Source: Dehalococcoidia bacterium
Lineage (GTDB): Bacteria > Chloroflexota > Dehalococcoidia > UBA2979
NCBI GenBank assembly: GCA_965262725.1
Contig: OZ253555.1
Location: forward strand, 2,976,001-3,040,000
Length of the DNA stretch: 64,000 nt
Reading direction: 5' to 3'
The position numbers were made by a program, and so were the translations under genes. A model generated the notes under the pieces. It searched no databases. It was given only the letters and a program-made list of their open reading frames with translations, and had not been told where the DNA came from. This document shows positions 1 to 64,000 of this stretch, one piece after another. Numbering within the stretch: the first letter of the stretch is position 1; each line of letters begins with the position of its first letter.

Positions 1-497
1 CGCCGTGATTTCACGGATGCGGTCCCGCGCCCGCTGCATCGCTCGCCGTGAGGGCCAGCGTGCGAGGAACTGGATATTCTTGTTGCGCTTCGCACGTACC
101 CAGCGATGCTCGAAGCCGAGGAACTCCAGCCCCTCGCCTCCCTCCCGCAGGTGCACGATGCGCGTCTTCTCCGCCTTGAGCTCCAGTCCGAGCTCACCCA
201 GCAGGTCACGCAGCAGGGCCAACGCCCGCTCCGCTTCCTCCCGGCTCCGGCAGAGCACCACGAGGTCATCCGCATAGCGCACCAGCACGCCATCACCCTT
301 CGCCTCCCAGTCCCGGTCCAACCGGTGCAGGTAGACATTGGCCAGCAGCGGGGACATCACCCCGCCCTGCGGCGTACCCGTCGCGCTGTGCTGCACGACC
401 CCCGACTCCATCACACCGGCACGCAGCATCGCCCGTACCAGCTTCAGGAGATTGCGGTCGCATATCCGTTCCTCGACGGCCGTCATCAGACGGTCGT
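1..497 (-). CDS. ltrA: Group II intron reverse transcriptase/maturase, 3' part (runs off window; absent from ORF track)
   Basis: Manual translation: (H)DRLMTAVEERICDRNLLKLVRAMLRAG..GTPQGGVMSPLLANVYLH..LVRYADDLVVLC..EKTRIV..EFLGF. YADD at 276-265; frame open to base 1. Confidence 0.92.
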
Positions 498-1359
498 GTA
501 GGGTCAGGGGCTGGCGCGGTGCGAGCCGTAGGCGGTGGCGCATCAGTTCCAAGCCGGTTTCCCGGTGGTGCCCAACTCCACGGCCATAGCAGCGTCCGTC
601 TCCAGCCCCTGCCACATCGAACCGGACGTGAGGTTCTCCCTCATCCGGCTCACCGATGCCCTTCACCAGATGGCATGCAGCGCTCCCCACAACGTGGGTC
701 GTGCCTTGGCCAGCCGGTACAGCATGTGCGGAGAGCCTCGAACCCTACCAAGTGGTTGCTAGCCCCGAGGGGCACTCACCAGTCCACACCCCCAGCAACA
801 TGCACGGACAAAGTAGGGGTCCTTCCCATCACCGGCGGTTATGTTGTCCGTCCGGCTCCAGCGGTACTACGACCCCCTCCGCCACCCTTCCGGCTGGCTG
901 TCCACTTCCCGGCTCTGACCGGTTATAGGACGCCTCGCTCCGACGCCCTCTCACAGGGTGCCGGGCCGGGGAGGGCTTCTCCGGTTCCCGTCGCTACCTT
1001 CCGTACGTTCCACGTCCCATACGCCGGGAGGTTTCTTGAGGCTGCATTCCAGGATCTTCACCTCGTCCATGGCCTTCGCCCTGACCACCCGGGCTCGGCT
1101 CCTCCTTGGTCCTGTCAATAGACAGGCGAGTCTCACGGCGCGGCAGACTTCGCGTCATGCTGCGGACCGCACGTTTGCTCCCCCTCATAGGGCTCTTGAC
1201 GTCGGGCTTCGACGCAGACCGTTTCCCGTCCACGCCGCCGACCTGCTAACGGGCCTCCTGACAGTTACCCGTGCCGGACTCTCACCGGCTGGCAGCAACG
1301 AGCATGTCTCCGGACCGGTCACGTCATCACGTCACCACCCCTTCGACTTCCGGACGCAC
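498..1359 (-). mobile_element. Inner ORF-less group II intron (862 nt) nested in the RT gene
   Basis: 5' GUGCG at 1359. Domain V GAGCCGGAUGAGGGAGAACCUCACGUCCGGUUC at 651-619 with AGC triad. Domain VI stem CAGGGGCUGG/CCAGCCCCUG with adjacent A; 3' end ..CCUAC at 498. Removal joins C|AC to give His in FESIPHDRL. Confidence 0.92.
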
Positions 1360-1924
1360 GCGGTATCGACTCGAAACACGAGGCGATGTCCGTCTCCACT
1401 ACCCACCGCCTGCCCCGCCACGCCTCGTCAATGAGGACCTGCAGGGCGTCATGGGCCGAACGCTTCGGGCGGAAGCCGAAGCTGCATGGCAGGAAGTCGG
1501 CCTCGAAGACCGGCTCCGTCACGAGCTTCAGCGACGCCTGCACGATGCGGTCGCGGACCGAAGGAATCGAGAGCGGGCGCTCTTCCGACCGACCGGGCTT
1601 GGGTATCCAGACCCGGCGGCTCGGCTGCACCCGGTATCTTCCCTCCTTCAGTTCCGTGGCCAGTTCATCCAGCAGGCGCTCCACGCCGTAGCGCTCGACC
1701 TCGGCGAGCGTGACGCCGTCGATACCGGCTGCGCCGCGATTGCGACGCACCTGCTCCCACGCGCGCTCCAGAATGTCTCTGCGATAAACCTTGTCGTAGA
1801 GCGCATGAAAGCGTCTATTGGGGTCGGCCTTGGCCGCCCGGTAAAGCGTGCGTTGTAGTGTTCGGACCTTGTCTTGGATGGAGTTAGCCGCTTGGGCACT
1901 CACCGATTCATCCCTACTCCCCAC
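1360..1924 (-). CDS. ltrA: Group II intron reverse transcriptase/maturase, 5' part (start GTG 1924 or 1903)
   Basis: LYRAAKA, AAGIDG, WIPKPG..RPLSIPSVRDRIVQ, SFGFRPKRSAHDA, WVVETDIASCFESIP; homology breaks exactly at GTGCG (1359). Confidence 0.92.
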
Positions 1925-2521
1925 GCGTGAGCAAAGCAGGGGTCCTTCCCATCACCGGCGGTTGTGTTGTCCGTCCGGCTCAAGCGGTACTACGACCCCC
2001 TCCGTCACCCTTCCGGCTAGCTGCCCACTTCCCGGCTTTGACCGGTTATAGGGCACCTCGCTCCGACACCATCTCGCAGGGTGCCGGGCCGGGGAGGGCT
2101 TCTCCCGTTCCCGTCGCTACCTTCCAAACGTTCCACGCCCCTTACGCCGGGAGGTTCCTTGAGGCTGCAGCGCAACGCGCATTCAGGATCTTCACCTCGT
2201 CCATGGCCTTCGCCCTGAATTGCCGGGCTCGGCTCCTCCACTATCCGTTAACGACGCGGCAGGCTTCGCTTGATGCTGCGGACCGCCTGGTTGCTCCCCC
2301 TGATAGGGCTCTTGACGTCGGGCTTCGACGTGGACCGTTTCCCGTCCGCGCCGCCGACCTGCTAACGGGCCTCCTGACAGTTACCCGTGCCGGACTCGCA
2401 CCGGCTGGCAACGACGAGCATGTCTCCAGACCGGTTACGTCATCACGTCACCCGCCCTTCGACTTCGGGACACACCAACCTCACCGGATATCTCAATCGC
2501 ATTTCCAATTCAGGACACTAG

Positions 2522-3802
2522 CAGGGTGCTGAAGAAGCTCCTTCCGGGGGCCTCGGAGCGGTGCCGGGCGGCTTGAGAGGCCACGTCCGGCTTCGTGATC
2601 GCCGTCTCCTGACCTGCCCCCGGCGGCCTCGGAGGGCTCCTGGACCGGCCGTAGGGCGCAGTGCGCCCTACGCCGTGGCAGCCTCGAGCCTGGCCATGCG
2701 CACCAGGTTGTAGGCGGCGGCGGTGAGCTCCAGCCAGCAGCGGTTGCGCTCGCGGCCCACGAAGCGCAGCTTGCGCCCGCCGCCCACGGTCTTCATCCAG
2801 CCGAAGACCTGCTCCACGATCGTGCGTCGCTTCTGACTCTGCCTGTAGCCGCGATGCCGCGTGGTGCGCCCGTCCACGGCGCTGCGGCGGCGGCGATCGT
2901 GCTGCGCCACGCCGCGCCCGCGCAGTTCCGCCACGAAGTCGCGCGTGTCGTAGCCGCGGTCGGCGCCCAGCGTCCCGCAGCCGCTCACGCTGCGCTCCAG
3001 CATCGTGACCGCCGCCTCGCGCTCGGCGTACCCGTTCGCCTCGGTCAGCTCCAGGTCCAGCACCAGACCATGACGGTTCTCGGTGAGCAGGTGGCCCATG
3101 TAGCTCAGTCTCGCCGTCTGCCCCGACCCTTTCGTGTACAGCCGCGCCTGCGGGTCCGTGCCGGAACTATGCGTATCGCGGCGGCGGCGCCGCCCCCGGA
3201 AGTCGACCTCCGGGTTGCGCCCGCCCGGGGGTGTCCTGCTCGTCGCGCGGGCGGTAGCTCTTGAGCGAGGCCCAGGCCTCCAGCAGCGTCCCGTCCACGG
3301 TGAAGTGGTCGGCGGAGAGCAGCCGACGCCGCCTGGCCTCGGCCACCACCTCGGCGAAGAAGGCGCGCGCGACATCGGCAGCGAGCAGGCGCTCGCGATT
3401 CTTCGAGAAGCTGGAGGCGTCGAACGGCTCGTCTGAGATGTTGAGGTCGAGGAACCACTTGAACAGCAGGTCGTAGCGCAGCCGCTCGCAGAACTGGCGC
3501 TCGCTGCGGATCGAGTAGAGCGCGATCAGCAGGCTCGCCTTGAGCAGGTGCTCGGGCGGGATCGAGGGCCGGCCGCTCTTGCTGTACATCGTGCCGAACA
3601 GCGGTGAGAGCCGCTGCAGCGCGGAATCGACGATCGGTTTGATGCGGCGGATCGGGTGGTCGTCCGGGATGAAGGCGTCCGGCGTCACCGCCAGCAACAT
3701 GTTGGTCTGACGCTCAGCGTCGCCTCGCATGGGGCGCCTCCAGGCTACGCCCCCGCCGCCTTCGCTATCCTGCCAGACGGCTGACCCTTTTTCAGCACCC
3801 TG
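2522..3802 (-). mobile_element. IS5-family insertion sequence (1281 bp) with CTAG target duplication
   Basis: Terminal inverted repeats CAGGGTGCTGAA (from 2522) and TTCAGCACCCTG (to 3802). CTAG at 2518-2521 and 3803-3806; DDE transposase inside. Confidence 0.9.
2668..3730 (-). pseudogene. IS5-family transposase, frameshifted near 3230
   Basis: N-half (GRPSIPPE, SERQFCERL, VDGTLLEAWAS) and C-half (TDPQARL, GADRGYD, VEQVFGWMK, AAYNLVRM) lie in different frames, joined at a C-run. Confidence 0.8.
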
Positions 3803-4651
3803 CTAGCGGTCGACCGCGGCGGCAATCGCGCGGTTGGTGAAGACCCGCGTCATCGACCGCCGGTACGCCTCCGAGCCAGCCAGATCCGCATTGATGTCCC
3901 CCAGAGCGTCGGCCGCCTCGGAGGCGGCCGCTATCGTGTCGGCGTCTAGCACCGAGCCGGCCAGCGCCTGCTCGACCGCCCCGAGCCGCTGCGCGTGCGT
4001 CGAGGCGCCCGTCACCGCTACGCGGGCACGTGTGCAGACGCCGTTCTCGACGGTCAGCGAGGCAGCCACTCCGACGATCGCGAAGTGTGAGGCGGGGTGG
4101 CGGAGCTTCGCATACGCCGCCTGCGTCGGGGCGTCGAAGCTCACCGACGTGATCAGTTCGTCCTCCCCGAGATCGACTTCGAAGAGCCCGCTGAAGAAGT
4201 CCCCGGCGCCGACCGCGCGCTCGCCGGCAGCACCGACGATGTGGATCGTCGCGCCAAGCGCGACGGCGATGGCCGGCAGATCGGCCGCCGGGTCGGCGTG
4301 CGCCAGGCTGCCGCCGATCGTGCCGCGGTTGCGCACCTGCTGGTCTCCGATCTCGCTTGCCGCCTCGGCGACGACGGGAGCGGACGCAAGGAGCACCGGG
4401 TCGGACTCCAACTCGGCATGCGTGGTGAGGGCGCCGATCGAGATGCGCCCTCCGTCCTCGCTGACCCCGGAGAGCCCGGGGATTCGACTGATGTCGATCA
4501 GTGAAGTCGGCTCGGCGAGGCGCAGCTTCATCAGCGGGATCAGGCTGTGCCCCCCCGTGATGAAGCGAGCGTCGCCCCGGGCCTGCTGCTTGAGTGCGAT
4601 CGCCTCCTCGACGGAGCCGGCGCGGTGGTACTCGAACGCTGAGGGGATCAT
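3803..4651 (-). CDS. coxM: Xanthine dehydrogenase/CoxM-like FAD-binding subunit
   Basis: [43 protein letters not shown]; ATGA overlap with the large subunit. Confidence 0.85.
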   Translation of the reverse strand: MIPSAFEYHRAGSVEEAIALKQQARGDARFITGGHSLIPLMKLRLAEPTSLIDISRIPGLSGVSEDGGRISIGALTTHAELESDPVLLASAPVVAEAASEIGDQQVRNRGTIGGSLAHADPAADLPAIAVALGATIHIVGAAGERAVGAGDFFSGLFEVDLGEDELITSVSFDAPTQAAYAKLRHPASHFAIVGVAASLTVENGVCTRARVAVTGASTHAQRLGAVEQALAGSVLDADTIAAASEAADALGDINADLAGSEAYRRSMTRVFTNRAIAAAVDR

Positions 4652-7023
4652 GCGGCGCCTCCATGAATCAGGCGCCAGAGCTTCTCCGGGCGCAGCATCA
4701 TGTCGATGTGTTCCACGCCGAGCCCACTGAGGGCGTCGACGGCGGCGTTGACGATGCTGGGTGTGGACCCGATCGTGCCGGCCTCGCCGATACCCTTTAC
4801 CCCCAGCGGGTTGAGTGGAGAGGGCGTAACGGTGTGGTCCAGCTCGAAGCGCGGCAGATCGCGCGCCCGCGGGATCGCGTAGTCCATGAACGAGGCCGTC
4901 AGGAGCTGGCCGCTCTCCTCGTCGTACACCGCCTCCTCGATCATCGCCTGGCCGACGCCCTGCGCGATTCCGCCGTGGATCTGGCCGGCGACGATCAGCG
5001 GGTTCACGACGTTGCCACAATCGTCCACGCCGACGAAGCGCTGAAGTTCGAGCTCCCCGGTGTCGCGGTCGATCTCCACCTGAGAGATGTAGCAGCCGAA
5101 GGGCCACGTGAAGCCCTCGGGCTCCCAGAACGCCTCCTCGCTCAGGCCCGGCTCGGTGTCCGGCGGCAGCGGGATCGGGACGTAGGCGAACGCTGCCACG
5201 TCCGCGAAGGCGACGCCGGTTTCCTCCCGCCCGGTGGGGCCGATCATCCCGTCCTTGAAGGAGAGATCGGAGGGCTGCAGCTCCAGCATCGGAGCGGCGA
5301 AGCGGCGCATCTTCTCCTGCACCTTCGACGCTGCGAGGAGTAGGGCCGTGCCGCCCACGACCTGAGAGCGGCTTCCGAAGGTGCCCGTGCCGCCGCGTAC
5401 CTGCCCCGTGTCGCCGTGGACAATGACGATGTCGTCCATCGGGATGCTGAACTCATCGGCGACCATCTGCGCGAACGTCGTCTCGTGGCCCTGGCCGTGC
5501 GAGGAGACGCCGGTCGTCGCCCGCACCTTGCCGTCGCGCTCCACGCTCACGCTCGCGTGCTCCCAGAGCCCCACCGTCGGCATTGCCGCCGAGGGACCGA
5601 AGCCGCAGATCTCGGTGTAGAAGGAGAGCCCGAGGCCGACCAGGCGCCCTTCCGCACGGGCCGCGTCGCGGTCCGCCTTCATCTGCTCCCAGTCGGCGTT
5701 CGCGAGCGCCATGTCAAGCGCGCGCTCGTACTCGCCGGAGTCGTAGACCATCCCGCCCGCGGTTGTGTACGGGAACTGGTCCGGCTGGATGAAGTTGCGC
5801 CGGCGGACCTCCGCCGGGTCCATCCCCAGCTTGGCCGCGAGCATGTCGATCCCGCGCTCGAGGAAGTAGATGCCCTCCGGACGTCCGGCTCCGCGGTAGG
5901 CGTCGGTCGGCATCTTGTTCGTGAAGACCTCGGTCAGGTCGCAGCGCACGACGCCGATGTCGTAGACACCGCTGATCATGAACGCGACCAGCGTGGGGAT
6001 GGCGGCGGTGAGCACCATCTCGTAGGCGCCGATGTCGGCCACGAGCCGCATCTTCACGCCCAGGACCTTGCCCTCGGCGGTCGCCGCCAGATCGAGGTAG
6101 CAGATCACGTCGCGGCCATGGATCGTTGTCATGAACGCCTCGGAGCGATCCTCGATCCACTTGACCGGCAGGCCGAGCCGGCGCGAGATCGCCGCCGCGA
6201 CAAAATCCTCCCCGTAGACGTTGATCTTGCTGCCGAAGCCTCCGCCCACGTCGGGTGCGATCACGCGCACCTGGTGCTGGCCCATCCCGAGGATCGCCGC
6301 GAGCAGCGTGCGTGCGATGTGCGGATTCTGGGTCGTCGACCAGACTGTCAGCTCGTCGTTGCCCGGCTCGAAGCGCGCGATCACGCCGCGCGGCTCCATC
6401 GCGTTGGGGACCAGACGCTGGCTGACCATGCGCTGCGAGACGACCACGTCCGCCTGCTCGAACGCGTCGTTGAGCGCCGACTCGTCCTCGATCTCGAGCG
6501 TCACCGGGTTGACGCCGGTTCCGGCCGGGGCCAGCGGCACGGCGAGATTGTTCTCGAACGCCTCGTGGATGACGGCCGGCTCGCCGTTCATCGCCCTCTC
6601 GGGGTTGACCACGGCGGGCAGTTCCTCGATCTCGACGACGATCGCGTCGGCGGCGTCGGTCGCGGCGTAGCGGTCACTCGCCACCACGACGGCAACCGGC
6701 TCCCCTACATAGCGGACGCGGTCCGGCGTGACGGAGTGGTGGTCCGGCGCCGGGAACGGCGTGGCGACGGGCATCGGCGGGATCATCTCGGCGAGCTGAG
6801 CGCCGGTGAGGACCAGCTCGACGCCGGGCATCGCCTCGGCCGCGCTCGTGTCGATGGAGCGGATGATCCCGTGTGCCACGTCGCTGCGCTTGAAAGCGAG
6901 GTGCAGCATGCCCGGCAGCTTCATGTCGTCGACGTAGTTTCCCCGGCCCTTCACCAGGCGTGGGTCCTCGCGACGGCGAACGCGCTGCCCGACGAGCTTG
7001 CCGGGGGTCGCCTGCATGGTCAC
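4648..7023 (-). CDS. coxL: Molybdopterin-binding large subunit, form II CoxL-like (xanthine oxidase family)
   Basis: [15 protein letters not shown], active-site loop [23 protein letters not shown]. Start GTG 7023 (overlaps coxS stop) or ATG 7017. Confidence 0.85.
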
Positions 7024-7487
7024 CTGGCACCTCCTGCCGCGCTTCGGACGGCGTTGATGATGTGCTCGTAACCGGTGCAGCGGCAGAAGTTGCCGTCCAG
7101 ACCCCGGCGTATCTCGTCCTCCGAGGGGTTCGGGTGGCGCTCGAGCAGGTCGGCGCCCGACATGATCATGCCCGGCGTGCAGTACCCGCACTGGAGCCCG
7201 TGCTCGTCCCAGAACGCCTGCTGCAGCGGGTGCATCTCACCTTCCGCCGCGAGTCCCTCGATGGTGGTGATCGCGACGCCGTCGGCCTGCACCGCGAAGA
7301 CGGTGCAGGCCTTGGCGGACGCGCCATCCACCAGCACGGTGCACGCGCCGCACTGGCTGGTGTCGCAGCCCACATGCGTGCCGGTCAGGTTCAACTCCTC
7401 CCGCAGGAGATGGACCAACAGCATGCGGGGCTCGACCTCCAGTTCGTGAAGCCGTCCGTTCACGGTCACCGCAATCGGTACGGTCAT
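7020..7487 (-). CDS. coxS: 2Fe-2S small subunit, CoxS-like
   Basis: [28 protein letters not shown]. Confidence 0.9.
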
Positions 7488-7945
7488 CTCGCCACGCCCC
7501 CTCCTGCGGCCGCCATCGCCGCTCGTTCGATCGCATCAAAGAACTGCCGCGCCATGGTGCGGGCCGACGCGGTCAGCAGTCGGCCGCCGACGCGCGCCAC
7601 GGGCCCTCGAACGGTGACGTCGGCCTCGTAGCGGAGATGGGTCCCGGCGCCGTCATCCGTGAGTTCGATCGCGGCCTCGCCCGACCCGGCCCCCGGGCGG
7701 CCCTGGCCCGAGGCGACCAGCGTGTAGCGAGTCTCCGGCTCCCGGTCGCGGAGCTCCACTCGACCCCGGAAGGTCCCGCGCACGGGACCTACGCCCAGCT
7801 CGGCGATGAGCTCCCACGCGTTGGGAGCGACCTCGTCGAACGCCGTGAGGCCCGGGATCGCCTGCTGCAGCGAGGTGGGGTTCTGCAGGTGCTCCCACAC
7901 CACGGACCGGCGGAGCTCGAAGCGATGTTCGCCGTCGATACGCAC
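7484..7945 (-). CDS. coxG: CoxG/SRPBCC family accessory protein
   Basis: [24 protein letters not shown]; GTG 7945 preceded by GAGG. Confidence 0.75.
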
Positions 7946-8277
7946 AGCCCACCCCTCACAAGCCGGGCGGATGATAGCACCGATGATCCGGGCCATGGCG
8001 ACCCCGCGCGAGTGACGGCTCAGGCTTGCGGCGCCGCCCGACGTGGCGAGGCCCCGGCCCGGTCCCGGGTCCGGCGACCGCGCCCCCCGTGCGCGAGTTG
8101 CGACAGAGCCTGATCGGGCGGTGGATCAGGCCTCTCGGTCGCCCGCCGCGTCGGTCGGGCCCACGGCGCGTGCGCGCCCGGTGTTGGCGACTCCCCGCCA
8201 GCCAGGCACACCCGGATGCTAGGGTGCGACCGTCCGGGCAGGTGGCCCGCGGGCCCCAGCGACCGAGAGGTCCGCGC

Positions 8278-9975
8278 ATGCAGCTCCGCTCCATCGGTGA
8301 GCTCTCCCCGGAGCAGCGGAGGCGGATCCGAGCCTGGTGCATGTACGACTGGGCCAACTCGGCGTACGCAACCACCGTCGCCGCCATCGCGCCCGTCTAC
8401 TTCGTCTTCCTCTTCAAGGAATCCGTCGGCGAGAACGGGACGGTTCTCGGCATCTTCACGGGCAGCTCGATGTGGGGCCTTGGCGTTGCTCTCTCGACCG
8501 CCGTGGTCGCCTTCTCGAGCCCCGTGCTGGGCGTTCTCTCGGATCGCATCCCGATCCGCCGGGCACTGCTGGCGGCGTACACCGTGCTCGGGTCGCTCTT
8601 CGCGGCGCTGGCGTTCTTCGCACCCTGGGCGCCCATGCCGTGGCTGTGGATCTTCGCGACCTACTCGCTCGCGAACGTCGGCTTCGCCGGCGGTCTCATC
8701 GTCTACAACTCGTTCCTGCCACACCTCGGGCCGAGACACCTCCTGGACAAGATCAGCAGCCGCGGCTTCGCCTACGGCTACCTGGGCGGCGGTCTCCTGC
8801 TTATGGTGCACCTCTCGCTCGTGCTCGCCACGCGGGACAGCGACGCCGCCGACCTCGCCACCCGCCTCGCCCTCGCCTCCGTGGGGGTGTGGTGGCTGGG
8901 GTGGGCGACCTGGACCTTGCGCGTCGTGCCCGAGCCGCCCGTGGTGCGCTCCAGTCAGCGCATGACGGCGACCTCCGCCGCCGCGATCGGCATCCGCGAG
9001 CTTGGCCAGACCCTCCGCGAGCTGACGCGGTTCCGGGTGGTACTCGTCTTCCTGGCGGCCTACGTGCTCTTCAACGACGGCGTGCAGACGGTGCTGGCGA
9101 TAGCCGGCGCCTACGCTGCCGACACGCTCGGCATCCCGCTCGCCTTCAACATGGGCACGATCGCGACCATCCAATTCGTCGCGGTGCCCGGGTCGCTCGC
9201 CTTCGGTTGGCTCGCGGACCGCATCTCGACGAAGCGCGCGCTCACCGTCTCGCTCGCCGCCTGGGCGGGGATCGTCCTGCTCGGTGTCTCGCTGGCGCCG
9301 CTGCCGCCGAGCGCCCACGGCGACTTCGACATCAGGCTCGCCTACCAGGAGGGATCCGACGACTACCTGGTCGAGTCGGCACCGGACCTCGACGATCCCC
9401 TTGAGCTCAGCCGGGGTGGCTCCACCTGGCGCATCGAGGAGGGACACACCTTCCGGCCGTCGGCGGCCTCGGACCTCGCCGACGCGGTACGGGAGGGGCA
9501 CGAGGTCGAGTACTCGCTCTCGCTCCGGGGCGGCCCACTCGACGGCGCGTCCGCCGTGGGCTCGGCCCACCCGTCGGTACTGGGCGAGGGTCCTCTCGAC
9601 TGGTGGCCCTCGCTGGTGAGGGAGCGGGTGTGGCAGCCGCTCGGACTCGGCGTGGGGCCGCAGTGGCTCCTCCTCGGGATGATGGTGGGGTGGGTGATCG
9701 GGGGGAGCCAGGCCCTCGCCCGCAGCCTTTTCGCGCAGATCACGCCCCACAGCCGCAGCGGCGAGTTCTTCTCCTTCTTCGGTTTCATCGGCCGGGCGTC
9801 GTCGATCTTCGGCCCGATGGTCTACATCGCGGCGACCGCGCTCTTCGACACGCGCGTCGCCGTCACGTCCATCCTCGTCATCATTCTCGCCGGCACCGTC
9901 GTGCTGAGGTGGGTCGACGTCGCCGAGGGTGCCCGCGTCGCGGCCGCCGAGGACGCGCGCACCGGCGTGTCCTGA
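8278..9975 (+). CDS. MFS transporter, UMF1/ATG22-like, with inserted soluble domain
   Basis: AWCMYDWANSAY, ISSRGFAYGYLGG, GGSQALARSLF..EFFSFF; ATG after GAGAGG. Confidence 0.85.
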   Translation: MQLRSIGELSPEQRRRIRAWCMYDWANSAYATTVAAIAPVYFVFLFKESVGENGTVLGIFTGSSMWGLGVALSTAVVAFSSPVLGVLSDRIPIRRALLAAYTVLGSLFAALAFFAPWAPMPWLWIFATYSLANVGFAGGLIVYNSFLPHLGPRHLLDKISSRGFAYGYLGGGLLLMVHLSLVLATRDSDAADLATRLALASVGVWWLGWATWTLRVVPEPPVVRSSQRMTATSAAAIGIRELGQTLRELTRFRVVLVFLAAYVLFNDGVQTVLAIAGAYAADTLGIPLAFNMGTIATIQFVAVPGSLAFGWLADRISTKRALTVSLAAWAGIVLLGVSLAPLPPSAHGDFDIRLAYQEGSDDYLVESAPDLDDPLELSRGGSTWRIEEGHTFRPSAASDLADAVREGHEVEYSLSLRGGPLDGASAVGSAHPSVLGEGPLDWWPSLVRERVWQPLGLGVGPQWLLLGMMVGWVIGGSQALARSLFAQITPHSRSGEFFSFFGFIGRASSIFGPMVYIAATALFDTRVAVTSILVIILAGTVVLRWVDVAEGARVAAAEDARTGVS

Positions 9976-10043
9976 CGGCGCCAGGAGTCGGGGAAGCGGC
10001 GGGCGAGGCCTCCGAGCGCCGCCGCCCGTGATGGCGGCATCCG

Positions 10044-10589
10044 TTGGAGGGGGACGTCACCGTCGACGCCGCGCTGATCGCCCTCGTTGTTGCCCTCAAG
10101 TACCTGCTGCCGCTCCTGCTGATCCCCTTCCCCTTCCTCGCGGGCTGGGGGAACTTCGTCCTCGACAGCGTGGACGGCGACATCCTGATCCCGCTCGGCC
10201 TGGCCGAGGGGATCTACCAGGACGTCGACAAGTCGGCCGACTACGTCACCTACATCTGCATGGTGATCGCCGCGTGGCGCTGGCCGCTGCGGCGCGTGGT
10301 CATCGCCCTCTTCGCGCTCCGCACCGTCGGACAGGCGCTCTTCTTCATCACCGACGATGAGATCGTCTTCTTCCTCTTCCCGAACTTCCTCGAACCGCTC
10401 TTCCTCGCGTACGCGAGCATCGCGTTCGTGAAGCGGTCGGAGGCACCGGCGTTCTTCGCCCGGCACGCGATCGTGATCTGGCTCGTCGTCGTCGTCTACA
10501 AGCTGCAGGACGAGTACGTCACCCATGTCGGGAACATCGATCGGACGGATCTGGTCGGGGAGCTCGTCGGTCGCCTCCTGGGCGGCTGA
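10044..10589 (+). CDS. Membrane protein with CDP-alcohol phosphotransferase-like acidic motif
   Basis: Hydrophobic, GC3-biased codons; LDSVDGD...YQDVDKSADY; start uncertain. Confidence 0.55.
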   Translation: MEGDVTVDAALIALVVALKYLLPLLLIPFPFLAGWGNFVLDSVDGDILIPLGLAEGIYQDVDKSADYVTYICMVIAAWRWPLRRVVIALFALRTVGQALFFITDDEIVFFLFPNFLEPLFLAYASIAFVKRSEAPAFFARHAIVIWLVVVVYKLQDEYVTHVGNIDRTDLVGELVGRLLGG

Positions 10590-10759
10590 GCGCCGCGACC
10601 CGCGCGGAGATCGCCGACGGCGGCGACGTGAGGCGAGATGTGTCGTCTCGCACGTAACGCATATGCACTCGATCATATGATGATGGCGCAGCAGGCCCCG
10701 AGGACTATGCCTCTCGATGCAACGCGGCCGATCCGGGGCGCGGGAACGGCGCGGCCGGC

Positions 10760-12265
10760 GTGATGCGGTGGCTGCTGCTCCCCGCGCTGCTGGTCGCGGC
10801 GATCGCCAGTGCGATCGCCGCCCCGCCGCTACCGGCGGATGCGTCGGATCCGCTCGAGGCCGGGCAACAGGCCGTCGTGAGCGCCGACGGCGACCCCCTG
10901 AACCTGCGCACGGCGCCGACCCTGCGCGCCGACGTCATCAGGCGCCTCCCCGACGGGTCCACCGTCACGGCCGTGGGCGAGCAGCGGCAGGCCGACGGCT
11001 ACGCATGGGAGCAGGTCGACGCCGACGGCGACCGCGGTTGGGTGGCAGCCCTCTACCTGGAGGCCGTGGACGCGGCGAACGACGGCGGTGACCCTCCGAC
11101 GTCGACGGAGGCGTCAGACTCCCTCCAGGCCGGAGAGCAGGCCGTCGTCAGGGCCGACGGCGACTGCCTCGCGATGCGCACGGAGCCGGCCCTGAGCGCC
11201 GCCAGTGTCAGCTGCCTCGCCGAGGGGACGACCGTCACGGCCCTCGGCGAGCAGCGGCAGGCGGACGAGCTCACCTGGGAGCGGGTCGCAGGCGACGGGC
11301 GTCAGGGCTGGGTGGCCGCCCTCTACCTGAAGGCGGTGGACGGGGAGGACAACGGAGACACGACGGCTCCCACAACCGGAGCCCGACTCCTGCCGGTTCC
11401 ACCCCGCGGAGGGCTGACCCTCGGCATCGCCGACACGTCCGATGTGGAGGCCCTGATCGCCGCGCAGACCTTCAGGGTCTCAAGCGTCTGGCTCTACCGC
11501 ATTGCGACGCAGGACTACCTGCGGTACATCCCCAACGCTCCCGCGATGGTGAACACGCTCGATTCCTCTTCGCTCACGCCGGAGAGCATCGTCATGCTGA
11601 GGCGGAGCGGCGAGCGGGCCGACCAGAGCGTCGAGCGTCCTGCGGCGCCCGACGAGGCGGTCCGCGGCACGCCAAATGTGCTGCCCTCGCCACCGTCCGA
11701 GGGACTGACGGTGGGCATCTCCGGCACGAACGACCCGGTCGCCCTCGCCGACGCGCAGCCCTTCGAGGTGCGCATGGTCGCGTTCCTGCACGTGCCCACC
11801 CAGCTGCAGCTCGTGTACATCCCCGGCGCACCGGCCTTCGTGCAGTCGCTCGCGCGCGGCGTGCTCGAGCCCGACTCGGTGGTCTGGATGCGAGCGGGAA
11901 GCGTCCCGCCGGCCCCCGGGTCAACGCCGCCGACGAGCGGAACGGTCGTCGACGCCACGTTCAGCTACTTCTACTGCAACCAGGGGACGATCGAGGCCGG
12001 CATCGGCGACGGCGGCGGCTGGTGCGGCGCTATGGCGAACGGCCAGATCGTCTACGCGGGAGCCGCAGCCTGCGCGCGGGAAAACCTCGGGCAGCGCTTC
12101 CGCATCCTCGGCGACCCGCTGGATCGGACCTACACCTGCGCCGACACCGGCAGCGCCGTACACGGCAACCACCGCGACATCTGGTTCGACAACAGCGACG
12201 ACGGGCTCAACTGGGTCCGGCAGGTGGGCGAGAGCGGCCGCATCGAGATCCTCCCCGAGGAGTAG
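10760..12265 (+). CDS. Secreted protein: two bacterial SH3 domains, two further repeats, C-terminal 3D/RlpA-like domain
   Basis: Signal peptide; two LNLRTAP/LAMRTEP...GWVAALYL repeats; C-terminal CADTGSAVHGNHRDIWF. Confidence 0.75.
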   Translation: MMRWLLLPALLVAAIASAIAAPPLPADASDPLEAGQQAVVSADGDPLNLRTAPTLRADVIRRLPDGSTVTAVGEQRQADGYAWEQVDADGDRGWVAALYLEAVDAANDGGDPPTSTEASDSLQAGEQAVVRADGDCLAMRTEPALSAASVSCLAEGTTVTALGEQRQADELTWERVAGDGRQGWVAALYLKAVDGEDNGDTTAPTTGARLLPVPPRGGLTLGIADTSDVEALIAAQTFRVSSVWLYRIATQDYLRYIPNAPAMVNTLDSSSLTPESIVMLRRSGERADQSVERPAAPDEAVRGTPNVLPSPPSEGLTVGISGTNDPVALADAQPFEVRMVAFLHVPTQLQLVYIPGAPAFVQSLARGVLEPDSVVWMRAGSVPPAPGSTPPTSGTVVDATFSYFYCNQGTIEAGIGDGGGWCGAMANGQIVYAGAAACARENLGQRFRILGDPLDRTYTCADTGSAVHGNHRDIWFDNSDDGLNWVRQVGESGRIEILPEE

Positions 12266-12588
12266 CGGCCGAGGAGCAGCGCGGCCCCGGGCCCGCCCGG
12301 CCGCCGGCTACTCGAGGACTCGGAGCGTCCCCGGGATGTCCATCCTCCGCAGCCTGCGCACGGTGAGGGGTGGGGGCGAGGCTCACCACGGCGCTACCGC
12401 CGCCAGCAGCGCGGCCATCGGCGGCGCGTCGATGGAGAGGATGACACCCATGTCGGGGTAATTCTCCGAATCGCTCCGGCCGATGACGGCTCGCCGCGAC
12501 ATCGGCCGACGCCCCGCCCGCGGGTGCAGCGCACGCGCGGCGGGGGAGAGGCGGAATCACGAGCGCGCCGGAGGGGAAGTCCGCGCGG

Positions 12589-13053
12589 TCAGAGCCGGGG
12601 CGGGTTGCGCGAGTAGGTGATCTCCATCGGGCTCTGCGTCAGCGTCCGCCGCCGTCCGTCGTCGAAGTCATCGATCTCCACGCGCAGCCAGTGCACGCCC
12701 TCGAGCTCGATGCGTATGCGGGCCCGGAGCACGATGCGCTGGCCCCTGTGCGGGGCCTCCCACGTGACGTCGTACTTCCCCAGCTCCTGGACATCCCCGC
12801 TCGGCTTCTCCAGCGAGAGGTGCACGGTCGAGCGGCCCAGCGCGTCGCCGGCCACCATCCCGACGACGATGCCGAACTCGTGGTCGAACGGCTCGAGCGC
12901 CCCCGGCGCGTCCGGCCGCACGACGTGGTGGGCGACCCGGTCGACGGCCCGGACGTAGGTGAAGACGCCGTCCTTCCCCTCGATGGCGGCGTCGCAGAAG
13001 AACGCCTCGCGCACCCACGGTCCGCCGCGTCGTGATCCTCCCGAGGTCACCAC
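12589..13053 (-). CDS. Conserved hypothetical beta-rich protein (DUF6941-like)
   Basis: GGAGG then GTG; AFFCDAAIEGKDGVFTYVRAVDR pattern; typical codon bias. Confidence 0.6.
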   Translation of the reverse strand: MVTSGGSRRGGPWVREAFFCDAAIEGKDGVFTYVRAVDRVAHHVVRPDAPGALEPFDHEFGIVVGMVAGDALGRSTVHLSLEKPSGDVQELGKYDVTWEAPHRGQRIVLRARIRIELEGVHWLRVEIDDFDDGRRRTLTQSPMEITYSRNPPRL

Positions 13054-13130
13054 CCGCCTCCTCCGCCCGGCCGCGATGCTACACCGGCGCCGCGGTGCGG
13101 GGGCGGCGCGACGGAACCAGGCGCGGGCGA

Positions 13131-14564
13131 TCAGCCGATGCGGACGGCGGCCTCCGGGTAGCGCAGGAGGTTCTCCGAGCGGTCCGGCACCGAGAGCGCG
13201 ACCAGGAGCGACCCGAGCCGCCCGAGGAACATCAGCGCCACCACCACGAGAGCGCCCCCCTCGGAGAGCCCGGCCGTGACGCCCTGCGACCAGCCGACGT
13301 TCGCGAGCGCGGACATCGCCTCGAAGAGCAGCCTCAGGAACGCGACGTCGTTCTCGGTCAGCGCCAGGAGCCACGTCCCGGCGGCGTGCGTCGCGAAGGC
13401 GATCATCGTGATGGCGATGGCCCGTGAGACGATCGCGGGCGGGATCTCGCGGCCGAAGGCCCGCGGCCGATCGTGGCCGCGCACCGTCGAGAGGACGACG
13501 ACCACGCTCACCATGAACGAACCGACCTTGATGCCGCCGGCAGCCGATGTCGACGCGCCGCCGATGAACATCAGCACCAGGAGCGCCGCCGTTGTCGAGT
13601 CCTGCAGCGCCGACATGTCGACGGTGGCCATCCCGGTCGTGCGGTTCACCGAGAGGAAGAAGGCGTTGGCGAGCGCCGACACCACGCCCTGACCCTCCAG
13701 CACGCGGCCCGGGGCGAGCTCGCCTGCGAGCAGGACAACCATCCCCACGAGCAAGAGCCCGCCCATCCCGTAGGCGACCAGCCTGGTGTCGAGCGACCAG
13801 CGGCCGGGGGCGCGCCTCAGGTTGAGGACGGTGATGAAGGAGAGGCTCCCGACGAACGCCGAGATGCCCATCACGACGAGCAGGTAGCCGCTTTCGGCGT
13901 GCGCCGCCATGCTCCGCCCGCCGCCCATCAGGTCGAACCCCGCGTTGTTGAAGGCCGAGATCGCGTGGAAGGCCGCCCGCCAGACGCCCTCCCGCAGGCC
14001 GTCCTCGGCGAGAAACCACGGGAGCAGCAGGAGGAACGTCGCCCCCTCGACGACGATCACGAAGCGCATCACGCGGCGCAGGAGCACGCGGACATCGTGC
14101 ACGGCGACATCCTCGAGCTCGATGCCGAAGAACTGCCGCTCGCTCAGCCCGAAGCGGCGGCCGAGCACGAGCAGGAGCGCGCCAGCGTACATCGTGACAC
14201 CGAGCCCGCCCGCCTGGATCAGGAGCGCGATGACCACCTCGCCGAAGGCGCTCCAGTGGTCGGCCGTGTCGACGCGCACGAGGCCGGTCACGCAGATCGC
14301 GGAGGCGGAGGTGAAGAGCGCGACGGAGCCCCTCGTCCACTCGCCCGACTCGGTCGCGAACGGGAGCGAGAGGAGCCCGGCACCTAGCAGGATCGCCGCC
14401 GCGAACGCCGCCGGCACCATCCACAGCCGCAGACGCATCGGCCGCCGTCTGCGCACGACGACGTCGATGATCGCCGTGCGGCGCCGCCCGCGGCGCACGC
14501 GGACATCGCCGGGACGCTGGCCGACCCTCCGCACCGCGCCTCCCCTCGGCACCGCCTCCGCCAC
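13131..14564 (-). CDS. trkH: TrkH/KtrB potassium uptake membrane subunit
   Basis: FTSASAICVTGL, SAFNNAGF, RTTGM, MFIGGASTSAAGGIKV, SALANVG; start uncertain (14564 to 14438). Confidence 0.85.
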   Translation of the reverse strand: MAEAVPRGGAVRRVGQRPGDVRVRRGRRRTAIIDVVVRRRRPMRLRLWMVPAAFAAAILLGAGLLSLPFATESGEWTRGSVALFTSASAICVTGLVRVDTADHWSAFGEVVIALLIQAGGLGVTMYAGALLLVLGRRFGLSERQFFGIELEDVAVHDVRVLLRRVMRFVIVVEGATFLLLLPWFLAEDGLREGVWRAAFHAISAFNNAGFDLMGGGRSMAAHAESGYLLVVMGISAFVGSLSFITVLNLRRAPGRWSLDTRLVAYGMGGLLLVGMVVLLAGELAPGRVLEGQGVVSALANAFFLSVNRTTGMATVDMSALQDSTTAALLVLMFIGGASTSAAGGIKVGSFMVSVVVVLSTVRGHDRPRAFGREIPPAIVSRAIAITMIAFATHAAGTWLLALTENDVAFLRLLFEAMSALANVGWSQGVTAGLSEGGALVVVALMFLGRLGSLLVALSVPDRSENLLRYPEAAVRIG

Positions 14565-14624
14565 TCTACCGTCGCCAATCCCCGGGGACGACGCGGAGGC
14601 TCACGCTCGCCGCCGGGGCCGACC

Positions 14625-15461
14625 TCAGGCCCGGGTCCCACCCTCCCCCTCCGGGCCGCGACCCCGCGTGCGCCCGGCGCGGATCGAGCGCGAGTCCTGC
14701 GGCATCGCCAGGGAGACGACCGAGGAGCGGCCGACCTGGCCGCGCCGGTCGAAGAGCGCGCACTCGGCCGTCGCGATCCCCTCGGCGCTGCCGCGGGCCG
14801 CGACCTGCATGCAGAGCCACTCGCCCTCGGGCGGGCGGTGCAGGTAGAGCGTGACGTCGCCGTTGATGAAGAAGAGCCCGCGGTCGCTGCGGTTGGCGCT
14901 GGGGTTGGTCATGTCGGCGGCGGCCGCGGTGCGCTCGAGCGGCGAGACGGCCTCCCCGGAGAGAAGCGGCAGCAGCATCCGCACCCAGCGCGTCGCCGGC
15001 TCGCCGGGGGAGGGAGCGGGAAGCGAGCGCCGCTCCCACGAGCCCTCGAGCAACGGAAAGGTCTCCGGGTCGAGCGGAACGATCTCGGGCGGCGGGGGAG
15101 GCGGGGCCGGTACCTCGGCGATGCGGCCCGGGGGCTCTTCGCTCGGGCGCAGCAGGAGGGCCGAGGCGCGGCTGACGACTCGCCCCTCGTGCTCGAGCCA
15201 GGCGTCGAGCGCGTGGAGCCGCCTGCCGGCGCGGACGACCTTCGTGCGCACCGAGAGCGGCGCCCACGGCACGGCCCGGAAGAGGTCGACGGTGAGCCGC
15301 GCGACGTGGAAGTCCGGGGGTCGCTCCCGCTCCACGCCGTGCGCGAGGAGCGCCGCGATCATCGATCCGGAGAGCTGCCCCTCGTCCCACGGGCCGTGCG
15401 AGCGATCCGTGGGACGGTAGCGATCACCCTCCCTGACGAAGAACGACGCGGCGCCGTCCAT
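14625..15461 (-). CDS. Acyl-CoA thioesterase-like (double hotdog) protein
   Basis: GPWD..QLSG, RLTVDLFR, FINGDVTLYLHRPPEGEW. Confidence 0.8.
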   Translation of the reverse strand: MDGAASFFVREGDRYRPTDRSHGPWDEGQLSGSMIAALLAHGVERERPPDFHVARLTVDLFRAVPWAPLSVRTKVVRAGRRLHALDAWLEHEGRVVSRASALLLRPSEEPPGRIAEVPAPPPPPPEIVPLDPETFPLLEGSWERRSLPAPSPGEPATRWVRMLLPLLSGEAVSPLERTAAAADMTNPSANRSDRGLFFINGDVTLYLHRPPEGEWLCMQVAARGSAEGIATAECALFDRRGQVGRSSVVSLAMPQDSRSIRAGRTRGRGPEGEGGTRA

Positions 15462-15628
15462 GGACCCCCGGATCCCGCGGGCGGCCGCGCTGAGGTCCGC
15501 CCGGGAGAACCGTCGCAGAGCACGTCCGTGGGGGCAACGGCTGAGACCGCGCCCCGCAGGAGACTCGTGTAGAGTCGGCCCGCCGGAGGCGGCCGGCTGG
15601 CGGCGCCCGCCGGGACAGGGAGGCGGGC

Positions 15629-16534
15629 GTGCGGGTCGCGCTCTTCGGGCAGGCGGCGTTCGGGCGCGACGTGCTCGGCGCGCTGCGCGAGGCGGGGGAG
15701 CGGGTGGTCGGCGTCTCGGCGCCGGTAGCCGTAGGCGGCGCCTCCGATCCGCTCGGCGAGGCCGCCTCCGAGGCCGGCATCCCCGTCCTCGACACGCGCT
15801 CCCTGCGCCATCCGGAGCCGCTTGCGGCGCTCCGCGCCTGGGAACCGGATCTGCTGGTCTTCGCCTTCGTCACGGAGATTGTGCGGCCCGACGTGCTCGC
15901 CGTCCCGCGCCGCGGGACGATCCAGTACCACCCCTCGCTGCTCCCGCGTCACCGCGGGCGCTCGGCGATGAACTGGGCGATCGCCGCGGGCGAGACGGTC
16001 ACCGGGCTCACCATCTTCTGGGTGGACGAGGGCGTGGACACCGGGCCGATCCTGCTTGCGCGGGAGGTCCCCATCGGCCGCGACGACACCGTCGGATCCC
16101 TCTACTTCGAGCGCCTCTACCCGATGGGGGTCGAGGCGCTGGTGGAGGCGGGGGCGGCGCCCCGCACCCCGCAGGAGGAGGTGCTTGCGACCTACGAGCC
16201 GGCGATGGGGCCCCGGCACGCCGCCGTCGACTGGTCAAGGGCCGCGCGTCCCCTCTACGACCACATTCGCGGCTGCGACCCGCAGCCGGGTGCGAGCGCC
16301 CTGCTCGGCGAGAGCGAGATCCGCCTCTTCGACGCGGCGCTGCGCCCTGCCTCAGACCGCACCCCGCCCGGCACGGTGCTCGCGCACACGGATGCGGGCG
16401 CGGTCGAGGTGGCCGTGATCGGAGGCGTGCTCACGGTCGAGCGCGTGCAGCGCGCCGGCGAGCGCAAGCGCCCCGCCGCGGAGCTGCTCGCACCCGGCGA
16501 TCGCCTCGCCCGGGCGGAGACGCCCAGGTCGTAG
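15629..16534 (+). CDS. Formyltransferase family protein (Fmt/10-formyl-THF hydrolase-like)
   Basis: GQAAFG, YHPSLLPRHRG..MNWAI, DEGVDTGPIL, IRGCDPQPGA. Confidence 0.8.
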   Translation: MRVALFGQAAFGRDVLGALREAGERVVGVSAPVAVGGASDPLGEAASEAGIPVLDTRSLRHPEPLAALRAWEPDLLVFAFVTEIVRPDVLAVPRRGTIQYHPSLLPRHRGRSAMNWAIAAGETVTGLTIFWVDEGVDTGPILLAREVPIGRDDTVGSLYFERLYPMGVEALVEAGAAPRTPQEEVLATYEPAMGPRHAAVDWSRAARPLYDHIRGCDPQPGASALLGESEIRLFDAALRPASDRTPPGTVLAHTDAGAVEVAVIGGVLTVERVQRAGERKRPAAELLAPGDRLARAETPRS

Positions 16535-16567
16535 CTCCCGACCCGGAGCGGTGAGAGCGCGCGCGGC

Positions 16568-17428
16568 CTAGAGCGGCGCGCCCTGGATGTTCGGCCCGCC
16601 GATCTCCATGAAGACGCCGTGCGTGGAGAGCGGGTGCACGAAGAAGCGCCCGCCCGGATCGCCCGTCGGGATGATGCGGCCGCCCTCCGCCTGCACGCGC
16701 TCGGCGAGCGCGTGCGGATCGCTCGCCCCCCAGATCGACATGAAGACGCCCTCGCCGTGGGGGTTCTGCTCGTCGCGGTTGCGCGCCATGTGGCGCTCGA
16801 CGGTGCCCGGCCCGGGCTTCGGCTGGATGATAGTCAGCCACTGCCGCCCGTCTATGCCCCAGGGCGAGGCGATGAAGTTGCCGTCCTCGCTCTCCCAGCG
16901 CGGCGACGTCGAGCCCATCCCGAAGAGGCGAGCGTAGGTCGCCTCAGCCGCGTCGACATCGTGCACCGCGATCCCCATGTGCGAGAGGCGCAGCGGGCGC
17001 TCGCCCTCCGCAGCGGGGCGGGAGGGCTGCACCTCCCACAGCACGCAGTGCGTGGAGAGCGGGTGCACCAGGAACATGCCGCCGGGCTCATTGGAGGGGA
17101 CGGTGCGCCCACCTGCCCCCTCGATCCCCTTCGCCACGGCCGGCGGGTCGTCCGCCTGGCAGACGACGAGCTGCACGCCCTCCCCGTGCGGATTCCGCTC
17201 GTTCGCGCGGAGCTTCATCATCCGCATGAGGTTGGTGTCGTCTCGCGTCGGCGCCATCAGGAGCAGGGTCCGCTCGCCCGCATAGCCGAGCTCCGCCGAG
17301 GCGAAGCCGCCCCACTCCTGCTCGCCACGACCCTGATCCTGTAGCCCGAAGAGCCGCCCGTAGGTCTCGACGGCCTCATCGAGGTCGTGAACCGCGACCG
17401 CGTAGTGGGAAAGCATGAAGCGCGGCAC
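16568..17428 (-). CDS. VOC family protein, two tandem methylmalonyl-CoA-epimerase-like modules
   Basis: Duplicated LSH(Y/M)..AVHD...NPHGEGV...VHPLSTH.V..E. Confidence 0.75.
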   Translation of the reverse strand: MPRFMLSHYAVAVHDLDEAVETYGRLFGLQDQGRGEQEWGGFASAELGYAGERTLLLMAPTRDDTNLMRMMKLRANERNPHGEGVQLVVCQADDPPAVAKGIEGAGGRTVPSNEPGGMFLVHPLSTHCVLWEVQPSRPAAEGERPLRLSHMGIAVHDVDAAEATYARLFGMGSTSPRWESEDGNFIASPWGIDGRQWLTIIQPKPGPGTVERHMARNRDEQNPHGEGVFMSIWGASDPHALAERVQAEGGRIIPTGDPGGRFFVHPLSTHGVFMEIGGPNIQGAPL

Positions 17429-17618
17429 GCTGGACCCCTCTCGCGGCGGACGCCCACCGGCGCCCCCGCCCCCGCCCCCGCCGCCACATCCTGAGGCGGC
17501 CGACTGCCCTTATAGCAAAGTGGCGTGGCTTCCGTCGCGCGCCGGAGCGCCCTCCCGGATGAGGCCCCGACTCGCCCCGCTGGTCCGGCGCCGCCTGCGG
17601 CCGAGTATCCCGGGAGGC

Positions 17619-18902
17619 TCAGTGCTTCCCGGGGACGCCGGGGATCCCGGACGGTGGCCGCGAGGGATGGGCGGAGCCCTCGGTCACGTGCGGACGGGCG
17701 GCCTCCGCGCGAAACGCGCCCGGCCACACGTAGGCCAGGGCGAGCCCGGCGAGGGTGACCAGAGCCGAGAGGTAGAAGACGGCTCCGATGCCCCACCACT
17801 CGGCGACGGCACCGGAGAGGGCCGGCCCCGCGAACATGCCGACCGAGTAGGTCGCCTGGTAGACCCCCATCGCCGTCGCCATCTCGGTCCGCGGCGCGGC
17901 GCGCAGGGCGAGGCTCATGAGCAGGGTTGTCAGGATCCCACGCCCGACTCCGGCGGGGATCTGGAGCACCGCGATGAGCTCCCAGGAGGCGGTCGCCGGC
18001 AGCGCCGCGAGCGCGGCCGCGCTCGCGACCGACGCCGCGAGCAGGGTGCCGCGCACGCCGATGCGATCAACGAGGACGGGCGTGAGTAGCACGCCGGGGA
18101 GGGCCGCACCCACCGCCGCCGTCGCCACCCAGCCGACCTCGACCGTCCTCGCGCCGCGCTCCTCGGCCAGCAGCGGAAGGAAGCCGAAGGTCGTGGCGAA
18201 CGTGACGAAGATGAGCGAGATGGCGGCGAGCGAGACGACCCAGAGATCCGTTCGCCTGACCACGCGCGCAAAGGTCGCCGCCGAGTAGCGCGCGCGGGCG
18301 ACAGGCGGTTCGGGCGCGGCCGCCAGCAGCGCCATGCCGACGGCCGCCACGCAGGCCGCCGTCAGGAAGCTCGTGCGCACGTCCCAGAGATCGGCGATCG
18401 TCGCGCCGATCGGGGTCGCAATCAGGATGCCGACCGTGTTCGCCCCCATCATCGCCGAGGTGGCGCGCGTCGCGCGCTCCGGCGGGTAGTAGGCCGCGTA
18501 GAGCACGCTGATCACCACCCAGCCGGCTGCCGCGAGCCCCGTCAACGAGCGCGCCCAGAAGAGAGCCCACGGGTCGGACGCGACCGCGAGCCAGAGCGCC
18601 GCCACGCCCGAGAGCGCGAGGCTCGCCAGCGCGAGCGGCCGCCGGCGTCCGATCAGGTCCGCGGAGACGCCGATCGGGATGCGGAGCAGAAGCTGCGCGA
18701 TGGCGTAGGAGGCGACGATCGCGCCGACCATCGAGAGTGAGGCCCCGAGATCCGCAGCGTGCAGCGGGAGCACCGGCACGTAGAGGTAGAGGGATATCCA
18801 GAAGCAGGCGATCGCCGCCGTCGCGAGCGGCAGCGCCCGCGCCGGCGGCGCGGCGGGCGCAGAGGGATCGAGGGCGGAGGAGGGGCCGGCCGCGGCGCTC
18901 AT
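17619..18902 (-). CDS. MFS transporter
   Basis: About 12 hydrophobic segments; motif A (GVSADLIGRR, LVDRIGVR). Confidence 0.85.
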   Translation of the reverse strand: MSAAAGPSSALDPSAPAAPPARALPLATAAIACFWISLYLYVPVLPLHAADLGASLSMVGAIVASYAIAQLLLRIPIGVSADLIGRRRPLALASLALSGVAALWLAVASDPWALFWARSLTGLAAAGWVVISVLYAAYYPPERATRATSAMMGANTVGILIATPIGATIADLWDVRTSFLTAACVAAVGMALLAAAPEPPVARARYSAATFARVVRRTDLWVVSLAAISLIFVTFATTFGFLPLLAEERGARTVEVGWVATAAVGAALPGVLLTPVLVDRIGVRGTLLAASVASAAALAALPATASWELIAVLQIPAGVGRGILTTLLMSLALRAAPRTEMATAMGVYQATYSVGMFAGPALSGAVAEWWGIGAVFYLSALVTLAGLALAYVWPGAFRAEAARPHVTEGSAHPSRPPSGIPGVPGKH

Positions 18903-19022
18903 GCGGAAAGCCTACGCGACGCGCCCGTCTCGGACGCTCGCGGATCCGTATGATCGCGCCATGCTGGCCCTCCACACCCGATACCCCGCCCCGCGCCGCG
19001 CCGGCGCGGGGCGGCCACAGCG

Positions 19023-19769
19023 ATGAGCGCACAGCCCCGGGCGAGAGCCACCCCCTCGCTCGCGGACTTCGACGCGACCGCCGCGCTCGACGCGCGCGCC
19101 TACCGCCGGCGCCTCCGCACCGCGCGGCTCGAGCTGCTCGAGCTGCAGAACCGCATGCGAGACGAGCCGTCCTGCGCCCTGGTCGTGGTCTTCGAGGGGA
19201 TCGACGCCGCGGGGAAGGGCGGGGCGATCCGCCGGCTCACCGGCCGCCTCGACCCCCGCGGGCTGCGCGTCTACCCGGTAGGCGCGCCGGGCGGCGAGGA
19301 GGCCCGGCGGCACTACCTCTGGCGCTTCCACGTCCGGATGCCGCCGCCCGGTCGCATCACCATCTTCGACCGCTCCTGGTACGGGCGCGTGCTCGTGGAG
19401 CGGGTGGAGGGGTTCGCCACGCGCGCGGAGTGGGAGCGCGCCTACGACGAGATCTTCGCCTTCGAGCACTCGCACGCGGCTGCCGGCATCGCGATCATCA
19501 AGTTCTGGCTGCAGGTCACGCCGGAGGAGCAGCTGCGCCGCTTCGAGCAGCGAGCCGCCGACCCCTTCAAGAGCTACAAGCTCACCGAGGAGGACTGGCG
19601 CAACCGCGCGCGCTGGGACGACTACCAGGCGGCCGCCGAGGAGATGCTGCGTCGCACGCACTCCGAAGAGGCGCCGTGGCTGCTCGTCTCGGCCAACGAC
19701 AAGTACCACGCCCGCGTGCAGGTGGCGGAGGCCGCCGCCGCCAGGCTGCGCCGACAGCTCGACGGCTAG
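19023..19769 (+). CDS. ppk2: Polyphosphate kinase 2 family protein
   Basis: FEGIDAAGKGG, FDRSWYGRVLVERVEG, KFWLQV, EDWRNR. Confidence 0.9.
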   Translation: MSAQPRARATPSLADFDATAALDARAYRRRLRTARLELLELQNRMRDEPSCALVVVFEGIDAAGKGGAIRRLTGRLDPRGLRVYPVGAPGGEEARRHYLWRFHVRMPPPGRITIFDRSWYGRVLVERVEGFATRAEWERAYDEIFAFEHSHAAAGIAIIKFWLQVTPEEQLRRFEQRAADPFKSYKLTEEDWRNRARWDDYQAAAEEMLRRTHSEEAPWLLVSANDKYHARVQVAEAAAARLRRQLDG

Positions 19770-20101
19770 GGACGACGGAAGCCGAGCGCCCTCTCCAGGT
19801 TGGTGAGGTAGTCGGAGAATGCGCGGCGCCCGGCCTCGGTCGCTTCAACCCACGTGCGCGGCCTCCGGTCTCGGAACTCCTTGGTGATGACGAGAAAGCC
19901 CGCATCCTCGAGCCGGCGCAGGTGGGTGGTCAGGTTCCCGCCGGTGAGATCGAGCGCGTCCTGGATGAAGCCGTAGGCGAGCCGGTCGCCCTCGGTCTGC
20001 GAGACCAGGAGGGTCATGATCCGGAGCCGGGTCGACTGGTGGATGGTCTCGTCGAGGACGATGGCCCGGTCGATTACACAGATCCCCTCGAGTGAATCCA
20101 C
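19766..20101 (-). CDS. Winged-helix (MarR-like) transcriptional regulator
   Basis: IHQSTRLRIMTLL..LTGGNLTTHLRRLEDAG..RPRTW..GRRAF; start uncertain. Confidence 0.8.
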   Translation of the reverse strand: MDSLEGICVIDRAIVLDETIHQSTRLRIMTLLVSQTEGDRLAYGFIQDALDLTGGNLTTHLRRLEDAGFLVITKEFRDRRPRTWVEATEAGRRAFSDYLTNLERALGFRRP

Positions 20102-20706
20102 GCGGCGCCGAGCGCGGCGACGGCGAGCGTCGCCAGGGACGAGACCGCGAGCGCGAGGTCGCCCGCGAGGTAGCTCGGGAGGTAGAACGCCGCGGCGATG
20201 CCCGCGCCCACCACCGCAATCACCGGCCGTGTGACGATGCCGAAGAGAACGTACCCGAGCGCCACGATGCCGATCGAGACGCGGGGGATCGCGGCGGCTT
20301 CGTCGGCCGCCCCCAACCCCCCCGCCGCCGGGATGAGAAAGGCCGCCAAGACGACCGCGAGCCAGAAGAAGAAGACGCGGATGCCGGCCGCGCGGGCGGC
20401 GACGCCCTCCGCTTTCTCGCGGCCCGCGCGATGCCCGACGAACGCGCTGCCCGCCATGCCGGCCGCGACAAGGAGGCCCCACAGCGGCGCGTGGATCCAC
20501 GGGTGTGCGGCCTCGAGATCTTCCGCCAGAGTCGCGAGGGCGTACTCAGCGAGGTACCCCAGCGAGGCGATCACCCCCCAGAGCAACAGGATCGGCGTGG
20601 TCCCGGCGACGTAGAGGGAGCTCCGGGCCCTCTCCATGGTCGCGTGGATGGCGCGCCGGCTCTGCTCGGGCGTGAGCGCTCCCGCGTCGTGGTCGGACTG
20701 GTGCAT
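20074..20706 (-). CDS. Hypothetical integral membrane protein, co-transcribed with the regulator
   Basis: About 6 hydrophobic segments; AGGAG before ATG. Confidence 0.7.
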   Translation of the reverse strand: MHQSDHDAGALTPEQSRRAIHATMERARSSLYVAGTTPILLLWGVIASLGYLAEYALATLAEDLEAAHPWIHAPLWGLLVAAGMAGSAFVGHRAGREKAEGVAARAAGIRVFFFWLAVVLAAFLIPAAGGLGAADEAAAIPRVSIGIVALGYVLFGIVTRPVIAVVGAGIAAAFYLPSYLAGDLALAVSSLATLAVAALGAAWIHSRGSV

Positions 20707-20728
20707 GACGGCGCTCCTCGCGAGGTAT

Positions 20729-20745
20729 ACTTTGTCTTACAAACA
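20729..20745. promoter_or_regulatory. Candidate palindromic operator TTTGT-N3-ACAAA
   Basis: AT-rich inverted repeat (20731-20735/20739-20743) just upstream of the membrane protein-regulator operon. Confidence 0.5.
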
Positions 20746-20801
20746 TATTTGCAGTCCTGAAGAGCGCTGTCAAGCCCGGGAGCGCGGGGAGCCGGCGCCG
20801 G

Positions 20802-23267
20802 CTAGCTCGGGGCGGTCGGGCCCGAGAGCGAGGGGATGAAGAGCGCGAGGTCGGCGGGCCTGTCCTTGACGACGCCCCGCTCGCGGAGCGAGACGATCTC
20901 CTCTTCGGTGAGGCCGTTCTCTGCGAACACCTCGTCGGAGTGCTGACCCAGGAGCGGGGCGGGGCCGTGCTCCCGGTCGGGAAGCCGCGAGAGCCGCCAC
21001 GGAAGCCCCTCCCAGCGCTCGACCCCCGTCTCCGGGTGGACGAGCTCCACCCAGTAGCCCCGCTCGTAGAGGTGCGGGTCGGAGACGATCTCCCAGTTCG
21101 CGAGCACGGGCGCCGCGGGGACGCCCGCCTCCTGCAGGAGCTCCGCGGCGCGCACGTGGTCGACGTGCTCGCTCCACTCCGTGATCGCCCGGTCGATCGC
21201 GTCGTGCGCGTCCCGGCGTGCGGCGAGATCGGGGCAGCGCGCGGCGAGCTCCGGGCGCCCGATCACCCGGGCGAGCGCGATCCACTGCTCGTCCTCCTCC
21301 ACCCCGATCGCGACCCAGCAGTCGTCGCCCGCCGTGCGGTAAGCACCCTGCGGCGCGATGCGCGGGGAGCGGTTGCCGCGAGGCTCGGCGACGCGCCCGG
21401 AGAGCCGGTAGTCCAGCAGCGACTCGACGAGGAAGGAGGCGCCGCACTCGAGCAGCGAGACGTCGACGTGCTGGCCGCGGCCGCTCCGCTCGCGCTGGGA
21501 GAGCGCCGCGAGTGTGGCGAGGGCGCCGAGCGTCCCGCCGATGGGGTCGGCGTGAAAGGACCCCGTCGCGTAGCGCTCGCCCGGGCCGTACCCGGTCTGG
21601 GCGACCAGCCCGCACGATCCCTCGATGTTGGAGCCGAGCGCCGTGTAGTTCGCCTCGGGGCCGCTCGCCCCGAAGGCTGAGATCGAGCAGAGCACGATGC
21701 GCGGGTTGCGCTCGGCGAGCTGCTCGTAGCCGATCCCGAGCGAGGACATGACGCGCGGGCTGTTGTTCTCGAGCACGACGTCGGCCCTCTCGGCGAGGCG
21801 CAGGAAGGCACCCCGCCCCTCCGGAGCCTTGAGGTCGAGCACGATCGCGCGCTTGTTGCGGTTGAGCATGTTGTAGGAGGAGCCCCGGTTGTAGAAGCCC
21901 GGCCACATCTGGTCGCCGCCCGGGAAATGCTGCGAGCGCGTCGACTGCACGATCGCGCGCTCGATGACCACGACGTCGGCGCCGAGGTCGGCGAGGTGGC
22001 GGCCGGCGAGCGGCCCGGCCCAGGCGTTGGTCACCTCGATCACGCGGAGACCCCTGAGGGGGAGGGCCGGCTCATCCGCCGCCGGCCCGGTCTCGACCGG
22101 GCGGCGCTCGGGCAACGCCAGCTGCGCGTGCTCGCCGAGGAGCGGCGCCGGCCGACTCGGACCGGAGGGGGCACCCGAGAGGCGCCACGGCGGGCCCGGC
22201 ACCTCGACCGCGCCGGCTCGCGGGTGGTCGAGGGAGCGCCACCAGCCGCGCGCGCGGAGCTGCGGGGACTCGTCGAGATCGGAGACGGTGTTGACCGGCG
22301 TCATCTTCAGGCCGAGGGCCTGCCCGACGTGGTAGAGCTCCTGCATCGGGTGGTCGGCCGCCCACTCGATGAGCATGCCGCGAACCTCGGGGAGCCACGC
22401 CAGCCATCCCTCCTGACTCTGGGCCCGCGGATCCTCCATCAGTTCGGGCCGGCCGATCATCAGGAAGACCTCGGGACCGGCGCGCCCCCAGATCACGGCG
22501 CCGTCCTGGCAGGGGATGAGGCCTGTGCCGCGGCGGCGCCACACCGCTCCCCCCCACTGCCAGGAGGAGCCGAGCCAGACCTGGTCGGAGATCATCGCCT
22601 CCTGCGCGGAAACCTCGACGCGCTGGCCGCGGCCGCTCGACTGAGCCTCGCGGAGCGCGGCGAGCGCGCCCAGGGCGAGGTGCATCCCGGCGTGCAGGTC
22701 CGCCTGGTAGCTGTGCACCATCAACGGCGCCCGCTCCGGATCGCCGCAGAAGTACATCGAGCCGCCCAGCGCGTAGTCGGCGATCTCGGAGGAGCGCCGC
22801 ACGGCGTGCGGGCCCTCCCACCCGTACGCGGTCGCCGCGGCGTAGACGAGCGCGGGGTGCCGCGCCTCGAGCGCCTCGAGATCGACGCCACGCCGCGCGA
22901 GGTCGCCGGGAGAGTGCGGACCGATCAGGAGGTCGGCGCCGCGCGTCAGGGCGGCGAGCCGCTCGCGGCCCGGCTCGGAGTCGAGGTCGAGCGCGACGCT
23001 CTCCTTGCCGGCGTTGAGCGCGAGATGTAGACCTCCCTGCTCGAGGAGCTCCGCGCCGAGGGAGGAGGGGTCGGGGTACGGATCTTCGCCGGCGAAGGGG
23101 CCTAGCTGGCGGATTCGGCTCCCCGACGGCGGTTCGGCGAGGACGACGCGCGCGCCGAGATCGGAGAGCAGCCGGCCGGCGTAGGCGCCGGCCACGCCGC
23201 CCGCGAGTTCGATCACGACGACGCCCTGAAGAGCACCCGCCGCGTGCTGCTCCGGCGCCTGCGCCAT
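20802..23267 (-). CDS. Family III CoA-transferase, tandem CaiB/BaiF fusion
   Basis: Two modules: LSDLGARV..LNAGKESVALDL and LADLGADV..LNRNKRAIVLDL; each ends with APLLGEH/QH. Confidence 0.9.
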   Translation of the reverse strand: MAQAPEQHAAGALQGVVVIELAGGVAGAYAGRLLSDLGARVVLAEPPSGSRIRQLGPFAGEDPYPDPSSLGAELLEQGGLHLALNAGKESVALDLDSEPGRERLAALTRGADLLIGPHSPGDLARRGVDLEALEARHPALVYAAATAYGWEGPHAVRRSSEIADYALGGSMYFCGDPERAPLMVHSYQADLHAGMHLALGALAALREAQSSGRGQRVEVSAQEAMISDQVWLGSSWQWGGAVWRRRGTGLIPCQDGAVIWGRAGPEVFLMIGRPELMEDPRAQSQEGWLAWLPEVRGMLIEWAADHPMQELYHVGQALGLKMTPVNTVSDLDESPQLRARGWWRSLDHPRAGAVEVPGPPWRLSGAPSGPSRPAPLLGEHAQLALPERRPVETGPAADEPALPLRGLRVIEVTNAWAGPLAGRHLADLGADVVVIERAIVQSTRSQHFPGGDQMWPGFYNRGSSYNMLNRNKRAIVLDLKAPEGRGAFLRLAERADVVLENNSPRVMSSLGIGYEQLAERNPRIVLCSISAFGASGPEANYTALGSNIEGSCGLVAQTGYGPGERYATGSFHADPIGGTLGALATLAALSQRERSGRGQHVDVSLLECGASFLVESLLDYRLSGRVAEPRGNRSPRIAPQGAYRTAGDDCWVAIGVEEDEQWIALARVIGRPELAARCPDLAARRDAHDAIDRAITEWSEHVDHVRAAELLQEAGVPAAPVLANWEIVSDPHLYERGYWVELVHPETGVERWEGLPWRLSRLPDREHGPAPLLGQHSDEVFAENGLTEEEIVSLRERGVVKDRPADLALFIPSLSGPTAPS

Positions 23268-23356
23268 GCGCACCCCCGTCAACCCGCTCCCCGCCCCGCG
23301 CGGCGCGGGCCGGGGCCGATTCTACCGACCATCGTCCAGCGCCGGACGACCCGCCC

Positions 23357-24151
23357 CTACCGGAAGCCCTCGGCCGCCTTGGCGGCTGGCTCGTGTGCGG
23401 CGCGCCGGCCGGCCTCGGGGTTGTGCGAGGGCTCGAGCGCGCGGGCGCGCGCGAGTGCGGACTCGGACGGCGAGCCGGGGACGATCTCGTAGCACTCGCC
23501 GACGGCGCGGAGCAGGGCATCGGCGACCGCCTCGACGCCGGTCCCGGGGCACTCCTCCGCAACCGCGCCCGTCGCTTCGGGGCTCCACGGCACGCCCAGC
23601 GCCTCGTAGACGGGGGCGAGCGCCTCGCGCACGCGCCGGGCGTCCTGGACGACGATCACCCCGCCCACGTGCGCGGCGTGGGCGAGTAGCCGCTGCCCGA
23701 CCCCCATCAGCTTCCGTTCCCCGCGGGCGCTCACCGAATAGGGGCCCGGGCAATACTCGCCGGGTACCTCGCCGACACGGGCGTCGACGCCGAGCGAGCG
23801 GAGCGCGGTCTCCACGAACGAGGAGAGCTCCTCGAAGCGGGCGCGGATGCCGAGCCGCGGCGTCCGCTCCGGCACGGCCCAGGCGAAGGCGAGCGTCCCC
23901 TCGTGGAAGACGGCGGCGCGTCCGCCGGCGAGCCGCTCGACCGCCGCGAAGCCGAGCCGGCGCGCTGCGCGCACGGCCTCGGGGTAGCCGCTCGCGGCGG
24001 TGTCGGCGGGGCCGAAGGCGACCTCGGGACGCGCACGGTAGAGGCGGAGCGTCTCCGGCTCCTCGCCCGCCGAGGCACGCTCCAGGAGAGCGCGGGAGAG
24101 CGCCGTGTCGAGGGCCGGCGCCGCCGTGCTCGCGTAGCTCCGCCTCAGCAC
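23357..24151 (-). CDS. Lipoate-protein ligase (LplA/LipL-like) family protein
   Basis: ERLAGGRAAVFH, GEVPGEYCPG, RKLMGVGQR; start uncertain (24151-24166). Confidence 0.8.
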   Translation of the reverse strand: MLRRSYASTAAPALDTALSRALLERASAGEEPETLRLYRARPEVAFGPADTAASGYPEAVRAARRLGFAAVERLAGGRAAVFHEGTLAFAWAVPERTPRLGIRARFEELSSFVETALRSLGVDARVGEVPGEYCPGPYSVSARGERKLMGVGQRLLAHAAHVGGVIVVQDARRVREALAPVYEALGVPWSPEATGAVAEECPGTGVEAVADALLRAVGECYEIVPGSPSESALARARALEPSHNPEAGRRAAHEPAAKAAEGFR

Positions 24152-24266
24152 GCGGATCGTCCGCAGCGCGCTCCCCCTGCCCGGCTTACCGTCGCGCGAC
24201 GGTCCCAACCAGCGTAGCGTACGCGCTCGCCGGCCACTCGTCGGGGGCGGCGGGCGGGGAGGGCTG

Positions 24267-25334
24267 GTGGCGCTGACGCTGGGCGTGGTGGACCAGTCGC
24301 CGATACGCCAGGGCGGCACGGCGCGCGAGGCGCTCGACGAGACCATCGAGCTCGCCCGCGCCTGCGATCGCCTCGGCTACCGCCGCTACTGGCTCGCCGA
24401 GCACCACGGCGCCGGCGGGCTCGCCAGCGCGAGCCCCGAGGTTCTGATCCCGCTCGTCGCGCGAGAAACGCGGCGGATGCGAGTGGGCTCGGGCGGCGTG
24501 ATGCTGACACACTACTCGGCGCTCAAGGTCGCCGAGCAGTTCCGGCTGCTGACCGAGCTCTTCCCCGCACGCATCGATCTCGGCGTGGGACGGGCGCCGG
24601 GGAGCGACCTGCGCACGGCGCACGCGCTCTCGCCGCTCGGCCGCCACGCCTCGGTCGATCGCTACCCGGAGCAGGTCGCGGAGCTCGTCTCGCTGCTCGG
24701 GGGGGACTATCCGCCGGGCCACCCGCTCCGGGGCGTTGGCGTCACGCCTCAGCCGGCGCGCGACGCGGACGGCACGCTCGCACCCGACGCGATGCCGGAG
24801 GTCTGGCTCCTCGGCTCCTCGACCGACAGCGCCGCCATCGCCGCCGAGCAGGGGCTCGCCTTCTCCTACGCCCAGTTCATCAACCCGGTCGCCGAGCTCG
24901 GTGAGCGCGCGGCGCGCCTCTACCGCGAGCGCTTCCGCCCCTCGCTGCTGCTCGACGAGCCCCGGCTCTCGGTCGCGGTCACGGCGCTCTGCGCCGAGAG
25001 CGAGGAGCGCGCGCAGCTCCTCTCCTGGAGCCGCTTCTGCTGGCGCTTCCGCCGCTCGCGGGGCGCGGGACGCGGGGGCGTCCCCCCGGTCGAGGAGGCG
25101 CTCGCCTTCGGCTACACCCCTGCCGAGCTCGAGTACATCGAGTACGCGCGCTCGCGATCGGCCGTCGGCGATCCCGATCAGGTGCGCGAGCAGCTCGAGG
25201 CCTTCTCGCGCGAGTACGGCACCGACGAGATGCTCCTGGTCACCATCACGCACGACTTCTCCGATCGCGTCCGCTCCTACGAGCTGGTGGCGGAGGCCTG
25301 CGGCCTCGCGCCCGCATCCACGGAGCGCGGGTAG
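24267..25334 (+). CDS. Luciferase-like (LLM class) flavin-dependent oxidoreductase
   Basis: YWLAEHH, RVGSGGVML.HYS.LKVAEQF, DLGVGRAPG, WLLGSS. Confidence 0.9.
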   Translation: MALTLGVVDQSPIRQGGTAREALDETIELARACDRLGYRRYWLAEHHGAGGLASASPEVLIPLVARETRRMRVGSGGVMLTHYSALKVAEQFRLLTELFPARIDLGVGRAPGSDLRTAHALSPLGRHASVDRYPEQVAELVSLLGGDYPPGHPLRGVGVTPQPARDADGTLAPDAMPEVWLLGSSTDSAAIAAEQGLAFSYAQFINPVAELGERAARLYRERFRPSLLLDEPRLSVAVTALCAESEERAQLLSWSRFCWRFRRSRGAGRGGVPPVEEALAFGYTPAELEYIEYARSRSAVGDPDQVREQLEAFSREYGTDEMLLVTITHDFSDRVRSYELVAEACGLAPASTERG

Positions 25335-25398
25335 CGCCCGACCCTTGCGGCGGGGCGGGCGGTGAGCAATCCTCCCGGGGCGCCGCGAGGGGGCCACG

Positions 25399-26634
25399 AT
25401 GGATTTCGCCGACACGCCGGAGCAGTCCGCGTTCCGCGCCGAGGTGCGCGCGCTCATCGAGCGCAAGCTACCTCCCCGCTACCGCGAGCTCGCGGAGAAC
25501 GGGCGGCCCGAGACGGCCTTTCTCTGGGAGGAGGACCGCGCGTCGAGCGATCAGGCGAAGCGCGAGGCGTCGGCGAGCTGGGCGGAGTCGGTGCGCTCGC
25601 GGGGTTGGTTCGCGCCCGCGTGGCCGGCCGAGTACGGCGGCGGCGGCCTCGGCATGATCGAGCAGTTCATCCTGAAGCAGGAGATGGCGGTGGCCGACGC
25701 GCCCGCCCCGGGCTCGAACGTCGGCATCGACATGCTGGGGCCCGTGTTGATCATTCACGGCACCGAGGAGCTCCGGCGCACCCACCTCCCGCGCATCCTC
25801 GACGCCTCCGTCGTCTGGGCTCAGGGCTACTCGGAGCCGGGCGCCGGCTCCGACCTCGCCTCCCTGCGCACGCGCGCCGTGCGCGACGGCGACGACTACG
25901 TCATCAACGGGCAGAAGATCTGGACCACCCACGCCCATCAGGCGGACTGGATCTTCGTGCTCACCCGCACCGATCCCGACCAGCCGAAGCACCGGGGCAT
26001 CTCCTTCCTCTTGATGGACATCCGGACGGCCGGCATCACGGTGCGCCCACTCGTCAACATGGGCTGGCAGCACGAGTTCAACGAGACTTTCTTCGAGGAC
26101 GTGCGCGTGCCGGCCGAGCAGCGAGTGGGCGAGGAGCACCGCGGCTGGTACGTGGCGATGACGCTCCTCGACCACGAGCGCTCCAACGTGACGGGCGCGG
26201 TGGCAGCTCAGCGGCAGATCGGCCGCCTCGTCGAGTTCACAACCGGCGCCGGCCAGGAGTGTTCGCGCCTCGGCCGCGGCGGCGAGGGCAGGGCGCTACG
26301 CCAGCAGCTCGCGCAGCTCACGATCGAGTCGGAGGTGCTCCTCACCTTCTCGCTGCGCATCATCTCGATGCAGGCACGCGGCCAGGTGCCGAACTATGAG
26401 GCCTCGGTCTCGAAGATCTTCGCGGAGGCGCTGGACAAGGCCGTCGCGCGCACCGGGACGAAGCTCTTCGGGCTCTACGCCCATCTCTGGGACCCGGACG
26501 AGCCCCGCACGCCGATGATGGCGCGCCACACGCAGAACTACTGCTTCACGGTCGCGCGCTCCATCGGCGGCGGGACCTCGGAGATCCAGCGCAACGTGAT
26601 CGCGACGCGCGGCCTCGGCCTCCCCCGCGGGTAG
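25399..26634 (+). CDS. Acyl-CoA dehydrogenase family protein
   Basis: QGYSEPGAGSDLASL, NGQKIWT, SIGGGTSEIQRNVIA. Confidence 0.92.
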   Translation: MDFADTPEQSAFRAEVRALIERKLPPRYRELAENGRPETAFLWEEDRASSDQAKREASASWAESVRSRGWFAPAWPAEYGGGGLGMIEQFILKQEMAVADAPAPGSNVGIDMLGPVLIIHGTEELRRTHLPRILDASVVWAQGYSEPGAGSDLASLRTRAVRDGDDYVINGQKIWTTHAHQADWIFVLTRTDPDQPKHRGISFLLMDIRTAGITVRPLVNMGWQHEFNETFFEDVRVPAEQRVGEEHRGWYVAMTLLDHERSNVTGAVAAQRQIGRLVEFTTGAGQECSRLGRGGEGRALRQQLAQLTIESEVLLTFSLRIISMQARGQVPNYEASVSKIFAEALDKAVARTGTKLFGLYAHLWDPDEPRTPMMARHTQNYCFTVARSIGGGTSEIQRNVIATRGLGLPRG

Positions 26635-26657
26635 CCGCCGCGCCCGCCGGAGCCGGT

Positions 26658-26753
26658 GTGACGGGAGCAGGCAGGGTGACGGGAGCAGGCAGGGTGGCGG
26701 GAGCAGGCAGGGTGGCGGGAGCAGGCAGGGTGGCGGGAGCAGGCAGGGTGGCG
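26658..26753 (+). repeat. Tandem repeat, 5 x 18 bp GTG(A/G)CGGGAGCAGGCAGG plus partial copy
   Basis: Units start at 26658, 26676, 26694, 26712 and 26730; partial unit at 26748. Confidence 0.95.
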
Positions 26754-27416
26754 AGGCGGATCTACCTGGTTCGCCACGGGGCGACGGAGTGGACGGCCGC
26801 GGGGCGTTTGCAGGGCCAGACCGACGTGCCGCTCTCCGAGGAGGGCCGCCGCCAGGCCCGGGAGGCCGCGCGGCACCTCTCGAGCATCGCATTCGACGCC
26901 GCCTACACCAGCGATCTTTCGCGCGCGCTCACGACGGCCGAGACGATTCTCCGGGCGCAGCCCGGGGCCGCCCCGCTCACCACCCTCGAGGGCCTGCGCG
27001 AGATCTCGGACGGGATCTACGAGGGGTGGTCGGCCCAGGCCGCGGCGGAGGCGGAGCCGCGCATGACGCCAACGCCCGACGGATCGGCGTCGGCGCTCGA
27101 CTTCGCGGCGCCCGGAGGGGAGAGCATCCGAGATGTCTTCGTGCGCCAGCAGCAGGTGGCAGCGCAGCTGATCGCCGAGGACACCGGGCTCCGCATTCTC
27201 GTCGTCGCCCACAACTGGGCGCTCAGGCTGCTGGCGGCGGCCCTCACGGGTCGGGGTCCCGAGTGGTTCGGAGAGCTCGAATCACTCCGTCCGGCGAGCG
27301 TCTCGATCGTGGAGATCCGCGGCGGGGCGGGCTCGATCACGCTCTGGAACGAGACGGGGCCGCTCCCACCTGCGCACGTCCACGGCAGTGGCGCTTCTGC
27401 CGGCACCGAGGTTTGA
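26748..27416 (+). CDS. Histidine phosphatase (PGM/CobC-like) family protein
   Basis: LVRHGAT, QGQTDVPLS, SDLSRA, GES, VVAH; in-frame upstream GTGs to 26658. Confidence 0.85.
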   Translation: MARRIYLVRHGATEWTAAGRLQGQTDVPLSEEGRRQAREAARHLSSIAFDAAYTSDLSRALTTAETILRAQPGAAPLTTLEGLREISDGIYEGWSAQAAAEAEPRMTPTPDGSASALDFAAPGGESIRDVFVRQQQVAAQLIAEDTGLRILVVAHNWALRLLAAALTGRGPEWFGELESLRPASVSIVEIRGGAGSITLWNETGPLPPAHVHGSGASAGTEV

Positions 27417-27418
27417 TT

Positions 27419-28315
27419 ATGCCACGCACCCGGGGGGGGTCCGATCCTGTGAGGCTCCTGCGCGTACCGGCCGTGCTCCTCGGGCCGCCGGCCATCGTGG
27501 TTGGGGTCGCGGTCGCATTCCACCCGGATGTCCTAGGCACGGCCACCGCCGCGCCGGCCTACGTCGTGTTTCTCTACTGGATCTTCATCGTGTCGTGGAC
27601 CGTGATGGCCGCGCGGAGGTCCTCGCGTGGCCCGCTGCGGCTGCGCACCAGGCTCATGCTGGGGACCGCGGGCCTCGCGGCGATGTACATCCTTTTCGGG
27701 TTCGGCGGTCTCGGACTCGGCTCCGGTCTGCTGGTCGTGGCCGCCCTGCCGCGCGCGGACTGGATAGCGCCGCGTTGCCGCGTCGCGTCCGCGGCGGCGT
27801 GGATGGCCCTCGCGATGGCCTGCTGCGTCGGGCTCTGGCTGGGACTCGGCCCCGCCTACCACAGCGTGTCGGCGACGGCCTCGGTGTCGCCCGCGGGCGG
27901 CGTGCCCGTCGCGCCCGTCGCGCCCGCCGTGTCGGACTCCGGGGGCGACCCGGCCACCTCCACTCTCACTCTCGTCGACGTGAACGGCCTGGGGGTTATC
28001 TGGCTACTGGTCGTGCCCGTCCTGCTCGCGGTTCTGGCCGTTCTGACCGTTCACGCGACCACGCCCGGTGGATTGCTGCGCACGATGCTCCTGTGGGTGT
28101 TCGCCGTCTCGCTTTCGGTCTTGTCTCTCCTGACGAGCCTGTCGATCGGCATGCTCTACCTGCCCGCGTCGCTCGCGCTGCTGGGTGCCGCCGCCAACGC
28201 TTCCGCGGGGCGCCGCCCCGTCCGCGCCACCGCCGACGGCGTACCGCCCTCCGGTCGACGCGGAAAAGCCTCACGCGCCGGGGGCGTGACGTCCCGCGGC
28301 AGGACGCGGAGCTAG
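27419..28315 (+). CDS. Hypothetical multi-pass membrane protein
   Basis: ATG 3 nt after upstream stop; about 8 hydrophobic segments. Confidence 0.6.
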   Translation: MPRTRGGSDPVRLLRVPAVLLGPPAIVVGVAVAFHPDVLGTATAAPAYVVFLYWIFIVSWTVMAARRSSRGPLRLRTRLMLGTAGLAAMYILFGFGGLGLGSGLLVVAALPRADWIAPRCRVASAAAWMALAMACCVGLWLGLGPAYHSVSATASVSPAGGVPVAPVAPAVSDSGGDPATSTLTLVDVNGLGVIWLLVVPVLLAVLAVLTVHATTPGGLLRTMLLWVFAVSLSVLSLLTSLSIGMLYLPASLALLGAAANASAGRRPVRATADGVPPSGRRGKASRAGGVTSRGRTRS

Positions 28316-28503
28316 GCCCGCGCGGAACCCTCACCCGGGCGCGCGCGGCGCGACTTCGATGCGCGGAGCGTCGGACGCGCCTCCGGCGCGAAGTGGCGGC
28401 TCGCGCCGCAGTTCGTGCAGGTGGCGGCCGTGCCGTCCGGTCCCGGCGCGGCGAGCATCCAGTGGTGGACGCAGTCGCCCCCATCCGCGGTCGATGGCGA
28501 CAT
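28312..28503 (-). CDS. Small putative zinc-ribbon protein (63 aa)
   Basis: GGAG then ATG; CVHHW...CTNCG. Confidence 0.6.
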   Translation of the reverse strand: MSPSTADGGDCVHHWMLAAPGPDGTAATCTNCGASRHFAPEARPTLRASKSRRARPGEGSARA

Positions 28504-28568
28504 TCGGCACTCCCCCCGCCCAACGTGCGCATGACAGGATACCCCGACGGCCCGCGCCCCGCTCGCGA

Positions 28569-28871
28569 TCACCCTGCTCCGCGCGCCTCCTCGCCCGGCG
28601 GAGCGGCGTCCGGGGCGAACGGAATCTTCTGGAGGATCACCTGCCGGTCCTGCACGCGCAGCAACCGATCGCCGGCGACGTCGTCCACGACCCGGACCAG
28701 GTCGTCCGCCTCGCGGATCGCGACATCGAGCGTGCGCAGCCGCCGGGGGGAGTGCTCGGGCCGCGCGCGCTCCTCCTCGCGCAGCTGCTCGAGCCGGGCG
28801 CGGTAGCCCTCCGCCAGCAGGAGCAGACGGTCCCACGCCGCGCGGATCTCGGCGACCTCGTCAAAGAGCAG
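28569..28871 (-). CDS. Hypothetical helical protein (100 aa), CTG start; not in ORF track
   Basis: AGGAGG 6 nt before CTG; overlaps the selenoprotein stop; host-like codons (LFDEVAEIRAAWDRLL...VILQKIPF). Confidence 0.6.
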   Translation of the reverse strand: MLFDEVAEIRAAWDRLLLLAEGYRARLEQLREEERARPEHSPRRLRTLDVAIREADDLVRVVDDVAGDRLLRVQDRQVILQKIPFAPDAAPPGEEARGAG

Positions 28872-29787
28872 CGGGCGCCTCCTTGCTCCCGTCGCCCGGC
28901 AGGCGGACGGAGGGCCGGGCCTCCCTGCGCCAGCGGTGCGGCAGCGTCACGATGCTCTCGGGCTCCGCGATCACCCAGGGCAGCCTTAGCAGGTCGCCGA
29001 GGATGACCCGCTGCTGTTCGGCCCGCCCCGCCTCGCCGAGCGGGTTCCCCTGCGGGAGACGCATCCGGGCCGCCCTCGGCGCGCGGATGTAGTGGGTGAT
29101 CTCGGGCTTCATCGTTGCCGAGATGGTCGTGATCCCCGCTTCCTCGATGACGTTTTGGATCAGTCCTACGGACCGATGGCAGAGCCATCACCCCGGGGTG
29201 AGCAGCACGAGGTCGACCTCGTCGGCGGCGAGCATCGCGGCGACCCGGGGCGCCGTTTCCGCAAGGAGATCCCCGGGGTCGGAGATGCAGCCCATCAACC
29301 CGACGTGGCGGGGCGCCACCTCGCCGACCTCGCCCGAGACGGCGAGATCATGCAGCCGGTCCAGCGGGAGCATGCAGTTCACGTCCCGGTCGGCGTCGGC
29401 GTGGTTGTAGTGGTCGTGGTCGATCGCGAAGTCACCGGCGCTCGCCGCCGCCGGAATCTCGTTCCACGCGGCGTCGGCGCGCTCGCAGTCAACCTCGTAG
29501 GTGGGCTGCGAGCGTAGCCGGATGCCGCCGGTCGAGAGGAGCGCCACCCGCGAGGCGGCGAGCGGATTCCGGGGCGGTGACCAGTGCACCGTCTCGTTGC
29601 GGACGAAGCGGAAGCGGGGATGGACGGAGGCCGCCATCACGACCCAGCGCGCGAACTTCTCCTCCCGATCGTCGGCGAACTCCTCGGGCGGGAGCCCGAA
29701 GGCCTCCTCCGAAGCGGCCTCGAGAGCGATCCAGCGCGCGATCTTCTCCTGAAGCTGGGCCCACGGAAGGGGCGGCTGGTCGGACAC
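28861..29787 (-). CDS. PrdB/GrdB-family (reductase component B-like) selenoprotein; UGA 29190-29188 read as Sec
   Basis: ORFs 29188-29835 and 28861-29112 are in one frame: VDLVLLTPG-U-WLCHRSVGLIQNVIEEAGITT..PRAA..PQGNPLG. Family motifs ALLSTGG and DRDVNCMLPLDRL. GGAGG before GTG 29787 (alternative start 29835). Confidence 0.85.
29159..29177 (-). promoter_or_regulatory. Candidate bacterial SECIS hairpin
   Basis: AUCGGUCC-GUA-GGACUGAU: 8-bp stem with one G-U; loop starts with G, 18 nt after the UGA. Confidence 0.7.
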
Positions 29788-29906
29788 GGGCAACCTCCCC
29801 GGCGACTCTACCCCAGCGTCCTGCACGCCGCTCACCGGCCCGGGCGGCCGGCCTCGCGCGGGGGGTTGAGGCGTGGCAGACTCGCGCGGGGTCGAAGGGA
29901 GTGCCC

Positions 29907-31172
29907 GTGCCGCGTACCACCATCAGCTCGCCGCTCGTCTTCAGCACGCCGTGGCCGTTCTGCGCCGCGGTCCGAGCCGGCAATCTCACCTTTCTCTCGG
30001 GCTCGGTCGGAGCGGATCCGGCGACCGGAGCGCTCGCCGGCGGGCGTGCGGGCCACCCGGACGCCGCCGCGCAGACGAGGGCGACCGCCAAGATGCTCGA
30101 CGACGCGCTCACGGCGCTCGGCTCGCGTCCGGACGAGCTTGCAAGGCTCCTCACCTACCACGCGACGTGGTCGGGCTACGACCGCGTCGACGGCGTGCTC
30201 GGGGAGCACTACGGCGCCGGGCAGCCGGCGCGCTCGACGGTCGGCCACGGCCTCGTCTCGCCCGGCTACCTCGTCGAACTGGAGGGGATCGCGGTCTCCG
30301 GCTGCGAGCTCGAGCCGATCATCGTCCCCGGGGCGGGGGCTCCCGATGGGGTGCCGGCGGCGGTGCGCGCGGGGAACCTCCTCTTTCTCTCCGGCATGGC
30401 GGGCGTCGGCCCGGACGGCCGCGTGGTGGCGACGGGCGACATCCGGGCGCAGACCCGGCAGGCGCTCGAGAACACGCGCGCCGTGCTGGCTGCGGCCGGA
30501 GCAACGCCCCGCGACGTCATCAAGAACCACACCACGATCGTCGACTGGCGCGACTTCGACGCCTACAACGAGATCTACGCGGAGTTCTTCGGCCAGCCCT
30601 ACCCCGCGCGCGCCTCGATCCAGGGCACGCTCGCCGATCCCGATCGCCTGATCGAGTTCGAGATGACGGCCGTGCTCGACGGGGGCGATCGCACCTACGT
30701 CGACACGGGGAAGCTCGGCGCGTACCAGGACCGCGATCACTACGTCGTGCCCAGCGACCGCATCATCCTCGACGACCGCATGACGCCGGGCGTGGCGCCG
30801 CACTGCGCGGGCATCCGCTCGGGCGACCTCATCGCCGTCTCCGGGGTGGTCGCGACCGATTTCGAGGGGAAGCTCATCGGCCCCGGCGACGTCCGGGCGC
30901 AGACGCACGCCGTGCTCGACGGCATCGGCTACGCGCTGGAGAAGCTCGGCTCCGAGTTCGACGACGTCGTGAAGACGCAGGTCTCGCTCGTCGACTGGCG
31001 GCACTACGCCGCCTACAACGAGGTCTACGCCGAGTACTTCAGCCCGCCCTACCCGGCACGCGCCACCGTGCAGGGCGGGCTCGCGCAGTACGGGCTCCTT
31101 GTCGAGATCGAGGCGTACGCCGTCGTCGGCGCCGCCTCCTCCGCGACCGTGCTCGTCGGCGAGACCGGCTAG
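29907..31172 (+). CDS. RidA/YjgF family protein with three tandem domains
   Basis: Three copies of ..G(N/D)L..(L/V)SG...AQT...PAR(ST/AS/AT)...(V/I)E.E. Confidence 0.85.
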   Translation: MPRTTISSPLVFSTPWPFCAAVRAGNLTFLSGSVGADPATGALAGGRAGHPDAAAQTRATAKMLDDALTALGSRPDELARLLTYHATWSGYDRVDGVLGEHYGAGQPARSTVGHGLVSPGYLVELEGIAVSGCELEPIIVPGAGAPDGVPAAVRAGNLLFLSGMAGVGPDGRVVATGDIRAQTRQALENTRAVLAAAGATPRDVIKNHTTIVDWRDFDAYNEIYAEFFGQPYPARASIQGTLADPDRLIEFEMTAVLDGGDRTYVDTGKLGAYQDRDHYVVPSDRIILDDRMTPGVAPHCAGIRSGDLIAVSGVVATDFEGKLIGPGDVRAQTHAVLDGIGYALEKLGSEFDDVVKTQVSLVDWRHYAAYNEVYAEYFSPPYPARATVQGGLAQYGLLVEIEAYAVVGAASSATVLVGETG

Positions 31173-31188
31173 GACCGGGGCCGGCGCC

Positions 31189-31968
31189 GTGGAGCGCCGC
31201 CTCGAGGGCCGGGCCGGCGTCGTGACGGGGGCGGCCTCCGGCATCGGGCGCGCGACGGCGGCGCGGCTCGTCGCCGAGGGGGCGCGCGTGCTCCTGCTCG
31301 ACCTCCCGGGCACCGATCTCGAGGGCGCGCGCGCCGAGGCCGAGAGCGCGGCCCCGGGGGGATCGCCCGCGCCGCGCGCCCTTCAGCAGGCCGCCGACGT
31401 CTCCGTCGCGACCGAGGTCGAGGAGGCCTGCGCCCTCGCCACCCGCCGCTTCGGCGGCGTCGACCTCCTCGTCAACAACGCGGCGACGCTCGGCTTCGTG
31501 GGGCCGCCTCTCGACTACCCGGAGGAGCTCTTCGACCGTGTGCTCGCCGTGAACGTGAAGGGTCCGTGGCTGTGCCTGCGCGCCTGCGTCCCTTCGATGC
31601 GGGCACGGGGCGGCGGCGCCGTGGTGAACATCTCCTCCACGTCGGGGCTGGGGGGCGCGCCCTGGCACATCGCCTACGGCGCCAGCAAGCACGCCGTGCT
31701 CGGCCTTACGCGCTCGGCGGCGCTCGCGCTCGCACCCGACGGGATCCGCGTCAACGCCGTCGCCCCGGGCGCCGTCGAGACGCCGATCCTCGAGGAGCTC
31801 GAGCGCGGACTCGGCCGCTCTCGCACCGAGCGCGTGGAGCAGATCCCTCTCGGGCGCGCCGCCACGCCCGCCGAGGTCGCGGCGCTCGTCGCCTTCCTGC
31901 TCTCCGACGAAGCCGCCTTTATTACGGGGAGCGTGCACTCGATCGACGGCGGGACGCGCGCCCGGTAG
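31189..31968 (+). CDS. Short-chain dehydrogenase/reductase
   Basis: TGAASGIG, NNA, YGASK, IRVNAVAPG. Confidence 0.9.
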   Translation: MERRLEGRAGVVTGAASGIGRATAARLVAEGARVLLLDLPGTDLEGARAEAESAAPGGSPAPRALQQAADVSVATEVEEACALATRRFGGVDLLVNNAATLGFVGPPLDYPEELFDRVLAVNVKGPWLCLRACVPSMRARGGGAVVNISSTSGLGGAPWHIAYGASKHAVLGLTRSAALALAPDGIRVNAVAPGAVETPILEELERGLGRSRTERVEQIPLGRAATPAEVAALVAFLLSDEAAFITGSVHSIDGGTRAR

Positions 31969-31995
31969 CCTCGGCCCCGGGAAGCGGGAGGCGCC

Positions 31996-32961
31996 ATGCA
32001 CGCAGCCGTCGTCCACGAGCCGGGGCCGCCCGAGGTCCTCCGCTACGAGGAGGTCGAGAACCCCTCCTGCCACCCGCGCGGCGTCGTGATCGAGGTCGAG
32101 GCGGCGAGTATCGAGGGCGGGGATCTGCGGGCCCGCGCGCAGGGCCCGCTCCCACACACGCCCCACGTGGTGGGGTACCAGTGCGCCGGCGTCATCCGCG
32201 AGGTCGGGGGGGCCGTCACCGAGCGCTCGGTCGGCCAGCGCGTGGTCGCCGTTTCGGGCGCAGGATCGCACGCCGAGCTTCGCTCGGTGCCTGCGCGCGC
32301 GACCTGGGTGCTCCCGGACGGCCTGGGCACCGAGGAGGCGGCGTGCGTCCCCGTCCCCTTCGCCACGGCGCACGACTGCCTGCACGAGTTCGGACGCGTC
32401 GTCTCCGGCGAGACGATCCTGATCCAGGGAGCGACCGGGGGCCTCGGCATCGCCGCCATCCAGATCGCGAAGGCGGCCGGCGCGACGGTGATCGGCACCT
32501 CATCGAGCGAAGAGAAGCTCGAGCAGCTCGCCGAGTACGGCCTCGACCACGGGATCCCGACCACAGGCGACACCGTGGCCGCGGTTCGGGAGCTGACCGC
32601 GGGGCGGGGCGTGGACCTTGTCATCGACCCGGTGGGCGGCGAGACGCTCCAGCGGAGCCTCGCCATGCTCGCCTACCGCGGGCGCGCCCTCACCGTCGGG
32701 AACGCGAGCCGCGGGGAGAGCACGGTCGACGTCTCTCCCCTGATGAACGGCAACCGCACGCTCCAGGGCGTCTACCTCGCCGCGGAGCAGGGGGCGAACT
32801 TCGCCCGCGTCGAGGCGCTCATCTCGGGGCTCCTTGCGCAGGTCGCGGCCGGGGAGCTCCGCGTCCTCATCGACCGCCGCTTCCCGCTCTCCGAGGCCGC
32901 CCGCGCGCACGCCTACGCCGAGAGCCGCCGCGCCCTCGGGCGCGTGCTGCTGATCCCCTAG
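31996..32961 (+). CDS. NADPH:quinone oxidoreductase-like MDR
   Basis: GPPEVL, GATGGLG.AAIQIAK, DPVGG, GRVLL. Confidence 0.88.
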   Translation: MHAAVVHEPGPPEVLRYEEVENPSCHPRGVVIEVEAASIEGGDLRARAQGPLPHTPHVVGYQCAGVIREVGGAVTERSVGQRVVAVSGAGSHAELRSVPARATWVLPDGLGTEEAACVPVPFATAHDCLHEFGRVVSGETILIQGATGGLGIAAIQIAKAAGATVIGTSSSEEKLEQLAEYGLDHGIPTTGDTVAAVRELTAGRGVDLVIDPVGGETLQRSLAMLAYRGRALTVGNASRGESTVDVSPLMNGNRTLQGVYLAAEQGANFARVEALISGLLAQVAAGELRVLIDRRFPLSEAARAHAYAESRRALGRVLLIP

Positions 32962-32969
32962 CCGACCCC

Positions 32970-33794
32970 GTGAACCCGCCCGTGCCCCGCCGCGGCTACG
33001 CGCCGACGTCGCTCGGCCAGATCCACTATCAGGAGGTGCCGGGCCCCGCCGTGGCCCTGCCCGGGGCGGGCGACGCGCTCGTGCTCCTCCACCAGACGGC
33101 CGACTCCTCGGCCCAGTTCCAGGAGCTGCTCGGGGAGCTCTCGGGCCGCGTGCGCGCCCTGGCCCTGGACACGCCGGGCTACGGGCACTCCGACCCCATC
33201 CCCCCGGAGCTCGCGCCGCCCTCCATCCCGGACTACGCGCGCGCGGTGGCGGAGCTCCTCAAGGCACTCGCGGTGGGGAGAGCGGCCCTGGTCGGCACGC
33301 ATACCGGCGCCGCGATCGCACTCGAGCTCGCCGCCTCGCGGCCTCGGTTCGTCACGCGCCTCGTGCTCTCCGGGCTCCCCGACTACGAGCCCGACGAGAG
33401 GGAGGGGAAGATCGCAGGAGCCCACCCCGCGAGCCCGATGCCGGACGGTGCCCACCTGCTCCAGGCCTGGGAGCGCGCCGCCGATCCGATGTGGGGGCGC
33501 ACCTCGCTCGCTCAGGTCGCGCGCTCCGCCGTCGACTCCGTGCGCGCACTCCCCGACCGCCACCACGGCCCGCTCGCCGTCTTCCGCTACCACGCGCGGG
33601 AGCGCATCCCGCTCGTCCGGGCCCGGGCGCTCCTGCTCTACGGCGGGCACGACCCCTTCGCCGCCATCCAGCCCCGGCTTGCAGGGCTCTTCGCCGACGG
33701 CCGCTCAGAGCACATCGAGGGCGGTGGAGCCTCGCCGATGCAGCAGCGCCCGGCCGACTACGCAGGGCGGCTCCTCGCCTTCCTCACGGAGTAG
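32970..33794 (+). CDS. Alpha/beta hydrolase fold protein with atypical nucleophile motif
   Basis: VLLHQT, ALDTPGYGHSD, VGTHTGA. Confidence 0.8.
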   Translation: MNPPVPRRGYAPTSLGQIHYQEVPGPAVALPGAGDALVLLHQTADSSAQFQELLGELSGRVRALALDTPGYGHSDPIPPELAPPSIPDYARAVAELLKALAVGRAALVGTHTGAAIALELAASRPRFVTRLVLSGLPDYEPDEREGKIAGAHPASPMPDGAHLLQAWERAADPMWGRTSLAQVARSAVDSVRALPDRHHGPLAVFRYHARERIPLVRARALLLYGGHDPFAAIQPRLAGLFADGRSEHIEGGGASPMQQRPADYAGRLLAFLTE

Positions 33795-33804
33795 GCCGTC
33801 GGGC

Positions 33805-35400
33805 TTACGCGCGCCCCTCCGGAGGGAAGGCCGGATCGCCGGTGAAGCCCTCGAGCGAGAGCTCGCGCAGCCTGAGGACGGCCTCACGCAGTGGCTTCAG
33901 GGACGGCGAGCCCTGGCCGCCCTGCTCCTCCATCCCCGGCGGGTATGGGGGCGCAGGCGACGCCGGGTCGAGCGGCGGCGCCTCCCACGGCGGGGCGAGC
34001 GCCTCCGCGCCGGCGGCGGCCCGCAGGAGCGTCGCCTCCTCGTGGCGGCGCCCCACCAGCTGCAGGCCGACCGGCAGCCCGGAGGGAGCGCCCGGGGCGG
34101 GGATGCGCCCCCAGGGGAGCGTCACCGCCGGCAGCCCCAGGAGGGAGGAGACGCGGTGCAGGTTGTGCCACTGCGGCCCGACCTCAAGCGGGCGGTCGCG
34201 CATCGCGCCGAAGCCGCCGTCGAGCCGGGTCGCCGCTGTCGCGGTCGAGGGCGAGGCGATGACGTCGACCTCGGAGAACGCCTCGTCGATTTCCTCTCCG
34301 ATGGCGCGGCGGGCGCGGAGGGCGAGCAGGTAGTCCTCGGCGGGGATCGCGCGATCGGCGGCGAGACGGGCTGCGAGTTGCCGCGAGTAGGGGGCGCCGC
34401 GGTCGAGGGTCGCGGCGTGGGCGGAGGCGACCTCGGAACGCATTATCGCGGTCGAGCAGGCCGCGGCGTACTCGGTGCGCGCGAGCGTGAGCTCGACGAC
34501 GGTGGCGCCGGCGTCCTCCATCGCCGAGACGGCCGAGCGCACGCGCGCGAGCACCGAGTCGTCGACCGTCCCCTCGGCATGGCGCCACGAGACGCCGACG
34601 CGAAGGCCACGGAGCCCCTCCGCGCCGCGGCCGCAGGCCGCGCCCATGCCGCGGAGCGGCTCGCCCGATGAGAAGGGGTCGCCCGGGTCGGCGCCGGAGA
34701 TCGCCTCGAGCACGAGCGCGGCGTCCTCGACGGAGCGGGCGAGGGGACCGACGTGGTCGAGCGACCACGAGTTCACGATCACACCGCGGCGGCTCACGCG
34801 GCCGAAGCTCCCGAGCAGGCCGACCAGGCCGCAGAAGGCCGCCGGGCGCCTCACCGAGGCGCCGGTCTCCGTGCCAAGCGCGGCGAAGGCGAGCCCCGCG
34901 GAGACGGCGGCCGCGGAGCCGCTGGAGGAGCCGTTGGTGGAGCGCATCAGATCCCAGGGGTTGCGCGCCGCGCCGAAGCCCGCCGACCAGAGCGAGCCGG
35001 CGATCGCGAACTCGTGGAGCAGGGTCTTCCCCACGAGCACCGCGCCCGCCTCGCGCTGGCGCGCCCAGCAGGTCGCGTCCTCCTCGGGCACCCAGCCGCG
35101 CAGCACCTCGGAGGCGGCGGTGGTCTCGACGCCCGCGGTCGCGATATTGTCCTTGAGCGCGACGGGTATCCCGTGGAGCGGCGATCGCGGGCCCGAGCGC
35201 GCGATCTCGCTCTCGGCGTCCGCCGCCTGCTTGAGAGCGAGCTCGGCCGGGACGGTAATGTAGGCGGCTAGGTGTCCGTTCAGCGCCTCGATGCGTTCGA
35301 GCGTCTGGCGGGTGAGTTCGACGGGGGAGATTTCGCGGGCGGCGATCTGCCGCGCGGCTTCGACCAACGTCAGGGTCGCGAGCTCCGGGTGGGCGTCCAT
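33805..35400 (-). CDS. Amidase signature family protein
   Basis: PLHGIPVALKDN, GSSSGSAAAV, GTETGASVR.PA, GLPVGLQL. Confidence 0.9.
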   Translation of the reverse strand: MDAHPELATLTLVEAARQIAAREISPVELTRQTLERIEALNGHLAAYITVPAELALKQAADAESEIARSGPRSPLHGIPVALKDNIATAGVETTAASEVLRGWVPEEDATCWARQREAGAVLVGKTLLHEFAIAGSLWSAGFGAARNPWDLMRSTNGSSSGSAAAVSAGLAFAALGTETGASVRRPAAFCGLVGLLGSFGRVSRRGVIVNSWSLDHVGPLARSVEDAALVLEAISGADPGDPFSSGEPLRGMGAACGRGAEGLRGLRVGVSWRHAEGTVDDSVLARVRSAVSAMEDAGATVVELTLARTEYAAACSTAIMRSEVASAHAATLDRGAPYSRQLAARLAADRAIPAEDYLLALRARRAIGEEIDEAFSEVDVIASPSTATAATRLDGGFGAMRDRPLEVGPQWHNLHRVSSLLGLPAVTLPWGRIPAPGAPSGLPVGLQLVGRRHEEATLLRAAAGAEALAPPWEAPPLDPASPAPPYPPGMEEQGGQGSPSLKPLREAVLRLRELSLEGFTGDPAFPPEGRA

Positions 35401-35482
35401 CGCCGGCGACGATAGCAGTTCGGCGCCCGAGGCGCCCCGCGCCCGGGGCGTCCTGAGGCGTATGCGGAGGGGGGCGGGGCCG

Positions 35483-36238
35483 ATGGCGGGGAGGCTCGAG
35501 GGTCGGGTCGCGATCGTGACCGGCTCGGCGGCGGGGATCGGGCTTGAGACCGCGCGGCTCTTCGCGCGCGAGGGGGCTCGGCTCGTGCTCGCCGACCGCA
35601 ACCGCGCAGGCGGGGAGCAGCAGGCGGCGGAGCTCTCCGCGGGCGGATCCGACGCCCTCTTCGTCGCGACCGACATCTCGCGAGCCTCCGACGTGGAGGC
35701 CCTGGTCCTAGCCTGCATGGAGCGGCACGGCCGGCTCGACGTGCTCGTCAACAACGCCGGCATCTACCCCCGCACCGGCCGCCTGCACGAGGTGTCGGAC
35801 CTGGAGTGGGACCTCACCGTCGGCACCAACCTGCGCGGCACCTTCCTCTGCTGCCGCGCCGCCATTCCGCACATGCTCGGCAGGGGCGGCGCGATCGTGA
35901 ACCTCTCCTCCGGCTCGGGCGTGCGTGGCTCTCCGCACGGCGCGGCCTATGGCGCGACCAAGGCAGGGATCCTCCACCTGACGCGCACGGCCGCGCTGGA
36001 GTACGCCGCGGACGGAATCCGCGTCAACGCGGTCGTACCGGGACTGACCGACACGGCGCAGGCGCGCGGATCGACGGGGAGCCGGGAGGCGTACGAGGCG
36101 TGGGAGCAGCGGCTGCCGCTCGGTCGCGCGGCCCGGCCCGAGGAGGTGGCGGCCGTGATCCTCTTCCTCGCCTCCGACGAAGCTTCCTACGTGACCGGCG
36201 CCGAGTACGTGGTCGACGGGGGCCGGACGGCCGGCTAG
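35483..36238 (+). CDS. Short-chain dehydrogenase/reductase
   Basis: TGSAAGIG, NNAG, YGATK, VDGG. Confidence 0.9.
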   Translation: MAGRLEGRVAIVTGSAAGIGLETARLFAREGARLVLADRNRAGGEQQAAELSAGGSDALFVATDISRASDVEALVLACMERHGRLDVLVNNAGIYPRTGRLHEVSDLEWDLTVGTNLRGTFLCCRAAIPHMLGRGGAIVNLSSGSGVRGSPHGAAYGATKAGILHLTRTAALEYAADGIRVNAVVPGLTDTAQARGSTGSREAYEAWEQRLPLGRAARPEEVAAVILFLASDEASYVTGAEYVVDGGRTAG

Positions 36239-36259
36239 GGGCGACGGGGGAGGGGCGCG

Positions 36260-36502
36260 ATGGCGAGCGAATCGGCGCGGGCACTCGCGGAGAAGGCGAT
36301 CGCCGACTACGGCTTCCGCCAGGCGCTGCTGTGGGGCACCGACGAGGTGCTCGCCGCCTGGGCGCTCGAGCCGTCCGAATCCGAGGCGGTGCGCGAGCGG
36401 ATGCTGGCGGAGGTCGAGGAGCTGCCGGTCCCGGTCGAGCCCGCGGAGCGACCAGCGGTCCTCACCCGCCTGCTTCAGGCGATCGACGCGGCGGCGCCCT
36501 GA
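36260..36502 (+). CDS. Hypothetical protein (80 aa)
   Basis: GGAGG before ATG; host-like codon usage. Confidence 0.6.
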   Translation: MASESARALAEKAIADYGFRQALLWGTDEVLAAWALEPSESEAVRERMLAEVEELPVPVEPAERPAVLTRLLQAIDAAAP

Positions 36503-36524
36503 CCGCACGGCTCGCGGCGCATGC

Positions 36525-37394
36525 TCAGGGCGGCGGCTCGAGGTCGTCGAGCCCGAAGGGAGCTGCGGCTCGCGCCGCGTTCGCGACGCGGATCGCGCGC
36601 GACACCTCCGTCACGTCGTGCACGCGCACGACGTGCGCTCCAGCCACCGCGGCGAGCACGTTGAAGGCGATCGTGGCGGCGAGGAGCGCGGGCGCGCGCT
36701 GCGTGTAGCCGACGCCGACGAGCTCGCCGAGGAACCCCTTGCGCGAGGCCGAGATCACGACCGGCCGCCCCGTCGCGCGGAGCGCCCGGACGGCGGCGAG
36801 GAGCCGCACGTTGTCTGCGGCCGAGCGGCCGAAGCCGAAACCGGGATCGAGCCACACGGCGGGGACGCCGGCCGCCTCCAGCTCGCGGGCGCGCCGCTCG
36901 AGGTCGGCGGTCACCTCGGAGGCGACGTCGTCGTAGTGCTGGTCGGCCTCGCCGTGACGCGTCGGCTCTCCCCGCATGTGCATCGCCAGGACCGGGAGCC
37001 GGTGCTCAACGGCGACCGAGGCCATCTCCGGGTCGCGGAGCCCGGTCACGTCGTTGAGCAGGTGGACCCCCGCCCCGGCGGCGGCGCGAGCCACCTCCGG
37101 CTTCCAGCTGTCGAGCGAGACCGCCACGCCCTCCCGCGCGAGCGCGTCGATCACCGGGCAGACCCGACCGATCTCCTCATCGAGTGGCGGCGCCTGACCG
37201 CCCGTGCGCGTCGAGTGCGCGCCGACATCGACGATCTCCGCACCCTCGGCGACCAGCCCGAGCGCGCGCTCAACGGCGCCACCGGGTTCGACGACGGAGC
37301 GCGCGACCGGCGAGTCAGGCGAGACGTTGACGATCCCCATCACCACCGTCCGCCCGGTCGCGTCGATCACATGCTCGCCCAGCGCAAGCCGCAT
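36525..37394 (-). CDS. folP: Dihydropteroate synthase
   Basis: MGIVNVSPDS, DVGAHSTR, MHMRGEP, DPGFGFG, SRKGF, RVHDV. Reads on the minus strand although the ORF track labels it +. Confidence 0.9.
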   Translation of the reverse strand: MRLALGEHVIDATGRTVVMGIVNVSPDSPVARSVVEPGGAVERALGLVAEGAEIVDVGAHSTRTGGQAPPLDEEIGRVCPVIDALAREGVAVSLDSWKPEVARAAAGAGVHLLNDVTGLRDPEMASVAVEHRLPVLAMHMRGEPTRHGEADQHYDDVASEVTADLERRARELEAAGVPAVWLDPGFGFGRSAADNVRLLAAVRALRATGRPVVISASRKGFLGELVGVGYTQRAPALLAATIAFNVLAAVAGAHVVRVHDVTEVSRAIRVANAARAAAPFGLDDLEPPP

Positions 37395-37402
37395 GACGGC
37401 GC

Positions 37403-38365
37403 CTACCCGTGCCCGGCGGGGGCACCGGCGCCGGCCTGCGGGGTCTCCCCGACCTCCGGCGGGGCGAGGAGGGTCGCGAGCGCGGCGGCGGTGTGGGGCG
37501 GATGCGCGAGGTCGAGCGCGAGCAGTTCGCGCCCAAGCGCGGCGTAGAGCGCCCGAAGCGACGGCTCCCGGGCGAGGGCCTCGAGGTGGCCGGCAACGGT
37601 CGGGATGTCGCCGCGCGCGAGGGGCCCCGTCAGGGCGGCCTCGAGCCCGACCGCGGGCGGGAGCTCCGCTACCGCGGAGGCGGCACCCGCGAGGAGCGGG
37701 CCGAGCGCCCGGGGAGCCTCCTGGACCGGGAGCCCGGCGAGCGCCCACGCGCGCGCGGCGGCAGCGGCGAGCGCCACCACGTCGTTCGACGCGAGCACGG
37801 CCGCCGCGTGATAGCAGGCGCGATCGATACCCTCCAGGCGGAGCGTGCGCTCCGCGCCGAGGTCTGCCGCCAGCGCCTCGAGCAGCGCGCCGAGATCGGA
37901 TCCATCCTCCTCGGCCGCCTCAACGCCGACGGCGATCCCCCTCAACCGCTCCGGGGAGCCCGCGGGATCGGGGAAGGCCTGCAGCGGGTGCAGACAGCCG
38001 AGCGCGACCCCCGAGGCGGCGAGCGGGGCGAGCGGGGCGAGGTCGAGCGCGCCGGCGCAGTGGACCGCCGCCTGTCCCCGCCTCCACGGGAGCGTGGCGG
38101 CAAGCGCGGCGACGGTGGCGTCGGGGACGGCGAGCAGCACGAGGTCGCTCTCCCGGACCACGTCCTCGGCCGACAGGGCGCTGGCGCCCGGGATCGCCCG
38201 CGCGAGCGCCTCGGCGCGCCCGGAGCCCCGGCCCGCGAGGGCCGTGACGCGGTAGCCGGCCGAGGTCATCCCGCGCGCGAGCGAGGCACCGAGGCGCCCG
38301 CAGCCGATGACGCCGACGGCGAGCTCTCGCCGCGCCGTGAAGCCGATCCGAGCGCTCTTCGCCAC
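37403..38365 (-). CDS. Rossmann-like/DUF2520 oxidoreductase
   Basis: IGCGRLG, LAVPD, HCAGA, HPLQAF, YHAAAVLASN, LTGPLARGD. Confidence 0.85.
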   Translation of the reverse strand: MAKSARIGFTARRELAVGVIGCGRLGASLARGMTSAGYRVTALAGRGSGRAEALARAIPGASALSAEDVVRESDLVLLAVPDATVAALAATLPWRRGQAAVHCAGALDLAPLAPLAASGVALGCLHPLQAFPDPAGSPERLRGIAVGVEAAEEDGSDLGALLEALAADLGAERTLRLEGIDRACYHAAAVLASNDVVALAAAAARAWALAGLPVQEAPRALGPLLAGAASAVAELPPAVGLEAALTGPLARGDIPTVAGHLEALAREPSLRALYAALGRELLALDLAHPPHTAAALATLLAPPEVGETPQAGAGAPAGHG

Positions 38366-38520
38366 GCGCCTTCCCTCCGCCGGCCGGCCGCGCCCTCGAT
38401 TCTAGCGGCGCGGGAGGGCGGCGCCCGCGCCGCCGCGGCCACACGCCCGGGTGGCGCGCACCCGCGGCCCTCCGTAGAGTCGGCGCGCGCCCGTGCGGCG
38501 CGCACGGCGGCGGGAGAGCG

Positions 38521-39297
38521 ATGTCCGAGGGGCTCCTGATCGGGATCGAGTTCACCGCGGACGAGCTGCGGCTCGCGCTCGCCGAGCCCGGCGGCGCCCC
38601 GCTCGGGGAGCCCCGCCGCTGGGCGCTCCCCGAGCTCCCGGACGAGGAGTCGTGGGCATGGGAGGTCGGCGGCCATATCGCCACCGCCTTCGCCGAGGAG
38701 GGGAGCGGGCGCTCGGCGCTCGCGATCGCGATGGCGGCGCCCGGAGCCGTCGACCCCGTCGCCGGGCAGCTGCTCGAGGGCGGCCAGAGCGGATGGGAGG
38801 GACTCTCCGTCGTCGAGGCGCTGCGTCGCCACATCGACGCCCCGGCCGCGGTCGAGAGCCGCGCGCACGCCGGCCTGCTCGGAGAGCGCGCGGAAGGCGC
38901 CGCCCGGGGCGCCGACAACGTGCTCTACCTGCTGCTGCGCGGCGAGCCCGCGGCGGCTGTGCTCACCGGAGGCCGCGCGCTGCGCGGCGCCCACGGACGG
39001 GCGGGGGCGATCCCCGCCGTCGCCGATCTCGACCCGGAGGAGCGCCTCGGCGGCGAGGCGCTGGAGGAGCTGGCGGTGCCGCTCGCCGACGCCGCCGCCC
39101 TGCTCGACCCGGAGCTCGTGGTCGTCGACGCGCCGACGCGACTGCGTGATCTGCTCATCCCGGTGCTCAAGCGGCTCACCGCCGACGTGGCGCCCGGCGC
39201 ACGCGTCGTGCCGGCGCTGCTCGGCGCCGACGCGCCGCTCACGGGGGCGCTCACCATGGCCGCGACGCTCGCCTACGAGTCGGGGCGCGAGGCGTGA
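38521..39297 (+). CDS. ROK family protein (divergent)
   Basis: APGAVD, LLGE..GAARG, LRGAHGRAG, LGADAPLTGA. Confidence 0.75.
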   Translation: MSEGLLIGIEFTADELRLALAEPGGAPLGEPRRWALPELPDEESWAWEVGGHIATAFAEEGSGRSALAIAMAAPGAVDPVAGQLLEGGQSGWEGLSVVEALRRHIDAPAAVESRAHAGLLGERAEGAARGADNVLYLLLRGEPAAAVLTGGRALRGAHGRAGAIPAVADLDPEERLGGEALEELAVPLADAAALLDPELVVVDAPTRLRDLLIPVLKRLTADVAPGARVVPALLGADAPLTGALTMAATLAYESGREA

Positions 39298-39725
39298 GCC
39301 AGGCGGCGGGCGGCGGCGGGCGGGTGAACCGCATCCGGCTCTCGCTCGCGCCGGAGGAGACCGGGACGCTCCTCGGCGCCTGCGCCTGGGTGCTCGGCGC
39401 GCTCGAGATCCTGAAGGACCGCGGCCACGCCGCCGAACAGGAGGACCTCCACGAGCTCCACGACGGTCTGGCGCCGGCTGTGAACCGGCTCGCCGCCCTC
39501 GTCGGCGGGGCGCGCGGCGCGCTGGGAGCCGACCAGGAGACGCAGGAGGCGATCGAAGAGGCGTTCGGGCGCGTGCGCTCGGCCTTCGAGCGCTGGATCG
39601 AGGTGACGGCCGCCGACACGATGGCCGCCGCCCTGGAGCAGCGCCTCGAGGAGATCGACGGACAGGGGGGCGAGGTGCCCCGGGACGGAGACGCCGCGAC
39701 CGTGCCGGGAGGCGACGGGAGCTAG
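39294..39725 (+). CDS. Hypothetical protein
   Basis: GTGA overlap with ROK gene; host-like codons. Confidence 0.6.
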   Translation: MSQAAGGGGRVNRIRLSLAPEETGTLLGACAWVLGALEILKDRGHAAEQEDLHELHDGLAPAVNRLAALVGGARGALGADQETQEAIEEAFGRVRSAFERWIEVTAADTMAAALEQRLEEIDGQGGEVPRDGDAATVPGGDGS

Positions 39726-39786
39726 GCCGACCCCGGCGCGCGGTGCTCCGCCGACACACGAGAAGCGCCGGGCGGCGCGCCCGGCG

Positions 39787-41496
39787 TCAGGGCGAAACGT
39801 AGCGCGACGCCAGGGGGAACCGCCGGTCGCGGCCGAAGGCGCGCGGCGTGATCTTCACCCCGGGGGGCGCCTGGCGGCGCTTGTACTCGTTGCGGTCCAC
39901 GAGCTCGACGACCTGGCGCGCGGTCGCCTGGTCGTGGCCGGCCGCCACGATCTCGGCGACCGAGAGGTGGCGCTCCACATAGGCCTCGAGGATCGGGTCG
40001 AGCTCCTCGTACGGCGGCAGCGAGTCGGAATCGAGTTGGCCGGGCCGGAGCTCGGCGGAGGGCGGCTTCTCGATGGAGCTCCTCGGGATCACCGGCCTCC
40101 CCGATGCGTTGCGGTGGCGGGCGAGCTCGTAAACGAGCGTCTTCGGGACGTCCTTGATCACGGCGAAGCCGCCGGCCATGTCTCCGTAGAGCGTCGCGTA
40201 ACCGCAGGCGTACTCCGACTTGTTGCCGGTGGTCAGGACCAGGGCGTCGCTCGAGTTGGAGAGCGCCATGACCAGCATTCCCCGGATCCGCGCCTGCACG
40301 TTCTCTTCGGCGCTGCCCGTCCCGCCGCCGGCGAGTTCGTCGCGGAGAACCTCGAGCGCCCCCGCGTGCACCGACTCGATGGGGAGGGTGGCGAGCTCGA
40401 TGCCCAGGTTCGCGGCGAGCGCGCGCGCATCGGCGACCGAGCCCTCCGAGGAGTAGCGCGAGGGGAGCGCGACGCCGCGCACGTGCCGGGGCCCCAGCGC
40501 GTCCACGGCGACGGCCGCGACGAGGGCGGAGTCGATGCCGCCGGAGAGCGAGACGATCACCTCGCCGAAGCCGCACTTGCGCACGTAGTCGCGCGTGCCG
40601 ACCACCAGCGCGCGGTAGGTCTCCTCGAGTGGGCCGGGAGGCGCGGCTGCGGACCGCGGCGGGAGCGGAGGGAGCGGCGATGCCGGGCGGTCGCTCACCG
40701 TGAGCGCCCCCGCGGCGGGCGGGCGCTCCGGGAGCGGCACATCCACGAGCAGGAGATCCGTCTCAAGGAAGGCGCCGCGCGCGATGAGGCGGCCGGCCTC
40801 GTCGACCACGAGCGAGTTGCCGTCGAACACCAGCTCGTCCTGCCCCCCCACCTGGTTCACGTAGGCGACCGGCGAGCCGTGCCCGCGCGCGCGGTCGGCA
40901 GCGACTGAGAGCCGCTCCTCCGTCTTGCCGGCCCAGAACGGCGAGGCGTTGATGTTCACGATCAGCTGCGCGCCGGCGGCGCAGAGTGCTCCCACCGGTC
41001 CGTCCTCGTACCAGATGTCCTCGCAGACAGTGAGCCCAACCTGGGCTCCGCCGACGAGGAAGAGCGGCATCTCCTCGCCCGGGACGAAGTAGCGCGCCTC
41101 GTCGAAGACGCCGTAGTTGGGGAGCCGCTGCTTGCGGTAGCGCCCGACCACGCGGCCCCCGTGGAGGAGCGCTGCGGTGTTGTAGAGCGCGCCGACCGCC
41201 GAGCCGAACCGCGGCGAGTCCCCGGGATCGGGCGCGCCGACCACGAGCGGCGGGAGGCCCCTCGCGTCAGCGGCGAGCCGCGTGAGCGCACGCTCGGCGT
41301 CCGCGATGAACGCCGGGCGGAGCAGCAGATCCTCGGGCGGGTAGCCGGTGAGCGCGAGCTCGGGCGCGGCGACGAGCTGGGATCCCGCCGCCGCCGCTTC
41401 GCGAGCGGCGTCGAGCACGAGGCGAGCGTTGCCCTCGAAGTCGCCCACCGTGGTGTTGAGCTGTGCGAGCGCGAGCCGGAGAGTCGGCGCCGGCAT
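39787..41496 (-). CDS. nadE: Glutamine-dependent NAD+ synthetase
   Basis: Nitrilase domain (PEL..TGYPPEDL, K..LPNYGVFDE, CEDIW) and synthetase domain (SGGIDS, TGNKSE, YATLYGD, PPSAEL). Confidence 0.95.
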   Translation of the reverse strand: MPAPTLRLALAQLNTTVGDFEGNARLVLDAAREAAAAGSQLVAAPELALTGYPPEDLLLRPAFIADAERALTRLAADARGLPPLVVGAPDPGDSPRFGSAVGALYNTAALLHGGRVVGRYRKQRLPNYGVFDEARYFVPGEEMPLFLVGGAQVGLTVCEDIWYEDGPVGALCAAGAQLIVNINASPFWAGKTEERLSVAADRARGHGSPVAYVNQVGGQDELVFDGNSLVVDEAGRLIARGAFLETDLLLVDVPLPERPPAAGALTVSDRPASPLPPLPPRSAAAPPGPLEETYRALVVGTRDYVRKCGFGEVIVSLSGGIDSALVAAVAVDALGPRHVRGVALPSRYSSEGSVADARALAANLGIELATLPIESVHAGALEVLRDELAGGGTGSAEENVQARIRGMLVMALSNSSDALVLTTGNKSEYACGYATLYGDMAGGFAVIKDVPKTLVYELARHRNASGRPVIPRSSIEKPPSAELRPGQLDSDSLPPYEELDPILEAYVERHLSVAEIVAAGHDQATARQVVELVDRNEYKRRQAPPGVKITPRAFGRDRRFPLASRYVSP

Positions 41497-41663
41497 CGGT
41501 CGCTCCCTCCATCCCGCCGGCCGGACCCGGCGCGATCAGGCTAGCAGTCGCGCCCCGCGGGCGCCGCCCGGGGACAGGCCACGCTCGCCCCCGGCTCGCG
41601 CCCGGTGCACACTCGGGTCCCCCGGCCCCCGGATCACCGGGGCCGCGGCTCCGAGGAGCGCCG

Positions 41664-42617
41664 GTGCAGCTACATCTCGCCCCGCGCGCGCTCGAGCTCC
41701 TGCACCCCGCGCACGTCAACCATGCCGGCGACCTGTGGGGGGCCTGGAACGTGGACCCGCAGCTGCTGGTCCCGCTCGCGCTGGGGGCAGTGTGGTACGC
41801 GCGCGGCCTCTCGCGCTGGCCCGAGCGCAGCCGCGAGCACCCACGCTGGCGCACCGCGCTCTTCTACTCCGGGCTCCTCGTGCTGCTGCTCGCTATCGAA
41901 TCGCCGCTCGACGCGGCGGCGGAGCACCACCTGACCTTCCACATGGTCCAGCACGAGCTGCTCATCCTGATCGCACCGGCGCTGATCCTGCTCGGTGCAC
42001 CGACCACGCCGCTCCTTCGCGGCCTCCCGCGCGAACTCCGGCTCGGCGTTGTGGGGCGCCTCGCGAGGCGCCACGCGGTGCGGAGGGGATGGCGCGTGGC
42101 CACGCACCCCGTCCTCGCCGGAGGGCTCTTCACCAGCGTCCTCTGGCTCTGGCACCTCGCCCCCGGCTGGTACGAGGCGGCACTCACCAACGAGTGGATC
42201 CACGAGCTGCAGCACGCCTCCTTCGCCGCCGTCGGGCTTCTCGTCTGGTGGAACCTGATCGACCCCGCGCCACTGCGGGCACGGCTCGGTTACCTCCCCC
42301 GCATCCTCTTCCTGCTCGCGATCGGCGTGCCGAAGCACATCCTCGGTGCCCTCCTCACGTTCGCGTCGGACCCCTTCTACGAGCACTACGAGGGGCGCCA
42401 GCTCCTAGACATCTCGCTTGCGACCGACCAGCAAATCGCGGGACTCATCATGTGGGCGCCGAGCCAGCTGCTGATGCTCGGCGTCGCGGGGGTGATCTTC
42501 GCCGTCTGGTACGAGAAGAGCGGCCAGAGTCAGCCGGACGAGCCGACCGCGGGCGCGGCGGCAGTGGCGGGCGGCTCGGGAGCGGAGCCGCTCGGCTCGC
42601 GAGAGGCAGGCGCGTAG
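41664..42617 (+). CDS. ctaG: Cytochrome c oxidase assembly factor, caa3-type CtaG
   Basis: SPLD, HMVQHELL, WLWH.P, DQQIAGLIMW. Confidence 0.85.
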   Translation: MQLHLAPRALELLHPAHVNHAGDLWGAWNVDPQLLVPLALGAVWYARGLSRWPERSREHPRWRTALFYSGLLVLLLAIESPLDAAAEHHLTFHMVQHELLILIAPALILLGAPTTPLLRGLPRELRLGVVGRLARRHAVRRGWRVATHPVLAGGLFTSVLWLWHLAPGWYEAALTNEWIHELQHASFAAVGLLVWWNLIDPAPLRARLGYLPRILFLLAIGVPKHILGALLTFASDPFYEHYEGRQLLDISLATDQQIAGLIMWAPSQLLMLGVAGVIFAVWYEKSGQSQPDEPTAGAAAVAGGSGAEPLGSREAGA

Positions 42618-42669
42618 GCCCGCTGCCGGTCCGGGGCGAAGGCTGCTGTCGAGGCGTGCCGCGCGAGAG

Positions 42670-42999
42670 CTAGCGGTTGATGATGGCCGGGTCACCCCAG
42701 AACAGCGCGAGCAGCGCGACCATGATCGCGCTGGCGAGCACGAAGCCGAAGACGAAGAGCCGCGTGAGCAGCGCCTGCTCGAAGCGCAGGTGCATGAAGT
42801 AGGCGACGACGATCGCGAACTTGATGGCGGAGAGCACCAGCAGGATCGGGATCAGGAGCACGCCCAGGCCCGGCGTGTAGGAGGCGAAGAGCTCCACGAC
42901 CGTGATCACGGTCAGGAGCAGGCCGATGAGCACGTACTGCCGCACGGTGGGGTGCGGGCGATCGTGCGGCCCGGCCGAGTGTCCGCTCTCGGCGCTCAT
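42670..42999 (-). CDS. ctaF: Cytochrome c oxidase subunit IV
   Basis: KFAIVVAYFMHLRFE; operon position. Confidence 0.85.
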   Translation of the reverse strand: MSAESGHSAGPHDRPHPTVRQYVLIGLLLTVITVVELFASYTPGLGVLLIPILLVLSAIKFAIVVAYFMHLRFEQALLTRLFVFGFVLASAIMVALLALFWGDPAIINR

Positions 43000-43027
43000 C
43001 TTGTCCTCCCGCCGTCCGTCCCGGCGC

Positions 43028-43705
<678 letters not shown>

Positions 43706-43724
43706 CTCGCTCTCCCCCGCTCCC

Positions 43725-45557
43725 CTAGTGCCCGCTCGCGGCGGGCTCGGGGCCGGTCGGCTCCAGAGCCCAACCCCAGACGCCGTAGATGACCACCACG
43801 ACGCCGAGTGCGAGCACCGCGAGGTGCGAGAGCGCGCCGATGCCCATCAGCGCGAAGCCCACACCGATGAGCAGCGGGTAGTAGGACGGCGGCGGGAGGT
43901 GGATGTGCTCATGCGGGTCCGGCTCGGGCGGCGCGATGCCGTGATCGCGGTCGTACCACACAGGGTCGCGGCCGCGCACCACGGGGACGACGTCGAAGTC
44001 GTGCTCCGGCGGCGGCGAGCTCGTCGCCCACTCGAGCGTCGCCCCGTCCCAGGGGTTGTCGGGCGCGGTGGGTTCCTCCCGCATCGAGCGGAAGAAGTTC
44101 CAGATGAAGACCGCCATGCCGGCCGCGATCGTGAAGGCACCCAGCGTGGCGACGAAGTTCCACGTCTCCCAGCCGAGGCCAGCGTCGTAGGTGTAGATGC
44201 GGCGCGGCATCCCCGAGACACCGAGGAAGTGCATCGGGAAGAAGGTGGCGTTGAGGCCGATGAAGAACAGCCAGAAGTGGAGCTTGCCGAGCCCCTCCGC
44301 GAGGAAGCGGCCGGTGAACTTCGGGAACCAGTAGTAGACGCCGGCGAAGATGCCCATGATCGCGCCGCCGAAGAGAACGTAGTGCAGGTGGGCGACGATG
44401 AAGTACGTGTCCTGCTGCTGCGTGTCGATGGGCGGCGAGGCGTGCATCACACCCGAGATGCCGCCGACGGTGAAGGTCGCGATGAAGCCGACCGCGAAGT
44501 ACATCGCGGTGGTGAAGCGGATGTTCCCCCCGTAGAGCGTCGCCAGCCAGTTGAAGATCTTGACGCCCGTCGGCACCGCGATCGTCATCGTGGTCGCAGA
44601 GAAGACGACGCGCGGCACGGCGCCGAGCCCCGAGGTGAACATGTGGTGGCTCCAGACGGCGAAACCCAGCACCGCGATCGAGACTCCGGCGAAGACCACT
44701 GCGCCGTAGCCGAAGAGCGGCTTGCGCGCGAAGGTCGGCAGCACCTCCGAGACGATCCCCATCGCCGGGAGGATCAGCACGTAGACCTCGGGATGCCCGA
44801 AAATCCAGAAGATGTGCTGCCAGAGCACCGGGTCGCCGCCGCCCTCCGGGATGAAGAAGTTGGTCGTGAAGTTGCGGTCGAAGTAGAGCTGGACGAGGCC
44901 GACCGTGAGCACCGGGAGCGAGAGCACCAGCAGCCAGGCGACGATCATCGTCATCCAGACGAAGACGGGGAGGCGGAACATCGTCATCCCCGGCGCGCGC
45001 AGGTTGATGATGGTGACGATGAAGTTGAGCGAGGCGATCAAGGACGAGGTGCCGAGGATGATCAAGGACACCGTGTAGAAGTCCATCGAGCGGCCGGTCG
45101 AGTAGGTGTTCTCGGTGAGCGGCGCGTAGGCGAACCAGCCCGTGTCCGGCGCGCCCCCGAGCAACCAGCTCGCGTTCAGCATCAGCGCCCCCGAGAGGAA
45201 GATCCAGTAGGAGAGCGCGTTGAGCCGGGGGAAGGCAACGTCGCGCGCGCCGATCATCAGCGGCACCAGCCAGTTGAAGAACGCCGCGCCCAGCGGCATC
45301 ACGCCCAGGAAGATCATCGTGAGCGCGTGCATGCTGAAGAGCGCGTTAAACAGGTCGGCGTCCACCACCTCGCCGTTGGGGACCGTGAGCTGGCTGCGGA
45401 TCAGGAGCGCCTCGGTACCGGCGACGACGAAGAACACCATTCCGGAGACGCCGTAGAGCGTCCCGATCCGCTTATGGTCGACCGTCGTGAGCCAGGACCA
45501 GATGCCGGAGGGCGCCTGGACGGCAGGCGGGGCGAGCGTGCCAGCGGCGGTCGCCAT
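43725..45557 (-). CDS. ctaD: Cytochrome c oxidase subunit I (A1 type)
   Basis: TVDHKRIG, GHPEVY, WSHHMF, VAHLHYV, GMPRR. Confidence 0.95.
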   Translation of the reverse strand: MATAAGTLAPPAVQAPSGIWSWLTTVDHKRIGTLYGVSGMVFFVVAGTEALLIRSQLTVPNGEVVDADLFNALFSMHALTMIFLGVMPLGAAFFNWLVPLMIGARDVAFPRLNALSYWIFLSGALMLNASWLLGGAPDTGWFAYAPLTENTYSTGRSMDFYTVSLIILGTSSLIASLNFIVTIINLRAPGMTMFRLPVFVWMTMIVAWLLVLSLPVLTVGLVQLYFDRNFTTNFFIPEGGGDPVLWQHIFWIFGHPEVYVLILPAMGIVSEVLPTFARKPLFGYGAVVFAGVSIAVLGFAVWSHHMFTSGLGAVPRVVFSATTMTIAVPTGVKIFNWLATLYGGNIRFTTAMYFAVGFIATFTVGGISGVMHASPPIDTQQQDTYFIVAHLHYVLFGGAIMGIFAGVYYWFPKFTGRFLAEGLGKLHFWLFFIGLNATFFPMHFLGVSGMPRRIYTYDAGLGWETWNFVATLGAFTIAAGMAVFIWNFFRSMREEPTAPDNPWDGATLEWATSSPPPEHDFDVVPVVRGRDPVWYDRDHGIAPPEPDPHEHIHLPPPSYYPLLIGVGFALMGIGALSHLAVLALGVVVVIYGVWGWALEPTGPEPAASGH

Positions 45558-45620
45558 ACTCCGTGCCTCCCTCAGCGGCCGAGCGCGCTCGGCGCCGGCT
45601 CCCGCGCGTCAGACGCGCCG

Positions 45621-46721
45621 CTACTTGAGCTCCCGCAGGTACGCGGTGATCGCCGTGATCTGCTCGTTGGTCAGGTGCTCGCCCCACGCCGGCATGCCGT
45701 TCTGGCGCACCGTGACGCCGGGCTTGATGTCGTCCGGGTTCGAGATCCAGCGTTGGAGCTCGCGCTCCACGCGATCGGGATCCTCGGAGCTCGCAAAGCC
45801 GTCGCGGATCCCGGCGAAGAGCGTCGAGCGGGAGGCGACGTGCGTCAGGTCGGGGCCGATCAGCCCGACGGCCGGCGTCCCCTTCACGGTGTGACAGCCG
45901 ACGCACGGCGTCACGCCCAGAGCGAGGATCGGGTTCTGGAAGAGCGCCGCCCCCTCCTGGGCGAGTTCCGAGAGCGCCTCCGCGGCGACGGGCGGGGCGA
46001 GCTGCGCCTCGACCCACGCGTCGAAGTCGGCCTGCTCGTCGACGAAGACGCGGAAGCGCATGTTCGCGTGCGAGGTGCCGCAGAACTCGACGCACTGGCC
46101 GAGGTAGGCCTGATCGCGCACCTCGTTCGGCGTGAAGAGGACTGCGTGTTCGCGGCCCGGCACCATGTCGACCTTGCCGACGAGCTTCGGGATCCAGAAG
46201 GAGTGGATCACGTCTTCCGAGCGGAGCGCGACGTAGACGGGCCTGTCCACGGGGACACGCATCTCGTTCGCCGTCACGATGCCGAGGTCTGTGTAGCGGA
46301 ACTCGAACCACCACTGGTGGCCTATCGCCTCCACGCGGATCGCACCCTCGGGCAGGTTGTCCGCGTCGGGTTCGAGGTCCGCGATCGCCGTCACCGTCGG
46401 CACGAAGATCGCCACGAGTATGACAACCGGGAGCAGGGTCCACACGATCTCGAGCCGCGTGTTGCCGTGGATCTGCTTGGCGACGCGGCCCGGCCGCTCG
46501 CGGAACCAGATGGAGAGGACGAGCGTCGCCCCCAGCACTCCCACGAAGACCACCGTCGCGAGCCAGAAGACGACGACGTAGACGTTCTGCACCGTCTGCG
46601 TGGCGTCGGACTTCGGATCAATGGTGGACTGCGGGTCGCTGCAGGCGGTGAGCGCGAGTCCGGTAAGGAGCATCGCGGCGGCCACAGAAAGGCGCCGCGC
46701 GTGCACGCGATCGAGGCGCAC
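45621..46721 (-). CDS. ctaC: Cytochrome c oxidase subunit II with fused cytochrome c (caa3 type), lipoprotein
   Basis: Lipobox LTAC; CuA ligands HSFW...CVEFCGTSHANM; CVGCH. Confidence 0.92.
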   Translation of the reverse strand: MRLDRVHARRLSVAAAMLLTGLALTACSDPQSTIDPKSDATQTVQNVYVVVFWLATVVFVGVLGATLVLSIWFRERPGRVAKQIHGNTRLEIVWTLLPVVILVAIFVPTVTAIADLEPDADNLPEGAIRVEAIGHQWWFEFRYTDLGIVTANEMRVPVDRPVYVALRSEDVIHSFWIPKLVGKVDMVPGREHAVLFTPNEVRDQAYLGQCVEFCGTSHANMRFRVFVDEQADFDAWVEAQLAPPVAAEALSELAQEGAALFQNPILALGVTPCVGCHTVKGTPAVGLIGPDLTHVASRSTLFAGIRDGFASSEDPDRVERELQRWISNPDDIKPGVTVRQNGMPAWGEHLTNEQITAITAYLRELK

Positions 46722-46879
46722 CGCCACCTCCCGTCGGGCTCGCCGGCGCCCTGCCCTCGAATCGCCGCACGGCCGCGCGTACAGTCGCACCAGCCCGCGC
46801 ATCGGTCAACTGCCGCGAGCGCCGCCCCGGCGGCCGGGCGCGTTGATCGGCGCTCGGTGGGGTCGTAGCCTCTCCCCCG

Positions 46880-47446
46880 ATGTCCCACTCTCCGGCGAAG
46901 CTGATTCGGCGGGCGGGACCACCCCGCCTTGCGCTGGGCGCAGTCGGCGTGGTGCTCGCGCTCCTGCTCGCGGCGCTCGGCGTCGCAATCGACCGCGGCG
47001 TCGGCGACTCGCCCCTCGGGGAGAGCCCCGCCGCCTTCCGGCTCGCCCCCGACTTCACCGCCGAGACCCTGGACGGCGAGAGCTTCAGCCTCGGCCGCCA
47101 CTCAGGTGGCCCGCTCTTCCTCTACTTCTGGGCCTCGTGGTGCGCCCCCTGCGAACGCGAGGCGCCCCTCATCGAGCGGCTCTGGCAGGAGTACGAGGCG
47201 AGGGGGTACACCTTCGTCGGCGTGAACGTGATGGACAATCACACGGACGCCGTTGCCTTCGCCCGCCGGCACGGGCTGACTTTCCCGATCGTGCGCGGGG
47301 CCGACGTCTACCTCGACTACGGTGTGATCGCCCTGCCGGAGGCCTTCTTCCTGCTGCCGGGACTCCGCGTCTCCGGGAAGTACTTCGGAGAGCTGCGGGA
47401 GGCCGACTTCCGTGCGATGCTGGAGCGTCTGGCGGAGGGGACCTGA
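46880..47446 (+). CDS. ccmG: Membrane-anchored TlpA/ResA/CcmG thioredoxin
   Basis: FWASWCAPC; N-terminal anchor. Confidence 0.8.
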   Translation: MSHSPAKLIRRAGPPRLALGAVGVVLALLLAALGVAIDRGVGDSPLGESPAAFRLAPDFTAETLDGESFSLGRHSGGPLFLYFWASWCAPCEREAPLIERLWQEYEARGYTFVGVNVMDNHTDAVAFARRHGLTFPIVRGADVYLDYGVIALPEAFFLLPGLRVSGKYFGELREADFRAMLERLAEGT

Positions 47447-47448
47447 GC

Positions 47449-47918
47449 ATGCGTCGGCCGACCGCCTCCCTCCTCCCCCGTCGCCTCTCCCGCCGGGGAC
47501 GCCTCGTCGCTCTCTTCCTCGTCGCCTCGCTCGCGATCGGGACGCTGGCCGCCGTCGCGGCCTCCTCCTCCCTCTCCTACTACGTCACGCCCGAGGAGTT
47601 CGCGCAGGAGATCGACCCGGAGGGCGGGCGCTGGCGTGTGGGCGGGCGCGTCGTGCCCGGCACGATCGCCGAGAGCCCCGGCCATCCCATCGCCTTCGAG
47701 ATCGAGGGCGAAGAGGGTGAGCGGATGGCGATCACCTACGACGGCGTCGTCCCGGGACTCTTCGGCCCCCGCACCTTCGTCGTCGTCGAGGGCGTGGCCG
47801 ACGGCCCGGCGCACCTCATGGCCTTCTCGGTCGTGATCAAGCATGAGAACGAGTTCGTGACCGACGCCGCCGACACCGACGTCTTCGTGCCGGAGCGCAC
47901 CTCCTCCGCCGGATCCCC

Positions 47919-47922
<4 letters not shown>
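47449..47922 (+). CDS. ccmE: Heme chaperone CcmE
   Basis: YYVTPEE, RVGGRV, Y.GVVPGLF, VVVEG, KHENEF. Confidence 0.85.
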
Positions 47923-49922
<2,000 letters not shown>

Positions 49923-49929
49923 GGCCCCG

Positions 49930-50391
49930 GTGGAGGCGAGGCGTGGACGGGCGGGGACCGCGCACGTCGCGGGGGGAGCGGCGCTCGTGGCGGCCGCACT
50001 CCTCCTCGCCGCGACGGCCCTGTCGGGCGGGGCGCACCCCGCGGCCGCCCAGCAGGTCGACCCCGAGCAGCAGCTCGCCATCGAGCGGCAGCTGCTCTGC
50101 CCCCAGTGCGTGAACGAGCGGCTCGATCAGTGTGATCGGGCGATCTGCGAGGACATGCGCGCGACCATCCGGGAGCAGCTCGCGGCCGGCACGCCCCCCG
50201 ATCAGATCGTCTTCTTCTTCCGCGCGCGCTACGGGGATCGCGTTCTCGCGCAGATCCCGCGGGAGGGGTTCAACCTGCTGCTCTTCGGGTGGGTCGGCGG
50301 CTCGCTTCTCCTCGTCTCGCTCGGAGGCGGCTTCGCGCTGTGGAGGATGCGCCGCTCCGCCGGCGCGGCGACCGACGGCGAGGAGCCCTAG
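49930..50391 (+). CDS. ccmH: CcmH/CcmL
   Basis: LLCPQC, MRATI, RYGDRVL; C-terminal TM segment. Confidence 0.85.
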   Translation: MEARRGRAGTAHVAGGAALVAAALLLAATALSGGAHPAAAQQVDPEQQLAIERQLLCPQCVNERLDQCDRAICEDMRATIREQLAAGTPPDQIVFFFRARYGDRVLAQIPREGFNLLLFGWVGGSLLLVSLGGGFALWRMRRSAGAATDGEEP

Positions 50392-50392
50392 C

Positions 50393-50671
50393 GTGGAGTG
50401 GCTCCTGCTCGCCGTCGTCGTGCTGGCAACGGCCGCCTTCGTCGCGCCGGCGTTCCGCGAGTCCGGCCGGGAGGGGCCCGGGCCGGCCGAGGCCGCGCGT
50501 CAGGCGCGCGAGGAGCGGCGGCGGATCCTGGGCGAGTTCCGCGCGATCGATGCCGCGCGGGCGGCCGGACGCCTGAGCGCCGAGGAGCGGCTCGCGAGGC
50601 GGCGGGCGCTGTCTCCACGCCTGCTCGCCGCCGCCAGAGAGCCGGGGACCCGCCCGGAGCGGGAGGCGTGA
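50393..50671 (+). CDS. Small membrane-anchored CcmI N-terminal-like protein
   Basis: N-terminal TM segment, ..AGRLSAEE..; operon position. Confidence 0.5.
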   Translation: MEWLLLAVVVLATAAFVAPAFRESGREGPGPAEAARQAREERRRILGEFRAIDAARAAGRLSAEERLARRRALSPRLLAAAREPGTRPEREA

Positions 50672-51735
50672 GGTGCTTCCTCGGGGACGGGGCGCGGCGG
50701 CTCGTCGTCGCGGCCGCGCTCGCGGCGGGGGCGCTCGCCGCGGGCGCGATGGCGACTCCGGCCACCGAGGCGCAGGCGCCGCCCGGCTCCGGCGGTGGCG
50801 AGCGTGGCCGCGTCGTCGTGCTCGTCGTCCCCGGCACGGCCGGGGCGAGCCTCGCGGGGGAGGTCGAGATCGAGCTCATCACGCTCGGCGAGGCCGCGGG
50901 CATCGGCGTGGCGCGCGCGTCGGCTGCGGGGGGGCGTGCCGAGTTCACCGTCCCCACCGACCCGATGCTGACACACGTGCCGCTCGTGAGTTACCGGGGC
51001 GTGCAGTACTTCGGCGACGCCGTGGTTCTCTCCCCCGAGCTCCCCGCCGCCGAGGTCTCGGTGCGCGTCTACGAGCCGACGGCGGAGCCTCCGCCGCTTG
51101 CTGTGCGGGCGACCACGGTCACCGTGCTCGCGCTCGACCGCGCGTCGGCGGAGCTGACGCTGGCCAGGGAGGATCTCGTCGAGAACCCCTCCGACCGAGT
51201 CTACGTCGGGTCCGGCACGTCGGGCGTGACGCTCCGCATCCCGCTACCGGAAGAGACGCGCGACGCCGCGGGGCTCAGCGAGGAGGGGAGCTTCGAGCTC
51301 GGCTCCGGCACGCTCGACGTGGCGCTTCCGCTCCGGCCCGGCGTGACCTCCGTCGTCACCACCTACAGGGTCGGCTACGATCCCGCGCGGGACGCCTACC
51401 GGCTGCGCGTGACGGCACCCCTCCCGACCGGGCGCGTCGAGGTCCTCGTCCCCGAGCGCTTCGTCGAGGAGCTCAGGGCGCTCGACGGCGCCGAACTGGC
51501 TCCCAGCACCGAGGTCGAGGGCGAGCCGGCGCTGGTGGCGAGACGCGCGGGCCCGGCGCGCGAGGGGGAGGGGACGCTCGTGGAGCTGCGCGGTCTCTCC
51601 GGAAGCACCGCCTCCAATCCGCTGACCGAGGGGCGGGGCCCGCTCGCCGCGACCGCGCTCGCGCTCGTGCTGCTCCCGGCCGCGGCGTGGGCGCTCGCCC
51701 GGAGCGCGCGCGCGCGGGGGGCGCAGACGCCGTGA
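50668..51735 (+). CDS. Exported, C-terminally anchored hypothetical protein in ccm operon
   Basis: Signal peptide, beta-rich body, C-terminal TM segment; GTGA overlaps at both ends. Confidence 0.65.
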   Translation: MRCFLGDGARRLVVAAALAAGALAAGAMATPATEAQAPPGSGGGERGRVVVLVVPGTAGASLAGEVEIELITLGEAAGIGVARASAAGGRAEFTVPTDPMLTHVPLVSYRGVQYFGDAVVLSPELPAAEVSVRVYEPTAEPPPLAVRATTVTVLALDRASAELTLAREDLVENPSDRVYVGSGTSGVTLRIPLPEETRDAAGLSEEGSFELGSGTLDVALPLRPGVTSVVTTYRVGYDPARDAYRLRVTAPLPTGRVEVLVPERFVEELRALDGAELAPSTEVEGEPALVARRAGPAREGEGTLVELRGLSGSTASNPLTEGRGPLAATALALVLLPAAAWALARSARARGAQTP

Positions 51736-52466
51736 GCGGCGAGCGCTCGGGCCACCCCGGGCCGTGCGGGATGGAGATCGAGGCGCGCGGCCTCACCAAG
51801 AGCTACCGCGGGGTGGTTGCCGTCGACGACGTGAGCTTTTCCCTGGCCCCCGGCTCACGGACGGCGCTGCTCGGGGCGAATGGCGCGGGCAAGAGCACGC
51901 TCCTCGCGCTGCTCGCGACGCTGATCTCCCCCACGAAGGGGTCGGCCTTCATCGGGGGCGCGGAGGTGGCGGAGGCCGGGGGCGACCTTCGCCGCCAGAT
52001 CGGCTTCATGGGACATCTCCCGATGCTCTACGAGGAGCTCACCCCCTCAGAGAACCTTCGCTTCTTCGCGCGCCTCTACGACGTCGACGCCGGGGCGGAG
52101 CGCGCCGGGGAGCTGCTCCGCGCGGTCGGGCTCTGGGCGCGGCGCGACGAGCCCACCTCGGTGCTCTCGCGCGGGATGCACCAGCGCCTCGCGCTCGCGC
52201 GCGCCGTGCTCCACCGCCCGCGCGTGCTCCTCCTCGACGAGCCCGAGACCGGCCTCGACCCAGACGGGCTCGAGATCCTCGAGCGGCTCGCGCTGGGCGA
52301 CGAGGGCCCGACCGTGCTCGCCGCCACACACCGGCCGGAGCGCGTCGGGCGCTGGGCGACCGGGCGGCTCGTCCTCGACCGCGGCCGCGTCGTGGAGGAG
52401 GAGGCGGCGGCGCGCGGAACGCCCGATGCAGTGGGCGCCGGGGCAGCGGAGGGGGACGCGACGTGA
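51732..52466 (+). CDS. ccmA: Heme exporter ATPase CcmA
   Basis: GANGAGKST, LSRGMHQR, LLLDEP. Confidence 0.9.
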   Translation: MSGERSGHPGPCGMEIEARGLTKSYRGVVAVDDVSFSLAPGSRTALLGANGAGKSTLLALLATLISPTKGSAFIGGAEVAEAGGDLRRQIGFMGHLPMLYEELTPSENLRFFARLYDVDAGAERAGELLRAVGLWARRDEPTSVLSRGMHQRLALARAVLHRPRVLLLDEPETGLDPDGLEILERLALGDEGPTVLAATHRPERVGRWATGRLVLDRGRVVEEEAAARGTPDAVGAGAAEGDAT

Positions 52467-53119
52467 GGGCCGCTCTCGCCGTCATGGAGAAGGATCTCCG
52501 GCTCGCCTGGCGTGATCGGGCGGGCTGGCTGACGGCGGGGAGCTTCGCCGCGATCTCGGTGCTCGTCTACTCCTTCGCGCTCGACCTCGCCGCTCGCGAC
52601 GTGCGGCCGCTCCTCCCAGGGTTGCTGTGGGTCACCTTCCTCTTCGCCGGCATCATCTCCTCCGGTGCCGCCTTCCACGGCGAGGGGGAGCGCGGGACGC
52701 TCGACGCCCAGCTGCTCGCGCCCGTCGCCCGCACGGCCCTGTACGCCGGGAAGCTCCTCGCCAACCTGCTGGCTCTGCTCGCCGTTGAGGTTGCCACTCT
52801 CGCCCTCGCCACTATCCTGTTCAACGAGCCGCTCCTCACCCCCGAGCTCGGTGGGATACTGCTTGTGGGGACCGCTGGGTACGTCTCGCTCGTCACCGTA
52901 CTCGCGACACTCGGGAGCCGCGTGCGGGCGCGCGCCGTGCTGATGCCGGTGCTCGCGCTCCCCCTGCTCGTGCCGCTCCTGATTGCGGCGGTGCGCGCGA
53001 CGGGGGCCGCGCTGGGGGAGCCGGCCGGGGAGGCGCCGTGGCTGCTCCTGCTCGCGGTCTTCACGGCGTGGTCGGCGATCGGGAGCGCCCTCCTCTTCCC
53101 GCTGGCGGTCGAGCGATGA
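52463..53119 (+). CDS. ccmB: Heme exporter permease CcmB
   Basis: KDLRL, E.E.GTLD, LMPVLALPLLVPLL. Confidence 0.88.
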   Translation: MRAALAVMEKDLRLAWRDRAGWLTAGSFAAISVLVYSFALDLAARDVRPLLPGLLWVTFLFAGIISSGAAFHGEGERGTLDAQLLAPVARTALYAGKLLANLLALLAVEVATLALATILFNEPLLTPELGGILLVGTAGYVSLVTVLATLGSRVRARAVLMPVLALPLLVPLLIAAVRATGAALGEPAGEAPWLLLLAVFTAWSAIGSALLFPLAVER

Positions 53120-53141
53120 GCACGCTCGCGGCCGGGCCACG

Positions 53142-53882
53142 ATGAGCGCCCTCGGTCGGTTCGCGTCGGGCTGGGCCGAGCGCGGCTACGCGCTGCGCTG
53201 GGCGGTGCTCCCCCCCGTCACCGGCGTGGCGATGTTCGCGTTGCTCGTGGGCGCGGTGATCGCGGCCCCGCGGGAGGCCGTGGAGGGGGAGGTGCAGCGC
53301 ATCTTCTACATCCACGTCCCCTCGGCCCTCGCCTCCTACCTCGGGGTCGGCATCGCCTCCCTCGCCTCGGTGGTGCTCCTGTGGCGGCGCGACATGCGAT
53401 GGGACGCGGTGGCCCGCGCGGGTGCGATGGCCGGCGTGCTCTTCACCGGGCTCACGCTCGCCACCGGCATGATCTGGGGGAAGCCGATCTGGGGCGTGTG
53501 GTGGACGTGGGACGCGCGCCTCACCAGCACGCTCGTCCTCTTCCTGCTCTACTCCGCCTACCTGCTCGCGCGGCAGCTCGCCGACGAGGCCGATGAGCAG
53601 GCGGCGCGCTTCGCCGCGATCTTCGCCATCGTCGCCTTCATCGACATCCCGATCATCAACATGTCGGTGCGCTGGTGGCGCACGCTGCACCCGCAACCGA
53701 TCGTCTTCGATCCGTTCGGCGAGCAGGCGCTCCCCGGATCGATGATGCTGGTGCTCGTGATCGGGATCGTCGCGGTCGGCGCCCTCGCCCTCTGGCTGGT
53801 GGTGCTCCGGTCGGAGGCCGAGGGGCTCGCGCAGCGGGCCACAGCCGTGCGCCAGCTCATCGACCGCAGGGAGGCGCGCTGA
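53142..53882 (+). CDS. ccmC: Heme exporter CcmC
   Basis: IFYIHVP, WGKPIWGVWWTWDARLT, WWRTLHP. Confidence 0.92.
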   Translation: MSALGRFASGWAERGYALRWAVLPPVTGVAMFALLVGAVIAAPREAVEGEVQRIFYIHVPSALASYLGVGIASLASVVLLWRRDMRWDAVARAGAMAGVLFTGLTLATGMIWGKPIWGVWWTWDARLTSTLVLFLLYSAYLLARQLADEADEQAARFAAIFAIVAFIDIPIINMSVRWWRTLHPQPIVFDPFGEQALPGSMMLVLVIGIVAVGALALWLVVLRSEAEGLAQRATAVRQLIDRREAR

Positions 53883-54091
53883 TGGACCACCTGGAGTTCC
53901 TGTTCGCGGGCTTCGCCGTCTTCTGGGCGGGTCTCTTCGTCTACCTCCTCTTCCTGCAGGCGCGGCTGCGGGGACTCACCCGCGAGATCCAGCGCCTCGA
54001 GGAGCGCCTCACCGAGTCCGCCTCGGGTGGGCCGAGACCGGGGAACGCCCCGGAGGAGGCGGGCCCGGGCGCGGCGGAGGGCGGCGGGTAG
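53882..54091 (+). CDS. ccmD: CcmD
   Basis: Short; TM segment then charged tail; directly after ccmC. Confidence 0.75.
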   Translation: MDHLEFLFAGFAVFWAGLFVYLLFLQARLRGLTREIQRLEERLTESASGGPRPGNAPEEAGPGAAEGGG

Positions 54092-54092
54092 C

Positions 54093-55058
54093 GTGCGCGC
54101 GCGCATCGGCTCCGGTGGGAGACTCAGCGGCTACACGTTGCTGACGATCGCGACCGCCGCGTCAACGCTGGCCCTGATCGCGATCGGAGGCGTGGTCCGC
54201 ACCACCGAGTCCGGCCTCGGCTGCCCGGACTGGCCGCTCTGCCACGGGGGGCTGCTGCCGCCGCTCGAGCGGGCGGCAATCATCGAGTACACCCACCGCA
54301 CCGCCGCCTCCGTCGTCGGGTTGCTCATCCTCTCGGTCGCGGCCTGGACGCTGTGGCGGCACCGCGCCGACCGCGCGCTCGCGGGTCTCGCCCTCGCCTC
54401 TCTCCCCCTGCTCGCGGTGCAGGCATGGCTCGGCAAGGAGGCCGTGGAGCGAGAGCTCCCCGCCGTGGTCGTGACGCTCCACCTCGCGACCGGCCTCCTG
54501 CTCTTCGCGGTGGTCACGCTGCAGGCGGCGCTCGCGTGGCTCGGCCCCGGACGCCGTCGCATCCGCGAGCCCGAGCGCGCGCACTTCCTGCGCGTCGTGG
54601 CCTGGGCTTCCGCGGTCACCTTGATCGTCCTGATCGCCGGCTCCTACCTCGTCGGCGAGGGCGGCGGCCCTGCCTGCACGGGCTGGCCCGGGTGCCCGGA
54701 AGCGCCGATCCCCTTCCTCGACGGGAGTCGGCTGCACGACGCGCACTGGCTCCACCGCGTCACGGTCCTTATCGGCGGAGTCGCCGTCGCCGCGGTGGCG
54801 TGGTCCGCCGCGGGACTTGCCCGCGTCGGCGACGCGCTCCGGCTCGCCGCGGCGTCGCTGGTCGTGCTCTACCTCGCGCAGGTGGTTCTCGGCGCCGCGA
54901 ACATATGGACCGACCACTCCGCCGCGGTGCGCACCGCGCACCTCGCGCTCGCCGCAGCGCTCTGGGGGCTGCTCGTGACGATGGCCGTGGCCGGGCGCTT
55001 CGAGGCGACGGTGCCCGCGGAGGAGCGGCCGCCAGAGGCCGGGGGCTCCGGTGTCTAG
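54093..55058 (+). CDS. ctaA: Heme A synthase
   Basis: SGLGCPDWPLC, EYTHR, ACTGWPGC, HWLHR. Confidence 0.9.
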   Translation: MRARIGSGGRLSGYTLLTIATAASTLALIAIGGVVRTTESGLGCPDWPLCHGGLLPPLERAAIIEYTHRTAASVVGLLILSVAAWTLWRHRADRALAGLALASLPLLAVQAWLGKEAVERELPAVVVTLHLATGLLLFAVVTLQAALAWLGPGRRRIREPERAHFLRVVAWASAVTLIVLIAGSYLVGEGGGPACTGWPGCPEAPIPFLDGSRLHDAHWLHRVTVLIGGVAVAAVAWSAAGLARVGDALRLAAASLVVLYLAQVVLGAANIWTDHSAAVRTAHLALAAALWGLLVTMAVAGRFEATVPAEERPPEAGGSGV

Positions 55059-56010
55059 GCCACGCGCGGCGGCGGGTGCCCACGGCGCAGCCGCGGCGGA
55101 GCCGGAGGACCCCACTCCCCGCGCCGCGGGTCGGGCCTCGGGGCTCGGAGCGGTGGCACGCTCCTACGTCGAGCTCACCAAGCCGAGGATCATCTGGCTG
55201 CTCCTGATCACGACCGTGCCGGCGATGGTGATCGCGGCGGGGGGATGGCCGGACACCGCCCTCGTCGCGAGCACGCTCCTCGGCGGCATGCTCGCGGCCG
55301 GGGGCGCGAACGCCATCAACCAGTACGCCGACCGCGACATCGACCGGCTGATGCGCCGCACGAGCGGCCGTCCGCTCGTTCGCGGCACGGTGTCGCCCGG
55401 GCAGGCGGCCGCCTTCGGGCTCGTGCTCTCGGTGATCTCGGTCGCGTGGCTCGCCGCGACGGTGAACGCGCTGGCGGCGGCGCTGGCAGCGGCGGCGATC
55501 GCGTTCTACGTCGGCGCCTACACCTACTATCTGAAGCGGACGACGACGCAGAACATCGTGATCGGCGGGGCGGCCGGCGCGGCGCCGCCCGTCATCGGCT
55601 GGGCCGCCGTGACAGGCAGCATCGAAGTCGAGGCGGCTCTCCTCTTCCTCGTCGTCTTCTACTGGACGCCGCCCCACTTCTGGGCGCTCTCGCTCCTCCT
55701 CGCCGACGACTACGAGCGGGCCGGTGTGCCGATGCTCCCGGTAGTGAAGGGGGAGGCGGAGACGAAGCGCCAGATCGTGCTCTACACGCTGCTGCTCATC
55801 CCGCTGACGCTCATCTTCGGCGCCGTTGCCGAGCTGCGCTGGATCTACTTCGCGACGGCGGCGGCGGGCGGCGCCGCCTTCATCTGGTTCGCGCTCGCGC
55901 TGAGGCGGCTGCCCGGCATCGAGGGTGCGCGCGGTCTCTTCCGCTTCTCCGTGATCTACCTCGCGCTGCTCTTCGCCTCGATGGCGGCGGATCAGCTGCT
56001 GCTGGACTAG
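55051..56010 (+). CDS. ctaB: Protoheme IX farnesyltransferase
   Basis: LTKPRI, DRDIDRLMRRT..RP, QNIVIGG, WTPPHFWAL. Confidence 0.95.
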   Translation: MSRPRAAAGAHGAAAAEPEDPTPRAAGRASGLGAVARSYVELTKPRIIWLLLITTVPAMVIAAGGWPDTALVASTLLGGMLAAGGANAINQYADRDIDRLMRRTSGRPLVRGTVSPGQAAAFGLVLSVISVAWLAATVNALAAALAAAAIAFYVGAYTYYLKRTTTQNIVIGGAAGAAPPVIGWAAVTGSIEVEAALLFLVVFYWTPPHFWALSLLLADDYERAGVPMLPVVKGEAETKRQIVLYTLLLIPLTLIFGAVAELRWIYFATAAAGGAAFIWFALALRRLPGIEGARGLFRFSVIYLALLFASMAADQLLLD

Positions 56011-56071
56011 GGTGTCGTGTTACCCCGTCGGCCGCCCGGACGCTCGGGCGCCGCGACGACCGTAACCCGTT

Positions 56072-56770
56072 CTATCCCAGCTGTTCCCGGATCCACGCGG
56101 CCGTGACCGAGGCGACCTCCGATAGTGCACCCGACCTTGTCCTGTCACTCCCTATCGGTGGGTCATAGGAGTGGTCAGCACCGTCTATCACGTGAAGGGT
56201 TGCCCGATCGTCCAGTGCCGCGAGGGCAGGCCGAAGCTCCGTCAGGTCGGTGAACTCTTCGTCACGTCCACCCTGGACGAACAGCATGGGCACCGGCACC
56301 CGCCGGAGATGATCCACGGGGTCATCCAACAGGATGCGCCATCGCATGGGGAAGACGTACAACACGGCGCCCCGGACCTCCGGCCAGCTCTCACGCGTCA
56401 GGGCCAGCGAGATGACTTGGCTGCTCATCGAGCGTCCCCCGAGGAACAACGGAAGCCCCAGCGAGAGAGCCGCCGCGGCATCCTTGGCTGAGCTTGTTGT
56501 AGCGAGGAGAACGTCGAGGGAGTCAATGACGACAGAGGAGGAGTCGATCATTCCCTGGCTGTACGGATAGTTGTACCGGAAGGTCGCGATCCGCTGATCG
56601 GCGAGCGCGTCAGCCAGCTGCACCATGATGGGCGTGTATATCGGGGTTCCCGAGCCGTGACCCAACACCATCAGGGCCACGGCGTCTTCCGGCTTCAGAA
56701 GGACGGTAGCGACCTCCGGACCCCCGGGAGTCAGGAGCAGCGTGCTCTCGGTGACCTCGGCGTCAGCCAA
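56072..56770 (-). CDS. Alpha/beta hydrolase (dienelactone hydrolase-like)
   Basis: HGSG, GGRSMS, QGGRD, GADHS; start uncertain. Confidence 0.75.
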   Translation of the reverse strand: MADAEVTESTLLLTPGGPEVATVLLKPEDAVALMVLGHGSGTPIYTPIMVQLADALADQRIATFRYNYPYSQGMIDSSSVVIDSLDVLLATTSSAKDAAAALSLGLPLFLGGRSMSSQVISLALTRESWPEVRGAVLYVFPMRWRILLDDPVDHLRRVPVPMLFVQGGRDEEFTDLTELRPALAALDDRATLHVIDGADHSYDPPIGSDRTRSGALSEVASVTAAWIREQLG

Positions 56771-57020
56771 TCTCGCTGCGCCCGTTCTCGCGCGAGCGCG
56801 TACTGACCGTCGATCGAACAGACTGCACCGCGCCACCGTTTGCCCGCGCGCTCCTCGGTTGGGCGAGCCGCCCGCATCGGCTGTGGTATCTCCGGGACCG
56901 CTCCCCCTCCTCCCCTCGCCAGCGCTTCACGGGTGGTCCCTTATGTCGCTCTGTCCCACGCTCGCCAGCGAACTGCCGACGGCGCACCGCGAGGCCGCTG
57001 ACGACGGAGCCACTTCCCGC

Positions 57021-57782
57021 CTAGTCGGGCGGCCGTGCCCGGCCCGAGGCGCTCTCGCCCGGCACCCGCTGCGCCCACGCCCCGTGATGGCGCTCGGCCC
57101 ACGAGCGCCGCACGCGGCCGCGTGTGATCCCCCGCATCGACTCGCGCGTCTCAGGGTTGAGGACCGCCATATAGAGGTGGCCAAGGATGAGCGGAAGCAG
57201 CAGCAGCGAGAGGACGGTATGCCAGCGGAAGACGACGGCCACCAGGTCGGCGTCGATGACCTCCTTGCTCCAGAAGTTCACGCCGAGTGCGACCCCGGTC
57301 CCGAGGAGCAGCAGGACGGCGACCGTCGAGAGCGCGGCGTTGATCTTCTGGCCGGCGTTGAACTTGCCCACGCGCGGTCCGATGGAGCGCAGCCCCGCGA
57401 CGCGAAGCGCCCGGTGCTGCAGCCAGAGATAGTCGTCAAGACGAACCACGAAGAGATCCCGCGCATCGCGGCGTGCGGGCCGGCGCGAGAAGAGGGTCAG
57501 CGCCCCGGGTACGAGCGCGACCACGAAGCCGAGGCCTAGCAGTACGTGCAGCCACGCCAAGAGCCGCGCGCCTCCGAGATGGAGCGCCTTCGCCTCCGGC
57601 CAGAAGTTCGTAAGCCCCGTCAGCATCAGCAGCAGCACGGGGATCGCAATCAGCCAGTGGAGCGCCCGGGTGGAGGGGCCGAAGCGCTCGAGGAACTCGG
57701 GCGTCGCGCCTCCGCCCGGGGCGCCGGCCCCGGCGCCGGCGGCATCCGCAGCCGGAGGAGTCAGCCGCTCGCGCGAATCCAC
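57021..57782 (-). CDS. Di-heme cytochrome b (FdnI-like) membrane subunit
   Basis: RALHW, WLHV, GKFNAGQK, WH...GHLYMA, RGITRG.V...WA..HH..W. Confidence 0.85.
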   Translation of the reverse strand: MDSRERLTPPAADAAGAGAGAPGGGATPEFLERFGPSTRALHWLIAIPVLLLMLTGLTNFWPEAKALHLGGARLLAWLHVLLGLGFVVALVPGALTLFSRRPARRDARDLFVVRLDDYLWLQHRALRVAGLRSIGPRVGKFNAGQKINAALSTVAVLLLLGTGVALGVNFWSKEVIDADLVAVVFRWHTVLSLLLLPLILGHLYMAVLNPETRESMRGITRGRVRRSWAERHHGAWAQRVPGESASGRARPPD

Positions 57783-58423
57783 GCGTCCACCCGCCAGCCC
57801 CTCTGCTGCCAGTAGCCGAGATCCTGCCGGTCACGGAACTCGACACGCGTCAGCCACTTCGGCCCCTTGTAGCCGAACATGCGCGGCATCACGAGCCGTG
57901 CCGGGGCGCCGCGTACCCGCGAGAGGGGGGCGTCGTCCAGATCGTAGGCGATCAGCACCCCCGGGAGTCGCGCCTGTGCGATGGAGAGCGAATCCCTGTA
58001 GACGCCGCCCAGGGAATGGAACGTGACGTAGCGGGCGTCCGGCAGCGGCTCCACCAGCTCCGCGAGGCTCTGGAAGCGCACGCCGTCCCACTGCACGTCC
58101 GGCACCCTCCAGCCCTCGACGCAGTGGAAGTCCGAGACCTGCCGCACGGGCGGCAGGGCGCGCAGCGCCTCATATTCGAGGCTCAGCGGCCGGGCGACCA
58201 GCCCGTCCACAACAAGGCGGTAGGTCGCCGGGTCGAAGACAGGCCGCCGGTCCTCGACGGTGTTCTCCCGCCAGCCGTCGACGAGGCCGAAGACGCGCGT
58301 CGAGAGGGCGCCGACGGCGGCTCCACCCGCGAGCAGGGCGAGGAAGCGGGCGCGGGGGAGCAGGCGCCGGGCGCGTCCCGCGCCCTGCTCGTCGTCCCCG
58401 GAGCGCCGTGGCTCGTTGCTCAT
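57761..58423 (-). CDS. Sulfite oxidase family molybdopterin oxidoreductase (MsrP-like)
   Basis: DFHCVEGW, W.GV, GAPARLV.P..FGYKGPKW, GYWQQRGW. Confidence 0.85.
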   Translation of the reverse strand: MSNEPRRSGDDEQGAGRARRLLPRARFLALLAGGAAVGALSTRVFGLVDGWRENTVEDRRPVFDPATYRLVVDGLVARPLSLEYEALRALPPVRQVSDFHCVEGWRVPDVQWDGVRFQSLAELVEPLPDARYVTFHSLGGVYRDSLSIAQARLPGVLIAYDLDDAPLSRVRGAPARLVMPRMFGYKGPKWLTRVEFRDRQDLGYWQQRGWRVDAWIRASG

Positions 58424-58525
58424 CTCATCCCGCGTCCGCGCATAGACGGCCCGTCGCAGTCAGTGTAGGGCACGCGAACGAGCGGATCGTGAGGCTTCGT
58501 TCACCGACACCGACGCGCCGCAGGG

Positions 58526-59326
58526 CTAGCCCTCGATCACCAGCAGCCGCAGGCGCATCGAGCCGCCGGGTGCCGTCACGGTGACCTCGTCGCCGACGGT
58601 GTGGTTGGCGACGGCGAAGCCGACGGGCGATTCGACCGAGATCCGCCCTTTGGTCGGGTCGACCTGCGAGGGGCTCACGAGGTGGAAGACCTGCTCTACG
58701 TCGCGCTCCATGTTGAGCACGCGCACCGTGGATCCGACGTGGGCACGCCCGCCCTTCGCCTCGGCGTCGATCACAACCGCGTGGCGGAGCCGGTTCTCGA
58801 TCTCCCGGATGCGCGCCTCTAAGTGCGCCTGGGAGTCGCGCGCCGCGTCGAGGGGGGCGTTCTCGCGGAAGTCCTTGTCGGCCATCGCGGCGCGCAGCTC
58901 CTCGGCGATGCGCGGACGCTCGTCCTTCAGCTTCTTGAGCTCCTCCTCGAGCGCCTGGATGCCCTCGAAGGTCATGTAGAAGGCCTCGCCGCCGAGTTCC
59001 TCTATGGCACCGCGCCCGCCGCGCGCACCGCCCCCGAACTCCCCGAGGTGCGGCACGAGGTTCTCGGCCGTGAAGGCGAGTCGCGAGGCGTACGCGAGGA
59101 ATCCGCGGATCGGCTCCGCGTGATCGGCGTCGTGCTCCAGCGCCTCGGCATGGGTGGCCGCGTACTGCTCCACCTCCTCGCCGGTGATCTCGCCTATGGG
59201 GCGCTCCTCGCCGCCGAGCTCCTCGATGAAGCGATCGAGGGCCGGACGCTCGGCACGCGCCTTCTCGGGCTCCAAGCTGTTCAGATAGTGGGCGCTCGCG
59301 TCTCCAGCAGTCATCAACCCCGCCAT
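58526..59326 (-). CDS. greA: Transcription elongation factor GreA with N-terminal extension
   Basis: DKDFRENAPLDAAR, ISVESPVG; about 105 extra N-terminal residues. Confidence 0.85.
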   Translation of the reverse strand: MAGLMTAGDASAHYLNSLEPEKARAERPALDRFIEELGGEERPIGEITGEEVEQYAATHAEALEHDADHAEPIRGFLAYASRLAFTAENLVPHLGEFGGGARGGRGAIEELGGEAFYMTFEGIQALEEELKKLKDERPRIAEELRAAMADKDFRENAPLDAARDSQAHLEARIREIENRLRHAVVIDAEAKGGRAHVGSTVRVLNMERDVEQVFHLVSPSQVDPTKGRISVESPVGFAVANHTVGDEVTVTAPGGSMRLRLLVIEG

Positions 59327-59500
59327 GAGGCGGCCTCCGCTCCAGCGCGGCGGGCCGCGCCGCGTGCTGTTCGTGTGATGGGCGGACCAGCGGCCGCCCC
59401 AGCCGCCGGTCGGAGCCGCTCCCCGCCATGCCGACTGACGCCGCGCGAGTCCAGAGTAGCTCTCCCCAGTGTAGGAGAACGCGCGCGTACGATACCAACC

Positions 59501-60349
59501 ATGAGCGGACTCCACAGCGCTCCCGAAGCCACGAGCGCGGACCGCACCCCGGATGACCCGGCGGCGGGCGACGACACAAGCCGGGCGGCCGCGTGGCTCG
59601 CCTCGGAGAGTGAGCGGCTCGGCCTCGCCCTCGACCGCCGGACGCACAACCAATTGGCGTCGTACCGCACCCTCATCGCGGCCGGCGCCGCGCGCGCCGG
59701 GCTCACCTCCGTGCGCGACCCCCTCGGGATCGCGCGCCGCCACCTGGGCGAATCGCTCGCGCTGCTCGCGGCGCTCCGCGAGGCGAAACTCCTTTCGGCG
59801 GGACGCGCCGCGCGGGTCGTCGATATTGGAAGCGGAGCGGGCCTCCCAGGAATCGCGATGCGAATCGCCGACCCTCAGATTCGACTCACGCTCGTCGAAT
59901 CGCACGGGCGGCGGTGTACCTTCCTGCGGGAGACCTGCGCGGCGCTCGGCATGGAGGACGTGCGAATCGTGTGTGCGCGGGCCGAGGACGCCGGGCACGA
60001 TGCCGACCTGCGCGGGAGCTTCGACCTCGCGGTGGCCCGGGCGGTCGCGCCGCTTGCCGTGCTCCTCGAGTACGCGCTGCCGCTCCTGGCGCCGGGAGCC
60101 CTGCTCGCGGCGCCGAAAGGGAGCCGCGCGGAGGAGGAGCTCGAGGCCGCGCGTCCGGCCATCCGCGCACTCGAAGGCGAGGCGCTCACGCCGCTCGCGC
60201 TGCCGCTCCCGCCCGACGCGCCGCCCCAGCGCGTACTGCTGGTTCGGCGAGTCGGCGAGCTCCCGGCCGAACTCCCGCGCCGGCCGGGCGCCCCCTCGCG
60301 TCGCCCCCTCGGCATGCCCGGCCGCCGGCGCCGAACCGCTCCAGACTGA
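59501..60349 (+). CDS. rsmG: 16S rRNA G527 methyltransferase
   Basis: RHLGESL, DIGSGAGLPGI, RAED, ARAVA, PRRPG.P..RPL. Confidence 0.9.
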   Translation: MSGLHSAPEATSADRTPDDPAAGDDTSRAAAWLASESERLGLALDRRTHNQLASYRTLIAAGAARAGLTSVRDPLGIARRHLGESLALLAALREAKLLSAGRAARVVDIGSGAGLPGIAMRIADPQIRLTLVESHGRRCTFLRETCAALGMEDVRIVCARAEDAGHDADLRGSFDLAVARAVAPLAVLLEYALPLLAPGALLAAPKGSRAEEELEAARPAIRALEGEALTPLALPLPPDAPPQRVLLVRRVGELPAELPRRPGAPSRRPLGMPGRRRRTAPD

Positions 60350-60415
60350 GGCCCGCGCTCCGTGGGATAGAATCACGCAGCGGGCACTTCCCTCCCGCAG
60401 ACAGGGGGCGACGGG

Positions 60416-61039
60416 TTGCTCGCCACAACGATCTCCCGGGTCTGTCGGCTCGCCCGTTTCGACCTCCGCGTGCTCAGCGAGGTGCGTGACGATCCGAACG
60501 CGACAATCCCCGCCGTCGTCGTCGCAGCGGGCTCGGTGCTGCTGCTCGGCTTCGGCGGGTGGCTGTGGTGGGTCACGTCCGGGCTCGGCGACACGGGAGC
60601 CGTCTTCCTGAAGAGCACGCTCCTCGGGAGTGGCCTCGCCTTCGCCCTGTGGTTGGTGTGGCTGCTCGTCGCCTACTCGGTGCTCCAACGCGTCGCGTCC
60701 GTCACGGTCCCCACGGAGCGCCTCCTTCGCTGCGCCGGGTTCGCCACGATCCCCGCGGCGCTCGGCGTGCTGATGATCGTCCCCGCAGTCTCGTTCGGCG
60801 TGGGATTGTTCGCGATCGGGGCGTGGGCTCTGCTCACCCAGGTTGCGACCGAGCGGGCCGTGGGCATGGGCGGGGCCAGCGTGATCCTCGCGAACGCCGC
60901 CGGCTTCGCGGCGTGGGCGCTCGGGATGTCCCTGCTCTCGACTGGCAGCAATCAGCTCGGGGTGGGCCCGTTCCTCGCCGAGTCGATCTGGGAGGCACTC
61001 ACCGGCTTCGAGGCCGCGCGCTCGATCATCGCCGGGTAG
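60416..61039 (+). CDS. Yip1-like membrane protein
   Basis: About 5 hydrophobic segments; EVRDDPNAT..A..VV; upstream TAGAAT -10-like box. Confidence 0.6.
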   Translation: MLATTISRVCRLARFDLRVLSEVRDDPNATIPAVVVAAGSVLLLGFGGWLWWVTSGLGDTGAVFLKSTLLGSGLAFALWLVWLLVAYSVLQRVASVTVPTERLLRCAGFATIPAALGVLMIVPAVSFGVGLFAIGAWALLTQVATERAVGMGGASVILANAAGFAAWALGMSLLSTGSNQLGVGPFLAESIWEALTGFEAARSIIAG

Positions 61040-61117
61040 GCGTGTTCGGCGGACTGGCGATGGACCGAGCCCCTCGGCGCCGCCTACACTCGGCCCGAAC
61101 CCTCAGACGGTCGACGT

Positions 61118-61193
61118 GGGCCTGTAGCTCAGCTGGGAGAGCGCCACACTGGCAGTGTGGAGGTCAGGGGTTCGAGCCCCCTCAGGTCCACCA
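61118..61193 (+). tRNA. tRNA-Ala(GGC)
   Basis: 76-nt cloverleaf; anticodon arm CCACA-CTGGCAG-TGTGG; G3:U70; GTTCGA; encoded CCA. Confidence 0.97.
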
Positions 61194-61241
61194 TATTTAG
61201 GTTCAAGTCCCAGCGTTGACCCCGCGCAACCGCCGTTAACC

Positions 61242-61260
61242 GGGTACATGTTGGGTACAT
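61242..61260. repeat. Direct repeat GGGTACAT x2 (11-bp period)
   Basis: Copies at 61242-61249 and 61253-61260, about 50 bp after the tRNA. Confidence 0.7.
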
Positions 61261-61527
61261 TCAGGCGAGCAGGTGGCCCGGCTCGCCCTCTGCAGCCGGG
61301 TTGCTGGACGCGCAGCAAGCGACCGCACATACCCACCGCGAGCACTGGTGATGCCCGAGCTCGTCGGGCACCCCGACGGTGTCCTCGTACGAGCAGCCTC
61401 GACGCGGTGCGGTGCGCTCGATTCCGTCGTCGCCGACGAGGAAGTCCACGAGTATGTGCGACTTCTTCGCTGCATCGTGTGCACCACCCCGTCGAGGGCT
61501 CGACATGGGGCGACAACTACGGACCCT

Positions 61528-61773
61528 GACGCCGCCTTAGATGGCGGGAAGACCGTCCACGTGCACTGCTGGGGCGGCGTCGGGCGGACCGGCACCGTGA
61601 TAGCGTGCCGGCTCGTGCGGCACGGGAAAAGGGGAGACGCGGCGCTGGGCCAGATCGGCGAGTGGTGGCGGGGAGTGCGGAAGGCGCGTCGCCGGCCTCG
61701 ATCCCCGGAAACACCGGCGGAGCATGCGTGCGTCCGCGACTGCGCCGAGCCGCCGGGGGGAAGCGCCGCATGA
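61528..61773 (+). pseudogene. C-terminal fragment of a Cx5R protein tyrosine/dual-specificity phosphatase
   Basis: KTVHVHCWGGVGRTGTVIAC...SPET; no recognisable N-half; ATGA overlap with the next gene. Confidence 0.7.
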
Positions 61774-63407
61774 GTGAGATCACCGCGCGGGACCGGTTCC
61801 GGGGCTGCCTGCTGGGCCTCGCGGCGGGTGACGCGCTCGGCACGACGCTGGAGTTCAAGCCGCCCGGCACCTTCGAGCCGATCGACGACATGGCCGGGGG
61901 CGGGCCGTTCAATCTGCAGCCCGGGCAGTGGACCGACGACACCTCGATGGCCCTCTGCCTCGCCACGAGCCTGATCGAGCAAGGCGGGTTCGACGCCACT
62001 GACCAGATGCAACGCTACGTGCGCTGGTGGCGGGAGGGCTACCTGTCCTCCACCGGACGCTGCTTCGACATCGGCACCACCGTGCGCGGTGCACTGTCAC
62101 GGTTCGAGCGGGACGGCAACCCGTACGCCGGTTCCACCGACCCGAACTCCGCCGGGAACGGTTCGCTGATGCGGCTGGCGCCCGTGCCGATGTACTTCTT
62201 GGCAGACCTCGAGGACGTCGTCGGCATGGCCGCCGACAGTTCCGAGACGACGCACGGAGCCCGGGAGGCAGTCGATGCCTGCCGCTACTTCGCCGCGCTG
62301 CTGTTCGACGCACTGCGCGGCGACGACAAGGAGACGTTCCTCTCCCCGAACTACTGGCCGATCTCGTGGTGGGAACCCGAACCGCTCGTGGAGAAGATCG
62401 CGCGCATCGCCGACGGGTCGTTCAAGGATCGCAACCCTCCGGACATCAAGGGCACGGGCTACGTCGTCGACGCGCTCGAGGCAGCCTTGTGGGCCTTCCA
62501 CCGTTCGCACGATTTCCGCGAAGGCGCCCTGCTCGCGGTGAACCTCGGCGACGACGCGGATACGACCGGCGCGATCTACGGGCAGATCGCGGGTGCCTAC
62601 TACGGGGTCGAGGCGATCCCGGACACGTGGCGGGATCGCCTGACGATGGTGGCTGAGATCACGTCGCTGGCCGACAGCCTCCATGACCATGCCCAGGAGC
62701 ACATGCCACCCGAGCTCCCGCCGCTCCGGGCCTCGAGCACCGAAGAGACAGTCACGGTTGCCGGCGTGCAGGCGCGCCGGGTCAGCGTCATCGTGTTGGG
62801 ACACACCGTGCAGCAGGCGCTGTTCTACGACATCGCCGAGGCGGAGGCCGCACACGGCCGACCGTTCGACGATGAACTGGACCGCGAGATCCAGATCACC
62901 ATGTTTGCCGTGGATCGCATTTGGATGGACGAAACGATGCATAAGGTCGCGTCCGCCACGAGCTACCCCATGGGTGGCATGTGCATACGGGCCGCAACCA
63001 TCAACGACTGCAACGAGATAGTGCCGGCCAGTGCCAGCTGGGTCGTCACCCGCGCCGATGGGACCGAGGTGGAGCGTGAACCCTGGAGTTGCGTCCCGGA
63101 CACACCCCCGATCTCGCATCTCGAACTGATCAAGGACCACGGCAAACTGGAATACGAGGGAGTTCCGGGCGCCGTACGCGCGATTCTTGAGTGGGAACTC
63201 CGCCTCGACAGGTACATCCTCGAGTGGCAGTCAGGGCTCATCCTTGGCCCGGCCGGCCATGGGCACGAGAGCACCATCACCGCGCTGCGCTACGTAACCA
63301 GGCGGAACGGCCAGCAGGTCCCGATCGATGATCAGGGTTGGGGACTTGCGAAGAACGGCCGGCGCGACCTGCGGTACAAGGGGCCGATTGGTCCTCCGCT
63401 CCCCTGA
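61770..63407 (+). CDS. ADP-ribosylglycohydrolase (DraG/ARH family) with unrecognised C-terminal domain
   Basis: GDALG, WTDDT, GNGSLMR, TH, NLGDDADTTGAI; about 230 extra residues. Confidence 0.9.
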   Translation: MSEITARDRFRGCLLGLAAGDALGTTLEFKPPGTFEPIDDMAGGGPFNLQPGQWTDDTSMALCLATSLIEQGGFDATDQMQRYVRWWREGYLSSTGRCFDIGTTVRGALSRFERDGNPYAGSTDPNSAGNGSLMRLAPVPMYFLADLEDVVGMAADSSETTHGAREAVDACRYFAALLFDALRGDDKETFLSPNYWPISWWEPEPLVEKIARIADGSFKDRNPPDIKGTGYVVDALEAALWAFHRSHDFREGALLAVNLGDDADTTGAIYGQIAGAYYGVEAIPDTWRDRLTMVAEITSLADSLHDHAQEHMPPELPPLRASSTEETVTVAGVQARRVSVIVLGHTVQQALFYDIAEAEAAHGRPFDDELDREIQITMFAVDRIWMDETMHKVASATSYPMGGMCIRAATINDCNEIVPASASWVVTRADGTEVEREPWSCVPDTPPISHLELIKDHGKLEYEGVPGAVRAILEWELRLDRYILEWQSGLILGPAGHGHESTITALRYVTRRNGQQVPIDDQGWGLAKNGRRDLRYKGPIGPPLP

Positions 63408-63562
63408 GCGAGCTCGCTCCTCCGCTCAGGACTACTGCGAGTGCGGCTGCCCGTGCCGTTGCACAGCGAGCAGTCCGCGTCGGCGGGTGCCTTCGGCATC
63501 AGCGGCGAGAACCCACCAGGTAGCGGAGGCGGGCGGCGCGGCGCTCGCTACACTCGGGGGCG

Positions 63563-64000
63563 ATGGGCGAATTGGTGATGGTGTACGGGCCCGCCGGATC
63601 CGGCAAGACCGGGCGGCTTGTCGATCATGCCGCGGGGCGCTACCAGGGCGACCGTTTCGCCTCGACGCTCGTGCTCGTGCCGACGGCGCGGCACGGCGAT
63701 CAGTTCCGCCGCCGCCTGGTCGCGCGGAGCGGCGTCGCGCTCAACCTCGATGTCTCCACGCTGGCCCGGTACGCGCGCCTGCACGCCGCCGGGCGGACGC
63801 TGTCGCGGGACGTGGCGGCGGATCTGCTGCGGCGCGTCTCCATGGACCGCATCGCCTCGGGCGGGGCCGGCCGCTTCGAGCCGATCGCCGAGAAGCCGGG
63901 CCTGCACACGCTCATCGCCGAGGCCGTGGCGGAGCTGGTGGCGGCGGCCGTCGAGCCCACGGACTTCGCGCAGGCCGCCACGGGCGCCGAGAGCGCCGAC
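63563..64000 (+). CDS. AddB/RexB-like helicase-nuclease subunit, N-terminus (runs off window; not in ORF track)
   Basis: Manual translation MGELVMVYGPAGSGKT..TLVLVPT; open to window end; TACACT box upstream. Confidence 0.65.
   Translation, partial: MGELVMVYGPAGSGKTGRLVDHAAGRYQGDRFASTLVLVPTARHGDQFRRRLVARSGVALNLDVSTLARYARLHAAGRTLSRDVAADLLRRVSMDRIASGGAGRFEPIAEKPGLHTLIAEAVAELVAAAVEPTDFAQAATGAESAD

Follow-up and report, generated by a model that had tools for sequence, protein, structure and literature searches.

The left end of the 64,000 nt stretch of Dehalococcoidia DNA analyzed here (the window) raises the question of why the reverse transcriptase (RT) gene of a group II intron is broken by a second, related sequence that lacks an open reading frame (ORF), and whether the arrangement represents an intron nested within an intron. 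The features described within the window all lie on the minus strand. The RT frame breaks at 1360|1359, where the sequence reads ...TTCGAGTCGATACCGC|GTGCGTCC..., and resumes after 498|497, where it reads ...CCCCTGACCCTAC|ACGACCGTCTG...; both positions had been given in a preliminary description of this DNA and are correct to the base. Scripted excision of 1359..498 yields DIASCFESIP-H-DRLMTAVEER within an open frame of 452 aa that includes the PQGG and YADD motifs; the FESIP-H-DRLMTAVEER join and the frame through QGG and YADD had likewise been described. The insert has complete group II boundaries and catalytic domains of its own, and its removal restores the continuity of the host intron and a reading frame that is uninterrupted in relatives. 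The reading first offered, of a genuine group II twintron in which an ORF-less inner intron interrupts the RT gene of a related intron of greater length, is thus upheld, and we regard it as very probable.

The outer intron, a member of what we term family A, is 2074 nt long without the insert and is endonuclease-less. Its 5' ribozyme (1925..2475) comprises the GUGUG start, domains D1–D3 and the start of D4, and matches the Rfam model group-II-D1D4-4 at 2407-2271 (93.7 bits). The 5' exon (2476..2521) is the last 46 nt of an insertion sequence (IS), and this flank is identical at all 12 family A copies in the genome and is also present in unoccupied IS copies. Within it are IBS2 (TATCCG, 2490-2485) and IBS1 (GGTTG, 2480-2476), and the corresponding EBS2 (CGGAUA, 2247-2242) and EBS1 (CAAUU, 2222-2218) of the intron were assigned from EBS/IBS complementarity and covariation. 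The IS, which we take to be IS630-like, is 1180 nt long and has a 385-aa transposase frame on the opposite strand to the intron, which sits antisense near the IS end. The RT stop codon, maturase domain, outer D5 and outer 3' end lie beyond (upstream of) window base 1, with D5 at G000:C1:2975660-2975692 and the 3' end at G000:C1:2975540; the outer D5/D6 region scores 41.5 bits on Intron_gpII.

The inner intron (498..1359, 862 nt) was delimited by its boundaries, Rfam matches and genomic copies. It begins with GUGCG at 1359 and ends with CUAC at 498, which fits the group II pattern GUGYG / AY. Its D1 core (1155..1291) matches group-II-D1D4-4 over model positions 1-138 of 138, with 102.8 bits against a gathering score of 49, and the likeness to the outer 5' RNA noticed earlier amounts to 86.3% identity between inner positions 1-551 and window 2475-1932. 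Domains V and VI, likewise noticed earlier, are both present. The domain V hairpin (651-619, that is, 619..651) has an AGC triad and a 2-nt bulge, and is supported by Rfam, by its fold and by three compensatory pairs among four related introns. Domain VI (498..615) is unusually long (about 118 nt; fold z-score -4.9). Its branch-point A bulges at 504, at a distance of seven nt from the 3' end, and the stem and bulged A are kept in 4/4 related introns. The Intron_gpII score of the inner D5-D6 region (37.5 bits) falls below the gathering score of 40, a shortfall due to an insertion of about 95 nt that lengthens D6. When the inner intron was folded as a whole, the minimum-energy structure (z -2.3) lacked the EBS loops and was set aside.

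In inner D4 an RT ORF has left a remnant of its 5' end (697..780), homologous to the region encoding ...TLYRAAKADP. In a four-way alignment with the introns of family A, of a diverged sister family in the same genome (family B) and of the relative G003, about 110 nt of the ORF start are retained in D4, and a deletion of about 1.2 kb falls after this remnant; the remnant shows that the inner intron arose by ORF deletion.

How the inner intron came to lie at this base can be read from its pairing with the exon. EBS2 (GACUCG, 1127..1132) is complementary to its own 5' exon, and EBS1 (GUGGU, 1084..1088) lies in the conserved loop GCCC-GG-GUGGU-CA-GGGC. The target in the RT gene (1360..1373) pairs with both: IBS2 (CGAGTC, 1373-1368) at 6/6 positions with EBS2, and IBS1 (ACCGC, 1364-1360) at 5/5 with EBS1, giving a 14-nt target, CGAGUC-N3-ACCGC, the coding sequence for FESIP|H of RT motif 3. 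No pairing is seen between the +1 A and the base 5' of EBS1. Among the inner, A, B and G003 introns, the EBS2 segment is variable and each version complements its own 5' exon at about -14..-9, while the five letters of EBS1 covary with the last five bases of the 5' exon in all four introns. This covariation of EBS1 and EBS2 with the 5' exons explains the homing of the inner intron to the FESIP|H-coding sequence.

The consequence for the encoded protein depends on the position of the cut. The first part of the RT/maturase ORF (1360..1924), defined from the ORF list and profile matches, specifies aa 1-188 and the first base of the His codon, ending in DIASCFESIP; the second (1..497) runs from aa 189 (H-DRLMTAVEER) through PQGG and YADD, matches RVT_1 and continues off-window. 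The insertion point lies in RT motif 3 of the outer gene. Exon 1 covers positions 1-83 of the Pfam profile RVT_1 and exon 2 positions 89-204, and for TIGR04416 the corresponding ranges are 2-137 and 140-299, so the matches adjoin at the junction, and in both profiles the break coincides exactly with the insertion point. On TIGR04416 the halves reach 172.4 and 177.9 bits (the cut-off of 300 applies to the whole protein), and the uninterrupted G003 homologue scores 396.5 bits. The YADD motif is followed by a maturase (X) domain, with the GIIM match in the off-window tail (L103:3708-4001), and the protein ends 37 aa past GIIM. A C-terminal DNA endonuclease domain is absent, Pfam giving RVT_1 and GIIM only for the 450-aa G003 homologue; the A-type RT thus belongs to an endonuclease-less lineage, which leaves its membership of the group II RT/maturases unaffected. 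The insertion is upstream of both YADD and the maturase domain, so full-length A/B RT can come only from RNA lacking the inner intron, which agrees with the earlier argument that maturase production requires inner splicing. The insertion lies in outer D4, so the outer ribozyme itself should stay intact.

Splicing in vivo usually needs a maturase, and as a counterpoint to the working of this twintron, the maturase gene is itself the one interrupted.

A search for uninterrupted RT genes, proposed in the preliminary description, gave opposite results in the relatives and in this genome. RT homologues are continuous across the junction at 80/80 loci from other species, and also at four loci in G003, G008 and G018, three relatives of the same bacterial family, all of which bear near-perfect empty target sites (score 4+6). 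In the genome itself, the insert is found at one and the same base in all 12 family A and all 3 family B RT genes, a recurrence that is not due to chance; none of these 15 genes is uninterrupted, a junction-spanning blastn match was not found, and joined 14- to 30-mers occur 0 times. Of the 28 copies of the inner intron, 24 are full length and share 100% identity (a value that assembly polishing could slightly inflate); three others are split by further insertions and one aligns over 857 nt at 99.9%. Twelve copies are ectopic, and at 12/12 of their sites 4-5 of the 5 IBS1 positions form pairs; with IBS1 and IBS2 in register, at least 9 of 11 pairs form at 8/12 sites, a level reached by about 1% of 200,000 random genome positions. 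The view of the inner element as a hyperparasite is strengthened by these copy numbers, by the complete occupancy of RT sites and by the fit of the 12 ectopic sites to EBS1 and EBS2.

The copies of family A differ by at most 2 of 1116 bases, and 6/12 are without further damage, while several carry IS insertions. Beside the 12 occupied homing sites of the outer intron are 14 good sites that are still empty, indicating that the A/B system may be inactive at present. The genome also has about ten RT genes that belong to an unrelated family of introns (family C), 38-40% identical to A and uninterrupted as judged by tblastn span alone, and these could supply RT or maturase instead. Viewed by GC skew, 24/28 inner copies, and 11/12 at ectopic sites, are carried by the strand that has the leading-strand sequence, a bias that is expected of endonuclease-less introns primed at replication forks. 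A census using a D5 regular expression was noisy and counts were limited to repeated D5 sequences; the highly repetitive 3.67 Mb genome has many IS besides its intron copies, of which there are about 60. At 70.6% G+C, long open frames that cross ectopic sites are an unreliable guide, and only those with Pfam support were kept. An ectopic copy within an essential gene would have been proof of splicing in vivo; the copy next to the sole NAD kinase gene was considered as such and rejected, as it is outside the coding sequence, at 20 nt upstream of that gene's ATG and ribosome-binding site.

Public sequencing runs were examined with a rule that a contig must extend at least 31 bases past a junction to count as bridging, and none of the public contigs bridges either junction by this measure. 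Contigs of run X1 enter the inner intron by 27 bases (from exon 2) and by 2 bases before they stop. The RNA-type runs X19 and X20 contain D5-like stretches and short inner-intron pieces only (263 and 179 nt), with no junction among them. One contig of run X8, a run of unspecified kind, joins 497 to 1360 with a shorter side of 29 bases; it was set aside as evidence of splicing, since the run holds diverged relatives and the contig is most likely an uninterrupted homologue.

Taken together, the inner element is derived from a related intron by ORF deletion and is non-autonomous, its EBS2 (GACUCG) and EBS1 (GUGGU) base-pairing with the RT-gene target, into which it would reverse-splice using RT supplied in trans. 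It has filled all such sites in the genome, and has also retrotransposed to look-alike sites. The present data show the anatomy, the copy census, the pairing rules, the origin by deletion and the continuous RT of the relatives. Inner-intron splicing in vivo, the use of A/B RT and the priming of mobility at replication forks are steps that we infer. Beyond this, we suggest tentatively, and with more doubt than confidence, that the ORF-less intron has captured the entire RT supply of the lineage and so created an obligatory two-step, all-or-none, self-reinforcing circuit. RT would be translated only after the parasite is excised, and excision of the parasite would need RT/maturase; the circuit would stay off for as long as no RT is present, and the first small amount would set off a burst. 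The feedback gate on mobility envisaged in the preliminary description may operate.

The nesting might be apparent only, produced by the misjoining of two intron copies during assembly. The repetitive nature of the genome, with its many introns and IS, would favor such an error, as would the lack of public contigs crossing either junction by at least 31 bases. Fifteen loci whose flanks differ, from two host families that have diverged, show the same nesting, however, and these independent loci effectively exclude a misassembly; moreover, a conserved protein motif reappears when the insert is removed at this junction, the site matches EBS1 and EBS2 of the inner intron, and the X1 contig from exon 2 enters the inner intron by 27 bases. 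We consider the chance of an artefact to be negligible. A different possibility accepts the twintron as real but inert: the ORF-less intron would have hit the last intact RT copies and shut off the A/B RT supply, leaving nothing to be gated. This would account for the complete interruption of the 15 A/B genes, the persistence of 14 unoccupied outer homing sites beside 12 occupied ones, the IS insertions already in several copies, and the failure to see spliced RNA in X19 and X20, which cover 263 and 179 nt of the inner intron. Yet the 100% identity of the 24 full-length inner copies and the near-identity of the family A copies indicate very recent activity, the splice-site pairings (11/11), D5 and D6 are all intact, and half of the family A copies are free of further damage; such a dead end seems unlikely.

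The RT could also come from elsewhere, with a family C protein splicing and mobilizing the inner, and perhaps the outer, intron, so that A/B RT would be irrelevant to the spread. The roughly ten family C genes are single full-length tblastn matches, and the relative G361 carries two identical 911-nt ORF-less introns of related type together with a C-type RT only (41% identical), no A/B-type being found in the same search. The two G361 copies were considered as a case of mobility without a cognate RT and rejected, as both lie within one larger repeated element and are no proof of movement in that genome. An intron-encoded protein usually acts specifically on the RNAs of closely related introns, and the C-type RT is only 38-40% identical to the A-type; inner D4 around the old ORF start, the region expected to bind the cognate protein, has been retained. 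In Thermosynechococcus elongatus, the cross-acting proteins are 84-100% identical (PMC2882425). A foreign helper of this kind appears improbable.

That ORF-less introns insert in the RT genes of other introns had been recognized as a known concept, and examples do exist in Thermosynechococcus and Methanosarcina; the present case differs in its full occupancy and in its position in the catalytic core. The closest parallel is T. elongatus, in which ORF-less TeI3 lies inside RT-encoding TeI4 as twintrons (Mohr, Ghanem and Lambowitz 2010, PMC2882425). There, the inner intron is also a deletion derivative with ORF remnants and identical copies, homes into a conserved site in the D4 ORF region of RT-encoding relatives and is presumably mobilized in trans by their RT; families there are also defined by diverged EBS, and other copies lie in IS elements. 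The T. elongatus insertion, however, separates the first ATG from the second, at which translation of the protein can start without any splicing, whereas here it lies in RT motif 3; five of eight ORF-containing introns are twintrons and two have continuous ORFs, compared with 15/15 occupied here; and the host is a cyanobacterium with proteins that have an endonuclease domain, which the present RT lacks. The nested group II introns of Methanosarcina acetivorans (Dai and Zimmerly 2003, via PMC4424553 and PMC2882425), as summarized in those sources, share repeatable nesting and have non-coding flanking exons, but occur in an archaeal host and in arrays of up to five levels. Another bacterial group II twintron, T.e.I7/T.e.I8 of Trichodesmium erythraeum (Pfreundt and Hess 2015, PMC4649490), was shown to splice sequentially in vivo, inner first, which is the behavior proposed here, although its introns are distantly related and both carry an ORF of their own, and the twintron occupies one locus only, in a host protein gene. 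Euglena chloroplast twintrons (as summarized in PMC4424553) also require inner removal before the outer unit can function, but they are organellar and degenerate, and the inner intron is often in ribozyme domains rather than a protein gene. Nothing relevant was found in the literature searched on an actinobacterial twintron, or on the word 'hyperparasite' in connection with group II introns.

ORF-less introns that use the RT of their relatives serve as models for the dependence of spliceosomal introns on a common trans-acting machinery. In the twintron reading favored here, this dependence would be mutual and complete, the parasite occupying the catalytic core of each A/B RT gene, and the base-pairing rules that place it can be read from four covarying introns. 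The genome, which packs about 60 intron copies into 3.67 Mb, offers a compact subject for study. If the inner intron splices in vivo, it would allow tests of whether hyperparasitism throttles or synchronizes retroelement bursts, whether twintrons move as a unit, and of how an intron population lacking any intact RT gene is restarted. A burst circuit would fit the many identical inner and family A copies and, if true, would make this genome a natural model for the origin of a shared, trans-acting splicing machinery and the introns that depend on it.

The reverse transcriptase (RT) frame of the outer, family A group II intron runs on the minus strand from window position 1924 to ...TTCGAGTCGATACCGC at 1360, is interrupted by an 862-nt insert starting with GTGCG at 1359, and resumes with ACGACCGTCTG after ...CCCTAC at 498. 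Scripted excision of 1359..498 gives ...DIASCFESIPHDRLMTAVEER... within an open frame of 452 aa that includes the PQGG and YADD motifs. The two protein halves match adjoining stretches of both family profiles: exon 1 covers positions 1–83 of Pfam RVT_1 and 2–137 of TIGR04416 (group II RT/maturase), and exon 2 covers 89–204 and 140–299, respectively. The GIIM maturase domain follows in the ORF, just outside the window. Frame reading, excision and the split profiles agree that the insert boundaries and restored frame reported in the preliminary description are base-exact.

The outer intron extends from window 2475 to position 2975540 of the single contig of this genome (G000:C1; 3,674,403 bp, 70.6% G+C), and is 2936 nt long, or 2074 nt once the insert is subtracted. 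Its host element is a 1180-nt insertion sequence (IS), presumably IS630-like; the intron is located 46 nt from the inside of the IS end and is antisense to the last codons of the 385-aa transposase frame, so the intron's exons are non-coding. The window copy takes its 5' flank from one IS variant and its 3' flank from another, which suggests recombination between intron copies. The family A RT lacks an endonuclease domain, since Pfam detects only RVT_1 and GIIM in the uninterrupted homologue of G003, a relative of the same genus (87% aa identity over residues 2–452). The RT ORF is located in D4, and an insert there should spare the outer ribozyme core. Directly upstream is a second IS (2522–3790, minus strand) with its transposase (DUF772 and DDE_Tnp_1) in two overlapping frames (3730–3167 and 3375–2668), a frameshift or pseudogene. 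An ordinary tRNA gene (61118–61190, plus strand; Rfam tRNA, 64.9 bits) is unrelated to the twintron.

The insert (inner intron) matches the whole of the Rfam group-II-D1D4-4 model with 102.8 bits (gathering score 49), and has a canonical D5 at 651–619; in its long D6 the bulged A lies at 504, seven nt before the 3' end (fold z −4.9). Comparison of four related introns reveals three compensatory pairs in D5, and all four introns retain the bulged A. The Rfam D5-D6 score is slightly under threshold (37.5 bits vs 40) because of an insertion in D6; the outer intron D5-D6, outside the window, scores 41.5 bits. Inner positions 1–551 share 86.3% identity with the 5' part of the outer intron, and positions 666–862 share 89.3% with its 3' end. 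The domains V and VI and the likeness to the outer 5' RNA noted previously are therefore confirmed, and together anatomy, ribozyme features and restored frame support the structural part of the twintron interpretation.

Some 110 nt from the beginning of an RT ORF persist in the inner intron (window about 780–697), homologous to the region encoding ...TLYRAAKADP. The following ~1.2 kb is deleted, and the sequence resumes a few dozen bases before D5. The 5' and 3' parts of the inner intron are 86% and 89% identical to family A, 83% and 90% to the G003 intron, and 79% and 81% to the diverged sister family B. As none of these RT-encoding relatives exceeds about 90% identity, it is not a fresh deletion of family A. 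It instead represents a separate ORF-less lineage, the autonomous parent of which is absent from G000.

Copies were counted by blastn and tblastn (script-spliced RT query) against G000. The search for other inner-intron copies suggested in the preliminary description returned 28, of which 24 are full length with 100% identity, three have been split by later insertions, and one aligns over 857 nt at 99.9%; 12 of the 28 are ectopic. In all 12 family A copies the inner intron occupies one and the same site (between positions 1116 and 1117 of 2074), in one of them as a tandem pair, and all three family B copies carry it at the homologous base. Between A and B, exon 1 DNA is 84–86% identical and the second halves of the RTs are 72% identical in protein. 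Both RT halves are full length in 10 of the 12 family A copies, and six have no further insertion; all three family B copies have further insertions. No blastn hit crossed an uninterrupted A/B junction in G000, and the genome contains no exact match to the joined junction at word lengths of 14–30 letters. The unrelated family C has about 14–16 copies (14 by DNA; the remainder of the range from the D5 count), with an RT 38–40% identical to that of A. Counting only repeated D5 sequences, the 3.67-Mb genome has about 60 group II intron copies, made up of 27+1 inner, 12 A, 3 B, 13 main C and about 6 others, and is thus unusually intron-rich for a bacterium. It also contains several high-copy IS families.

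Nesting goes further in places. At G000:C1:732582–737446, outside the window, a family B intron contains the inner intron, which in turn contains a 1923-nt, RT-encoding family C intron at the domain V apical loop (between inner positions 722 and 723). Three A-type loci in the same-family relative G008 (C1:842637–850210, 2482157–2490226 and 2659492–2663357) show an interruption of domain V at this same point, by about 1.9 kb that includes a C-type RT, which suggests homing of one intron lineage into the catalytic domain V of another. The main family C copies (e.g. G000:C1:1849781–1851697 and 2029222–2027306) have an apparent start of GAGCG, not GUGYG, and six extra bases (CGCGAA) after a ...CCCTAC resembling the normal 3' end; these boundaries are provisional.

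Uninterrupted RT genes, also proposed as a search target, were found in relatives. The RT is continuous across residues 188/189 in all of the best 80 RT-homologue loci from other species, many of which, including the closest, are Actinomycetota records, and in four loci of three same-family relatives (G003, G008 and G018). Target sites in these three fit the inner EBS almost perfectly (4/5 and 6/6), yet are empty. A first search of the other 40 genomes gave no full-length ORF-less relative; among the other 400 genomes sampled from the class there is one, G361, of another genus of the same family. Its two identical 911-nt copies (G361:C1:1859038–1859948, L109, and 1972909–1973819, L107) are 73% identical to the inner intron, retain 56 nt more of the ORF start and have a different 5' deletion breakpoint. 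Both lie outside RT genes, 17 nt inside one larger repeated element, and a search of the G361 genome did not find an A/B-type RT gene.

Target choice is reflected in EBS/IBS pairing. When the inner, A, B and G003 introns are aligned, two short segments vary within conserved surroundings. One, in the loop GCCC-NN-[5 nt]-CA-GGGC, is EBS1, complementary in all four introns to the last 4–5 bases of their own 5' exon: GUGGU with ACCGC (inner), CAAUU with GGUUG (A), ACCCU with CGGGU (B) and GGAAU with CUUCC (G003). The other, EBS2, likewise matches its own exon in all four, 3–4 bases further upstream: GACUCG with CGAGUC, CGGAUA with UAUCCG, GAGUCC with GGACUC and AGCCA with UGGCU, in the same order. 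For the inner intron, pairing at the RT site is complete (5/5 and 6/6 positions). The 12 ectopic sites pair with EBS1 at 4–5 of 5 positions, and at eight of them IBS1 and IBS2 in register give at least 9 of 11 pairs, a score of at least 9 being reached by ~1% of 200,000 random genome positions; at the other ectopic sites the CGAG(U) motif is displaced by one or two bases. The homologous family C site pairs poorly (1/5 and 3/6) and is unoccupied. Occupancy of the RT site is 15/15, compared with 12 filled and 14 empty outer intron homing sites in G000 (GATATCCGG[C/T]GAGGTTG^TCAAGG with minor variants; empty examples at G000:C1:741951, 1529923 and 2582071). The same pairings bear on the head-to-tail tandem pair in one RT gene (G000:C1:549500–551223). 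Had the end of the first copy served as 5' exon for the second, it would have paired with the inner EBS at only 4/5 and 1/6 positions; the pair probably arose when another copy inserted at the exon 1 boundary, which was still intact.

By cumulative GC skew, the replication origin lies near 0.40 Mb, with the terminus near 2.51 Mb. Inner copies lie on the strand carrying leading-strand sequence in 24 of 28 cases, although for those nested in family A orientation is not independent of the host intron; for ectopic copies the figure is 11 of 12 (two-sided binomial p = 0.006). Of the four exceptions, two map within 30 kb of either the origin or the terminus. Such a bias is expected for endonuclease-less introns priming at replication forks. 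The ectopic copies examined were loci L094 (G000:C1:537614), L095 (1018206), L092 (317969), L098 (1822597), L102 (3058071), L097 (1524130) and L096 (1302815). Antisense copies split the Pfam profiles of a phosphotriesterase-family gene and a histidine kinase gene; sense copies lie in an RNase_T exonuclease gene, a very large cadherin-domain gene, a DUF429 gene (weak match) and a family C RT gene. Another is 20 nt upstream of the start of the sole NAD kinase gene.

The title of the original report on Methanosarcina acetivorans refers to homing into related intron ORFs. Published sources describe nested arrays in that species, formed by homing into related intron sequences (PMC4424553), demonstrated sequential splicing of a bacterial twintron in Trichodesmium (PMC4649490), and, in T. 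elongatus, ORF-less TeI3 introns placed between the first and second ATG in the ORF region of their TeI4 relatives, an arrangement in which the protein can start at the second (PMC2882425). Of the eight ORF-containing introns of T. elongatus, five are twintrons and two have uninterrupted ORFs; the inner copies are identical, and mobilisation in trans has been demonstrated (PMC2882425). With these precedents the kind is already established, and the earlier statement that the concept is not new holds (PMC2882425, PMC4424553). Identical inner copies and nesting of an ORF-less intron in a relative are common to the T. elongatus system and this one; here, in contrast, the insert is in the RT catalytic core and fully occupies two diverged RT families. 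These two features, the four-way EBS covariation and the further nesting are what is distinctive. The literature searched contained nothing relevant on an actinobacterial twintron or the like; the host lineage may be new for such a system, with Actinomycetota records as closest RT homologues.

Many public runs hold the stretch, stored as contigs that break at repeat borders. In run X1, the exon contig has a depth of about 224 and inner-intron-unique contigs about 501–506, near the 28:12 copy ratio, although such depth is not copy number; one contig runs from exon 2 into 27 bases of the inner intron. One contig of run X8, a run of unspecified type in which diverged relatives are present, joins 497 to 1360, skipping exactly 862 nt (GT..AC). 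Its shorter side is only 29 bases, and we interpret it as an uninterrupted homologue rather than proof of splicing. No junction came from the two RNA-type runs, which covered short pieces of inner intron.

Translation of unspliced exon 1 ends 13 codons into the inner intron, before motifs 4–7 and the maturase domain, so a full-length A/B RT needs the inner intron to be removed first. The putative driver of such removal is the A/B RT itself, with a C-type RT or self-splicing as candidate alternatives; about 10 family C RT genes appear unbroken, as judged from full-length tblastn matches. The exon 2 frame remains open when extended upstream, across D6 and D5 as far as a GTG at 690, from which a protein with motifs 4–7 and the maturase domain could in principle arise without splicing; at 70.6% G+C, 64 open codons may easily occur by chance. 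A recent burst of identical copies, together with splice-site pairings that remain intact, speaks for very recent activity of the system, while the 14 empty outer homing sites beside 12 filled ones allow that it is now throttled or dead.
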